A DNA stretch of 64,000 nt. Source: Lophium mytilinum (taxonomy: Eukaryota). Position numbers and translations under genes: made by a program. Location: positions 1,116,001 through 1,180,000 of the forward strand of contig MU004197.1 in assembly GCA_010093605.1 (NCBI GenBank), written 5' to 3'. The notes below the pieces were generated by a model. It searched no databases, was not told where the DNA came from, and saw nothing but the letters and a program-made list of their open reading frames with translations. Shown here in pieces: positions 1 through 64,000 of this stretch (positions are counted from its first letter, which is position 1; each line of letters begins with the position of its first letter).

Positions 1-223
1 CACGTTCGCCATGCCCGAAGGTAACCCGTGTGTGAATCTAGTTGCTCAGTGATGTCGGTGGAAAGGAGACGCTCATTTGCGTAGAGAGAAGTGGGGTTCG
101 TAATGACGCAGCCTACGAACCCCAGCCTTATTTTAATAAATGATTGTAACTGTTTTTCTATGTATCCACAGTTCCTCATTCGTGCTTCCGCACGTACAGT
201 CCCACTAACTGTTCTGTTCTCAG

Positions 224-1059
224 AGTTGTGCTTTCCGGGGTATTTGCAGAGAGGTGGGTGTGTGCCCTGGAATGGCCGAGAAGCCTAGCCTCTCCCGACG
301 TAACACTTGTGATCTTTTAGGAGGCGAAGAGGCACCAAAAAGAAGAGGAAGCAGCCTGAGTCTAGCAGCCGGTCGGAGCTTGAAAAGCGTAGAGTACTGC
401 AAACCCACCTCTTTCTCAACGACGCAAGGCAAAGTCTCCTCCAGAAGTTCTTCAAAACTACTTCAAGACTACGCGAATCACGTAATGGTGTCAGATACGA
501 GATGGGAGGCGTGGTTGTCGAGTTATTCGTTGTAGAGGTCATAAGGATCCAAAAACTTGAGCAGCTCCTGTGTCGCAACTTTGTTTGGCCGCCGCCGAAA
601 TTCCTCAATCGGGCAACTCTTGGCTATCGAAGAAAGCCACAAAAAGTGTGGAAGACCATAACACCCACCGCTAGATCGATGAACAGGAAGTTTTGTGGTT
701 CCAGAACATCCTCAAATATACTACTGGGCCAGGGGAGAATTGTCCTGGAGTCAGATCTAAGCTGCGACGCGTGGTTGGTGAGCTATTCGTCAAGACACTG
801 AACAACGCCGGACCGCTCGAGGAACCCTCGTTCCCGGCAACGGCGAAACAAAGATGCGAGCGTCTCCTTTTGGCAAGTCTTGGCAGCTTCGACGAGATCG
901 AAAAGTGTGGAGTACCATAACACCCACCGCTAGACCGATGAGGCGGAGGTTTTACGGTTCCAGGATATCCTCAAAAATACTACTTCGCCGGGCAAATCGC
1001 GTCCTGTTGTCGGATTCGGGATGCGAAGTCTGGTTGTGAAGCTATTCGCGGAAAGGTGA
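224..1059 (+). other. Possible spliced gene or pseudogene built from three degenerate ~259-bp units; its 5' part may lie outside the window
   Basis: Intron-like signals at 162-223 (GTATCC..CTAAC..CAG) and 254-320 (GTGGGT..GTAAC..TAG). One frame gives related peptides in each unit (LQKFFKTT..MGGVVVELFV / FQNILKYTT..LRRVVGELFV / FQDILKNTT..MRSLVVKLFA), but units 2 and 3 each start with a frameshift and a TAG. Confidence 0.3.
383..1050. repeat. Degenerate tandem repeat, 3 units, period 259 bp
   Basis: AAAAG(C/T)GT starts at 383, 642 and 901. Units 2 and 3 share ACCATAACACCCACCGCTAG, GGTTCCAG..ATCCTCAAA.ATACTACT and AGCTATTCG. Confidence 0.85.
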
Positions 1060-1176
1060 GGGAGGCTCGAAAAGTCGGAAATGTGTTGCTGCCAAGCCTG
1101 GAAGGTTCTCACGTGCCTCTCAAAGTAGGGAGCAGCTGTGGTTTGCTACTCGGGGGGATGTGATGGTTGGTTGGCT

Positions 1177-2524
1177 TCACTCCCCTTCCTGCATCTCATC
1201 ATTCTCTTGATCTTGCTCCATCTCACGCTCCCTTTCCCGGTCTCGCTCCTCGTCTTCTGCGGAGACAGGGAAGCTGAGATGTTTCCAGTCCTCAATCTGA
1301 CCATCGAATCAGTACTACGCCGCCCGGAACACCATAATCACAGGATTCATAACTCACCTCCTCGATAATGCTCCTCAGCCGATCTCTAATACTCTCCACC
1401 GCATAACTTCCTAACAACAACCTCAACGGAGGATACGCGCAATGCCCGAGCTGCCACACCAGCTCCGCGCTCTTTACCGCGCTCACCGGCTGCCGGTCAT
1501 TCAACCACCCCATAACCCTCTTGGTATGCCCCGCGGGTGAGCTTGCGCCTGCGTACGGCGCGCTCGGCGGCTTGACCCAGAAGTGTCCAAAACGTTTCAG
1601 TTGCTGCTCTTGAGCTCCACCTACGCCTCCCGTCACGTCTGGGGGCTCGTCCAGTCGCACATATCCTGGTTCTACGAGCGTGGCTTTGATATTAAAAGCG
1701 TCGAGTTCATACAGCATGGATTCAATGAGGCCCTCGACAGCGTACTTAGTCGCACAGTAAGGTCCCAGACCTGGCACGCCGAGCGCACCGGAAGTAGAAC
1801 TGAAGATGAGGTAGCGGCCATGGGACTGAGTGCGGAAGTGTGGGAGCGAGAGCTGGATGATGCTGAGCGTGCCCATGACGTTCGTTGCGAACTGGTTGCG
1901 TAGGTCGTAGGAGTCTTGGTCTTCGCATGCGCCTATGACGCCTGTCTCACATATTAGTACACTATACAGGCCTTTTTCCTCGTGGGTACCGGGGCATACC
2001 GTAGCCTGTGCAGCTGCAGATAGGTCGTTAGCGTCATTGTCATCGTAAAGTGCTTCAAAGAGAAGAATAGGCTTCAAGAGAGTACGAAATTGGAAGATGT
2101 ACTTTGCTATTATATCTACGTTCCCCCAGTGCTCGATGCTTTTATCAATGACATTGCGGACCGTCTCCCGGACGCGCACGTCGCACAGCAGACCAAGACA
2201 GTTCCGCTCGTCCCACCGCGACATCTGCTCCTGCGTATTCTCCTGCGACCACCCGACGGCTGTGCACTTATCACCGTGCGCGAGGACCGATTTTGCGAGC
2301 GAGCGACCCATATGGCCTGTTGCGCCGAAGATCTAGAATGAAACATGGACGATTAGCGATTCGTACAAAGAACGTTAAGGTTAGAGCTATGGCTGACGTA
2401 CGATCCATGAAGCTTGCTTTGGGAGATTGGTCTCAGTGGGCGGGTCACAGGTCGCGGGCAGGTGGAGATTGGGATGGTGAGACGCAGCTATCGGGGAGAG
2501 ACTGGTGCTCGCGGCGTCGTCCAT
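1177..2524 (-). CDS. Short-chain dehydrogenase/reductase (classical SDR), 5 exons
   Basis: Spliced model MDDAAST..SWI|IFGATGHMG (Rossmann motif)..IIAN|CTGY|GVIGACED..SSTSG..YCATK (YxxxK)..VEPG..RSIIEE|IEDWKHLSFP..stop at 1177. All introns are canonical. Confidence 0.9.
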
Positions 2525-3016
2525 GGCGGGAAGGAGGAGAGATGGGACGGAAGCGGTGATGTGGGGATTTGAGGTAGAGCTTCGTAGGGCTGAAAGCTTT
2601 GACGAAAAGTCAACCTGCAGAACTTAACACACTTCATATCAAAGGAAAATCACATTGACCTGTAGTAGCTAACGTAATACAACTACTGGAGAGTTCCTCG
2701 TGGATGGCCTTTGGTAGACGGACAATTGGTTCTCCCTATGACATGATTTACATTCCGGTTCGGACATGGAGCATACCAAACATCAGAATATCAACACAAG
2801 CTAATATACACAATCTAGTCTGCGTATGCGTAATTACACTGATTGCGGAATTTCCATGTCTTGTGAAGGAAAATTGTGGAAGAAAGGTGGTGCAGATGGC
2901 CAAGAGGATATTCCTGAACTTGGAGCTTTGACCCATCCTGGGGTCGTCGTTTCGTCACCAACTTTTCATTACACTCGCCTTTCATGATTGCCTTATAACA
3001 CCGCGTCCGGCTTGCA

Positions 3017-4538
3017 ATGGCCGCAGCAAATGGTTTGCATAATCATTCAAAGAACTTCCAACGCCCTGAAACATGCTAACACCTCATAGAACCGCCGCCT
3101 GGCCCTCAAGGCTCCTCGTACGTCCTCCCCCTCCTCCATAGCTCCATATCCAACCCCGCGACTGACCTACCCCAGCCTCTCCTTCACCCAAGGCTTCCTC
3201 CTCGGCCAGCTCTCCATCGCCATCCTCATCTTCTGCTTCATAAAATTTTTCATCTTCGGCGAGCCCCCGCCCGCCGACGAACGCGCCCTCCACCTCTCCT
3301 CCCTCCGCCGCGCTCGCACTCTCGCGCATACCCAGCAGCATCCCCGCTCCGCTTCCCTCCCTCTCCGCCACAAGCACTCCCGTTCAATAATCCGACATCC
3401 CGCCGGCGGCGCAGGCCCATCGCCTACCATTGCCACAATCCTCGCGAAGACGTACTACAACGTGCAGGGCCACCAGCCGGAAAGCCTGGACTGGTTCAAC
3501 GTCCTCGTAGCGCAGACAATCGCGCAGCTGCGAGCAGACGCACGACAAGATGACGCGGTGCTGACGAGCTTGACGGAAGTGCTGAATGGGCCCAGCAAGC
3601 CCGACTGGGTGGGCGAGATGCGCGTCACAGAGATAGCGCTCGGGGACGAGTTCCCCATATTCAGCAACTGCAGAGTCATGCCCGCCGAGGACAGCAAGGT
3701 AGGGTCTAGTGGAGGGAGCAGTGCGGGAGGGGCTGGGGTAGGGTTGGGAGAGGAGAGTAGGCTGCAGGCGCGGATGGACCTGGATCTCAGCGACGTGATC
3801 ACGTTGGGGGTGGAAACGACACTGGTTTTGAATTATCCGAAGCCGCTGGTCGCGGTCCTCCCCGTTGCGTTAGCTGTCAGCGTCGAACGTTTCTCGGGCA
3901 CGCTGTCTGTGTCTTTCATCCCGTCGTCGCCTTCGCCGGCTCCTACAATGGTGACGCCGGACCAGACCGCGGATTCTGGCTCTGCGGAAGGTCGTCCGCA
4001 GACTCCGAACACGGCGCGTCGCCCTACTACCCTCGCTTTCACTTTCCTCGATGACTATCGTCTAGACCTCTCTGTTCGCTCTCTTGTTGGCTCCCGCTCC
4101 CGCTTGCAGGATGTGCCCAAGATTGCGCAGCTAGTCGAGGCGCGCCTGCACGCCTGGTTCGACGAGCGTGTAGTCGAGCCGCGCTTTCAGCAAATTGTGC
4201 TGCCGAGCTTATGGCCGCGCAAGCAGAATACGAGAGGCGGCGAGGAAGAGGAGGAAAGTGCAGAAGATGTGGGCGATGTTGGCGAAGCGGAGGGACAGAG
4301 GCATCAAAGAGAGCAGAAGGACACAGAAAGGAACAGCTTTGTTCCGTCCGCCGCGCCTGGGACGCTGGAGGCCAGGATGCAGGCGGAAGGGGCAAAGATG
4401 CGGGAGGCTGAAGTTAGGGCTGGCAAGAGGCCTAGTGCGAGAGCGGCCAGCGGAGAAGGCATGCGGTGGAGGGGAAATAAGGAGAGTGGGGACTGGAGTG
4501 GGCAAAGGGGTATGCCAGGTGCAATGCCTGGCTTATGA
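3017..4538 (+). CDS. MMM1: ERMES complex subunit Mmm1 (SMP domain)
   Basis: After two short introns: LSFTQGFLLGQLSIAILIFCFIKFFIFG transmembrane segment, HQPESLDWFNVLVAQ, IALGDEFPIFSNCR, SLVGSRSRLQDVPKIAQLVE..EPRFQQIVLPSLWPR. Confidence 0.95.
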
Positions 4539-5494
4539 GGCGTTTGATGTACGGATGGCATTCCACTTCAACGGTCGATCGAAGGGACCGCATGGCTTAG
4601 GCGTTACTTGATGAAGCATAGGGAATGGTCCCTGGAAAATGTAATATAGATCATGTGGCAACGAGCACTCCTCGGGTTTGAGATGCCAACAACTAAGGGT
4701 AATTCAAGGAAAATTTAGAGATAAAGACTACGGACAATCATCAGATCTTCCAATGGCTATTGAGGCAGATCCTGGAGGCATTTTCTTCTGTGAACCGATG
4801 TGTACATTAAAGGCTTTCTCACAGAAAAGGGTTTGGTCAGGAATCGAAGGCAGGGAAGGGCGGCAAGAAAGTGCCCTCGGATCGTGGACTTCGAACCAAG
4901 ACTAGAATTTGAATATAGTGATCACTTTAATTCCAACCCGACCATATCAATTGTATGTGAAGGCATTCCGTTCCAGAACGCCTCGCTATGCCTTCTTCCG
5001 AAAGAGCCCTACCGCCAGGACCGCCCTGCAGTCCCCCTTTTAAGGCCAGCCATTTTCCTAGAACGCAAAACAAGCAAACACCGACCTAAAGTAGTCAAGG
5101 TGTTTGCAGACACTAAGAAGTTCCGCATTCAGGAATGGCAGCAAAAGGTCTTAAGAAGCAGTCAAGTAGGAAAGTGTAGAGTAAGGAGAGAGAGAATCCC
5201 AAAAGCGGAATCCATGATACCGAGCCCACCGTATCCAATGCACCAAATGGCAAAACAAAAACTGAGAATTGATTAAAAGGAAAGTAATTCTGACAAAACC
5301 ACCCAGTACCTGTAATTGGATCGTAGAAAAGAGAAAAAGAGAGGCTCAATCTCAGCTGCTTATGCAAAGACGCTAGGATCTTGAAGCAGAACAGTAGCAA
5401 GGATGAGACAGGGAAAACACGACGTGTGATTCCCAGATCACAACTTCCCAAATCTAGATATGGGGACCTCAGCTCTCTCGTTGCTGGGACTCAC

Positions 5495-7045
5495 TCATCC
5501 CAGAGCGTTCCGCTTCATTGGCGGTGGGGGTGGTGGAGGCTTCTTCGCCCGGCTCGGTGGTGGGGGCGGCGGCGCCTTCTTCCCAACAGCACCTCCGCTT
5601 CTCTCAATCTCACCCGTTGTCCAGCTTGCAGCCCGGCTGGGTATACTGCCATGGCTAGTTGCAGGGCTGGGCGGGCTTTCGTCCCGCGCTCGTCTGCCTC
5701 CATAACCGTTTCTGTCCCCGTTGCTCTCGGCGTGCTCGTCCTCGTACGGGTCTGCAAATGTATCTGCCCGACGTACGGGTCGCAGCTGTGAACGATTTGC
5801 CATTATGATAGAGGATTCGGTGGGTACCCGAGCCAGGCGGGCATTTGGAGCAGGGGACATGTCGCGGCCGGCTAGGCGGGAGGGGCCTTCGAAAGTTTGG
5901 GCTCGATTGGCGGACGGGCGAGAGTAGGCATGGGCCGGCGAGAGATCGCGGTTTGAGCCACGGGTGGGGATCGTCATGCGCGGTTCCGGAAGAGGGGGTT
6001 CTTCTTCGACGGGGTTGTAGCGCTCATTGTAGGCATGGGCCGTGTTGGAGCGGGAGCGTGTGGGCTGGCGGGTGTCGCGAGTTTCGCTATTTTTAAGACT
6101 TCTGTTAGCATACCGATGCGATGAACAGCTAACGATGGGCTTCGCCCTGTGGTGAGGGGAAGGGCGTACCTTTGCGCTGGCCAGTTCCGTTTCAGTTTCG
6201 TCAGGACTTCCCTGCAGCTGTCGTAATATGACAGTTCGGCCTCCAAGAATGCCGTAAGATCTGCCACGCTGTCCACCTCGGCGGCTTTGATGTCCTCCAT
6301 CCGCCTGTAGACGTCCTCGCTCGACTCTTCGTATTTTGCTTTCTGGGACCGCAGTTCCTCCTCGACTCGGAAGTCTTCCTTCTTGGCTTTCTGCATCTTC
6401 GCGAGGGAAGCATCGTAGGCTAGACGGCGGGTTTCAAGCTTCTTTCGGGCAGCCTGTAGAGCGTTAAAGTGCTGCTTATGAAGCTAAGATTCACGAATGC
6501 TGGCCTACCTGGTACTCCTTCATCTGAGCAAGAGAGCGCTCGAGCCCCTCCAGCCAGCTCGAAGTAGCGTTCTGCACGTAGCTCTCTTGTAGGCGAGCTA
6601 TCCTCTCGTTCGCTCTACCAAGGGCTAGATAGTACCATCAGCATAGGCCCCAGCGTAAGCTTACTGCGAAGGGTGTGCTCACAATCAAGGCATTGGCCGA
6701 ATTCTGAGTCGGGCTGGAAGTCCTCGCCGTGGCTGATCATGGTAGAGCCCAGGTATCCGCCGGGCAGCGCCTTCTCGCGGTCGTCGACTTCGTTGCGTTT
6801 CGAGAGCGACTTGACGTACATGTTCATGGACTTGTGGAGCTTCTCCATGCCTGTAGGAGAGCAGAGTTAGCATTGGGACAATCCTCCTCGTGCAACCGAC
6901 GGCGATATGAGCTCGTACCCTCGTGCCGCAGCGTCATCTCCATCTCCAGCTGCTTGAAGTCCTCAGAGGTGCTGGTCTTGGCCTCCCCGCCCATCTTCTC
7001 CCCCGCCCACTGCTTGAGGCGGTCGGCCTTCTTGATGAAATTCAT
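5495..7045 (-). CDS. Fungal BAR-domain protein (endophilin/Mug137-like) with Pro-rich tail, several introns
   Basis: KQWAGEKMGGEAKT..DFKQLEMEMTLRHEG|MEKLHKSM, MISHGEDF..DSEFGQCL, RKKLETRRLAYDASL, EEELRSQKAKYEESSEDV..LTAFLEAELSYY; C-terminal KKAPPPPPPSRAKKPPPPPP. Confidence 0.85.
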
Positions 7046-8076
7046 GGCTGGGTATGGTTGGCTTCAATAGTGAATGTAGCAGATAGGGGAGCAGAGGCCG
7101 AGCTCTGCGGTGGTGCTCGGAGGGGGCGCGCGGTGGAGGAGCGCGGACGTGGCCTGTTTATCACTGGAGGTGGGACGGCACTTGGGCCAGCGCGATCAAT
7201 AACGCCGTGGAGTTTAGGGGCAACAATGGGCCAGTGTACGCGGCTATCACGTGGCGGAGGGTCCGGCAGAGAGAACAGTATGGTGGAGAGTGAAGGAGAG
7301 GGTTCGAGGGTTCGAGGGTTCGAGGTATGCAGCTGTGCAGCTGCTTTTCACTTCTCTCTGGGCCTTGTAAGAAGTTGCCCCTTCTGGCATGGCATGCTTC
7401 CTCTGCCCGCCACCGATCACGGGCGACCTAAGGTTCAGACGCCAACGCTTTCCAGGGGGCCTCCCGTGGCGCGTCTCCACAGCGCCTGGTTCAATTGATT
7501 CTCTCCAATCCATCCTGAAACCTGCGACGCCCCTTCTGCCACCCCTCTGCTACCCCCAGCGCAGCCGTTTCACCTCGCAACCCGCCCGTCTCTGCTCTGG
7601 CGCGCGCTCTCTAACTTTAGAAGCGCATGTTGACCCTTCAGGCGCTCTCTATCAATCGGATGCTGCCGCACACATCCCTCCGGCTCTCACCGGCCACTAT
7701 GCCAGGGGCCACGCAATGGCAGCTTCATGCTTGCCTCTGTTGAGGAACGCCTGTGCTTTGGGCCAGGGGCCTTGGGAGGTGGCAAGTGCTAGTTGTGAAG
7801 AGCGAACGCGGAGTACATAGTAATCATGGGGAGTGCGGCACTGATGTCACTGTAATGGCACTATGACTGCTGTGCAGCAAGTATAGACATCAGAATCCGT
7901 GAAATCACAGGCTTGGCGCGTCTTCTGGCTTTTGGATTTTGTATCACATTGGACCCAGGCTGTATGAAAACCGTGATATGCTACCTGCCTTGTGGCAGGC
8001 CAACTTGGATGCTACCACCGTGAAGAACCCCAAAGCCGCAAAACAGATCCCGGAACCGTGCACCTTCTCATATCCC

Positions 8077-9213
8077 TTAATCCTTCGTCTTTTGAGTACC
8101 ACGGAGCAGACCAGTCCGGCGGGCAGCGATGAGACCAGCCTTTTGACCCTGGGCAGCGTACCGCGAGATTGTCGACGCTTTACCGATATGTTGATGGTTA
8201 CCACCTCCGTGAGGATGGTCGACGGGATTCATGGCCACACCACGAGTCTTGGGCCACGAGTTGCGCTTGACGGCGTACTTGTGCTTAGCACGCGAGGCCT
8301 TCAAGAGAGGCTTGTCCGTCCTTCCTCCACCAGCGACAATGCCAATCATGCCACGAACACTGCTCGACACGACCTTCTTGGCACCAGATGGAAGCTTGAC
8401 ACGGGTCTTGCCCTCGTCGGGGTTGTGGCCGATGACAGTGCAGCTGAAATCCTGTTAGTATATGCGATTACTGCGCTCGAGTGCGGGTGCTTTTACTAGT
8501 TGCCAGATGTGCGGCCCAGCGCGCCTCGGTCGCCAATCTTCTCCTCGACGTTCGACACAACGGTACCTTCAGGGACGCTTCCGAGAGGGAGAATGTTTCC
8601 AACGGTCAAGCTTGCGTTCTTATCCCACAGGTCAGCCCCAAGTTATCCGTGTGTTCATTGCGTGCGAAATACCTTGCCGGAGTAGATGAATTGGCCAGTG
8701 TACATGCCCTCGTTGGCGATCATCTGTGGATGTTAGTAGGGTTTCTATCGGGTCGCGGGGTTGTCGCAGCTTACGGTCTCGGTGTGGAGCTTGAACCTGT
8801 ACGGCTGTGAAGGAGTCAGTCCCATGGAAGTCAAGTATGTTGCGACAAACTCACATCTCTGAAGACCACCTTGCAGAGGGGAGCACCTCGTCCGGCTGCA
8901 CAGACTGTTAGTAGAGATCCTCGGACTGTAGACGGGTCTTCGTACGGTCATGGACGATGTCCTTCACGACACCGCGAATGTAGCCTGTCAATCATTTCAG
9001 CGAAGTCCAGCGCAAGTCGGATTGAAGCCGCAGCGGCTGCCAAACTGACCATGTCGTTCGGCGTAGTCAAGAGTTCGGAATTTCGCAGGCGCCTTGTTCA
9101 GGCGGGTGTGGGCCGTGAATATCGAGCCGCGACCCTTCCTCTGGTTACGGATAACTCGACCTGGAGGGCGTTAGCAGTGCAAGCATTACAGAGGGCGTGG
9201 AAGTCGTACCCAT
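8077..9213 (-). CDS. RPL2: 60S ribosomal protein uL2 (yeast L2 / human L8), 8 exons
   Basis: Spliced: [90 protein letters not shown]. Each of the seven introns has GT..AG ends. Confidence 0.98.
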
Positions 9214-9424
9214 CGTGACTTTGGCTTGACGTTGGATCAGTTGATGGATATTTCGAGGTGGAGGTTTTACGTCGCTTGCATCTGTGGGCCAAGGCCGCAC
9301 GGGCCTCGACTCGAAATGGCCCTAGCGCGATCCAAGCCTTCTCAACATCGGAGCGGCCCTCTGTCGTTGCCTCATCTCTCTCACCCCCCCGCACCATCAT
9401 ACCAGCCATCTTCAAGCACTTTGT

Positions 9425-10670
9425 AGAGCTCGCTCGGTGGCGGAACGCAACCACTGTGGATGACTAGTTGGGCGTGGGGCAGTCCGACTTGTATCGCATT
9501 TTCTGGCTCCTGTGCGTGTGGAGCTCTTTTTTCAATATTGCGTCGTTCATTGTCTTCTGGTAACGCTTTCAATCGTCGAAAGAGATGATTTACTTGGTGG
9601 CGGTCAGAGAGAGCGTGGAAGTCAGGGTTTGCGACCGCGTTTGAGGCCCCTCCTTCTTTTCCTTACCCCAGCACCGAGGGTTACGATCTCACGGCCTGGA
9701 AGGCTTACCTTGATCCGTGTCACAACTGATCGATTCTTATTTCGAGAAAGATCTGCTAGCTCTTGCACTCTTTTTCCTTTGTCAAGCATCTCCAAGTCGT
9801 CGTAATAACATACCACGGAGGAGTAATAGGCGTGATTCACCAAGAACATCACTTTCATTGGCGAAATCATTTTCAACTTCGAACAAGAAATCTACGTTGC
9901 GCGCGCGTGCTACTCAGCATCGCTTTCCCCGCCAAATTTCTAAAAAGAGAATGGGATCAACGGAACTTTTCAGCCCCTCGGGGCGTGTTGCCAAGCACAT
10001 TATGCGAACGCTTCGGAATGCAACACCAAGAATCCTCAAGATGAAGGGCGCGGTATTTTTTACTGAAGCGCTTCATGAATCTTACTATGGGCGGTCGTCT
10101 GCCTCAACGCTGTCTGGTGTAGCCCAGAGAGCTATCAGGCATGCTAAAAACTGTCGCTTTACATATTCTAATAACGTACTAGAGGACCTCACGCAGTACT
10201 AGGCAAGCTCACATGGCATACAGAGAGGTGTAGCTTAGACCAGGAAATCGCAAGGATCCGTGGACTCCCAATCTCTGTTCTAGGGAGCCTGGCTTTTGCG
10301 CGGTCTCCATTGCGCCCGGCCCGCGCAGGAAAACTCCATCACATCCACAATCCAGCCTTCCTCCACAACGAGAATAATCAACAAAATATACATCACTATT
10401 CTATCGCATGATTAAAGAAGCAGTATGCCTCTCTACTATTCCCAGCGCCCTTCTCGTTAGCGTTCTTTGATGCACTAGCCGGAGCAGAACCACACCTATC
10501 AGCACCCGATGACCCGCCCGTAGCTACCGATACACACTCTCGCTAGTGCTTGGAGTTGGGCGCTGAAGAAGTGTTGATGCGTTGCGTTGTGCGCGACGCT
10601 GGAGGATCGTATTTTAGCGGACGGCGGATGTAGAATGCTGCTTTTTTCTCGCGTATATAGCACAGCAATA
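9425..10670 (+). ncRNA. Candidate long structured non-coding RNA, family unidentified
   Basis: More than 15 hand-found helices of 6-13 bp, many nested, with G-U pairs that work only on the + strand. No convincing ORF. See findings. Confidence 0.45.
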
Positions 10671-10998
10671 CCTTCCAACTATTACAGGCGGTTACATAAA
10701 TGCAATATACAAGTCTCCTGTCCAACCTTCCTCTCAAGCTCAAGTCTAGAAGTCTCCAGAGGCGCCGTGAAGGAGAAGTGAATCCCCTTTGCATGCTAAA
10801 TAATCTAGCACAGGCTTACCCATATCTTATGAACGAATCATACGTCTCCAACGTCGAATGACGCCGTGCGCCGTGCCTGTAACTTTAGCTCCGTCTTTGA
10901 ACCTCGCTCCCCATTCCCGAACCTCCCTCTGCGCACGTCCACCTCGCGACTACTCCCACCCCCAAAGTACTTCGACAGGTGCGATCCCAACCTTCATC

Positions 10999-13218
10999 AT
11001 GAGTGACAGCGAACTCTCTTCTGTTTTATCTTCTCCGCCGTCGTCGGACCACGAGATGGCGCAGCCCACACCGCCCACCAAGTCCACCAAGAAATCATCC
11101 TCGAAGAAGAACGGCACCATGCTCAGCTTCGTGGAGTCCTCGCCACCAAGGAAGAAGCGCGCGCCCTCTCCAGCTCATGAAGAGGTCCTATCAGACAATC
11201 CTGACATTGCTGTAAGTCGTCGTCGCGTAAATCACGTCGTCGTCAACGCGATTTCACGTCCTTCCCTCAGATGCGCAGCGGGCTAATAGAATTATCCATA
11301 GTTCATTGTAATGTTCAGATCACGATTCAGCGACGTTTTCCCTACAAAACTACAGAACCTAGGACCACAGGATATTGAACGTGGCGTGGTCGACCCATTG
11401 CCCTCTCCCCAAGTCGAGAGTCTCCTTTGCGCCCTCCTCGGCCTCGTCCTCAATCGCAAGAAATATGTAGAGTCAGTAACCCAAACTCCTACTGCCCTAC
11501 CTAGCTGGATGAGGTCGCGTTACGGCTGGGAATCCGCTATGGCCGATCAAATTTGCTGACGTCTCTTGAATCTCACAGGAGAGGCCACTATGGTCGGGCA
11601 CTCGAAGAAGCCGTCCAGACCCAGAAGTCGCAATGGCCACGCGCTTGGAACGGTATAAACCCACTTCATGGAGGTCGTACATTCAACACCATGTCCCCAG
11701 AAGACCGAGTACGTCGCGCACACACTATTCATCGCTCCACAGACTTTGCTGACCTCTTCACCAGCTCACCCTACTCAAGACCCTTGTCCTCTGGAGCTTG
11801 CATGAATCAGAAGCAGTCAATGGTATGATCAAAGAATCATACAAGCAGGCTCGCCACGATGGCGACGAGAACCAGCCCCTCTCCGTCCAACCCTGGGGCC
11901 GCGATGGAGACAAGCGCCGATACTGGCTGGTCGAAGGTCGAGATGATACCGCTTTTAGAGTATACAGGGAAAGCAACCCAGTTCTAAAACACAATACCTG
12001 GTGGAGTGTGGCCGGCACTATCGATGAGCTGCGGGTTCTCTCGGACAAGCTCAAAGACGAGGATGGCACACAAGCTGCCAGGCGGTTGAGCGAGCGCATC
12101 ATCAATGCCATACCTCGTTTCGAAGCTACTGATGAGGTAAGTGCTACTTGTCTATCTAACGGCAACTGATGCTAATTATGCGGTAGAAGCGCAAGCGTCG
12201 CGAATACCGAATGAACCGAAAGGCCCAATTCAGCCGCCCCGAACCAGGTTTCTCACTCTACGAAGGCAGGACTCGTGGAAAGCGCATGAGGTATACCTTC
12301 TCTGACGAAGAGGATGAGGACACCTCCGATGCAGGTTCTGCTCGGCGATCCACGCGACAGTCCGGACGAGGAACACCGGCTGCGCCCTCTGGCCCTACTG
12401 TTACTGCCAGTGGCCGTCACGTTCGGTCTCGACTAGGAGGAGTATACGGAGAATCTCTGCTGAGCGGACAAACTACTACCGAGCGAGCATCACCAGCGAC
12501 TGGGGAGTATGAGCGATCTGATGCGTCGGAAGAACCTCACCCAGCACATGGTCGATCTACTCGTGCCGCAGCGAACGCCAAGCCAGCCAATGGAAGGTCG
12601 AAGATACGCAAGCATATTGAGGGATACAACTCTATTGACGAAATTGACGACGAAGATGATGCCTCATCATCTGGTGGGGAGTGGGATGGCGGAGACGAGG
12701 AAGACGAGGTCGATCGAATGGATGTTGACGAAGAGGACGATACCGCTTCCAGCGAGGAAGACATCGAAGATGATGCTGAGCCAAAGCCAAGGTCCAGCCT
12801 GATCGTCAAGTTGCGATACCGCAATGCATCCAAGTCTCTGGAAGTCAAGCCGGCTCAGCCTCTCCAGGACTCAATAGCCGTCCAGCCAAGGACAGCCAGC
12901 ACTCCTCCCAAAGTAGAGCCAATCCCTAACGGTGTCGCTGGTTCCATTCAAGTCACACGGCAGCCAGTCCAGGCTGCTCCACAAGCAGCACCTCCGGTTG
13001 TGGCTAATGGTGTCGCGGTTCATCATGCTCCCGACGCAACTCCGCCGCAGCCCGCACAACCGGCAACTGTTTTGCCACCATTCTCAGTTCCGGCAGACGC
13101 ACCTTTGAAGCAGTATCCTCAGGTCATGAATGTCCCCATTACTTCACACGAACCCTCCCAAGCGTTCCAGACCACTATTTTACCCCCAAATCCCACCACT
13201 GCCTATGGCTGGCAGTGA
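10999..13218 (+). CDS. WHIM1/WSD-domain chromatin protein (ISWI-associated, Ioc3-like), several introns
   Basis: FIVMFRSRFSDVFP..LGPQDIERGV..LLCALLGLVLNRKK, FNTMSPEDR|LTLLKTLVLWSL (WHIM1-like), PWGRDGDKRRYW (WHIM2/WSD-like), then acidic and Pro-rich tail. Confidence 0.8.
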
Positions 13219-14469
13219 TCGATCAAACGATATGTTGTCATAATTTACCGGGGTCATGTACTTGAGGCGTCTTTCATCGAAACGAACAAGACGTCTCTAT
13301 CAAACTAGGACTGCTACCTTATCAGCTGTTGGCTTCGACTTGCAGTCATGACAGCTACTGCTTTCGGCATAACCTCTCTTCAGGATATCCGAAGCTACTA
13401 TTGTCCCTTTCCAACATTGCCTCCTTTTTTTCTTGTATTACCTTGCGCTCTAGAGTCTTATGCGGGCTGGGCTGGGAGCGTAACATGCTCGTGCGCAGCT
13501 TCTTGAACCTCGTAGTGTAGACACTGGGGCGTTCTGAAATACACTTGATATCTACCTTAGGCTCTAAGAAACACTATATCTCATATGCTCATGTGTTTTG
13601 AATATATGCGATTGCAATTCATCGTGACTCTGTACGTATGATATCTGAGATGCTTTTGCATAGCCTGCTGCAATTGTTCAAACTCTAGGTGTTATGTGCC
13701 ATCGACAAAGGGTGGAATCGATTGTAAAGCTTGCTTTAACAACAATATAGAGGCGTGTAAATGATGTAGGTAGTAGGACAAGAAAAGCCAGCGTCTATGA
13801 CTTTCTTCCAGTACAATACGACGCCGCACGGATGTGATACTGCTTGAGCTTCGCACTTGCTCGGTCGACACAGCTTTGGCGAGCAGCCCAGCTAGACGAC
13901 GACCACTTAGTCATGAGGAAGTTCAAGATGTTAACATTGAAACACACGCAATAAGCAATGTCATAAATGCAACCGCTCGATTTGCTAGCCTAAAGTACAG
14001 CGCAAGAGATCACACCCCAGCAGCCTCTTCCGCAAGATCGGCCGCCCCCTACGCTCTCGCCGCCATCCTGCAACCCGCCAGGAGTAACACATTAAGCCCC
14101 AACCCAGCGCCCCGAAAAGGCCTCCGAAAGCAAGTCCAAACACCGCTTCTTCGTACGCCGCATGCAGCGTGGCCGACCTAGCCAAAGCCGAAAGGGAAAT
14201 ATGGTGATGAGAGAAAGGGGGGGTGGATAAGAAGGGGTGGCTAAATGCCATCGCAATGATCTAGCACGTTCTTTCAATCTTTGATTGCTCAATAGGGTTA
14301 CAAGAAAATGAAGGAAGCCAAGCCGAAGCCGGAGGGGAGCAAAATCAAAGCAGAGCCAAAGTCGAGCTGCTGTCACAAGACCGATGTTTCCTCCATGTTC
14401 ATCGTGAGAAAGTGGGAATCTTAATGCCGAACTATTGTTGCTTGAAATGAATAGAATAGTCTATGTGGA

Positions 14470-17400
14470 TCATCCTGTAGAACGTTAGTTGTCATGAACA
14501 ATCCGCAACCTGACCCGCAAACTTACTGCCAGAAGTGGAAGCCAAGGGCGTGCCGACACTCGAGATAGGAGCAGTGGATCTACCATCTGCCATCGAGGAC
14601 CCGGCGTTCTCAAAATCTTGGAGATGAGGATGCATTTCTGTTTCGTCCCTCAGGCGGTCGATACAGGTTTGCTACCGTAAAGTTAGTCAGACGATTGGAC
14701 GACTTTCCCAATGATAAGAACAAACCTCAATCAAATTCGCATCCTTGTAAAGGATACTCTCGTCGTCGTTGTACGTTCGGCAGTTGTTGCAGAGAGCCCG
14801 AATATCTGATAAGAACTGCCTCAGACTCTGATATTCCTTCTTGTTGATCTTCTTCTTGATCTGGTTCATGCAAATCGGGTTCTTTATGATCTGATAATAA
14901 TCCGGATAATCGTACTTGTCCGGCAGCTCGATGAACGGATCGATGATACCCCGGTTTGGAATATCGTCGTCGTTGGACTCTTCTTCGAGATCATTCAGAG
15001 ATTCGTAGACGGCATTCAGAATGCGCTGGTGAGTCTCGCGGTCCTCCTTACTGAGTGTCTCCTGAACTTTGTTTGGTGTCGGACGGCCACGCTTTCGTGG
15101 CGCTGGGTCTTCGTCCAGTGATGCTTCGTCGGCCTTCCGCTTCTCAGCAGCCTTTGGTTTGCGGCCACGCTTCTTCGGTGCGGGCGACTCAGAGCTTTCA
15201 CGAGACGGAGCAGGAGAGTCATCTTCTCCAAAGTCGCCGGTCCGCCTTACCTTATTCGCGTTACGCTTCGCAATCTTCGCCTCTTTACGAGCCATAGCAG
15301 CTTCAATGGTGTCCTCATCGTTGTCGACAGCCTCGAGCCATTGTTCCTCTGTGAGGCCGTCATCGTACTTGACCCGCGTCCGCTCGCGCGCCCCACGACC
15401 GCGGGTCTCTTCAATCTCTTCAACGACAGGGTTGTCCTCCGACATGTACAGTTCTGGCAGCTCGGACTCGCCAAGAAGACGAGGGTACTTCCTGTTGGGG
15501 CCGTACTCGTCATTCTTCTCGCGATCACGATCCATTTGCCCGAAGATCTCAAGCTCCTTCTCCGAGCGCATCATGATCACATTCAAGTCGTCATCGTCCA
15601 TTTCGGCCTGTTCCAATTGTTCCGCAGCCTCAGCAGACTCCAACATGATCCTGAGCATGGCGTCACGTTCCTCGTTTGTAGACTTGTTGTCGAATTTACC
15701 GGCTTGGATGACCTTTCCGTCCATATCGAGCTTGTAGTTAGCACGCTCCAGGATTTTCTCTTCGACGGAATTGGAGCTGATAAGTCGCAAAATGCGAACT
15801 TCGTTCTTTTGACCAATGCGATGAGCTCGATCCTGAGCCTGAAGATCCTGATGGGGATTCCAATCCGAGTCGTAGATAATGACTGTATCTGCAGTTTGGA
15901 GATTGAGGCCTAGGCCGCCGGCGCGCGTTGATAGCAGGAAACAAAAGTAGGGCGAGTCGGGTGCGTTGAATTTTCGAAGCAGTTCAGACCGATCATCCGA
16001 TTTCGTGGAACCGTCAAGTCGTAGGTACGCCATCCCTCTTAGGCGCAGGAAATCCTCCATGATGTTCATGATTTGAGTCATCTGGAAGAACATGAGGACA
16101 CGATGCCCAGTGGCTTGAAATTTGGGAAGGACCCGGTCAAGTAGCTCGAACTTTCCAGCTGTCCGCCAAAGGAGGTCGTTGGAAATTTTCCCTGGGTTCA
16201 TCTGCTCTTCAACTTCTTCAAAGACGAAGGGGTGATTGCACAGCTTCCGCAGTTGCATCAGCATATTGCTCAAGCCCCTCATACCAGTCTTTCCTCCCTT
16301 GCCGTCGCTAACTATAAGCCTGTTGTGATTGACGAGTTGCTTGTACAGCTTGGCTTGAAGTGCTGAAAAATTGCACTTCACGACTCGCTCCGTCTTGTCG
16401 GGCAGGTCTTTCTCGACATCCTTCTTGAGGCGACGGAGGAGGAAAGGCCGAAGAACCTTATGCAACCGGCGAATGACGAGCAGCTGTTCTTCTTCGGTAA
16501 GCTCCATCTTATCCTGTCCACCTGTATTTGCAAAAGGGGTATTGAACCATTCATCGAACGATTTGACAGACTTGAAGATGGTAGGTAGAACGAAGTTAAG
16601 AAGTGCCCACAGCTCTGGGAGGTTGTTTTGGAGAGGGGTTCCTGTGAGAATGATGCGATATCGGGTGGTGTAGTATTGCGTGATAGTAACGCTGAGTTTC
16701 GAGCCGGCATTCTTCATGCGATGGCCCTCGTCCACAATCATGTGTAGCCACTTGACTTTGCTGAGTACAGGACGGTCCTTGATAATGAATTCATAAGTCG
16801 TCAGAAGTACTTGGAATTGCCCCCAGCGGATTTGTTGCTGTTGCTGCTTCCGGGCGTTGGGAGGGCCTTTGTAGACAATCTTCTGGACACTCGGAGCCCA
16901 CTTGTCAAACTCGTTGTTCCAATTTGTCAAGGTGCTGAGTGGGACGATGACTAGGAAAGGGCCTTGCTGCTGCTTCTTCTCGATAAGATATGTGATCAAG
17001 CTAATAGTCTGGATAGTCTTGCCGAGACCCATTTCATCAGCCAAGATGCCGTTGAGGTTGTTGTTGTACAGCGATATCATCCACTGCAATCCCTTGACCT
17101 GGTATTCTTTTAGAGTACCGCCGACGAGATTCGATGACTGTCCGGTAACTTCTTCTTTGATGCGATGCGCGATTTCATAGTAGTCGGTTTTTGCCACCCG
17201 CTTACTACTTCCATCTTCATCCATGGAATCATCCTCACTGCTCTCAGATTCTTCGGCAGGACGACCTCTATCGCCGTACCGATCCATAGCACTCCGCTGT
17301 TGCGCTTTGACGGAATCGGAAAGTTGTTTCAGGAAACCATCTGTTTGCTTCAACAGATGTGAAATACGAGTGTCCTTTGCCTGACCGAGCAGCTTCAGGT

Positions 17401-18890
17401 ACGTCTCTTCGTCGTTAGCCTTGAGCGCTTGCAGACGCTGTTTGGCGGTACGTTCAACGCGCTTCTGTTCTTCCTTTTCGATGTTCTGGTGCGTCTGTAT
17501 CATGGTCCTACCAAGCTTCTGCATTCGTTGGCGTTGAGCATATGCAGCCTTCTGGATGTCTTCTTGGTGGGTGGTGATGGACTTGAGGAAGTCGATGTGC
17601 TTCTTCTTCTCCTTGGTTTCCCGAGCGTCGCGCTGTTGCTTCTCGAGCTTCTCGGTAATGCGAGCCTCTCGAAGGGATTGCTTCTTGATTCGGCGGTATT
17701 GGGCACGGTTCGCCGTCATTGCTAAATTGTCAGACTGGACCATTTCCCTACTGATGACGTTTCGAAGGGATCGTTGCTTCTGGAGGAGGCACAGCGCCTT
17801 GTACTCGATGAGTGCCCTGAGCTTAAGATTGCCGTTCTCAGCTGGAACGTCCGACTTGCTCGTGTCCCATGTGCCAATGTTTGCAGGTAGTTTTTCTAAT
17901 TGTGCCTTTCTTGAGAGAACCCTATTGTAAACAATGTTCTCACGTTCTTCGCGCACCTTGTCGACGTCAACTCCAATTGGCATTATAGACGGTAGCAGAT
18001 GGCGCTTGTCACGGAAGGAATGGTCGACGTAGTTGACGGGATCGCTGATGTGCTTCCAAGGTGATGCGAAAGTCTCATAGCCTTTGTGGCTATTCGAGTC
18101 AGATTGATCAGTGTTGGCTTCTGTGCCAGCAACACTTGCTGCCTTGGTCGCATCGTCAAGCGCTTGGCTGGCGGCAGCAACCGCTTCCGTTGGCGTCGGC
18201 GGCTTCTTGGATTGATGTGAGGCGAACAAAGTCTGCTGCATGTTGGGAGGGAGTGGCAGGCCTTTCGATAAGCGCTTGAAGGCGGCAATCTGGTTTCGCA
18301 GGACTAAGAGTTGCTCCTGGTTGAACGGGCTCATACCAGGGCCAGTCACCGATGTAGGCGTCTTTCCTTGTCCGGAACCCGCAGCTTGACCTTGAGTAGA
18401 TACCTGGATAGCGCCTGGGGGAGCCGCAGACACAGCTGTGCCCGAGGTGAGTGGGCCCTCACTCGTTGTGCCCGGAGCAGCCTTTGCGCCATTGGTCATG
18501 GCGGCTACCCCATTCCCATTTTGTTGCTGGGTATGGTTCTGCTGGGCTTGCTGCAGCTGCTGGTTCTGTTGCATGCGCGACTGCATTTGTTGTTTATACA
18601 TGGTGTTCTGTCGCTGGACAGCCTGGAGGAGGGCCCGGGCTTTGCGAAACTCGGGGTCGTCCTCGGGAACGCCTTGCTCTTTCAGCTGTTGGTACTTCTG
18701 TGGTGGTGTTAGCAATCTTTGCGACGCGCGGTTGCGTTGAGTGAATCAGCAAGCAAGTTAAGGGTGGGGGACTTCTTACCACATAGGCAGCCTGGACATG
18801 CTCCTTGGTGAGGCCGGCAGGAAGAGTAGTGGACGCGAGCCCCATGCGTTCCTGGGGGGCAAACCCCGGGGCAGCCTGTACGGAAGCCAT
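14470..18890 (-). CDS. SNF2: SWI/SNF-RSC chromatin-remodelling ATPase (Snf2/Sth1/Snf21)
   Basis: QLQ (QEQLLVLRNQIAAFKRL), HSA, ILADEMGLGKT, DEGH, LLSTRAGGLGLNL, QAQDRAHRIGQ, SnAC, AT-hook-like KRGRKPK/RKRGRP, bromodomain DYPDYYQIIKNPICM. One 5' and two 3' introns inferred. Confidence 0.97.
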
Positions 18891-20111
18891 GGTCAAGAAT
18901 AGTGAATGATAGTGTCGTGCAACGCGTAGCGCGGCCGACGGGGGGGTGATGCTAGCGGCGCAACAGGAGTGAGGGAGGAAAATCGCACGCGCAGGCGACT
19001 GCTAGGAACAGGGTGGGTAGTGAAAGGGCGCGCGGGGTGGCTGTTCAGAGCATCCTCGTGCGGCGTGGGTGCCGGTGCAGAGCGTCCGTCAACGAGAGTG
19101 ATGGACAAGACCGGGGGGGCTCCTGTGGTCGATGTCGCGCGGGTTGGGGATGATGGAATTGGGCCCAGGCAACAATGGGGCGGCGCAGGAGAGGAGGGAG
19201 GGCACGCGGGGGGAGGCGGCGGTTCACGCGTCGTGGGAAACGTGTTATGCGGCGGAGATAAGATGGATGCGGGCTTGGGAGGTGTTGTGGTCGGCCTGGG
19301 AGGGTCGGCGTAGAGAGGCGAGCGTGATGAGAAGTGGACGGCTGGAGTTCTCAGCAGGAAATACGCTAGGGGGGTCACGTGCACGCTAGCTTCCTCTGGA
19401 AGCCCGCCAATCAAGCGGCTGCGATGCTCGGGAATGCTCTCGGGGCAGTGAATGCCGTGAAGCAGTTTTGTAGCATGCTACGCGCAGGGCCAGAGATTGA
19501 TGCTCTTGTCCAAACTCCCCTTGGTTTGCTCACCCCTATTTGGACGAGACATCTACGAGCCCTTCAGCAAGTCAACCCGCTGGTTTATTATTAGAATCTA
19601 ACGGAACTTTTACTTCTGCAGTGCGTTAGATCCCTCGGCGTCTTTTCTCCCCTGTTCAGGCATCTGCTAGGTTTCAAGATGGGTAAACTCTACGTAGAAT
19701 GTTGGTTTACACAACGTTACCACCGAGACTCAAAAGTCTGTGTCGTCAAAACCGCATTGGAGCGGAATGCCGACTTTCCCTAGCATACCGGAGTGCGCTC
19801 AAGAACAGCTCATGGAGAACTAGTGGCTTTATCTAATAATACTAGCTATTTTGTATCGAGCGGGCCTCGAAACCAATCCTGGTAGAAATCTATAAGTCAA
19901 GCAACGATACTCACCCCAACTATTAATATGCAGGTGAACAAAAGGGAACTAGAACTAAACAATCATGCAAAAATCGACTTACTCATACATCATAACACGC
20001 GAGCTCGGACAAAAATCTATTAACGAAGACATTTTCACGCAGTGCCGTTGTTGAACGACTGAAAGCCCCATGAGTCCTAGTGTCGCACCCAGGTCAGTCA
20101 CGATCTGCTGC

Positions 20112-22535
20112 TCAAGTACATCCATACTGGCTGTAGTAACTTACGCGCTGCTGCAACGGCGGATTCTGCTCATTAGCCCCGCCAGCCAGCCAGTCGTTCT
20201 CAATGCCAGAATCTGCGGGTACGAATATGGCTCCAGTATCTGTCGACGGCATGGCTGGCAGGAAGTCTTCGTAGGTATCCGTCGTTGCTACGTTGCCAAA
20301 ACCTTGCAGTAGCGAGTCGAGATCTACATCGAGGGCTCCCATAGGCGGATGTGGTTGCGAATTCATAGTTCCCAAACCAGAATCCGAGCCAAATTGATTT
20401 TGACTGTTTCCCTTGACCGCATTAGCTTGACCCTGTGCTGCTCTTCTCTTTTGCGCTCCCCGCATCCCGAAGAACACTTCCAGGTTCTCCTTGACAGCCC
20501 ACAAGATGTCCCCACACCGCTCTTGGACGCCTACACCATAGCAGTGGCCGAATACATGATCAATAATGGTGAACATTCGGTCCTTCTTTGCTAGATCAGG
20601 GGTGCGATACAGCTCACTCAATAGCAGTAGCACAGAATTGTATTGCTGGTATGAGCTTGCGTACCACGCCCAGGGGTTCAGTGACGGCAACGTCTCTAGC
20701 GTGGCGCCAGTTTCTAGAGTCATCAACGCAGCTGTGATCAGCACATCTCTGAGGCGATTTTCAGATTCCGTACGTGTATGCGTAGGATTCTGGGGCAAAT
20801 GACGGTACAGCAGCATGGAATCGCAACGCGATAGGAGGAGCGTAGCGACCAGACCCGCGCAGCGTTGGATCGGGACTTGCGGGTCAAGAAAGCGGAGGTA
20901 GTTGGAGTGTATCTGGCGCTTGTGAGACTCGACCTGGGCGCGGATGTCGTGTAGAGTGATGGCGTTGCGGTCCATTTCCGTGCGGCCTCGAAAAATAAGA
21001 CGATGGATCTCGTTGCATTCATAGCGAATAATAGAGAAAGTCGCATCAGTCCAGCCTTGGACGGAAACGGGATGCGGTTGCCACTTAGGAGTGCCGAACT
21101 CGAATGCATCGTCATCGACGTTTAACGGAAGCGATATGTCGAACTCGTCGGTTCGAATAGAGGGAAGAGGTCCTTGTGATTCTGCTGATTTGATGTCGAG
21201 AAAGCAGATTTGGTGCCACAACAGTGATCGAACATGACGTTGCAAAGGATTGAGAGACGTAGAAAGATTATGGCTAGCACGGTGGATACCGATGCATTGG
21301 GCGAGACGGATGAGGGCACCGACGAGGACGGATGTTGTACGAGAAACCTGAGCTCGACAGAGAGGCATCTAGATACTGTCAGTACTTCATCCTTCCAGCT
21401 CTAATTGACAGTGGATAATTCACTAAATATATGGTGAACGCTTGGAGAGTTCGGATGTTTGATGTCTTTGTCCAATTGGCTCTAATCAGAGCTTGCTCGG
21501 TAGCTATCTGCAATCTTCGAGCAAGATCTTCTTGTTCGAGTCCGAACTGTGTTTTCGATTGAAGTATTGTCAGGCTTGAAGCGGCCGCCATGCACACTGC
21601 CAGGATAAGTGCCATGGATGATACAGAATTTGGGTTTCCCAACTCAACGTTCACCCAGAAAGTATCGAACAGTCTCTTGAAAGACGGAATGTGTAACACA
21701 TGCGCAATGGGATTGACGGATTCAAGATAGATCTGGTACAAGGTCTCCGCTTCTACCCTAGTAGGAAGTCGAACATCGTTAGGGCTATCGGGTTGAGAGC
21801 GGGAAGCGGGAAGTCCTAAGAGTAACGAGAGAGATGGTGACGGACAAGGGACCTTTTGGGAAGACAGTAAAGCAGAAGACTCGGTGATAGTGTGGCTAAT
21901 GCCAGATGACGATTGCTTAGGACGATTTGAGAGGAGTCTCCCCAACTGGGAATTACTTAGTAAGAAAATGGAAAAGGCCGTATGGATGTCGTAGCACATT
22001 GAGGGAGGAATACCTCTTCTGCGTACTGGGGACGAAGAGGAGCCCCGACTCTATCGACGAGAACCATTCTTCCGATCTGCAGGTTGAATTCCGTGACATC
22101 CCAATCCTCGTCTTCGTCTTCGTAAACGCCATCATGCGCGGCTTCCAACTCTAATGGGAGTTTTGCCCAGGCGTCGTCATCTACATCAATATCTTGCTGA
22201 TAGGCCTCCCATTCGTAATCACGTGGAGGCGTGCCTGGCGTCGTAGTGGATCCGCTGGCATGATGCTCCGCGCTCGGGCCGGGTGAATCGTTCAGAGTGC
22301 GAAGTGGTAATGGTTGCGTCCAGTCCGCCGAGGATCTTGAAAGAGACTCCCGTGGCCTTCGGCGTTGGGTTTCTGGAATGGTTATGAAGACACAATTCCT
22401 CCCGAATGCGGTGCAATTCTGGCATGGCGACGTCTTAGAACAGCGCGACTTGCGTTGACGGCACTCAATGCAAGAATTGATTGGTCGTGGATTCCTCCGA
22501 CGGACGATGCGTGATTGCGTGACCTGGTCGGACAT
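20112..22535 (-). CDS. Zn(II)2Cys6 transcription factor with fungal middle-homology region
   Basis: CIECRQRKSRCSKTSPCQNCTAFGRNC binuclear cluster; YLESVNPIAHVLHIPSF, TLQAFTIYL, IRLAQCIGIHR, RSLLWHQICFLD across three exons. Confidence 0.92.
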
Positions 22536-23639
22536 GTCCAGGGGTCATTTTTGTTGCATCGTGCCTCTGTGGACGAAAGCGCTGGTGGTGGTCAGAAGGA
22601 TGAAAGACGAAGCGGCAGAGATTCCAAAGAGAGATCAGTCTCAACCACGTGATGGTAATAAGGCTGAGCCCGCGCGATTTTTAGTCGACACGGAACGGCG
22701 CCGATCCAACTCCAATCCGTGATAGCGTCGCAGCCGTCACCGGTGGGAAAAAGAACATAGCAGCGTCTGACAGATATTGGAGAACAGCACATACAAAGGG
22801 ACCTACATTTCTTTTTCTTTAGGATGACCTCACTCTAACTGCGCTGCCATTCTTGGGCGGACCGCAGAGTAGACGGTATCCAAGTCTGATACAAGGTTCC
22901 TGTCGCGACCCTGCAACTATCTTATCACAGGTTAGATGAACTGAAAGACTATTGCGGCTGAACGCTTGCAGAACATGTGAGTATGATGGCCTCAGCTACA
23001 CTCGAAATAATCGCCGACATCTCATATGCCATGTCCGTTGGGTTTTGGGTTCGACGGACAGACTGGATTTCCTAGATCTAGTAGGCCAGGAGCTGCTGTG
23101 TAACACAGTAGCCTTGTGAGTCAGATTTCGTCGTCAGTGGCTCCTTGAGTTGGTGTTTCTATCCCGCTGCCCAGGAGCGCTTGGTCCGCGGCCGGCAACC
23201 ACCAGGAGGAATTCATAAGTGAGACTAGTGGGTTAACAGTCAAACCGATGAGTATCATGGCCACAACTCATTTCAGATAATTTGACTGGACATCGCGAGG
23301 AGGACCGAAATGCAGGAGAAAGTTCCATCCAGAGTGGCACAAACTTCAACTTAGCGTGAAAAGCAAGCCTCTCACATCCAAATTGTATACAGTACACCGC
23401 TCTGACGCTGCGTGAGGTGGCCTCGAGGCTTCTTCGATTCTTCGAAATCATGGGATTCGGATTCTGACTGCAAAGGCTCGAGGTGACCCCACAGGCTGCA
23501 TAGGTCCGCAATACTGTGACGAGCTTAATGTGATTTGTGGCACAGGCTTAACGCAGCACCGCAAGTGGAGAAAAGACGAGGTCACTGGACACTCAGTCTC
23601 ATGCTTGGTGCAATATAATACATTGTTCTACAAGATGCA

Positions 23640-25962
23640 TCAATCATCGAGCTCCTCCACAATCTCAAGCTCTTCTCCACCCACAGGCTGGCCCTTTGGC
23701 TTCTTCTTTTGTCGCTCTCTCTTCTTCTTTCCCCCATTCTCCTCCCCTTCGCCACCCTCGTCGCCCGAGACGTCAGCTCCAGCCAGTTGCTTTTGGCGCT
23801 GTATTTCCGCATACTCTTTCCTCGCAATGTCGACCTCGGCCTGGTTCTGTTCCTCGATTTCCTTCAATTCTGCCTCAAGTTGGCGGGGATCCTTGAACGC
23901 AGAGGCGTCTTTGCCAGTCCTCTTCAGGTACTCATTGAAATCGATTGGTTCTTTCCTCCCAACAAGAGCTTCTTTGATACGGTCCGGGTCCAGTCGCTCC
24001 TCACGAACGAATTTGTGCTTGATGCAACGGCGGTTTTTGTTAGGGAAGAGTGTGGCAACCATGCCAAAATCGGTGCCAAATATCGTTAAAGCGTCGTAGA
24101 ACTCGTTGGTGTCGGTAATAGTCCACTTCTTTGATGGGCCCCTTATGCGCTCTGCAGGGTCGCGGCGATTTGCAAGGAGATGACTGCCCATGTTGAACCG
24201 ATTAGTGAGGTCGTCCTCCTCAATTGCCTCCAGGATATCTTCATCTTCAGCAGCTTCGGCCCGGCGGTCTCGAATCAAAGAGTCCGAGTTGAGAACAATG
24301 TTGCCATCTGCGTCCGTTGTGAATTGAGGCACGTCGTTCGCAGCGTTTCGCTCGTTGGCAGCCTGGTCGAGGCGCTCGTCAACCTCTGTGGAGTTAGCAC
24401 CGCCATTCTGTGCGAGCTGGAGAGCTCGTTCCGCTCGACGTTTCTTGACTTCGTCCCAGTCTATTTCACGCATTTGTTTTTCCCGGGTGGAAAGTTTTCC
24501 CCGTCGCGTATCTGCCACGGCTAAGCTGGCCATGGTCGTGTCCGGGGCTACTTCGTAATCTTCAGCATCATCAGGCGTTGGAGCCCGAGTGCGTCGGCCC
24601 CGTTGTCGCGGCTCTTGTCCGTCCTCGTTACCGGCTTCTCCTTGGCCTTCCGTCTCTGCGGTGGCGGTCCTCTTTTTCCGAACTCTCTTAGGCTTTGGAC
24701 GAGGGTCGTCAGTAGCCCCGTTCTCTTCAGTACCCGGGGCCTTCCTCTTGGTTCCTTTGTCCTTGCGAACCTTTCGGGGTTTCTTGGTCGCAGGGCCTGG
24801 ATGTTCTGCTTCGCCGTCCTCGCGTGCTGGTCCCTCCTTTGCTTTCCTCTTGCCTCTTGGCTTTGCAGTGGCTTTAGGCTGCGTTCCTGGAGCCCTCCGT
24901 CTCTTCTTGCTTCCAGCTGTTTGCTCTGTTGTCTCTGTTGGAGGTGAAGGCGGTCCTGCGGTTTCCGATTGGGGTGTATCGGGCGAGGGCGATGGCGCGG
25001 CAGATGTCTCTGCCTGAGAAGGTGGCGCTGGTTCTCCTGATCGGGGAGTCGTAACAGCGGAGGGTGATGGCGTGGGCAGTGGGCGGTTCTCGGCTGTTTG
25101 TGAGAACGTAGGGATCGTGGTTGTGGTCGTAGTCGTGATCGTGACAGGCGTAGCTTCTTGATTCAATAGCGGAGATAGCGCCGGAGTATTCGACGTGGCT
25201 TGCGAATCTGCGAGGGTCGTGGTTTCTGGCGCCTGGCTTTGATCTGGGGCCTTGGATGTGCGATCTCGTGGTGGCTCTTGCGAGAGTCGCTGCCTCTTGG
25301 ATGGTCTCGGAGAGACGGCGCCGTCATCATCTTGCTCCTCTGCTTCAGCGGGCGCAGGGACTGGAGACTTCCCAGGCTCCCCAGCTCCACTACGCTGTTC
25401 TTGACGTGCATCTGAGGCTGTGGTATGTGTTGAAGGAGCTGCGCTACCCGATTGTACGGTGTTTGTCGTCAAGTGAGTTTGCGGGTCGATTGGAGCCTCT
25501 GTGTTTGTCGAGGTCGCTGTAGACTGTGTCGAGGTCGTGGCAGCCTGTGCTGGAGTCACAATAGCCTGTGCTGGAGTTTCAATAGGCTTCTGGGGTAGGG
25601 CGGTGGTGGGTGGTTGCGTTTCGGAAGTAGCATGCTGGCTGTCTGCTGGTTCTGGCTCTGCCTGCGTGGATGGCTGCGGCGTGGGGGCATCAACAGTCGG
25701 GGCTGCAGACGAGTCTGGGGGGGCTTGGGATGGTTCTGGAGCTGGAGGAGCGGGTGGTCGACGCCGCTGAATAGCTTTCGGTGCGAATTTCCGGGTAGAT
25801 TTGTCTGCGCGAAGAAGTCAGCCTGGGAACGAAGTGATAGCTGTGAAGCAGCTTAATTGGAAACTCACTGATCAGAGAGCTTCCAAAAGTGCTAACTGGT
25901 AGTGGCGCATGCGGCTTCTCGCTGGTGGCATTGGCCTGAGAAGCTCCGGCGTCTGAAGACAT
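23640..25962 (-). CDS. BDP1: TFIIIB B'' subunit Bdp1 (SANT/Myb-like domain)
   Basis: Exon 1 MSSDAG..SSLI| then KSTRKFAPKAIQRRR; SANT KWTITDTNEFYDALTIFGTDFGMVATLFPNKNRRCIKHKFVREER. Confidence 0.9.
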
Positions 25963-26273
25963 GTTGTTGGTCCATAGAAGTGTTGTGTTGGAGGGGGAGC
26001 GTTGTTACTGCAGCGGGGTGACAAGAGTCGTGGGATATTACAGAAGGGGCCTTGCTGGGTCTAGCGCGCCTTATGTCAGCGCCAAGTCCTCCAATCCGAC
26101 TCGCGGACCTGACTTACTTGACCACCGCGTTCTCCACTCTCTCCTCACCCCTTCTCACACTCGCCCTCCACTACCATCTGCTCGTCGACACTGCGCCCTC
26201 CCCACATCTGGTCCGCGGCGGGCCTCTGGCGCATTCCCTTCCTCCCTCACATCTCCCCCTTGCGGCTCTGGTG

Positions 26274-28721
26274 ATGAGGCTCGAGGCCAGGACCGTCATT
26301 GTCCCCCCCCAACTTGACGTCGTCAAGATGGAGGACCGCAAGCGGCCCGCCATGGGCGACGACGAATCTGTCCCCCCAGCTAAGAGGCAAGCCGTGACTG
26401 TCAACGGTGCGAGGTCGCATCCCGACGCTGACCTTCCCTGGAAAGATTTCAACATCGAGGTTCGCCCCCCTTCTCGCAGCCGCCCTCCCATTACATTCGT
26501 CGCGCCCTCGACTAATCATGTCGACACACTACAGCTGTTCCAGAAAGATGCCATCGTACGCCAGATGAAGGAGTACAAGCGAGAGAAGGTCGCGCTCGAG
26601 AACCAAGTCGCCAACATGGAAAAACGGTCAGCATATCACGATGACCATCTCCGCATAATCGACGTCTGGTTCTCTCAGGTTGGTCTCCTCACTACGAATA
26701 TTTCATTGCGCTGCAGGAAAAACTAATTGGTCTCGCAGCTCGTCGACGAGGTTCGGATCTTGGCTAATGATACCCACTCGCTGGGGACATCGCAAAGCTG
26801 TAAGCACTTGCCCTTTCCCTAGGACTTGATTAATCAAAGGCCAGACGCTGATAGAAAGGCATTCCAGCTCCCGACACGCCTTTCCCCTCCTCGCTGCTTT
26901 GGGCAGATACCGAGACCTTCCAGAAGCATCTGTTCGCGCGGTCTGAAGAAATAAAGTCTGCCCTGTCTGACCTCTTTGCCAAACTACCTACCGCGTCGCC
27001 CGACGTTCACCATCTCCAGAACAAGGTTTCCAAGTTACTGGCCTTGGAAAAAGAGCACATAGCGGAACTGCACCAGATCACTACCGAGAAAGAGGAACTG
27101 TCCGAGCGCATGGATACTGCCACACATCGCTACATGATTGCTGAGAAGAAGCTGGATCGTTCCAAGAGCATTCAGGTGTCCAAGTTGGAAAGCCAGGCAA
27201 TTCAAAGCAGCACCCGCGAAGATTCGTCTGCTACTAATCAGGACGGGGCCGTCGAGGTCAATGGGGTCAAAGGCGGCGCTCGTATCAATGAGGAGTTGGA
27301 GGCGCAAAAGAAGGAGGCCGTAGCTGAGTCCGTCAAGAGAAAAGAACAGCTGGAGCAACTTGAGTCGGAGAACAAGAAGCTGACAGAGCATGTCACATCC
27401 CTGACCATCAAACTCTCCGGACTCTCTGATGACGACTATGCCAAATCTGAACTCTTCAAAGTCCTCAAATCGCAACATGAAGATGTACTCAAGCGAATCA
27501 ATAACCTGGAGGCCACGAACAACCAACTGCGCGAAGAAGCCAAGAAGTTGCAAGCTGAGCGAACCGAGTACCGCATCCAGATTGACGAGGAAAGCCGAAT
27601 CATGCTCAACGAGACCGAAACCAGCCTTGCTCAAACCGAGGCAAATCTCACACGAGTTCGACATGCTCGAGATGAGCTTATCGCTGAGAACAGCATCATG
27701 AAGACGGGTCAAGATCAGAACAAGAGTCTAATCAACCAAACCAAAGAGCTCGCTAGCGCGAAGGAGAGCCGAATTGCAGCACTTGAATCAGAAGTCGAGA
27801 GATTACGCTTGAAATTGGCGGAGCAAGAGGGTGTCGAGACCAACCTTCCTGAACTTGATGAATTATCACCCGAACAGCTACGCAGCAAGATCATAAGCCT
27901 CGAAAGCCAATACAAGCTCTTGAGCAACGAACTGCCCTCTATGGAGACCGCTTGGAAAAAGGCACAAGCTATTGCAGGCCAGAAAATCAAAGACCAATCA
28001 GACGCGCTGGAAAAGATCAATCAAGCAAACGCTGACAAGGCTAAGGCCGACCAGAAGTATTTCGCTGCTATGAAGACTAAGGAGGCACGGGAAGTTGAAA
28101 ACAAATCTTTGGTGCTTCAACGATTGAAGAATGGTGAAGTCATTGCTTCTCTGAAAGAGGCGGAAGCCCTCAGTCGATCCCTCTTAGACAAGGTTGAGAA
28201 GCAGAACGCCGAAATGAAATCCCAAATGGACGACATGGCGAACCAACACCGCGTGATGCAGCAAAAGTTGAACGAAAATTCACATACGGCCGAAGGACAA
28301 TCCTCCCAGATCGCGGAACTGAAGAAGACTGTAGAGGCGAAGACCGCTGCTCAGCTAGCCGCCGCACACGGTCAACGAGAGGCCGAAGCCGAGCGCGAGA
28401 AGCTGAAGGTCCAGCTGGAAGAGTCGAAGAAACAGGCAAAATCTTGGAAAGAGAAGAGTATGGGCAATCAATCAGAGGAGGACAAACACATGCGGGTGAG
28501 TTCAAAAAGTATAACGTTACTTGCTTCTTATATTGACGTTGGACTAGGCCATGCTTCTGTGCGCAGTGTGCAAGAGGAACTTCAAGGACACGGCCATCAA
28601 GTCGTGCGGCCACCTGTTTTGTTTTGATTGTGTGAACGAACGACTCACGTCGCGGTCAAGGAAGTGCCCTCAATGCGGAAAGTCTTTCGGATCTAATGAT
28701 CACATGCGGGTTCATTTCTGA
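26274..28721 (+). CDS. BRE1: E3 ubiquitin ligase Bre1 (H2B monoubiquitination)
   Basis: MEDRKRP, FQKDAIVRQMKEYKREK, DDHLRIIDVWFSQ, long coiled coil, KAKADQKYFAAMK, C-terminal RING C..C..CGHLFCFDC..RKCPQC. Start may be 26328. Confidence 0.95.
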
Positions 28722-29364
28722 AATAATGAGAACCCGCTCGACTTGCCTATGCAACCCGGAGCACGGCACACACGGAACGGAAGCGGAGCCATCGGCCCAG
28801 GGATAAATATCTTTTTTTTCTCCTCATGGCTTGGACTCCGATGCAGACGAGAACCAGCATGTTTTCTCTGTTGAGCACCTCTTTGTCCCTGTATACTATA
28901 CCACAGATCTTCACTTCGGCCGACTGGGAGCTCTGTTGGCTGTTTTCTTCTGATGACTCTTTGGCTTTGAGTCTGAAGGCTTCTTCGATTGACTGGCGTT
29001 CTCAGCTTGTTGGCCTTTTGAGCGCACACTGTGGTTCGGCTGATCCACCCTCAGGCACTAGTGTGTTGTACGATACTACTGGCGTGGTTCCATCATGGCA
29101 AGGCTGGAGTTCCTAAATAGGCACGTTCGAGAGAGCGGTCGACGTCGAGATAAATAGCTTAGTTCGCTGAATGTGAGCGAAATGTCCCAACGTCACTTTA
29201 TTGCTTGTGACGAAGACGCGTGAATGGCCTTGGTGCAGTCAGTATCTTCGACTGTTTTCCGGATCCAAGAGAGATGAACACATTTAACCCAGGTGTTCTT
29301 CCTGTTCTCAACTGTTTTTGTTTGCCGTTGTGTCGCCTTCTGACAATGCGAATTCGACCTGCTT

Positions 29365-30663
29365 TCAAGCTTCCTCTCCGAATGGGTAATTAAACTTCAA
29401 CAGCGCATTAAGCCCGCCGACCCAGTGATCTTCCTCCTTCTCTTCCATTCCCACCACGCCACGCACGATACTCGGCACACCACCGCACCACTCTCCACTT
29501 CTTCTGTCCCTGATATCTTCACCTAGCACCCGCACCTCCATGCCCACGCCTACGCCCTTACTAATGCGTACCCCATCGACACTCACCTCCACTTCCCGTC
29601 CTCTATTCTTTTCACTCAAGCGTAATGTGATGGGCGTATTTGCTGGCAACACCAGTGGACGGAAAGAAAGACTCCGAGGACAGATAGGCGTCAAAAGGAG
29701 TGACGAGACAAGCGGATGCACGATACTGCCGCCGCTGGAGAGAGAGTAGGCCGTCGAGCCAGTGGGCGAGGATATAATCATGCCATCCGCGACGGCTTCT
29801 GTCAGAAATCGCCCGCCAACAAAGACATCGATTATCTTCAAATGGGGGGACGAGCCTCGGTGTACGATCACTTCATTCAAGGCGTAAGTATCGCCAGCAG
29901 CGGGGTCAGAGCTGTTAAGCCGGTCACCTGAGGGGGAGAATACAGAGATGCGAAGGCGGTTTCGGAGAAGGATGCGGGCGGGACGGGCAGCGCCCATTGA
30001 TTTGCCGCGGATGGAAGCGTATGTCGGTGTAGTATTGGCATCTTCTGAGTCAGTAATTTCGGATTGGTCTTTTTGGTCGATGCTGGCGTATGCATCGTGC
30101 GCGCCGGACATGTAGACTTCGCGGAAAGCGCGCTTATATTCCTTGAACTTCCATTCCCCGAGGAATCCAAGCGTGCCCATCCCAAACGAGAGGATGGGCG
30201 GGACGCAGGGTGTGTGCGCGAAGAGGGAGGAGGCGTGTAGGACCGTGCCGTCGCCACCTAGGGTGGAGACGAGGTCTGTTTTGTCGGATAGTATGGTCGG
30301 TGTGGGCGCATCATGGAGGGTGGGCGTCGAGGTGGTGTAAACGGGGAAGTCTAGCTTCGAGTGGACTTCTTCGGCGGCGTGCGGCTCGAGCATGAGGTTC
30401 ATGGACGGGTACGTGGAGTGTATATGCTGGGCGTATTCGATCAGGGACTCGGTAATCTCAGGGGTGTTGTTTTTCTTGGTCAGGAGGACGTTGCGTGGTG
30501 GTGACGGCCATTGCAGGCACAGCAGGTCGTTCTGCCGTGTTTCGGTGTACTTTGGGTTTATTCGGGCGGGCAGTTCAGATAGGCTTTTTATCACTCTTCG
30601 TGAACTGCTGTGGGAGAAGGACCTCCGCCAGGGGAGCACGCGACGAGGTACGAAGTACTTCAT
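29365..30663 (-). CDS. POS5: Mitochondrial NAD(H) kinase
   Basis: Arg/Ser-rich presequence, TLGGDGTVLH, GTLGFL, ALNEV, ADGMIISSPTGSTAYSLSSGG, TPICPRSLSFRP; intronless. Confidence 0.92.
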   Translation of the reverse strand: MKYFVPRRVLPWRRSFSHSSSRRVIKSLSELPARINPKYTETRQNDLLCLQWPSPPRNVLLTKKNNTPEITESLIEYAQHIHSTYPSMNLMLEPHAAEEVHSKLDFPVYTTSTPTLHDAPTPTILSDKTDLVSTLGGDGTVLHASSLFAHTPCVPPILSFGMGTLGFLGEWKFKEYKRAFREVYMSGAHDAYASIDQKDQSEITDSEDANTTPTYASIRGKSMGAARPARILLRNRLRISVFSPSGDRLNSSDPAAGDTYALNEVIVHRGSSPHLKIIDVFVGGRFLTEAVADGMIISSPTGSTAYSLSSGGSIVHPLVSSLLLTPICPRSLSFRPLVLPANTPITLRLSEKNRGREVEVSVDGVRISKGVGVGMEVRVLGEDIRDRRSGEWCGGVPSIVRGVVGMEEKEEDHWVGGLNALLKFNYPFGEEA

Positions 30664-31524
30664 GCTTGTATGCGACTACCTGCTGTTCGAAGATTTTCAA
30701 ACGGTGGACCAAAGATGGAAAGAAAAGGAAACCACATGAGATATTAGCCAACGTCAAGAGAACCCTCCAGCAATTACTTGCGGGCACCTAGGCAGGTCTT
30801 GACGACTTCTGACGAGTGTATGGAAATAGCTTTGTAGGCTTCTGGAGTTGACGTCTGCTCAGAATGTGGGCCCAAGCTCTTATCGATTAGGTAGCGAATC
30901 GCAGGGCAGGTGTTCTAAGAGTCAAGCATTTTAGTCGGCTCTAGCACATGAAGCTGCTGCCACGGTCAGACGTAGGCACAAATCGGTGTAAGATGCCATA
31001 CCAGACACCAGAGCTCTAGCCGGTCCGCGTGACGTGGTCTGAGAGGTTCCGCCGCGTCTTGCATCATGTTTCGGTTCTTGTCCCAGGACAGCAACTCACC
31101 GAAATGCTGTTGTGGTGCCGCGTTCCTTAAAGCGCCCACCGCTCTCCTCCGGCGGCGACATCACCCCGCGTCTCCGCGCATGTGTTCTTTGGTCCCCGAT
31201 CTGCCTGGTCAGCTCGTCCACCGCAAGCACGACCACGTCTTATAGCCAGCCTTCTTTGCGAGCCTTCTCCCGCAGCATGATCGAAATTCACGACTTCAGG
31301 CCCTTATCCTACTCCCCACTACTCTGACTTCATCCTAGCACGCGCTGAGCCTGGGGCACTTGACTCAGCCCGCCGCCGCGGCTTATTCTCTCCACACAGT
31401 ACAGCTGGCTCCAGAGCTACCACGCGACCTAGAGCCCACCACCCTCTCGACCGTCAGCCATATTCTAGCCTTAGATCGCCTCTCCACCGCCCTCCTTCGC
31501 ATTCCTACCCTCCTGTAATCTATC

Positions 31525-32972
31525 ATGGCAACCAACGACCTAAAACAAAGATACCCCGCCGCTTCCGTGACGCCCAAGGCAGAGAACGGCGCCGCAACCA
31601 ACGGCACCGCAGAGAAGATCAAGACTGGCGAGCTGCACCCTGGGGGAGCCATCAAACATGGCACATATAAACAGGCGCTACGTATGGCGTTGTTTGCAGC
31701 GTACTTTAACGGATGCTGCGTCTGGTGCGTGATCTTAAGCTAACGTCGTCCAGCACGCTAATGCCAGGACTCAGCATTCTTGTTTCCCAGCTCCTTGGAG
31801 CTCCCCTATATTTCTACGATAAAGATCTGTACTACGCCTGGATGGCCATGACGAAGCAGCACTTCGGCCTGGTTATCACCACCATGACCCAGTGGTGGAG
31901 TCCCACAACTGTGCGAATAAGCGGAGACAAATCTGTGCGAGGACAGCTGCGTCAGGTCGCGGATGGCCGGATAGAGTGTGACTTTCCGGAGCGTATGGTC
32001 CTCATTGCAAATCACCAGGTTCGACAGCTTCCCTATCTTGCTGAAATCATTGCTCTAACTAAATCAGATATATACGGACTGGCTATACCTGTGGTGGATA
32101 GCCTACACCGCGAAAATGCACGGCCACATCTACATCATTCTCAAAGAGTCTATTAAGTGGATTCCCGTGATTGGGCAGGGTATGATGTTCTACGGATTCA
32201 TATTCCTGTCGCGAAAGTGGTCAACGGATAAGCCGCGCTTCAAGCACCGCTTGCAGAAGCTTAACAGCAACCACGGCGGCATGCTCTCTGGGAGCCAAGA
32301 GCTCGATCCCATGTGGCTGCTCATCTTTCCCGAGGGCACTAATCTGTCAAACAATGGTAGAATCTCAAGCGCCAAATGGGCAGAAAAGACCGGAATACCA
32401 GACCTACAACATGCCCTATTACCGCGCAGCACGGGGCTTCAATTTTGTCTCCAAGAGATGAGGCATACCGTAGAATGGGTGTATGACTGTACAGTGACAT
32501 ACGAGGGCGTCCCGTAAGCTGCATCCGTTCATCTTTAGTTCCTTGACGGTAGTGTTAATGCAACCCCAGTCGCGGTCAATTCGGGCAAGATATCTTTACT
32601 CTCCGCTCAACGTACTTCCAAGGCCGACCTCCAAAGTCGGTTAACATGCATTGGCGGCGGTTCGCTATGTCTTCAATCCCGATGGATGACACCAAAGAAT
32701 TCGAGAAGTGGGTCCTGCAACGTTGGATCGAAAAAGACCAGCTCTTGGAGTATTTTGTCCAGACCGGCCGCTTCCCCGCCGACGACGAAGCTGGGCCATC
32801 CCTCGATGGTACCAAGGAAATCAAAGGTGCCGGACATATCGAGACGGAGGTCCGAACAGCAAACCCCTTAGAGTTTTTGCAGATCATCCTTCCTGGTGCG
32901 GCGCTAATCTTGGTACTAAACGTGCTTGGGAAGATATGGCGAATGTTCGCTCGCGGAATCTTTGGAGGCTAG
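31525..32972 (+). CDS. Lysophospholipid acyltransferase (PlsC family, Cst26/LCLAT1-like), 4 exons
   Basis: IANHQ|IYTDWLY (NHxxxxD), FIFLSR, LLIFPEGTN, LLPRSTG, WVYDCT, PPKSVNMHWRRF. Confidence 0.9.
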
Positions 32973-35188
32973 CATGATCAAGATATACGGCAGTTTGATT
33001 TGGACCTAGGTAGAAAGCGTAGAGACAACATGCAAAGGCATGCTCTGGTTAGCGGCGTCGTTCAGGTATCGGTTTCTCTTATTGTTCAATGCGTTTTTAA
33101 GAGTGTTGTGGCTGCATTATACCCAAGCTACACCTGGACTTCCTGTGTCACGGCAGTACAATGTCTCATTCTAGATCTGTGTACACAGAACGGAAGTGTG
33201 AGCTACCACGAATGTCTGAAGAAAGTTGTAAACACCACAAGCAGTGGCGGAAGAGTGTGCACAAATCTTTGATGAGGCATGGCATATACAGAGAAACATG
33301 GTTGAAAGAAGATGTGATATGGAATACTTAATGAAATTTGAACATGACTCAATCGATCTCCATCCAGGGTCGTGGGGGTCAAAGAAACTAAGACGTGGAT
33401 GATAGAGAAGGTCACTTGTACTCTATCTTCCAAGGAGGTTGCTGCTGAGTAAAATAACATGTTCCATGTAAGTGGCGCATATGCAGGCAACGACCCAGTC
33501 CAGTGAAGTTTTCCATCATACCAATGGTCGTCCCCAAGGTACGATAGTGCTCGAGTCTATTCATCAAGGAATGAATTTCGCCCTTATCAACAGGCATCTT
33601 CAAAACGGGATGGGATTACCTGAAAGCTTCAAATGCAAAGAGGGAGCGAACGGCGATGCCCGTGGAGTCTCCTACGTATCTTTCTCCCTTGTCCCAAAGA
33701 CTGTCACCCAATCTTACGCTCAAAACAGTCCATTCTGAGCGAGCAAAATTCGTTAGAGATAATCCTTTCTTGAAAAGGGTTCAATCATAAGGAGTCATCC
33801 TACGGTCTTTCTTGAGTCGAGCTCATATGATGTCGTAGTGACCCAGAAAGTTAAAGACTGGAGATCTCAACTTCAAGAGATCTATCTACCCACTTGAAGA
33901 TAAGTCTACACAAACTCTCAACATAATGCTCTTAAATCTCTCCCGTCGAAGACTGTCAACCTAAACTATGCTCCTAAAACTAGCAACACTTCAGGTGTGG
34001 ACCAGCAAGTACCTCATTACATATTTTGTTGTCGATACCGTGATTCTGCTACAGCGGGCCCCGGTCATACTCTCACCAGGAGCTTACAGATCTGAGCCTT
34101 TCACGCTAGACCCCTCATGCCATGACTCAACTTCCCAGGTTTGACTAGCGATAATCGCACTAGATCTGGACATATCAAGATCTTCAGCTATCTCGATTGT
34201 TGAAGAACTTCTCTCGTTTTGGGTGTATGAGTGGTGCTTACACCTTGAGTGTCAGTCCCACTCTCCGAAACTTTATTTTACCCTTTTATAGGATAATGTA
34301 ATGCTACAGGGCAAACAGCTCATCGCGAACATTTAAGAGCAGCATATACATTCTCGTAAGGTATGCTTGGATGAGGAGGTACGACGTAGGGTACCCAGCC
34401 ACGAAGCATGTTCGCGATGCCAGCGCATTGCGCAAGATTGCGTAGTCAGCGTGCGAGAGTACGGAATGAGGATGCTGAGGCGCAAAGGAAAAGTGGAGTC
34501 CTCAGGGCTGATCCATCGAAATTCTACAGTGTTCTGTGAAGCGATCCGTATGAATCAAATCATGGTGTTAAGACCCGCTCGGACGAATTCTCGTGGTAGT
34601 CGGGAGCCCCCTGGCGATGACGTCGGCCAGCTGTGGTGATTACTGTTCAATGGTCGCCGGGGCTTGGGCGGTGTTAAGCAGGGAGAGGTTTTAGCGTGCC
34701 ATGGGGAGAAACTAAACTGCTTTTTATCGCCGATTTGGAAGACAACCTTTGCTGCGTAATCGACTGCCAGCCACCAAACTCCATCATTCGCGGCGCTGCA
34801 TGCAGGACCATAAACTCGAATCGGTGCAATCTGTGCCCGCACAGGCAACCCACCAATGGCGACGCATCCAGATAGCGTTAAGCTTTTTTGTGTTCTCCCG
34901 CTTCCTGACTAAATCCTTGGTGCTTGGAAACCGATCGCTGACTGTCTCGCAACACTGCATGCTTGTGTAACTGCCAGACTCCGGGTGAGTAGTAGTAGAG
35001 GTAGTTGTAAAATCCGATAGGAACAAATGTATATATGTCTGTCCTATTCATCATGTCTCATCATCAACAGCTCGAGTCCTCCTCACATCTCCACCTCCAC
35101 TACTCATCATCCCTTTGCATTCCACCGTTCCAAATCAGTAACATACCCTATCTGAATATTCGAGTGTTCCTCCCAAACCTAACTGAAG

Positions 35189-37093
35189 ATGTACGCCCTT
35201 TTGAGGGATGCCCCTGTTGGGCAGATTATCAGATGGGTCACCAAGAAACAGGCCCTACAGTACCCTGAAGAAAAGGCCGACTTTTTGTTGCCGTCGACAT
35301 ACGCCAAATTCCATGACGAGGCTCAACCCCTCCCGGTATCAGCGCCAGAGGGCCTACCCACCGAGGAAGTAGTCCCAGCAGAGCCCGGAACTGCCCTCGA
35401 GCTGGAGCCCAAGACGACAAGAGACTCAGACGACGACGAATATGACGACTCAATCGACCTAGAAAAGATGAAGACTGCTGGAACGATGAATACAAGTCGG
35501 ACTGGCTTGTCGCGGCTCGGCACGAGAACTGCCCTTTCAAAGTCCCATACGCGAGCCGATCTTGAGCAGCAATTCTCAATCGCGACTCTAGAAAAGGGGC
35601 CAACTCTGCCAATCGCGCCAGAGAGACTAGACGACGGCACCATTCTTGTAGACTGGTATACCACGGATGATGAAGAAAACCCACAGAACTGGTCGTTTGG
35701 CAAAAAAGCATTCGTTTCGTTGCAGATATAGTAAGTTCGTGAGCTTCGAATGTCTAAACCTCGGCCTCTAACGCGACATAGTCTTTACACTCTCGCATTC
35801 TACATGGGCTCCGCAATCTACGCTCCTAGTGAATTGGGGGTTATGGAGCGGTTTGGTGTCTCTCAGCAACAGGCCGCCCTGGGTTTGTCTATGTATGTCC
35901 TTGCATACGGTATTGGACCCCTCGTCTTCTCGCCGATGAGCGAGATCCCCATCATCGGCCGAAATCCACCATATATGATAACTTTTGCAATATTCGTCAT
36001 ATTGTGTATTCCCGCAGCCGTCGTCGACAACTTCGCAGGCCTTATTGTACTTCGCTTCCTCCAAGGGTTCTTCGGCAGCCCTTCTTTAGCTACCGGCGGC
36101 GCTACCCTGCAGGACATGTACTCGCTCATCAAGCTACCATATGCCCTCTCACTATGGGCTCTCGCTGCAACCTCTGGACCAGCTCTTGGCCCTATAATTA
36201 GCGGTTTCAGTGTTTCAGCGGAGAACTGGCGATGGTCCCTCTGGGAGATGGTTTGGCTCGCTGGCCCAATCTGGATCCTCCTCTTCTTCGCTCTCCCAGA
36301 GACATCTGCCTCCAACATTCTCCTTCGCCGGGCTTCACGCCTTCGGGCGCTAACAGGCAACCCAAACCTCAAGAGTCAGAGCGAGATCGATCAAGCAAAC
36401 CTATCCTCTCGCGACATTGTCGTTGAGGCCCTATGGCGACCCATGCAGCTCATGCTGTTCGACCCCGCTATTGCCTTTACGGCCGTGTACACAGCCTTGA
36501 TTTACGGCATATACTACAGCTTCTTCGAAGCGTTCCCTCTTGTCTATAACGGCATGTATGGCTTCAATCTTGGCCAGCAGGGACTCACCTTCTTGTCCAT
36601 CACCGTTGGGGTTATCATCGCCATTGCCGCATACTGGAGCTACATATACTACATTGTTGAGCCTGAAATCCGCGCATACGGATTAGGAGCTCCAGAGCGT
36701 CGCCTCATCCCTGCGCTCTTCGTAACGTTCCTACTGCCGATCGGCTTATTCATATTTGGTTGGACCAGCGACCCCAGCATCCATTGGATAGTGTCCGTCA
36801 TCGGCATCGGCATCTTTACCATCGGTATCTTCCTCATCATCCAGTGCATCTTCTTGTACCTGCCCATCACGTACCCGCAGTACGCAGCCAGCTTGTTCGC
36901 AGGTAACGACTTCATCCGGAGCACTCTCGCAGCTGGTGCTATTCATTTCTCCAGCCCGCTCTACAAGAATCTAGGCGTGGGACCCGGTGTGAGCTTGGTG
37001 GCTGGGCTCACCTGTGGGTGCGTCGTAGGAGTGTATGTGCTCTACTTCTATGGTGCTCAATTGAGGGCGAGGAGTCGGTTCGCCGCAAAATAA
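35189..37093 (+). CDS. MFS drug:H+ antiporter (DHA1 family)
   Basis: LVDWYTTDDEENPQNWS, GIGPLVFSPMSE..IGR, LRFLQGFFGS, GPALGPIISG, PETS, PERRL; one intron near 35730-35780. Confidence 0.93.
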
Positions 37094-37651
37094 GTATCAT
37101 TACAAGATTTTACGAAGACTAAGAGATGCTGTCGGAGGAGTAGTTGCTTTTAATGATCTTAGCGGGTGGGATATTAGCATCGGGAAATGGATTTAGCGAG
37201 GTGTTTGAGGGGCTTTTGGGTATAGAATTACATAATCTTAATGTGCAACATGCTTCCTACCACTATTTCGCTACAATTGTGTAAGAAAGGCCCGCATTTG
37301 AACTAGTCTACTGTCCTTGAAAAGCTCTGTATCATCTGTGGAGCTCATCTGTGGAACTCGTGAGCAGCATCATTCAACGCAGCCAGTAAGGGTGAGGGAG
37401 TGGGGCCACGCGCCAACTCCCACGTCAAAGGCACTTGGAACATCAGGCATCCAGCCACGCGCCAGCGTAAGCACGTCTTTATCCAGATCACCCACCGCTG
37501 CTCACCAGCGAACTTCACGGATACACCAACCACATTAACGTATTGAGGGCCTTCGGTAACCTGAGCTCCGCCATTTGGATTGAAGAAATCAGCTCGGTCA
37601 CGACTCTAGTATTCATTAAAAGCATCCGGGCTTGTCTCTTGTTATCTCGAC

Positions 37652-38990
37652 ATGATCTTCTTCCAGCTCCGTCTATGTCATGTTGTCGCTCTAGTTCTAG
37701 CGACGTCGTGCAATGTAATCTGGGCGAAGGAGCAAGTCCCTCTGCACACTGAACAAAACTCACTCCAACCTCTCCGGAAATACTCTTGGGTCCGCACATT
37801 TGCTTCTATTGGAGATTCTTACGCGGCAGGCCTTGGGGCCGGTAACCGTATCGACTGGTCCTGCTCTCGCTACGATCATTCATACCCTTCACTATTGAAT
37901 TCGAAAACCTTCCTTGGAGACAACCCAAATCGAACTCATCAGTATCTCGCCTGCTCCGGGGCAACCTCCGAAGAGGTCTTAGCAAAGCAGGTATCGGCCC
38001 TTGATGAAGATCTGGATGTCATTACGGTCTCTGCAGGCGGCAATGATGTTGGTTTGAGTATTATCATGAATCAGTGCATTTACCAATTCTTCATGTCAAA
38101 GACCGACGCCTGTGAAAACGCTCTGAACGAAACGTGGTCGAAAATTGAGTATGATTTGTCTGGGAACCTCACTGCGCTCTTGGAGGCGCTGAAACCCAAA
38201 TTGAACGAGGACCACGGCCGGATTTACTACACTGGATATGCGAGATTCTTTGCTACCGACGATGAGATCTGCGATAATGTCACATGGGCTGTGTGGAGCT
38301 ACGAAAGTCAATCCGCCAAGCAATTCTTAACTCTAGAGCGCCGAAAGATCATGAACGATATGGTCCAGGCGGTGAACAAGAAGATCGAGGAGGCCGTCCA
38401 TAAAGCAGGTGATCAGGTTATATTTGTTGACTACGACAGCTACGTGGCGGAGAACAAAGGTCGATTTTGCGAAGCCGGAGTTATAGAACCAGACCCAAAC
38501 CGCAATGGTCTATGTTTCTACGAGTGGAAAACAGTTGACCCAGGCTAGTCAATTCTTCCTCTCCGCGAGGTACACGCTAACATCTCGCAGGCGATAATAG
38601 TACAGCGCTACGTCATGCTGGAGACGACGTTCCAAAAGGGTCCTTCGAGGTGAGAAAGTCTATGATCTTTGCATTCCTGGTGTATTTTAGCTAACACGCA
38701 CATTACAGAGTGACATTGCCGAATGGACGAACAAAACGTTGCAAGAGCATCCGGATTGGAAATTTGGTCCAGATGAGGAAGTCGGACTCGATGCGGACAA
38801 AATGAGAGAAGAACAAGCAATAGGAGACACTGTTAGCTGGCTCCTACCGGATTTCTGGAAACGCGTATTCCATCTCCGACCAGCTGGACATCTGCTCATT
38901 GCTCACCTTCTCATGAGCAAGCTAGCGGAGACTACACCAAAGATCTGCGGATCAGAAACAGGGGAAGATTACGCTTCTCTGGTAGACTAA
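37652..38990 (+). CDS. Secreted SGNH/GDSL hydrolase (SEST-like), 3 exons
   Basis: Signal-peptide-like N-terminus, IGDSYAAG, LACSGAT, SAGGNDVG, TGYARFF, RVFHLRPAGH. Confidence 0.88.
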
Positions 38991-39646
38991 GCGAGCGCAT
39001 ACCGGATTTTCCTTCGTATTGTCTGATGACCAGCAATGCATCTACCAACGGAGCACATGCGGCATTCGGATTATCGGATGAGAACGTTGTCAAAAAGTCA
39101 TCTCTCCAAGCGAGAGATTTACTCAGAAAGGGGACCTAGTGCCCTATGCTCCAAGATTTCCTCCTCAAAATTCGGAGTTCCTCGCGGCATCAAACGCAGA
39201 TTGTAACATGAGACGCACGCATCTCTTACTTAGAGGGCTGGGATCCGCAGCCGAACAGTATTAGAATGCTGTCTAGACTTTTCGTGTTCTCCGACCACTG
39301 ATGACAGCTATGGAACCCGGTCTGACCAGCGGCATCTCAGCGGTCGCAAGATTGCTCTAGACTCTAGATTGAACATGTAATGTTAGGACTTTCTACACGC
39401 GAAATCCGGTTGTGGGACAGAGAAGTCTATCAGTGGCAGTTTTGAGGAATACAGTTATGTATCTGAGCAAAAAGCAGGACTTTCAATAAAGAGATTGACA
39501 AGATGTATGCAAGGATTACAAGGCCGACTTGTTTCAAGAGAGGTACAGAAGGGGAAAGGTACAAAGCATAGCAGGAATGGAACGTATTTCAAACTGTTAA
39601 TTCAAGGGTTCCCTAAGCTCTACTTAAGAAACATATAGGAGGAAAC

Positions 39647-39882
39647 TGTCAAAGGTAAAGAGTTGAAGTAAGAACATATGGATAGATAGATAGGAATTGT
39701 ATTGCTTTTGTTCTATTCTACATCGACAGCAACGGAGTATATATACAGCATTTAATGCATTATAAAACGTTTCTCTAACGTTCGTTATATCACGTTCAAA
39801 CGCCCACAGGTTCGTCCCGTTTAAAGGCTTTTAAGACTATTATGCGTAAAGATACAACGCTGATGCTATTATCAATCTTACA
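39647..39882 (-). mobile_element. Solo LTR of the Copia family seen at 61985-64000
   Basis: TG..CA ends, exact 5-bp TSD GAAAC (39642-46 / 39883-87), high similarity to 61985-62248. Confidence 0.9.
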
Positions 39883-40104
39883 GAAACTTTGTTAGTGGAT
39901 AGCGTAAAAAGTGGAATAGAAGTACTACTAAAGAAGCATAATAAGAAAGTATCTATGCTATTATTACACTAAGTCCTAAATTACACTTGCTCCTAGATAT
40001 TTTAGCACTAGAGATAGAGCTTATAAGTTGTAGTGGTATTATATTAGTTGCAGGATCTATTATTAACCGTATAAATATTTAGTCCAATAAAATAGATAAG
40101 ATAT

Positions 40105-40161
40105 ATATAAAAGCATAAAGAATAGATATATAGATAGATAAATAGGATAGAATAGATAGAT

Positions 40162-40231
<70 letters not shown>

Positions 40232-40249
40232 GAGGATAGATGGTAGGAG

Positions 40250-40329
<80 letters not shown>

Positions 40330-40600
40330 GATAAATAGATAGATAGATAGGAGGAAAGATAGATAGGTAGATAGATAGATAGAAGGAATTATATTACTTA
40401 AGGACTATTATACACTAATAGTAACAGAGTTGTTTATATACACTATTTAATACGTTTTAAAACGCTGCTCTACCTCGCTTCTAACGTTATGTATTTTTTA
40501 TTATATTATATCCAAACGTTTTTAGTTCTATTTCCCATTGAAAGGCTTTTAAGTCTATTATGTATAAGAATATAACAGTTATACTATTATAAAACTTATA
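40105..40600 (-). mobile_element. Heavily RIP-mutated LTR copy with an internal (GATA)n expansion
   Basis: 40384-40600 aligns with the LTR body (GGAATT.TATTACTT..AAGGCTTTTAAG..AAACTTATA); the GATA array fills ~40130-40383. Left boundary approximate. Confidence 0.7.
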
Positions 40601-40887
40601 ATTATATACTAAACTTATAGGAGACTAAAGGCTGCCTCTATATCTAGATTAAGAGGATAGAATGATGCTTACTAGTACTTATACATTAATGGTATACCTC
40701 TAGCTAATAGTAGAGCAACTAACCGCTAGTTAGATATAGTGTAACAGCTAGTCAAGAATACTAGTAAAGCGCAATCTAGAAGATATAATAGTGAGGTAGA
40801 TCTACTGCGCAATAGGGGAAGTATACTTACTAGAATATATAAAGATCTTTTTTTAAAACGCTTCTCTTAGAAGAATAATTCAGCTAA

Positions 40888-41148
40888 TGTAAGTTTTATA
40901 ATACTATAAGCGCTATATCCTTACGCATTGTAGGTCTAAAAGTCTTCAAACGGAATAAAACCGTGAGCGTTTAAACGTGATACAATAAACGTTAGATAAC
41001 GTTACAAGAACGTTAGATAAATGTTTTACAATGCATTAAATGCTGTATATATAATTCGTTCCTGTCGATGTAGAATAGAACTTAAGTAATACGATTCCTA
41101 TGTATCTATCTATTTATCTATTCTCACATCAACTCTATACCTTTAAGA
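40888..41148 (+). mobile_element. LTR copy, opposite orientation to 39647-39882
   Basis: TGTAAG..ATGCATTAAATGCTGTATAT..CTCTATACCTTTAAGA; no TSD match. Confidence 0.88.
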
Positions 41149-41310
41149 GGAGCATCTATACCTAATAAAATGCTGTTCCCCTCGTCTTAGAGGAGGGCTT
41201 TCCTAACATAGGCTACTTTTCTTCTTTAAGTAAATAACCCTATATAAGGCTATTATATAGCGCCTTTATAGAGCAAAATTAGTATCTATATTTCTATCTA
41301 TCTATCTATC

Positions 41311-41377
41311 TACCTTTCTATATACCTTTTATATGCCTTTCTATATACCTTTCTATATACCTTTCTATATACCTTTC
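41311..41377. repeat. 12-bp minisatellite (TATATACCTTTC), about 5 copies, in RIP-mutated DNA
   Basis: Directly visible tandem copies. Confidence 0.8.
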
Positions 41378-42005
41378 TTTCTATCTATCTATATATCTAC
41401 CTATTTATATCTTTTTTTATATATCTGTTTAGAGTATGTTTTATTATATTAGCCTTTTTAACTTTAAGTTAACTAAGTTACTATATATCTTTATAAGATG
41501 TAGAAAGGTAACATTCATACTATAGTTCTTATTATTCATAAGGATAGCCTATAAGTAGAGCCTAATATAGCAGAATCTTAACTTTTAACAGCTTATAGTA
41601 GATAGATACCTCTTCTTAGGAGCTGTATACCTTCCCTCTATTTAATCTTATGAATAGCTTTAAGAGCCGCCTATAGGGCTTCTCTAAATAGAACTGTTTA
41701 TATCATATTCAAGTGCAGAATTGGCAGCAGCTAAGATCTAGAGAGAAAAAGAATAACGCGTGCAACAACTGGATGATTGCTATGCTTCTGCAACTTGCAG
41801 TAACCCTGAGATATTCTACAAGAGACACGAGTGCTCTACACAATGTTTCCACTGTAAGGAATGCTGGTGCTCGAATGTGGACAAATAGGAATTGCATTCC
41901 TTGTTATCATTAAGGAATGGAGATTTAGGAACGTTAACATATTATAGCCCTCTTGCATAGTCTGTACTCTAATGCGTCCCTTTCCTCCTTCTCCCTACAG
42001 AAGCA

Positions 42006-42789
42006 ATGCGTACCTCTTTGGCCAATGGTTTCCTTGCTGGTATTGTGCTCTTTATGTTGGGATTTGATTGTGCTCTTGCAAACAAGGCATTGGATGCGCC
42101 AACAGATACCATAACCTCATTCCCTTGTGATACAACCGAGCTACCCTTTTTGTAAGTTCGTTCCAACTGGATCTCCTGGGCCCTTATGTTCATGCCGATT
42201 GTCCGTAGGCGCTACGACTCTTGCACTTCTTCCCTTAGCAGCCGTGTCCAGGGATGTGCTTTTACCGACGCAAAATGTGCCTGTAACGCGGCCTCGTCTG
42301 GGTTCAGGTGAGCCTTCGCAATAACAGTCGAGTTTGTTATCTACTAATGCATCATCCTTTAGTTGTCTCACAGATTGGTGTCCCAGCTATACATCAGCAA
42401 TTTGCCCAGCATCGTTCTTCATTTCCGCGGGTTGCTCTCTGGCAGGCGAACCAGGACCCAGTTTTACTCATTATTCTTGCCCGACGACTTTCAGCGACGA
42501 CGTCTCTTCTGAATTTGCATCCCTGTTTGATTATATTAGCACCGCTTTCGAAACGGGCGCTAGCAGTACTTCCAAGGCTTTATCGGGAGGCAAAGCGAAG
42601 GAGACAGGAGGATCGACAGCTACAACTCCGATTGCAACATCAACCAGTTTCACCATTACAGCTCCTTCCAACACGGCCAAGCCAGGGAATGCAAATTCGG
42701 TGCTCTCTGACAATAGATTATTTCAAAAAGTGATGCCGATGCTCGTTGCGGTGGGTTTAGGGCTCGGAGGTGTGGCTGTAATTTTATAG
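42006..42789 (+). CDS. Small secreted Cys-rich protein, probably GPI-anchored (CFEM-like), 3 exons
   Basis: Spliced: hydrophobic leader ..LAGIVLFMLGFDCALA; YDSCTSS..GCAFTDAKCACN..SCLTDWCP..IC..GC; Ser/Thr-rich stalk; hydrophobic C-terminus MLVAVGLGLGGVAVIL. Confidence 0.75.
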
Positions 42790-44025
42790 ACACTACGAGA
42801 AATAATGGAAGACGTTGACATATCATGATACGACATATGAAGAAGCGGTCTCTAGCTAGCTAGCCACGTGTGGCATGGAAAAGGTGGCACATACTTCGAG
42901 AAAAAGCTGCTCAAGTGTGCACATGCACTGCTTGGGTTGCTTCAATGCATGCTCGGAAATCTAAGCAAGATGGCTATAGAGTAGATCTTCCCTCTGCGCT
43001 CTAGGGACAATCGCTGAGGCACTTCAAGTAATATTAATGAGGTGCTCAATCAAAAATGGCAGTCCACAAATCCGCGATATATAGTACCCACTATTTCTGT
43101 GCTTGTTTAGCCCCGCTTGAGGTCCTCCTGTATTCTACGTTTTTGTTATTCGTGAAAGACTAGCTTTGGTAAGCTTGCTAGCTCTCCAGGTTCCATTAGA
43201 CGGTCTTGCACTGTTCGAGAGTGTCACGATTCTCCGGCTTAGCAACACTACAAATTCCAGCTACTTTGAAACGTTCTAAATTGATTAAACTGTTGGGGAG
43301 TATTTGCTTCAAATTTGATGTTGGATGAAAAGCACGCCCCGAAATCCATCGGCCAGGGGGACCCCAAAATAAGCGACGTTTTGGGGTTCCTGACACCTGC
43401 AACTTTTCTATACCGTTCGAGTTAGCCTAAAGAGCTACCAAACTTATCAAGTCTTGACAATTTCCAATTTCCAAGAGCGTACAGAGGATCATACGCAGCT
43501 TTATGCAAGCGCAGAGTGAATTTATGATGCATGCCAAGTGGCACAATACATCAGGTTACCTACCCCCGTACTTCGTCGTAGAAGCTTGGCCCGATCCGAC
43601 GCCGACAAGCAGAAGAAACCGACCGAGCTGTAGCACAGGTCACCGTTGCCTTCGTTCTACCCTCTAGAACGTCTAGCGTTTCTGAAGTAGTGCTTCCACA
43701 TTCATCACTCGTTTACCTCAGCTGCCTACCTCCCCTAGTAATTCGTAGGCAACACGCTGGTGCCTCCTAATATCCAATAGTGCCTTCGATGATTGGACTT
43801 TTGCAAGACGCGTCTTGCTTCATCGTCGCGCATAAATACGACGCGGTCTCCCGCGTCTGAATGTCGATTGCTAGCAGCAGAGTTCGAAGCTTTGCATTTG
43901 GCGGAACTCGGCGCGTTTCCCATAATTGCACCCTACCTCTGTCAACCACGCCCCTTTTTATGCATCGCAGCGTGCACTACAAGAAAGCCTACAAGAAACA
44001 TCCTTCAGGACGCGAGCCTTCAGCC

Positions 44026-46310
44026 ATGCCGAAGTACCCGGGACTCGGCCTCCCGTTGCGCCACAACGAGCAGGATAACTATGGCTTCTATCCCATCGGA
44101 GCCCATGGCAGCTGCTACGGTTCAGACTCAGATATTCTCCCTGTGCGCGAACTTGCGATGATGAGCGTTATGGACCGCCTCACGGATAAGGAAAACTGGC
44201 ATAAAAAGGTCTTCGATGAGAAGATCGTGTCGAACTGGCGCAAGGAAGCTCTCGCGATTCCGGACAAGGCGCTTTGGAAACTAGCTTTCCAAGAGAAGTC
44301 GCAGTGGTGGGGAGAGAATGGAGATCTCAATGTGCGGGATGACTTCAGTATCAATCACGTGACGCAGTTGGAGGGTATCATGACTGAAAACACTTTTGAT
44401 TGTGTAAGTCAATCGCTACAGGAGATCCGCTTTCATGCTAAACCATGATCCGAACAGTGCATCAAAGAGCTCCAGTGTAAGGCGAAATATTACGAGAAAT
44501 CCGGCATCATCCCAACCCTCGACGCATGCGCCGCTGTAGCAAAGTCAGACAAGCTCATTACTCCAGAACTTCACGAAGCTCTGCGCGATGCTTTCGCCAA
44601 AGTCCAGGCCGACCATGCAGTGTCCCCCGATTGGCATCCAAGCTCCAACGAAATGGTGCAGGATCTTGTACATCCTTCAATGTACCCCTTGGTTTATGGC
44701 CGTAGCAAAGTTCTCAAGAAAGAGCTCGTCGGAGTCTGCGACGCAATCGAGAAATGGGCTGGGAAAGGAGACGTCATTCCGAAGGATCCTAAGGAAAGTT
44801 TGGAATGGGAGAAAAATGACCGGTACAGTTATGGAGTAGGGTCTGGCACCGTGCCTCCTCCATACTGGTCCGATACGTACCAGTGGCTGCCGTCTAATGT
44901 GGCCTTTCAGGAGGATGGCACCATGAAGCTTACCAGCTATGTCAACAATTTACACCCGAGAAGATACCCTGACGTATACCGCACGATTGAGAAGCTGATA
45001 GAAAGCGCGCTCCCTGCGTGGGATCAATGCCTTGCGCTTGCGGCGGGTTACAATGAGATAGATGGCCCCGGGCGTTGCAAGTCCCGATTTGAGCAGCCAG
45101 ACAATCCCGAGTAAGTGGTTTCTCAGTCCTCTCATTCAAGCTGTGTGGTGCTATAAATCTAAACCTCCTACAGTGACGAGAATGCCGAGAATTGGATTCC
45201 ATCGGATCCCCAAGAAGTGGCCGACGTTGTGGTCAAATGGGATGACATTGAAGGCCGGCACGAATTTAACCCGGAGTACGACGACGAGACGGATTCTAAG
45301 TGGCATTTGTTGCGCAAGCCTCTGATTCCAGAGCCTAGCTTTAAAGAAGTCGATTACACCCCAGAACCCGAGCAACGTCTTGTCAACAAGTTCGGAGATA
45401 GTGGTCTACAGGTCATTGTTAAGATGGCATCGATTGAACTGACGCCTGAGAAGCCGGAGTTTCCAACGGGCGGATGGCACGTCAGTATTGATCCCTTCGC
45501 GCTCCGAGTCCATCAAATACTCACTGCTATGGAAACAGATTGAGGGCCAAATGAACGAACACATCTGCGCCACAGCGCTCTACTACCTCGACAGTTCGAA
45601 CGTCACATCTAGTAGCCTCTCTTTCCGCATGCAAACCTCAGCCTATTTGAACGACGATATCGACGTAGGACAGGACAGTTATCACTGGCTAGAGCAGGTT
45701 TACGGAACAGGTCTCGGCAGCGGCAACTCGCCTTGTCTGCAAAACTATGGCACCGTTGAGACTCCTCAAGGGAGATTACTTGCTTTCCCTAACGTCTTGT
45801 GAGTTCAGCATTACTTGGCTTATCTGCATAGGTCTGCGGAGTAAGGTTGCTAACGCCATTCATAGCCAACACAGAGTTTCCCCTTTCAAACTCATCGACC
45901 CCACTAAACCGGGCCACCGCCGCTTCATAGCCCTCTGGCTCGTGGACCCCACTAAACGCATAATCTCGACTGCGAACGTGCCGCCACAGCAGCAGGACTG
46001 GTGGGCTGATGCCGCATTTGGGGATACACCCGAGTCGCGAAGTGCAGCTTTGGCCAAGCTGCCAGCCGAGCTACTCACTCTGTTGAAAGAAAAGGGCCTG
46101 CGGGATGTCCCCAGTACGGACGAGGGGCACTTGCCCGCGGAGTTGATGGAAATGGTGCGCGAGTACTTCAATGCCGATCAGGATTCTTTCTTGATGGGAG
46201 TGGAGGAAGCAAAGAAACATAGAGAGAAGCTTATGCAGGCGAGAGGAGCATTTTTGCAAGTTGCGGAGAAAGGGTGGCAGCTACATTCGTATAGTTTCTG
46301 CGAGCATTAG
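44026..46310 (+). CDS. DUF4246-family protein, 5 exons
   Basis: PVRELAMMSVMDRLTDKENWHKKVFD, DWHP..VQDLVHPSMYPLVYG, YQWLPS, SYVNNLHP, GGWH|IEGQMNEHICATALYY, QHRVSPF..PGHRRFIALWLVDP, ..SFCEH. Start may be 43960. Confidence 0.88.
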
Positions 46311-46683
46311 AGCTTCCGCGGATGGATGGATTTTGGGGCGAGTTTGAAATGAAGGGGGGCCTGCCAGCAAGTAAGCATGATGTTCAAGTTCTTGATGATG
46401 AGCAGTGAGAAATATGAACGCATTTGAGAAACCTATCCTGTCCCAATATACCAGTCCAGAATCAAAGGGCTCTTCGACTACCAGATCTGCGGATCTAATC
46501 TGCCTTTCGCACTTCGTGGATGCATGATGCACGCCAAGCGACGGAACAGATCTGGAAGCTTGGACCCCAACCTAGCGCCGAAACCGAAACACCAACCGGA
46601 TTCCAGCAAGCTTTCGTCGACCTCGAGCAGGCCGGACGCCGGCGCTATCGTTCAGCGTTCTTCCCTTGAAAGACCTCGTCGAC

Positions 46684-48515
46684 ATGGCTGACCATTCAGC
46701 CTCTCCTCCGCGCTCCAACCTCCATCGTATTGCCAGCTTGAAAGCATTCCTGCCCCTCAATGCGGAATCTGCCATGTCCACCCGTGGGCAGAACCTACCC
46801 TCTTTGATTCATAGCCAATCCACCGGACATGTCTTGTTGCGCCGGCCATCAGCCAATCGAGGCGAACGCCGCCCAAGCGAAGAGGATGTCGAGAATGGCC
46901 ACCTCCACGGCCTGCAAATGGCCTGGGGAGGTTCCTCAGAGCGGGACGAGAGACGAGCGAGCGTTGCTGCTTCTGTCCTCATGACGCCCCAGATGCGCAG
47001 CCAGCGATTGATCGGCAACAGTAATCCAAGATACAAATGGTTAGTCACTCGTGTCCAGTCTCTTGATGGTATATTTTAATGTTACGAAGGGAGAAATACT
47101 TCAAAACCGACGACGAGCTGAAAAACATGAAGAAACCAATGTCAGTATCCTTGGTCCCTATCATCCCTATTTCGAGCCAAACATGCTCAATTATCACAGT
47201 CGAAAATACTACGAGCGCAACAACTACTTAATTCAACAATACCTCTACATCGACCGTCTCCTCGACTCCTCGTTACCCCATAACTTGCTACAGGAATACA
47301 ACCAACCGTCTGGATCTGTCAATGTGCCGCCGACCATCTCTGAGGAGTCTCAATCAGGTCTCGCGACCCCATCTGGCGAAAGTATCAGCGCCCAGGACCG
47401 CGGCATTCTAGATAGCGCAGGCAACGGCAATAACGTTCAAAATAAAGTTAAACGCACGCCCAAGAATCTGTACAGAGTACCAGACGAAGAGACTCCATTG
47501 ATTCAAGCCGACTCAGAAGATTCCGACGAACCCCAGCAGGTTATGCCCGATTTCATGCCCGAGGAAGAAACAGACAGCAGCCATCCTATTGTCACTCTTG
47601 CCATCTACATCAACTTAGCTGCAAACACAACTCTCCTCATTCTCAAGATTATCGTGACCATCCTTACCTCATCCCTCTCCGTCATAGCCAGTTTGGTGGA
47701 TGCCGCCCTAGATTTCCTGAGCACGGCCATCGTATGGACGACAACTCGCATGATATCGCGACAAGATCAGTACGCATACCCGGTTGGACGCCGGAGATTA
47801 GAGCCAATTGGTGTACTTGTCTTTTCTGTCATCATGATCACTTCTTTCTTCCAAGTTGCAATCGAAGGCATCAGTCGTCTCTCGTCTGACGATCACAAGA
47901 TTGTTCAACTATCAATTCCTGCAATTGCTATCATGTCTTCAACTGTTATCATCAAGTTTCTTTGCTGGCTTTGGTGCCGCTTCATCAAGAACTCTAGCGT
48001 CCAAGCATTGGCTCAAGACGCAATGACTGACGTGGTCTTCAACATTTTCAGCATCATATTTCCTCTAGGTACGTCAAACCCCAAATCCGGAATTTCATGC
48101 CTTAATTGAATCTTTAGTTGGCTACTACGCAAAAATATGGTGGATGGACAGCCTAGGCGGAGTCTTGCTGTCGTTCTACGTTATTATCAACTGGTCACGC
48201 ACATCTACAACACATATTCGCAATTTGACCGGAGCTGCAGCATCTGCCGATGAAAGAAACGTTCTTTTGTACCTCACCATGCGATTTGCCAAAACCATCA
48301 AGCAAATACAAGGTCTGCAGGCTTACCATGCTGGGGACAAGCTCAACGTTGAAGTCGACATCGTTCTGGACGAGGCAACAAGTCTGCGAGACGGCCACGA
48401 TCTGGGTGAGAGCTTACAATATGTGCTCGAAAGTGTTCCAACGGTTGATCGGGCCTTCGTCCATCTAGATTATACGGGGTATAATTTACCTTCCCATATG
48501 CAACAGCAAGACTAG
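46684..48515 (+). CDS. Cation diffusion facilitator, Mn-CDF (MTP8/MTP11-like), 4 exons
   Basis: SLSVIASLVDAALDFLS, YPVGRRRLEPIG, ALAQDAMTD, AYHAG..VEVDIVL..HDLGESLQ..VDRAFVHLDY. Confidence 0.92.
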
Positions 48516-48986
48516 AGACTGGGTGTCGAGAGATAAATTCAATCTATAGATGTCCGCACAGCACGATGCCCTGGTTAGAACAAGCTAAGAAGCTTTGAGT
48601 TGATCACCGCTTTTCCTAACTGACTGTTAGGTTAGTTGCAATCTATCGAAAGCGTGGTCTATCGCTGTTCCTACCTGCCACCCTGGCTGGGAGTACAATA
48701 GCTGCTTGGAATGGCATATCACCTGAGTTCACGTGACATCGAGCGGATAAGTTTTCCGGCACATCTTGTAGACGGGCACGACGGACTTCGCGAACACGGT
48801 AGTGCTGTATTCTATTCATAGCCAAACTACCTGTATCGACTCCTTCCACGAAAAAGCTCGTTAAATGCCACTTTAGTAGCTTGGGTATCATCTGCTGGTT
48901 ATCATTGTGTACCGCATCCCTGAACACCAGGTTGCAGAGGGACCTGAAAATGCTGTGCCAGCTCTCCGTTGCGTAGCGCTAAAGAC

Positions 48987-50770
48987 TTAAGCAATCCTAG
49001 TCTCCGTGTTTTTCTCGCTATCCTCAGCCTCTATTTCGTCATCATCAAGGAAACCATATTGTCGCGCCGTTGCATCAATCTCTGCGTCAGTCAAGAAAGG
49101 AAGCTCCTTGCTCGCTCGCACGTAGGTCATGTCCTCAAGATATCCCTTGGCAAAGATGAGATCGATCTCCTCGAGACTGCGCTTGCGGGTCTCAGGATAG
49201 AAGATATATATGACCGGCAAGAAGCAGGCGTTGACGACGGCGAAGACCAAGTAGGTTCCCCATTTGATGTTGTCTATCATTATAGGGGTGATCATGACAA
49301 TAAGGAAGTTGAAAATCCAGTTGGTGCAGGTGGACACCGCGTTGGCCTTGGCTCGAATCTTGATAGGGTTTCTGGATTCGAATGTCAGCAAACATCATTG
49401 AGGGTGCCCTAAACATCGGGACTCACATTTCTGCAGGATACAGCCATGGAAGTGGGAGCCAAGTCGCTCCAAAGAACGCGATATAAGTAAAGAGACCGAC
49501 AGCAGCTCCCTTTGCAGCAGAAGGGGTATCCGGAATGAGACAGGCCATCACAAGGAGCATGGAGAGACACTGGCCAACGGTGCCAATGAGAAACAGCTTG
49601 CGGCGACCTGCCCTCTCGATGATGAACCACGAAACTGTTGCAAAGATGGCGTAGACTACCATATTCACACCGCCCATGAGTAGTGACATTGTATGCTGTC
49701 CCGGGAGAATTGATTTCTCGAACAGAATGGGGAAATAGTATATGACTGCGTTACGTTAGGAAACGCGAGATACAGACTTCGAAAAGTATCGAAAACTCAC
49801 CTGCATTGCAGCCACCTATTTGTTGGAAAAGCTGAGCGGACGCTCCAAGGAGCATGCGACGAAGATGTTGTGTCTTGCCACCAGTGAACAGGGCACTAAA
49901 TGGCGTGTTTCCGCCATGGTGACCCGACGCTCTGATACTGTCCATGATGATGTTTGCTTGGAGCTTGGTTTCATCATCGTCGACATGCAGGCCCCTAAGG
50001 GCAGCAATGACTTGCATGCTTTCCTCCGTGCGGTCTTTAGTGAGAAGCCACCGAGGCGACTCTGGTAGCCAGAACATGAAAATGCAGACCATGAGACCGA
50101 AAAAGATTTGAAACGCGATTGGGAGGCGCCAGCTTATATCGTCGGAAGCATAGGTGCATCCGAAGTCGAGCCAATACGCGATCAGAGTCCCAAAAGCAAT
50201 GATTCCACCTTCGATGCAGATTAGTAGGCCGCGGTTGGTTGTCCTGGAACACTCAGCCTGGTAGGTAGGAATGGTTGATGTGTTGATTCCATTTCCAAAG
50301 CCCGTAACAGTGCGGCCGATGATGAACTGGGCTGTTGCGTTATGACCTTTTATGCAAGTGATTTGAATGATGACACCGAGTATCATCACAAAGCCTCCAA
50401 TCATAATAGCTTTGCGGCGACCTAGCTTATCACCAACGAGCAAGATGAAGACGGCCCCTAGGAAGCAGCCAATTTCGTAGATAGCCGTAACAAAGCCTTG
50501 CCACGTAGAGTTGTCTTTGGTTTCAGGGAAGTAGGCATTGAATGGATCCGCTGAAATGATGCCGCTCATGACACCCTCTAGGTCTCTGGTAAGCGTATGG
50601 TAGGAAGGAATATTTGTATAGTGCTCACGGTCATATCCGAATAGAAGAAAGCCGGTAGTCGCAACGATGGATACAGCCAAACTCAAGGGCCTCCCTGTCA
50701 GGCCCATGAAATGAGGGTGTTTAGACCGGTCATTAAGGGACGCCCTCGAAGGGCTCATATCGGTCGCCAT
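48987..50770 (-). CDS. MFS sugar porter, STL1-like (glycerol/sugar:H+ symporter), 4 exons
   Basis: LLFGYD, GDKLGRR, GNGINTSTIPTYQAECS, PESPRWL, QQIGGCNA, IERAGRR, PWLYPAE, PETRKRSLEEID. Confidence 0.92.
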
Positions 50771-52123
50771 AGTGCCGATTGCTGAAAGCCTGTTTCTACT
50801 AGATAAAGCAAGCGATAGCAGTCCCGCTGGGTCCAGCCAGATACAGTATCAATATCGAAAAGCGAGGCTCAGGATGAAGATATCTCGGAGATCATTCAAG
50901 GATATCACAGAATAGATAAAACGAGACACAAAACAGTACGAGGGGTGTTTGTGATACGGAATTGAAAGATTCCTAAATGTGGGCATGTACCTCTTTATCT
51001 ACTAAGAAGCCCGCCCCAGCGCAAGCCTGCATCCTGTTTGGTGGAACCCTGAAAATTTTCGGCGGATACTTTCCACGACGGCGTGTGCATATCACCGCCG
51101 TGTTGGTGTCGCAGGAGTGCAAGCTGAACAGACAACGTCATCGCTGGACGGGAATATACCACGGACCACGGGGTACTCTCCACAAGGAGGGGCGCGTGTG
51201 GGACTCTAGTCGTCTAGCAGAGGAGGCTGGCGTGAGGAGGGCATGGCACTGGGAGATCGGCAGAGCTAGACGGCAAGACATTCACCAAAGAGGACCTTGC
51301 CGAAGAAGGTGTGCCCGGACTGCCCGACTCGGCCTCGCATCGTGCACCAACGGCTTACACTGGTGTGGAGGGAGGGGAGGCTCCCATGGGGCTGCAATGT
51401 GACGTTTTTTACGCTTGCTTCCGAGGCCTGACCGAACCGGTCTTGGTGTATCCTTGCACACACATATTAACGACTCGCTACAAATGCTTGATCAAACAAC
51501 GCAGATTGCAAGTACAGCCTCTTCGCCACAACCACTAGCGAGCTCAACGTTACAGGCCTGGTCGATGAGAATGTGGGGGATGCCCTCTGTGCTCTCAACC
51601 CCGAAAATCCTGGAGATAGCGGGATGAAGTTGGACTGTTGGCTCAAAAGACTGGGGAACCATGGTGATATAAGCAAAGGATCGGCTAGCTTGCTGATTCC
51701 TGCGATGCAACGCCGAGGTTCAACCTGCATACATAGTTCGGTGTTTCGCGATTCGTGGAGAGCGATTTGTGTGGTCCTCCAGGATGATGCATACATCATT
51801 AGATTGGAGGCGGACGAAGGGTGCCGTCGGCTGATTTGGTTGGCTCACGACCAGTTCGTAGAAGTGGATACAGAAGTTGCTGGACCCTGACGAGGTGGTA
51901 TGGGACGGATGGAAGTTGTGGGTCGAGAAACACAAATGCTTATTTCACATGCTTGCAGACGGAATATCTAATTTTCCGCTAGCGTGTTTAGCGTGTTTTA
52001 TCGCGACTTCGGGTTCGGATGATTTAGGAGCGGATAACGCGACTTCACCAAAATCGAACGAGGAGGCCCTACTCCACATATCCTGCCACGACTGCCCACC
52101 ACTACCCGCCGTCAGCTGTATCC

Positions 52124-53878
52124 ATGAAGCGTAAAAGCACCGGGGTTGCTCCAGGGACACCGACGCCAAAGAAGAACCGGACATATACCCGACGAAATGG
52201 AGAGCTCGACAATGACACTGCAGTGAAGAGCCCGGAAGTGGAGACACCATCTAAGAGAAGGCGAGGGGAGCAGGATTTGATGAAGGAATTGCACCAGGCA
52301 AAAGCCAATGGACCTAATACTGGCGAAATCAATGGAAGCAACGCCCTAGGGACGCCTCGGTCGCAGCGCAAAGTGCTCTTCACAACTCCTACCAAGGCAC
52401 GGCATGAAGATACCCCGAATGGCACGCCTACTATCGTCAAGAATGCAGACCGATCTGCTCGTCGGAAGAGCACCCGACGCCTGATTGAGCGGACCATAAA
52501 TGGAGATGAAAGCGACAATGAAGCCCTGGATGAAGAGGACACCCTGGCCCAGGAGATACTGGGGGAGGATGGGGACGAGGAGGAGCAAGATGAAGTAAAT
52601 GGTGGGGCGTCTCCCATACCCGAGACCCCGTCCAAACGAGGAAGAGGACGGCCTCGAGGACGGCCACGGAAAGAGCGCTCTCCAACGCCGCCCCGAAATC
52701 TTCCACCACACGAGGAGTTCTTTTGGCAAAATCGGCCTGGCGGGACGAAGACCTCCAACAACACCCTTCCATCCAGCGTGCTCTTGAATCATGACGAGTA
52801 CTTTGCGGCTATGCAATCCTATGAGGATCCACATGATCCAGAACGGAACTTCTTGCTAGAACTCCACAGCCGGTCTTTCGACCAATGGATATTTGAGCTG
52901 GAGCAAGGCTTCAACATATGCCTTTACGGCTACGGGTCGAAACGCTTACTGACTGACGAATTCGCCTCTCACATATACGATTATCTCCTAGCCAGAAATT
53001 CTAAAGTTCCCGATAGACAGGTGCCGAGGATTCTCGTCGTCAATGGTTACACGCCCAGCATAACGATCAGAGACATCATCTCTAGTCTGGCTTCAGCTGT
53101 TTTCGCATCTACTTTCAAACTCCCTACGCAACCTGGTCCGCTCCTATCTCACGTACTCTCTCATCTCTCCTCACATCCTCCGAGTCAACCAATCCAAATT
53201 CTGCTCAACTCAATTGACTCTTTACCTTTACGGCGCGGCCCAGCAGTATCCCTTCTTGCCCAAATAGCTGCACATCCAAGCATCCACTTGCTTTGCACCG
53301 CCGATACGCCTAATTTCCCCCTTCTGTGGGATTTGGGTCAGAAAGCACAGTTCCGATTCATTTTCCATGACACAACTACGTTTGCGCCCTATGACGCCGA
53401 GATAGACGTTGTTGAGAGCGTCAATGAGCTTCTCGGTCGTAGCGGTAGAAGAGTTGGCGGCCGAGACGGTGTAGGCTTTGTACTGCGAAGTCTGCCGGAA
53501 AATGCGCGATCTTTGTTCCGAATCCTGATCAACGAACAGCTTGATCTTCTATCAGCCGACACTAATGACAACGATGCCGACGGCTTAGGGGAGCAGCCCG
53601 CATCTATGCAGACACCACGGCAAAAATTGCAGCTAGCAACTCGGAAACATGAAACCGAGTCTGGCATGGGTATAGAGTATCGTATGTTATATCACAAAGC
53701 CGTAGGAGAATTTGTTTGTTCAAACGAAGTGGGCTTCAGGACCCTTTTGAAGGAGTTCCACGATCATCAAATGGTCGAAAGCCGCAAGGATGGTATGGGA
53801 ACCGAGAGATTATGGGTCCCATTTAGACAGGAGGAGTTGGAGGGACTGAAAGAGGAGTTAGAAGTCGAAGGACTCTAA
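52124..53878 (+). CDS. ORC2: Origin recognition complex subunit 2
   Basis: NADRSARRKS, AT-hook RGRPRGRP, KTSNNTL, FDQWIFELEQGFNICLYGYGSKR, FHDTTTFAPY, VLRSLPENARSLF, LLKEFHDHQM; intronless. Confidence 0.96.
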   Translation: MKRKSTGVAPGTPTPKKNRTYTRRNGELDNDTAVKSPEVETPSKRRRGEQDLMKELHQAKANGPNTGEINGSNALGTPRSQRKVLFTTPTKARHEDTPNGTPTIVKNADRSARRKSTRRLIERTINGDESDNEALDEEDTLAQEILGEDGDEEEQDEVNGGASPIPETPSKRGRGRPRGRPRKERSPTPPRNLPPHEEFFWQNRPGGTKTSNNTLPSSVLLNHDEYFAAMQSYEDPHDPERNFLLELHSRSFDQWIFELEQGFNICLYGYGSKRLLTDEFASHIYDYLLARNSKVPDRQVPRILVVNGYTPSITIRDIISSLASAVFASTFKLPTQPGPLLSHVLSHLSSHPPSQPIQILLNSIDSLPLRRGPAVSLLAQIAAHPSIHLLCTADTPNFPLLWDLGQKAQFRFIFHDTTTFAPYDAEIDVVESVNELLGRSGRRVGGRDGVGFVLRSLPENARSLFRILINEQLDLLSADTNDNDADGLGEQPASMQTPRQKLQLATRKHETESGMGIEYRMLYHKAVGEFVCSNEVGFRTLLKEFHDHQMVESRKDGMGTERLWVPFRQEELEGLKEELEVEGL

Positions 53879-54276
53879 ATCCCTTACATAGTCAGAAGTC
53901 TATAGAAGCTTTTTGACAATACATATATAGGACATGAATACCTGTACATACACCTCGTTTTCGGTGTTTGTAAACCCCCTTTTGTCTGATCTTCTGAATG
54001 GCCAGAACGGCTAGGAGCTTCGTCCGGTGCGCTGTTCTTAAATGGATCTGCGTTGTATGTAAGGCTATAACTTTACAGCCTCTCTATTCTAATATGCAGT
54101 CCTTCCAATGCCTTCAGCCGTATAAAAGGACTTTAAAGTATGTTTAAACTGTTAAACCTTGCTTTATAAGGGCTCCTTTACAAGTAAGTCTTCTAATTAG
54201 ATACCCTCCCACGTCTTTAATATACACTACAGGCTAATAATAAAGCTCTTTATAACTAACCCTTCTATCTAGAGAG

Positions 54277-54532
54277 TATTAAAGGTATAAGTTAGTATAA
54301 AAATAGATAGATAGATAGATAGAAAGTATATTACTTTAGTTCTATACTATATAGATAGTAACGGAGATATATATATATATAGTTTAATAGATTATAAAAT
54401 ACTTCTCTAATACTCTTCTAATATTTAATAATTCTTATATTACCTTTAAATACTTATAGCTTTATTCTATTTTATAGCTTATAAGCCTATTATAGATAAG
54501 AATATAATACTTATACTATTATAAAACTTATA
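54277..54532 (-). mobile_element. Solo LTR, heavily RIP-mutated
   Basis: TATTAAAGG..AAACTTATA is the RIP form of TGTCAAAGG..TTACA; exact TSD GAGAG (54272-76 / 54533-37). Confidence 0.85.
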
Positions 54533-54849
54533 GAGAGAAGATAAAAATTAAGTACTATTCTACTATTATACTACTTTATTCTATAGTACCTTATTCTATT
54601 ATATTTTATTCTATAGTGCCTTATTATTTAAGCTAGGCAGCTAACTATACTTTATATAAGTAGGTTTAAAGTTAGGTATAAGTATAGAGTTATATTAATA
54701 GTTACTAGAAGGCTATATTAAAAGATAGATAGGGTATATTATAAAGGTAAAGAATAAAAATATATTTACTTATATTTAGTAGTATATTTAGAGAAAGTAT
54801 TTAGAATTATTAAAAATAGTAAGTAAGTAAATTAAGTAGATTAAAGTTA

Positions 54850-56930
54850 GGGGAGGCATTCTAATAGACTCCCTTTTAGCTTGTAATATACCCTTTATAT
54901 AAACTAAGTACACCCCTTATATCTAATCTTCTAATTAGCCTAAAAGACTTAGATTACTACTCTAGCGCTTAAATTCTATATATATCTACTTTCTATTTCC
55001 TATATATATAGGCTATTAAAAGAAATACTAAAATTATAATTTAACCTATATTATTATATAGGCGTTTCTTTCTATCTTATTTAAACTATAAGGCTTATAT
55101 AAGAGTAAGAATTATATTTATTACTAGTATAGTAATATTATATTATAGCTAGAGGTTATCTTTAAAGATATTATTCTTAACGCTGCTAAAATAGTAGAGT
55201 TTTTACAAGTCTTAGTACTTAATAATAATAATAATAAATAGAGAAATAGAGTAAAAACTATCTAATATCTATATACCTAGGTAGGCTATTCCGCCCTAGG
55301 GCTATGCTAGCGCCTATACTTACTAGTAGAAGTAATAGAACTAATCTATTTAAATAATAGAATACCTCTATACCTAGCTATAGCGGAGGCCCTTACACTT
55401 ATATCTCCCTTAGATAAAATAACCCTAGATAGAGCTATAAGGCGTAAAAGTAAGAACTATAGTAGGTTTAGTTAGTAGATAATAAGAAGTAGTAGCTATA
55501 TAGTATTAGGTTACTATAATAACCTTCTATCTATAAAATATAGTTAGCCTATTATTATAAGAGCGTTATAGGTAATATAAAGGGGCCTCTTCTAGGCTAT
55601 AAGGCGTAGTATATAATAGTAGTAATAGCTAGCTCTAGGTCTCTTTAAACGCCTAGTAGACTTATAGTAGATAATAGCTAGCTACTTAGTTTATAGTAAG
55701 TATATAGAAGTAAATATATATACTTTCTATTTAGCTACTTATATATAGCTAAATAAGCTATAGCTTATATAGTACCTCTATATACTAAAACTAATAGTAA
55801 GTATATAGTAGCCTTTCTATCTATATATATAGCTAAATAGGCTCTACCTAGATAGTACCTCTATACTATAGATAGTAAGTATATAGCGTAGCCTTCTATA
55901 GCCTTACTATTAGCTAGCTAGCTAGCTAATATCTACTATATAGAAAGAAGAATTAATACCTTACTAATAATACTATCTATATAGCCTAAATAGATAGATA
56001 CGCGTATTAGTCTATTATACTAGAGGAAATATATAGTAACTTATAGTAATAGGCTTAAGAAGTAAATAGGTAGAAATAGGCGTATTATTACCTAGTAATA
56101 GAGGCTTAGGTAGGTAAGCTAAACTAAAGGTATCTATCTCTATATATATTATAATATATATATTTTTACCTATAAACCCGCCTTTAACGTAGAATACGCG
56201 TGCACCTATACTACGCGCGTGCCCTTACGCTAATTCTATACTAGTAAACCGCCCCGGATTCTAATTAATCTAACCTAAACCTAGAAGGATAACTATAACC
56301 TAATCTAGATTAATCTAGAAAGACGCATTATAATAGCTTATTCTATGGCAGGCCTAATAGACCTACTACGCGTCCCTAATAGCTAAATAATACTATAAAA
56401 GAGGGCGCTTAGCTTAATATACTATAGAAGATAAGGTTTTTATCTAATAGCTACTTAGTAGTAAACGGTTTTCTTCTTATAACTAGCCTAGATAGAACAG
56501 CTATATAGACCCTAATAGAAGCTATACTAGCTTAATAGAATTTAATAATAATAATATAGGCTATTATATTGCTATATATATATATATATATATATACCTA
56601 GAAGTATGCTAAAATAGTTTAAATCTTACCTTAGTACGGCCCCTCTATATTAAACCTAGCCCCCCTATATTGCCGCCGCCCCCATTGCCGCTTAATCTAG
56701 GATGAGCGCTAGTCTGACGCTATATCGCCTTCTTCTGTGGTGTAAAGGAAGTTGTAGGCCCGTAGCGGCTAGAGGTCTATAGTAAGTGTATTCTAGAGAG
56801 AGCATTTCTAATTTATAAGCAACTTAAGCAAGTAAATTAGAGGCCTAGGAGCGACCCTCCGGACTAATTAGATAATTAGACGTAAAGGTGGTGTGCATAG
56901 AGTAAAAAGGGGGTGTTAGAACCCCTCCCC
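54850..56930. mobile_element. Putative TIR-bounded DNA element, RIP-mutated, unclassified
   Basis: GGGGAGG..TTCTAA at left and TTAGAA..CCTCCCC at right, with further subterminal inverted similarity. Flanks are TAAAGTTA / TAAATTTA. The interior is repeated at 57820-60110 (inverted) and 60345-60860 (direct). Confidence 0.5.
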
Positions 56931-57442
56931 TAAATTTATGCTTTAAAATAACTATAAAGACTAGATAAAAAAGGTAAGATGAGAGTAAGTAAGTATACAG
57001 CTACTAAGAAGAGGTAGAAAAAGGAAAGGTATTTTAGTACTATAAAAGGAGCATATAGGTACTTATATCTTCTATATTATAAAGTAAAAGAACTCTAGTC
57101 TTTTAAGTAAAGACTTCTTTATATAATCTATAAGCTTAGGCTAAACTTTATTTTAGTAAGTAGGCTACTAACTATAGTAAATACTTATGCTGCTAATATA
57201 GAGCTAATTAAAATAGTATAATAGTATCTTATATATCTACTAAAAGTAGACTACTATTTCCACTTTAAAAGCTAGTAGATTTTAGATAAAAGGGTGTAGT
57301 TTAGTAAAGAGTCTAATTGAGTAAAATCTATTTAGTTATCTAGAATTAGTCCTAGAGTTTATTATAAACTATACTACTTGATAAGCTATATCTATGTTAA
57401 TAAGTAGAAGCTCTATAGATACTCTACGCTATAATATAGGTT

Positions 57443-57580
57443 ATAGATAGATAGATAGAAAGTATATTAAGATAAAAGAGATATAAATACAGGAAAATAG
57501 ATAGGTAGATAGATAGATAGGTAGATAGATAGATAGGTAGGTATATAGATAGATAGATAGGTAGGTAGATATATAGATAT

Positions 57581-57669
<89 letters not shown>
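57443..57669. repeat. (GATA)n microsatellite, interrupted
   Basis: Directly visible. Confidence 0.95.
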
Positions 57670-57819
57670 AGAAAAGTATTTTATATAGTATACTCTATAC
57701 TCTAAGTAAAGGGACTTAGTATATACTAAGAAAATCCCCCTCTAAGATTAGCTAGGGTAACTAGTTTACTTTTAGGTACTATAGTAAAGTGGATTAATGT
57801 AAGTATATAAATATTATAT

Positions 57820-60110
57820 TATTATTATTAAATTCTATTACGCTAGTGTAGCTCCCGTTAGGGTCTATATAGCTGTTCTATCTAGGCTAATTTATAAGGG
57901 GAAACTATTTACTACTAGGTAGCGTTTAGGTAAAAACCTTATCCTCTATTATATCTAGTATTAGGCGCCCTTCTTCTTTATTTTTACTATAGGGAATATA
58001 TAGTAGGTCTATAAAAACTACTATAGAATAAGCTTTTAAGATATATCTTTCTATATCTATCTAGAAAGGTTTATTATTATTCTTCTAGATACAGGCTAAG
58101 TAGAATCTAGATAGGAGGCTAGTATAGAGTTAGTATAAGGGCCCGCGTATAAGTAGTATATATATAGGGCCTTTATCTAAGGTAATAATAGTAAAGTAAA
58201 TAGTAGCTATATAGGCTATTAGAATAGAAAAGCTATATAGTATATAGATAGTATATAGTAAAGGTATATAGTAAGTATATAGTTTATAGATAGTCTATTA
58301 TTTTATAAGTAGGCTATAAGAGTAGAAGGGCTATAAGTAGCTATAGGGTTTATAGCTATAGTAGTAAGTATAAGCCCCTATAGTATAGCTAATAGCTATA
58401 AAAGGGCTAAGAGTATAGAGTATATAGTTTATAGTCTATAAGTAGAAAGTATATAGCTACTTATAGTAAGTATAAGCCTTTATAGTATAACTAACTAATA
58501 GTAGAAAGAAGCCGCGTATATATACTATTATAAAGTAGATAGGCTATTTAGAAATAGAAGAGCTATAGAGAATAGAAAGTATATACTATAGAGTATATAG
58601 TAGAGACCTAAAGCTAACTATCTATTAGTTCTAGTATACTATAGAGAGTATATAGCTATATATAGTAAGTATAAGCCTCTATAGTATAGCTAAGGGCTAT
58701 AGCTTAGCTAAGGGCTATACTGCGGCTATAGTTAGTAATAGCAGGGTTGTTAGTAATAGTAGGGTTATTAGTAATAGTAAGGCTATTAGTAATAGTAAGG
58801 CTATTAGTAATAGTAAGGCTATTAGTTATAGCTAGGCTATATATAATAGCAGGGCTATAGTATTAAGCAGGAGGGTTAAATCTACTTCTTTTCTATCTCT
58901 CTTACTATTAAGAGGTAGGGTAGCAGGTCTATTTTCTATAGAAACTACCTAGCTACTACTTTAGGTCTCTTTTTACTTTTATATATTTTCTTATATATCT
59001 AAGCTAAAATATATTTATATTATAGAGCTATAAAAGTTATATATAAAGTAGAGTTAGGCGTAGCCCTTCTACTAGAACTTTCTACTATAGATATAGCTTA
59101 TTAAATATATACCTCTATTCTATATATATTTAATTTACTTTATAAGCCTATCTTATAGCTAGCCTCTACCTTTTAATAGACTAATACGCGTATTTATTCT
59201 TTTAGGCTATATAGATAGTATTATTAGTAAGAGTTTAATTCTTTCTCTACTATAGGTCTACTAAGAGTTAAAGCCTAGTAAAGAGGTAAGGTTCTTAGAG
59301 CTATCTATTATTACTATTATATACTACGCCCTGCAGCTCTTTTAGTTCTAGTAGCTATTTTATATTACCTATATTATTCTTATAATAATAGGCTAACTAT
59401 ATCTTATAGATAGAGGTATTAGCCTAATAGTATACCTAGTAGCTAGCTATTATTCTAATAGTAACCTAATACTATACAGCTACTATACCTTCTATCTACT
59501 AACTAAACTTATTATTCTCTCTTAGCTACTACCTATATTTTTATCTATTCCAGTACTATGTTAATATATTCTCCCCCTACTTTTAAGTCTATTTCTAGCT
59601 CTTTAAGTTCTGGATTAATATTACTGCGGCTAATTTAATATTAATGTAATAAGAATTAACGTTGTCTAATATAGTTAATAGTACTAGAATTCTCCCTATC
59701 CTTACTATAAGTATAATCTTAGAATAGAATAAGTATACCAGTATTCTATTCTATTACTAGGCCTTCTACTTCTACTAGTAAATATAGGCGCTAGCTTATA
59801 GTCTAGGATAGTAAGCTTCTAGATAGTAATAGGTTAGGTAGTTCTTAAGAAAGTTCTACTATTTAAATTTCTATCTATAGATGTTAAGTTTTAGTAGTAG
59901 TAGGCCGCTAAGACCTATAAAAACTCTACTATTCTAGCGGTATTAAGGATAACATCTTTAAAGACGACCTCTAGTAGTAACGCAACGCCGCTGCACTAGT
60001 AATAAATATAATTCTTACTCTTGTGTAAGCCTTGCAGTTTAAATAAGATAGAAAGGAACCCCTATATAATAATACGGGTCGAATTATAATTTTAATGTTC
60101 CTTCCCTTTA
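57820..60110. mobile_element. Longer, inverted, diverged copy of the element at 54850-56930
   Basis: 57820-58170 matches the reverse complement of 56195-56560; 59160-59250 that of 55950-56030; 59900-60095 that of 55030-55210. Confidence 0.7.
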
Positions 60111-60881
60111 ATTATTATATAGTAGTTATTATTGTTTTTTTAAATACCTAAAGTTCTATCCCTATTTAAAGGCTTTTAAAGCCTACTATATAAAAGAATA
60201 TATTACTTAGGATTTTATAAAATTTATATATATTATCCTTAATACTACTATAATAGTAGAGCTCTTATAAGAGCCTTTATAAAGCTTTATATAATTAATA
60301 ATAAAATAAAAAGGTAGATTTAAAACTATCTAGTTTTCTATTATATAATTAGGTAGGCTATTCCAACCTATAGCTTTACTAGTACCTTTACTTACTAGTA
60401 GAAGTAATAGAACTACTTTATTATAATAGTAGAACACCTTTTTACTAATTTAACTAATATAGCACCTCTAGGTAGGTAGATAAATAAACGCTACTATAAA
60501 TAAATAAGTATACAAGCTAGGACCTAGAAGCTAATAGGCGTAAGAGGAAGAAAGATAATAGTCTAGTTAGTAGGTATAAGGGATAATAGCTACGTAGTAT
60601 TAAGTTATTAGATATAATATACTCTTTCTTTAACTTATAATTGGCCTATTATTGCATAAGCGTTATATATAATATAAAGAGGCTCTACTTTATAGAAAGA
60701 GGTAATTACTATAGGGCGTTATATATTATAGTAGTAGTAGTAGTTATAGTAGTAGTAGTCAGCTCTAGGCTTCTATAGATAGCTAGTAGACTTATAGTAA
60801 GTAGTAGTTTCCTAGTAGTAATAGTAAGTTTATAAAGGTATATATAAATATACTTTCTATTCTATTCCTTTTATCTGCTTC

Positions 60882-60882
<1 letters not shown>

Positions 60883-60976
<94 letters not shown>

Positions 60977-60986
60977 NNNNNNNNNN

Positions 60987-61081
<95 letters not shown>
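60883..61081. repeat. (TATC)n microsatellite spanning an assembly gap
   Basis: Directly visible; 10 Ns inside. Confidence 0.95.
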
Positions 61082-61491
61082 ATACTTACCCTAATAATAA
61101 TATAGATAGGGGATATATAATATATATAGATAGATAGATATTACTTAGATATTATATTACTACTTCTCCCTTTAGATTCTAATATATATGCTAGAAGGTA
61201 TAGGCTTAAGCTAGCTTATAGTACTTAAACCTACTATATTATAAATTTAGGGGAGGTAGGGTATAATAATAAAGACTCTACATACTCTTAAAGCCCTTAA
61301 ATTAAGAATTATTATATTTTCTTTTAGTTTTTTTCTATATTAGAACTAAGACCTCTTATATTAGTATATTTATAAATAAGCCTAATCCAAAGGTAGTATA
61401 GCTAAGAGAGCGCCTTCTCTTTTTATACCCACTCTTATTACTCTAGATCTACATCTAGAGTAGATTAGTAAAAGCACTTAATCCTTATATT

Positions 61492-61756
61492 TATAAGGTT
61501 TACAATAGTATAAGCGTTATATCCTTACGCATAATAGGCTTAAAAGCCTTTAAACGGGACAAAACCGTAAGTGTTTAAACGTGATACAACGAATATTAGA
61601 TAATGTTATAAGAATATTAGGGGAACGTTTTATAATGCATTAAATGCTGTATATATACTCCGTTGCTGTTAATGTAGAATAGAACTTAAGCAATACAATT
61701 CCTATCTATCTATCTATCTATCTATCTATCCTTACATCGACTCTATACCTTTAAGA
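61492..61756 (+). mobile_element. Solo LTR
   Basis: TATAAGG..CTCTATACCTTTAAGA; exact TSD ATATT (61487-91 / 61757-61). Confidence 0.9.
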
Positions 61757-61984
61757 ATATTCTGCCTTAGGAGTTAGAGCTTAAAGAAATTATTTCTATA
61801 GCCAGATCTAGGCGGCGCTAAACTTAGAGTGTCCACCTTTTGCAAAACACCTGCTCCTATGCCTTGTTTGAGAATTAAGGGCGTAGGAAAGCGGACCCGG
61901 CAAGTTTGCAATAAGCGCTGATAATGGTACAGAGTGTACTGCAAAAGTGTTATTACCTACACTTGTTTATAACTCCCATAGTAC

Positions 61985-62303
61985 TCTCAAAGGTATAGAG
62001 TCGATGTGAGAATAGATGGATAGATAGATAGATAGGAATTGTATTACTTGAGTTCTATTCTACATTAACAGCAACGGAGTTGTATATATACAGCATTTAA
62101 TGCATTGTAAAACGTTTCTCTAACGTTCTTGTAACGTTATCCAGCGTTCGTTGTATCACGTTCAAACGCTCACGGTTTTGTCCCGTTTGAAGTCTTTTGA
62201 GCCTATTATGCGTAAGGATATAACGCTTATGCTATTATAATCTTTACACACTCCCTTAAGCGTTATATGCTTATTTTGTATATTCTTTTTTGAATAGATA
62301 GAG

Positions 62304-62390
<87 letters not shown>

Positions 62391-64000
62391 ATTTCTTTTT
62401 CTTCTTCTTTGCACAGATAGATAGATAGATAGATAGATAAAATCTATATATCTATGTATTTGCGCAATAGAGTTATATCTATATATCTATGTATCTATTT
62501 AGTGTCTAATCTCATATAGTCTACTATTTTAGTAAAACTACTTCCCACTAATGGTTTAGTGAATATATTAGTTATTTACTCCTTAGTATTAAGGTAGGCT
62601 AGCTTTATTAATCCATTTTAAACATTTTCTCTTACAAAATGATATTATATATCTATATGTTTAGTTTTTGAGTGGTGTTCAGGATTATTAGCTAATTCTA
62701 TAGCTGATTAACTATCCGTAAATAGATAGAAGTCTTCTGTATTTTTAATATTAAGTTGTTTTAATATACTTTTTAAGTATATATATTCTTTTATAGTTTC
62801 TTTTAAAGCTATATATTTAGCTTCGCAACTAGATAGTGCTATAGATCTCTATAGTTTACTATTCCAGCTAATAGGTGTTTTTCTATAGGAAAAGTAATAT
62901 CCTGTAGTAGATTTTCTTCCTATTATATTACCCCCGTAATCTGCATTAGAATAGCCTAATATATATAGTGCAGGATTATTAGGAGAAAATTTAACGCTTA
63001 TTCCTTGCGTAGGCTTATATAATAAGTATTTCCATATCCTTTCTAAGGCTTTAAAGTGAATAGGACTAGGATTAGACATAAAACAAGCGCATAGATTTAC
63101 GCTATAGGCTATATCTAGTCTTATTTTTATAGATAGATAGATAAGACTTCCAACTTATTATTAGTATAGTTTTATATCCTCTTTTAATGCCTGTTTATTG
63201 TTTTTCTCTAGTTTTATACCTATTTCTCCTAGTATAAAGACGGGATTTAGTTTCTCTTTATTAAATCTTTTTAATAGACTTTTTGTATACTTTTTCTAGC
63301 TTAATAATAGGGTTCTTTCCTTTCTATTATATATTATTTCCATGCCTAGAAAATAGGATATAGGCCCTAAGTTTATTAATTCTAAGTCTTTACTTAGTTT
63401 TAATTATAGATTTTCTATATCTTTTATATTTAGGCTAAATACTAATAAATTATCTATGTAGTAGACTATTATTATAGTTTTATTTTTAAATACTGCCTGC
63501 TCTGCAATAGTACTTTTAAAACTGTACTTTTCTAAATATATAGCTAAATGGATATACTATTGTCTAGGGGACTATTTTAAGCCGTATAATGCTTTATTTA
63601 GCTTATAGACTTTATTATTTATATTAAAACCATGTAGTTATTCTATGTATAGTTCTTTATCTAAGTCTATATGCGTAAATGCGTTTTTAAAATCCTATTA
63701 TATTATTTCCTAGTTATAATAAGTAGCTAATACAAGTAATAGCCTATATACTTCTAGGCGGCAGGTATTAGTAAAGGTTTCTTTATAATCTACGCTGTAG
63801 ACTTAGCTAAAACCTTTTACTACCCATCTTGCCTTATATTTAGATATATTATTATCTATATCGGTTTTAATTTTATAAACCCAGCGTCCTTTTAACGCAT
63901 TTCTATTTACTAGTAAGTCTACTAACTTCCAGGTATTTTACTTATTAAGCTAGTCTATTTCTATTTACATAGCTTCTTTCTATTTCTTATTATATAGAGA
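61985..64000 (-). mobile_element. Ty1/Copia LTR retrotransposon, 3' part (RT, RNase H, PPT, 3' LTR at 61985-62248), RIP-inactivated
   Basis: Minus strand reads GRWVYKIK..YKARWVVKGF (Copia RT) and GYSNADYGG..RKSTTGY..ISWNSK..IALSSCEAKY..HSKTKHIDI (Copia RNase H), with many TAA/TAG stops. PPT CTTAAGGGAGTG abuts the LTR start TGTAAAG at 62248. Confidence 0.95.

What the first reader, a model, noticed from the sequence alone, without database searches (positions are those of the whole stretch)
9425..10670. ~1.25 kb of densely nested RNA helices divergent from RPL2: candidate unrecognised large structured ncRNA
Seen: the gap between RPL2 (-) and the WHIM gene (+) has no protein-like ORF, yet almost every segment has a complementary partner. 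Examples: AATCGTC 9571/GATGATT 9584 inside ACGCTTTC 9563/GAGAGCGT 9609; CCGAGGG 9674/CCCTCGG 9975 enclosing GATCTCA 9685/TGGGATC 9952 and CTCTTTTT 9768/AAAAAGAG 9942; GTGTTGC 9985/GCAACAC 10020; ATGAAG 10041/CTTCAT 10071 with CGGTA/TACTG inside; GGGCGG 10089/CTGCCT 10099; TGTCTGG 10111/TCAGGCA 10135; CCAGG 10240/CCTGG 10288; TTTTGCGCGG 10294/CCGCGCAGGA 10321; and a ~250-nt domain at 10400-10660. Most imperfect pairs are G-U on the + strand (A-C on the - strand), which suggests selection on a + strand RNA rather than DNA palindromes. I could not find the hallmarks of U1, U2, U3, U5, U14, snR30, SRP, RNase P/MRP or a UAACCCUAA telomerase template. Inference: a long structured RNA transcribed from the bidirectional RPL2 promoter, possibly co-regulated with ribosome biogenesis.
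Basis: partly seen in the sequence, partly recalled or inferred. Interest (0 to 1): 0.8.

Follow-up and report, generated by a model that had tools for sequence, protein, structure and literature searches.

The report
Unstructured intergenic transcript beside RPL2
The reported RNA helices are no more than chance pairing, but the spacer does produce an unspliced RNA of about 1.24 kb that looks like an ordinary, poorly conserved fungal long non-coding transcript.

Summary
They are what chance gives. Inverted k-mer counts equal dinucleotide shuffles. The MFE z-score of 9425-10670 is +0.32 on the + strand and -0.01 on the - strand. The 150-nt windows average z about 0. Four sub-domains give z from -1.84 to +1.38. 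Rfam finds nothing, even at E<=10.

The region is transcribed. In transcriptome run X1, where RPL2 and the WHIM-like gene are spliced and their introns have zero cover, one 1236-nt contig lies colinear on 9483-10718 with no mismatch and no cover on either flank.

The RNA has no convincing coding capacity and no telomerase-RNA, snoRNA or tRNA marks. It has no detectable similarity to the syntenic RPL2-WHIM spacers of five other lineages.

Best reading: a lineage-specific long intergenic ncRNA, probably + strand and divergent from the RPL2 promoter. It is not a large structured RNA. The strand, the ends and any function remain untested. Interest is low.

The parts
9483..10718 (.). Minimum extent of an unspliced transcript (1236 nt). 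The strand is not determined; + is favoured at about 60% by inference.
   Evidence: table 8: X1 record 3 is 1236 nt long, depth 78.4, and lies on 9483-10718 with 0 other letters and 0 gaps. The bin depths show exactly zero other cover in 9359-9482 and 10719-10868.
9243..9482 (.). Uncovered gap between the RPL2 5' UTR and the transcript. Presumed shared (bidirectional) promoter region.
   Evidence: the X2 RPL2 contig reaches 9242. X1 has no cover in 9208-9358 and only the contig's own 27 nt in bin 9359-9509. The promoter role is inferred.
9355..9420 (+). Pyrimidine-rich (CT) tract on the + strand, upstream of the transcript.
   Evidence: 71% C+T. The tract over the WHIM-like gene's mRNA start (10895-10965) has 72%, and 9243-9354 has 50%. 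That CT tracts mark transcription starts in filamentous fungi is recalled knowledge.
9714..10202 (+). Stop-to-stop open frame of 162 codons. Its only sizeable ATG ORF is 9951-10202 (83 aa).
   Evidence: No Pfam family. 0 hits among 1.84 billion representatives. Codon score -0.05/-0.006 against coding 0.254+-0.129. Atlas recognition 1585, below 2300. pLDDT 50.3.
9586..9950 (+). ATG-free stretch on the + strand ahead of the 83-aa ORF.
   Evidence: 1 ATG in 9483-9950 on + against 4.75+-1.82 in 2000 shuffles (P=0.032), and 8 on the - strand. 21 of the window's 1875 ATG gaps are at least this long.
10654..10709 (+). TATATA (10654-10659) and AATATA (10704-10709): a polyadenylation-signal-like pair just before the contig end at 10718.
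   Evidence: motif scan; sequence. The role is inferred from recalled yeast/fungal 3'-end signal layout. TATATA reads the same on both strands.
8000..9242 (-). RPL2 (uL2) gene. ATG at 9213-9211; the first coding exon holds only ATGG. Seven introns of 49-65 nt.
   Evidence: table 5 (joints 8443>8497, 8618>8673, 8723>8775, 8804>8856, 8895>8946, 8983>9049, 9158>9208). Ribosomal_L2_C, E=8.5e-18. (sequence).
10912..12500 (+). WHIM/WSD-like gene. mRNA contig starts at 10912, ATG at 11000, four GT..AG introns in the part examined.
   Evidence: X1 record 4 is 2438 nt, depth 249.3, with joints 11211>11302, 11471>11579, 11708>11765 and 12134>12185. Pfam WSD scores only 16.0 bits, below its cut-off of 25.4.

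Best explanation
The spacer between RPL2 and the WHIM-like gene yields an unspliced RNA polymerase II transcript of at least 1.24 kb (9483-10718). It has no convincing coding capacity, no sequence conservation and no more secondary structure than shuffled sequence. I read it as a lineage-specific long intergenic non-coding RNA.

Most likely course (inferred): transcription starts on the + strand, divergently from the very active RPL2 promoter and downstream of the CT-rich tract at 9355-9420. It runs unspliced across the spacer. It ends at the UAUAUA/AAUAUA signals at 10654-10709, about 190 nt before the WHIM-like gene's start at 10912. Any effect would come from the act of transcription next to the WHIM-like promoter (interference or insulation), not from a folded RNA.

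Shown: the transcript exists, is colinear and unspliced, and is separated from both neighbours by uncovered DNA.

Inferred: strand, promoter, 3' signal and function.

For: Transcript:
- X1 is a transcriptome. RPL2 and the WHIM-like gene appear spliced, and the bin depths match exon lengths exactly, so intron cover is zero and genomic DNA carry-over is not detectable.
- One 1236-nt contig (depth 78.4, against 249.3 for the WHIM-like mRNA and about 25,000 for RPL2) lies on 9483-10718 with 0 mismatches and 0 gaps.
- No joint links it to either neighbour.

No known RNA family: Rfam gives 0 hits at gathering score over 64 kb and 0 at E<=10 over 9200-11000. There are 0 tRNAs. One weak C/D-like candidate has a mismatched C box and is 148 nt long.

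No structure: z is about 0 on both strands and inverted k-mers are at shuffle level.

Non-coding:
- The longest ATG ORFs are 83 and 82 aa.
- No Pfam family above its cut-off; one weak sub-cut-off match (Herpes_UL24, 15.8 bits, cut-off 27) on an ORF lying partly outside the contig.
- 0 homologues of the 162-aa frame in 1.84 billion representatives.
- The best-of-six codon score over the transcript has mean -0.066 and maximum 0.077, against 0.254+-0.129 for coding windows.
- No tblastx match with E below 0.1 between spacers of different lineages.

Not conserved:
- 9 of 27 related loci keep the RPL2(-)/WHIM(+) arrangement. They represent 5 lineages, with spacers of 1.24-1.65 kb.
- blastn with word 7 finds no similarity to the window's spacer.
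- nhmmer gives 0 hits at E<=10 in all 27 loci, while a 301-nt WHIM exon-1 control gave 20 rows before the listing was cut.

+ strand hints: the CT tract upstream; 0 CTRAC branch-point motifs on + against 3 on -; a consensus GTATGT 5' splice site on - that is not used; 3'-signal-like motifs before 10718.

Context: passages of PMC6094484 report hundreds of lincRNAs in a filamentous fungus. They are mostly not conserved, and many are tied to bidirectional promoters.
Against: - The evidence is one contig from one run of one study. Contigs cannot give the strand, the true ends or the level.
- X1 may be the same strain as the assembly.
- A - strand reading is not excluded. An A-rich stretch lies before 9483 on the - strand, and TATATA is palindromic.
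- The + strand has only 1 ATG in the 468 nt ahead of the 83-aa ORF (P=0.032). That ATG has A at -3 and G at +4. This is what a real 5' UTR of a small-protein mRNA would look like.
- The 162-codon open frame is the longest among the 10 spacers examined; the others reach 105-143 codons.
- Extra X1 contigs overlap 9963-10264, and one has a 255-nt unlike part ending at 10121. This is unexplained.
- The available relatives are distant: the WHIM-like gene is 64-69% identical at nucleotide level over the long matches. Lack of similarity therefore does not exclude conservation among close relatives.
Confidence: 0.6

Rival explanations
1. The transcript is an mRNA for a lineage-specific small protein. 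It would be on the + strand, with a 468-nt 5' UTR, an 83-aa ORF at 9951-10202 and a 3' UTR of about 516 nt.
For: - 1 ATG in 9483-9950 on +, against 4.75+-1.82 in shuffles (P=0.032) and 8 on -.
- The ORF's ATG has A at -3 and G at +4.
- It sits in a 162-codon stop-free frame.
- The ends look mRNA-like.
Against: - No Pfam family.
- 0 hits in 1.84 billion representatives.
- Codon score -0.006 against 0.254+-0.129. However, real WHIM exon 1 scores -0.136, so this test is weak.
- Atlas recognition is 1585, below the 2300 that 91 in 100 known proteins reach.
- The single-sequence model has pLDDT 50.3, which is uninformative.
- Relatives' spacers also hold junk-like open frames of 105-143 codons.
- 21 of the window's 1875 ATG gaps are as long as this one.
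Confidence: 0.15
2. It is not an independent RNA. It would be an upstream-start or read-through isoform of a neighbouring gene whose linking part was lost in assembly, or an assembly by-product.
For: - De Bruijn contigs break at low cover.
- The gaps to the neighbours are short: 240 nt to RPL2 and 193 nt to the WHIM-like mRNA.
- Extra contigs and a loose end at 10121 show that the graph is not simple here.
Against: - No joint or contig bridges either gap (tables 5 and 8).
- The gap 10719-10911 has no GT..AG ends.
- Cover in both gaps is exactly zero, while the contig's depth is 78.
- Introns of both neighbours are uncovered, so this is not genomic DNA.
Confidence: 0.12
3. One reading: a large ncRNA whose function depends on a conserved, densely nested secondary structure.
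For: - An RNA of the right size exists.
- All the named pairs exist.
- 9674-9981 folds with z -1.84.
Against: - z is about 0 for the whole region and for 150-nt windows on both strands.
- The other three sub-domains give z -0.54, +0.37 and +1.38.
- Inverted k-mers are at shuffle level.
- Rfam finds nothing.
- No similarity and so no alignable covariation in 5 syntenic lineages.
Confidence: 0.05
4. It is the telomerase RNA. Telomerase RNAs of filamentous ascomycetes are Pol II transcripts longer than 1 kb that evolve fast.
For: - The size and the lack of similarity between genera fit.
- Synteny around telomerase RNA genes is reported for nine of ten fungal genomes examined (PMC3603654, passages).
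- A 7-mer TAACCCT lies on the - strand at 9683-9677.
Against: - There is no CCCTAA in 9200-11000.
- No permutation of the TTAGGG template of 8 nt or more occurs on either strand of any of the 10 syntenic spacers.
- One 7-mer is about what chance gives.
- No AUAAGU or AUACGU 5' splice site, no GCUAACU branch point and no Sm site lies inside the transcript. The only ATACGT is at 10840, outside it (motifs from PMC3603654).
- Rfam gives 0 hits at E<=10.
- The organism's telomere repeat is not known to me.
Confidence: 0.02

Closest known systems
Long intergenic ncRNAs of filamentous fungi and yeast SUT/CUT-type divergent transcripts from bidirectional promoters (PMC6094484, passages read; Xu 2009 and Neil 2009 seen only in its reference list)
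   Same: It is intergenic and longer than 200 nt, mRNA-like and unspliced, and it lacks coding capacity. It is not conserved between genera. It sits head-to-head with an active gene, 240 nt from that gene's 5' UTR.
   Different: The strand, and so the divergent origin, is not shown here. No expression correlation with RPL2 was measured. Its assembled k-mer depth is about a third of the neighbouring mRNA's, so it does not look like a rapidly degraded cryptic transcript; depth from contigs is a poor measure, though.
Promoter-upstream interfering lncRNAs such as the IME1-promoter lncRNA of budding yeast (mentioned in PMC6094484, introduction)
   Same: If it is on the + strand, it is transcribed toward the promoter of the downstream WHIM-like gene and ends about 190 nt before that gene's start.
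   Different: The contig stops before the promoter rather than crossing it. No regulatory effect was tested.
Telomerase RNA of Aspergilli and other filamentous ascomycetes (PMC3603654, passages)
   Same: The size class is above 1 kb. It lies in an intergenic position inside a syntenic block. It has no similarity between genera.
   Different: It has no template, no Sm site, no 5' splice site and no branch point at the 3' end, and no Rfam hit.

Membership tests
Long intergenic ncRNA (operational class) | A transcript longer than 200 nt that lies between genes | tested here: met
   a 1236-nt X1 contig on 9483-10718. Both flanks are uncovered and both neighbour genes appear spliced.
Long intergenic ncRNA (operational class) | No protein-coding capacity | tested here: inconclusive
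   Against coding: no homologues, non-coding codon score, low Atlas recognition. For coding: the 83-aa ORF has a good start context and an ATG-poor leader (P=0.032).
Divergent (bidirectional-promoter) transcript | Transcribed on the strand opposite the partner gene, from the same nucleosome-free promoter region | not testable with these tools
   Contigs carry no strand. Only indirect + strand hints are available.
Structured ncRNA (any Rfam family) | Match to a covariance model | tested here: not met
   0 matches at gathering score in 64 kb. 0 matches at E<=10 in 9200-11000.
Structured ncRNA (novel) | Folding energy below that of dinucleotide shuffles | tested here: not met
   z +0.32 and -0.01 for the whole region. 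Mean z -0.03 and +0.05 over 22 windows. Sub-domains range from -1.84 to +1.38.
Structured ncRNA (novel) | Conservation or covariation in orthologous loci | tested here: not met
   Nine syntenic loci from 5 lineages show no blastn, tblastx or nhmmer similarity to the spacer. Close relatives were not available.
Telomerase RNA (filamentous ascomycete type) | A template of at least about 1.3 telomere repeats | tested here: not met
   No TTAGGG-template permutation of 8 nt or more in the window's spacer or in 9 relatives' spacers. No CCCTAA in 9200-11000. The test assumes a TTAGGG telomere.
Telomerase RNA (filamentous ascomycete type) | Sm site followed by a 5' splice site (AUAAGU or AUACGU) and a branch point (GCUAACU) at the 3' end | tested here: not met
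   none inside 9483-10718. The motifs come from PMC3603654.
Box C/D snoRNA or snoRNA host transcript | C box RUGAUGA and D box CUGA with a terminal stem, 70-120 nt apart | tested here: not met
   the only candidate has a mismatched C box (GAGATGA) and a 148-nt span. Rfam finds none. H/ACA boxes were not scanned separately.

The most novel reading that the evidence does not exclude
The RPL2-WHIM spacer stays 1.2-1.8 kb long in six lineages although its sequence is entirely replaced. The boldest reading not excluded is a position-conserved, fast-evolving lncRNA locus. It would be kept for the act of transcription from the ribosomal-protein promoter toward the chromatin-remodeller (WHIM-like) gene, coupling that gene's expression to ribosome-biogenesis activity.
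Probability: 0.07. Interest if true: 0.5.

Novelty: new member of a known kind. Interest (0 to 1): 0.2.

Why it matters
It matters little beyond annotation. The window gains one unannotated transcript of about 1.24 kb.

The case shows that hand-picked complementary segments in 1.2 kb of DNA are expected by chance: about 50 perfect 7-mer pairs occur in shuffled sequence. They should not be read as RNA structure without a shuffle control.

If the transcript proved to be position-conserved or regulatory for the WHIM-like gene, it would be a modest example of promoter-coupled lncRNA regulation in a filamentous fungus.

Tried and rejected
- Whole genome: none is held for this window. A telomere repeat, a true telomerase RNA locus and paralogues could not be sought.
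- Sequencing runs: no RNA holder is listed on record. X1's RNA nature was deduced from spliced contigs.
- X2, X4 and X5 gave no cover of 9243-10911 at 80% likeness. Their near-relative RPL2 contigs have depth of only 5-177, so this says nothing about conservation or expression.
- The 30-letter loose-end consensus at 10121 has 0 matches in the window at up to 3 mismatches. The origin of that contig is unknown.
- Self-similarity of the spacer to the rest of the window: only chance-level matches of 13-21 nt. It is not a repeat.
- L001 against L004 spacers: 97.3% identical. The 150-nt windows run at 0.947-0.993, like the flanks. The pair is too close to show constraint.
- TAACCCTAA with up to 1 mismatch: 11 matches in the window against 14.6 expected, none perfect and none in the spacer.
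- Earlier findings of this scan: nothing by place or by sequence.
- The single-sequence structure of the 83-aa ORF has pLDDT 50.3, which is uninformative. No fold search was made.
- The - strand ORFs 9622-9870 and 10543-10794 were checked against Pfam only.
- Literature: two searches. None was aimed at an RPL2-adjacent lncRNA, so I make no claim that one is or is not in print.

Full report
**Setting**

The window looks like DNA of a filamentous ascomycete. This is an inference. It rests on GT..AG introns of 49-107 nt, a CTAAC branch point in RPL2 intron 1, and an AT-rich block at 54-64 kb that is poor in ATG.

RPL2/uL2 lies on the - strand. Its ATG is at 9213-9211, and the first coding exon holds only ATGG. 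It has seven introns of 49-65 nt, and its 5' UTR reaches at least 9242. Pfam gives Ribosomal_L2_C at E=8.5e-18.

On its fourth exon, Pfam gives only a sub-threshold WSD match: 16.0 bits against a cut-off of 25.4. The ATG-to-ATG spacer is 1786 nt.

69 of their 78 positions are Watson-Crick and 9 are G-U.

Such pairs are expected by chance. Against 200 dinucleotide shuffles of 9425-10670, perfect inverted k-mers number as follows:
- k=6: 191 observed against 196.6+-18.5.
- k=7: 54 observed against 50.0+-9.3.
- k=8: 11 observed against 12.5+-4.8.

Between 71 and 131 of the 200 shuffles reach the observed counts. Limiting the distance to 400 or 60 nt changes nothing.

The folding energy agrees:
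- Whole region, 20 shuffles each: -378.4 kcal/mol on + (the tool gave -380.5) against -380.8+-7.6, so z is +0.32. On the - strand, -392.4 against -392.3+-8.6, so z is -0.01.
- Among 35 overlapping 150-nt windows, the 22 lying inside the finding average z -0.03 (+) and +0.05 (-). No window is beyond -2.4.
The -1.84 belongs to a stretch whose ends were chosen on a complementary pair, and 5 of 100 shuffles do as well.

The reported G-U bias toward the + strand reflects how the pairs were chosen. The - strand folds lower than the + strand, and each strand equals its own shuffles.

Rfam gives no match at gathering score in the whole window and none at E<=10 in 9200-11000.

**What is there?**

The sequencing-run search listed no holder on record as RNA. 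Run X1 (organism A) nevertheless turned out to be a transcriptome:
- Its contigs for RPL2 and the WHIM-like gene skip every intron.
- The bin depths equal contig depth times the exonic fraction, so intron cover is zero.

In that run, a single contig of 1236 nt (depth 78.4) lies colinear on 9483-10718 with no mismatch and no gap. There is zero cover in 9243-9482 and in 10719-10911, and no joint links it to either neighbour.

The gap therefore produces a discrete, unspliced RNA of at least 1.24 kb. It overlaps 1188 of the finding's 1246 nt. Contigs cannot give the strand, the true ends or a reliable level.

Extra X1 contigs raise the depth over 9963-10264. One of them carries 255 unlike letters up to 10121. 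Its 30-letter consensus is not in the window. This remains unexplained.

**Coding or not?**

The longest ATG ORFs are 83 aa (+, 9951-10202) and 82 aa (-, 9622-9870). The + ORF sits in a 162-codon stop-free frame.

Evidence against coding:
- The frame has no Pfam family.
- It has no homologue among 1.84 billion representative proteins.
- Its codon-usage score is -0.05, against 0.254+-0.129 for real coding windows.
- Atlas recognition is 1585, below the 2300 mark.
- Syntenic spacers of relatives hold similar junk-like open frames of 105-143 codons.
- No translated similarity links the spacers.

Evidence that keeps a small-protein mRNA alive as a rival:
- The + strand has only one ATG in the 468 nt ahead of the ORF. 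Shuffles give 4.75+-1.82 (P=0.032), and the - strand has 8.
- The ORF's ATG has A at -3 and G at +4.

**Conservation**

A metagenome scan with the WHIM-like exon 4 returned 27 loci.
- Nine keep RPL2(-)/WHIM(+) head to head: L001, L002, L003, L004, L007, L008, L012, L013 and L014. They make five lineages.
- Five loci with at least 5 kb of upstream flank do not keep it: L009, L011, L016, L020 and L021.
- The syntenic spacers are 1.24-1.65 kb long.

They share nothing with the window's spacer or with each other across lineages. blastn with word 7 and tblastx find no similarity. nhmmer gives 0 hits at E<=10 in all 27 loci, while a 301-nt exon-1 control gave 20 rows before the listing was cut.

These relatives are distant: the WHIM-like gene is 64-69% identical at nucleotide level over the long matches. 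Constraint among close relatives is therefore untested. The one close pair, L001 and L004, is 97.3% identical in the spacer, like its flanks.

**Known RNA kinds considered**

Telomerase RNA:
- No CCCTAA occurs in the spacer.
- No template permutation of 8 nt or more occurs in any of the 10 spacers.
- The Aspergillus-type 3' end (Sm site, AUAAGU or AUACGU, GCUAACU; PMC3603654 passages) is absent from the transcript.

A snoRNA host is not supported. No tRNA is present.

**Mechanism**

I read this as a lineage-specific long intergenic ncRNA (confidence 0.6). The + strand is favoured at about 60%, for these reasons:
- A 71% C+T tract at 9355-9420 precedes the transcript. A 72% tract covers the WHIM-like start.
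- The + strand has no CTRAC branch motif, while the - strand has three, plus an unused consensus GTATGT.
- TATATA at 10654 and AATATA at 10704 precede the contig end.

On this reading the RNA is the divergent product of the RPL2 promoter and stops about 190 nt before the WHIM-like start. Any function would lie in transcription itself.

This matches what is described for fungal lincRNAs: they are numerous, poorly conserved and often linked to bidirectional promoters (PMC6094484, passages).

**Verdict**

The structure claim is not supported. The transcript is real but ordinary. It is a new member of a known kind, and its interest is low.

Noticed in passing
window 54000-64000: An AT-rich block (GC 25-35%, against 48-54% just before it) with ATG-free runs of up to 1761 nt (+) and 2901 nt (-). 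A 10-N gap lies at 60977-60986. The pattern looks like a RIP-degraded repeat region.
   Followed up: partly
window 9963-10264: Extra X1 contigs raise the depth from 78 to 121-228. One contig matches only from 10121 onward and carries 255 unlike letters before that point. Its 30-letter consensus is absent from the window. It could be a shared segment, an alternative exon or a chimera.
   Followed up: partly
window 8892-9049 (RPL2, - strand): Minor alternative joints 8892>8946 and 8982>9049 appear in X1 at depth 37-46, beside the main joints 8895>8946 at about 25,000 and 8983>9049 at 209. Each has 1-3 extra letters between its sides.
   Followed up: no
window 9159-9213 (RPL2, - strand): The first coding exon of RPL2 contributes only ATGG before a 49-nt intron with a GCTAAC branch point.
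   Followed up: partly
runs X4 and X5 on window 8000-9161: Each run holds two classes of RPL2 contigs, one 95-99% alike and one under 90% alike. These runs therefore mix at least two related organisms.
   Followed up: no
L002:7853-7869 and L012:8155-8171 (spacer coordinates 46-62 and 270-286): A 17-nt perfect match in inverted orientation is the only cross-lineage similarity among all the RPL2-WHIM spacers (E=0.005). It could be a shared promoter element or chance.
   Followed up: no
L001-L027: The head-to-head RPL2/WHIM arrangement is kept in 9 of 27 related loci. It is absent in 5 loci that have at least 5 kb of upstream flank.
   Followed up: partly
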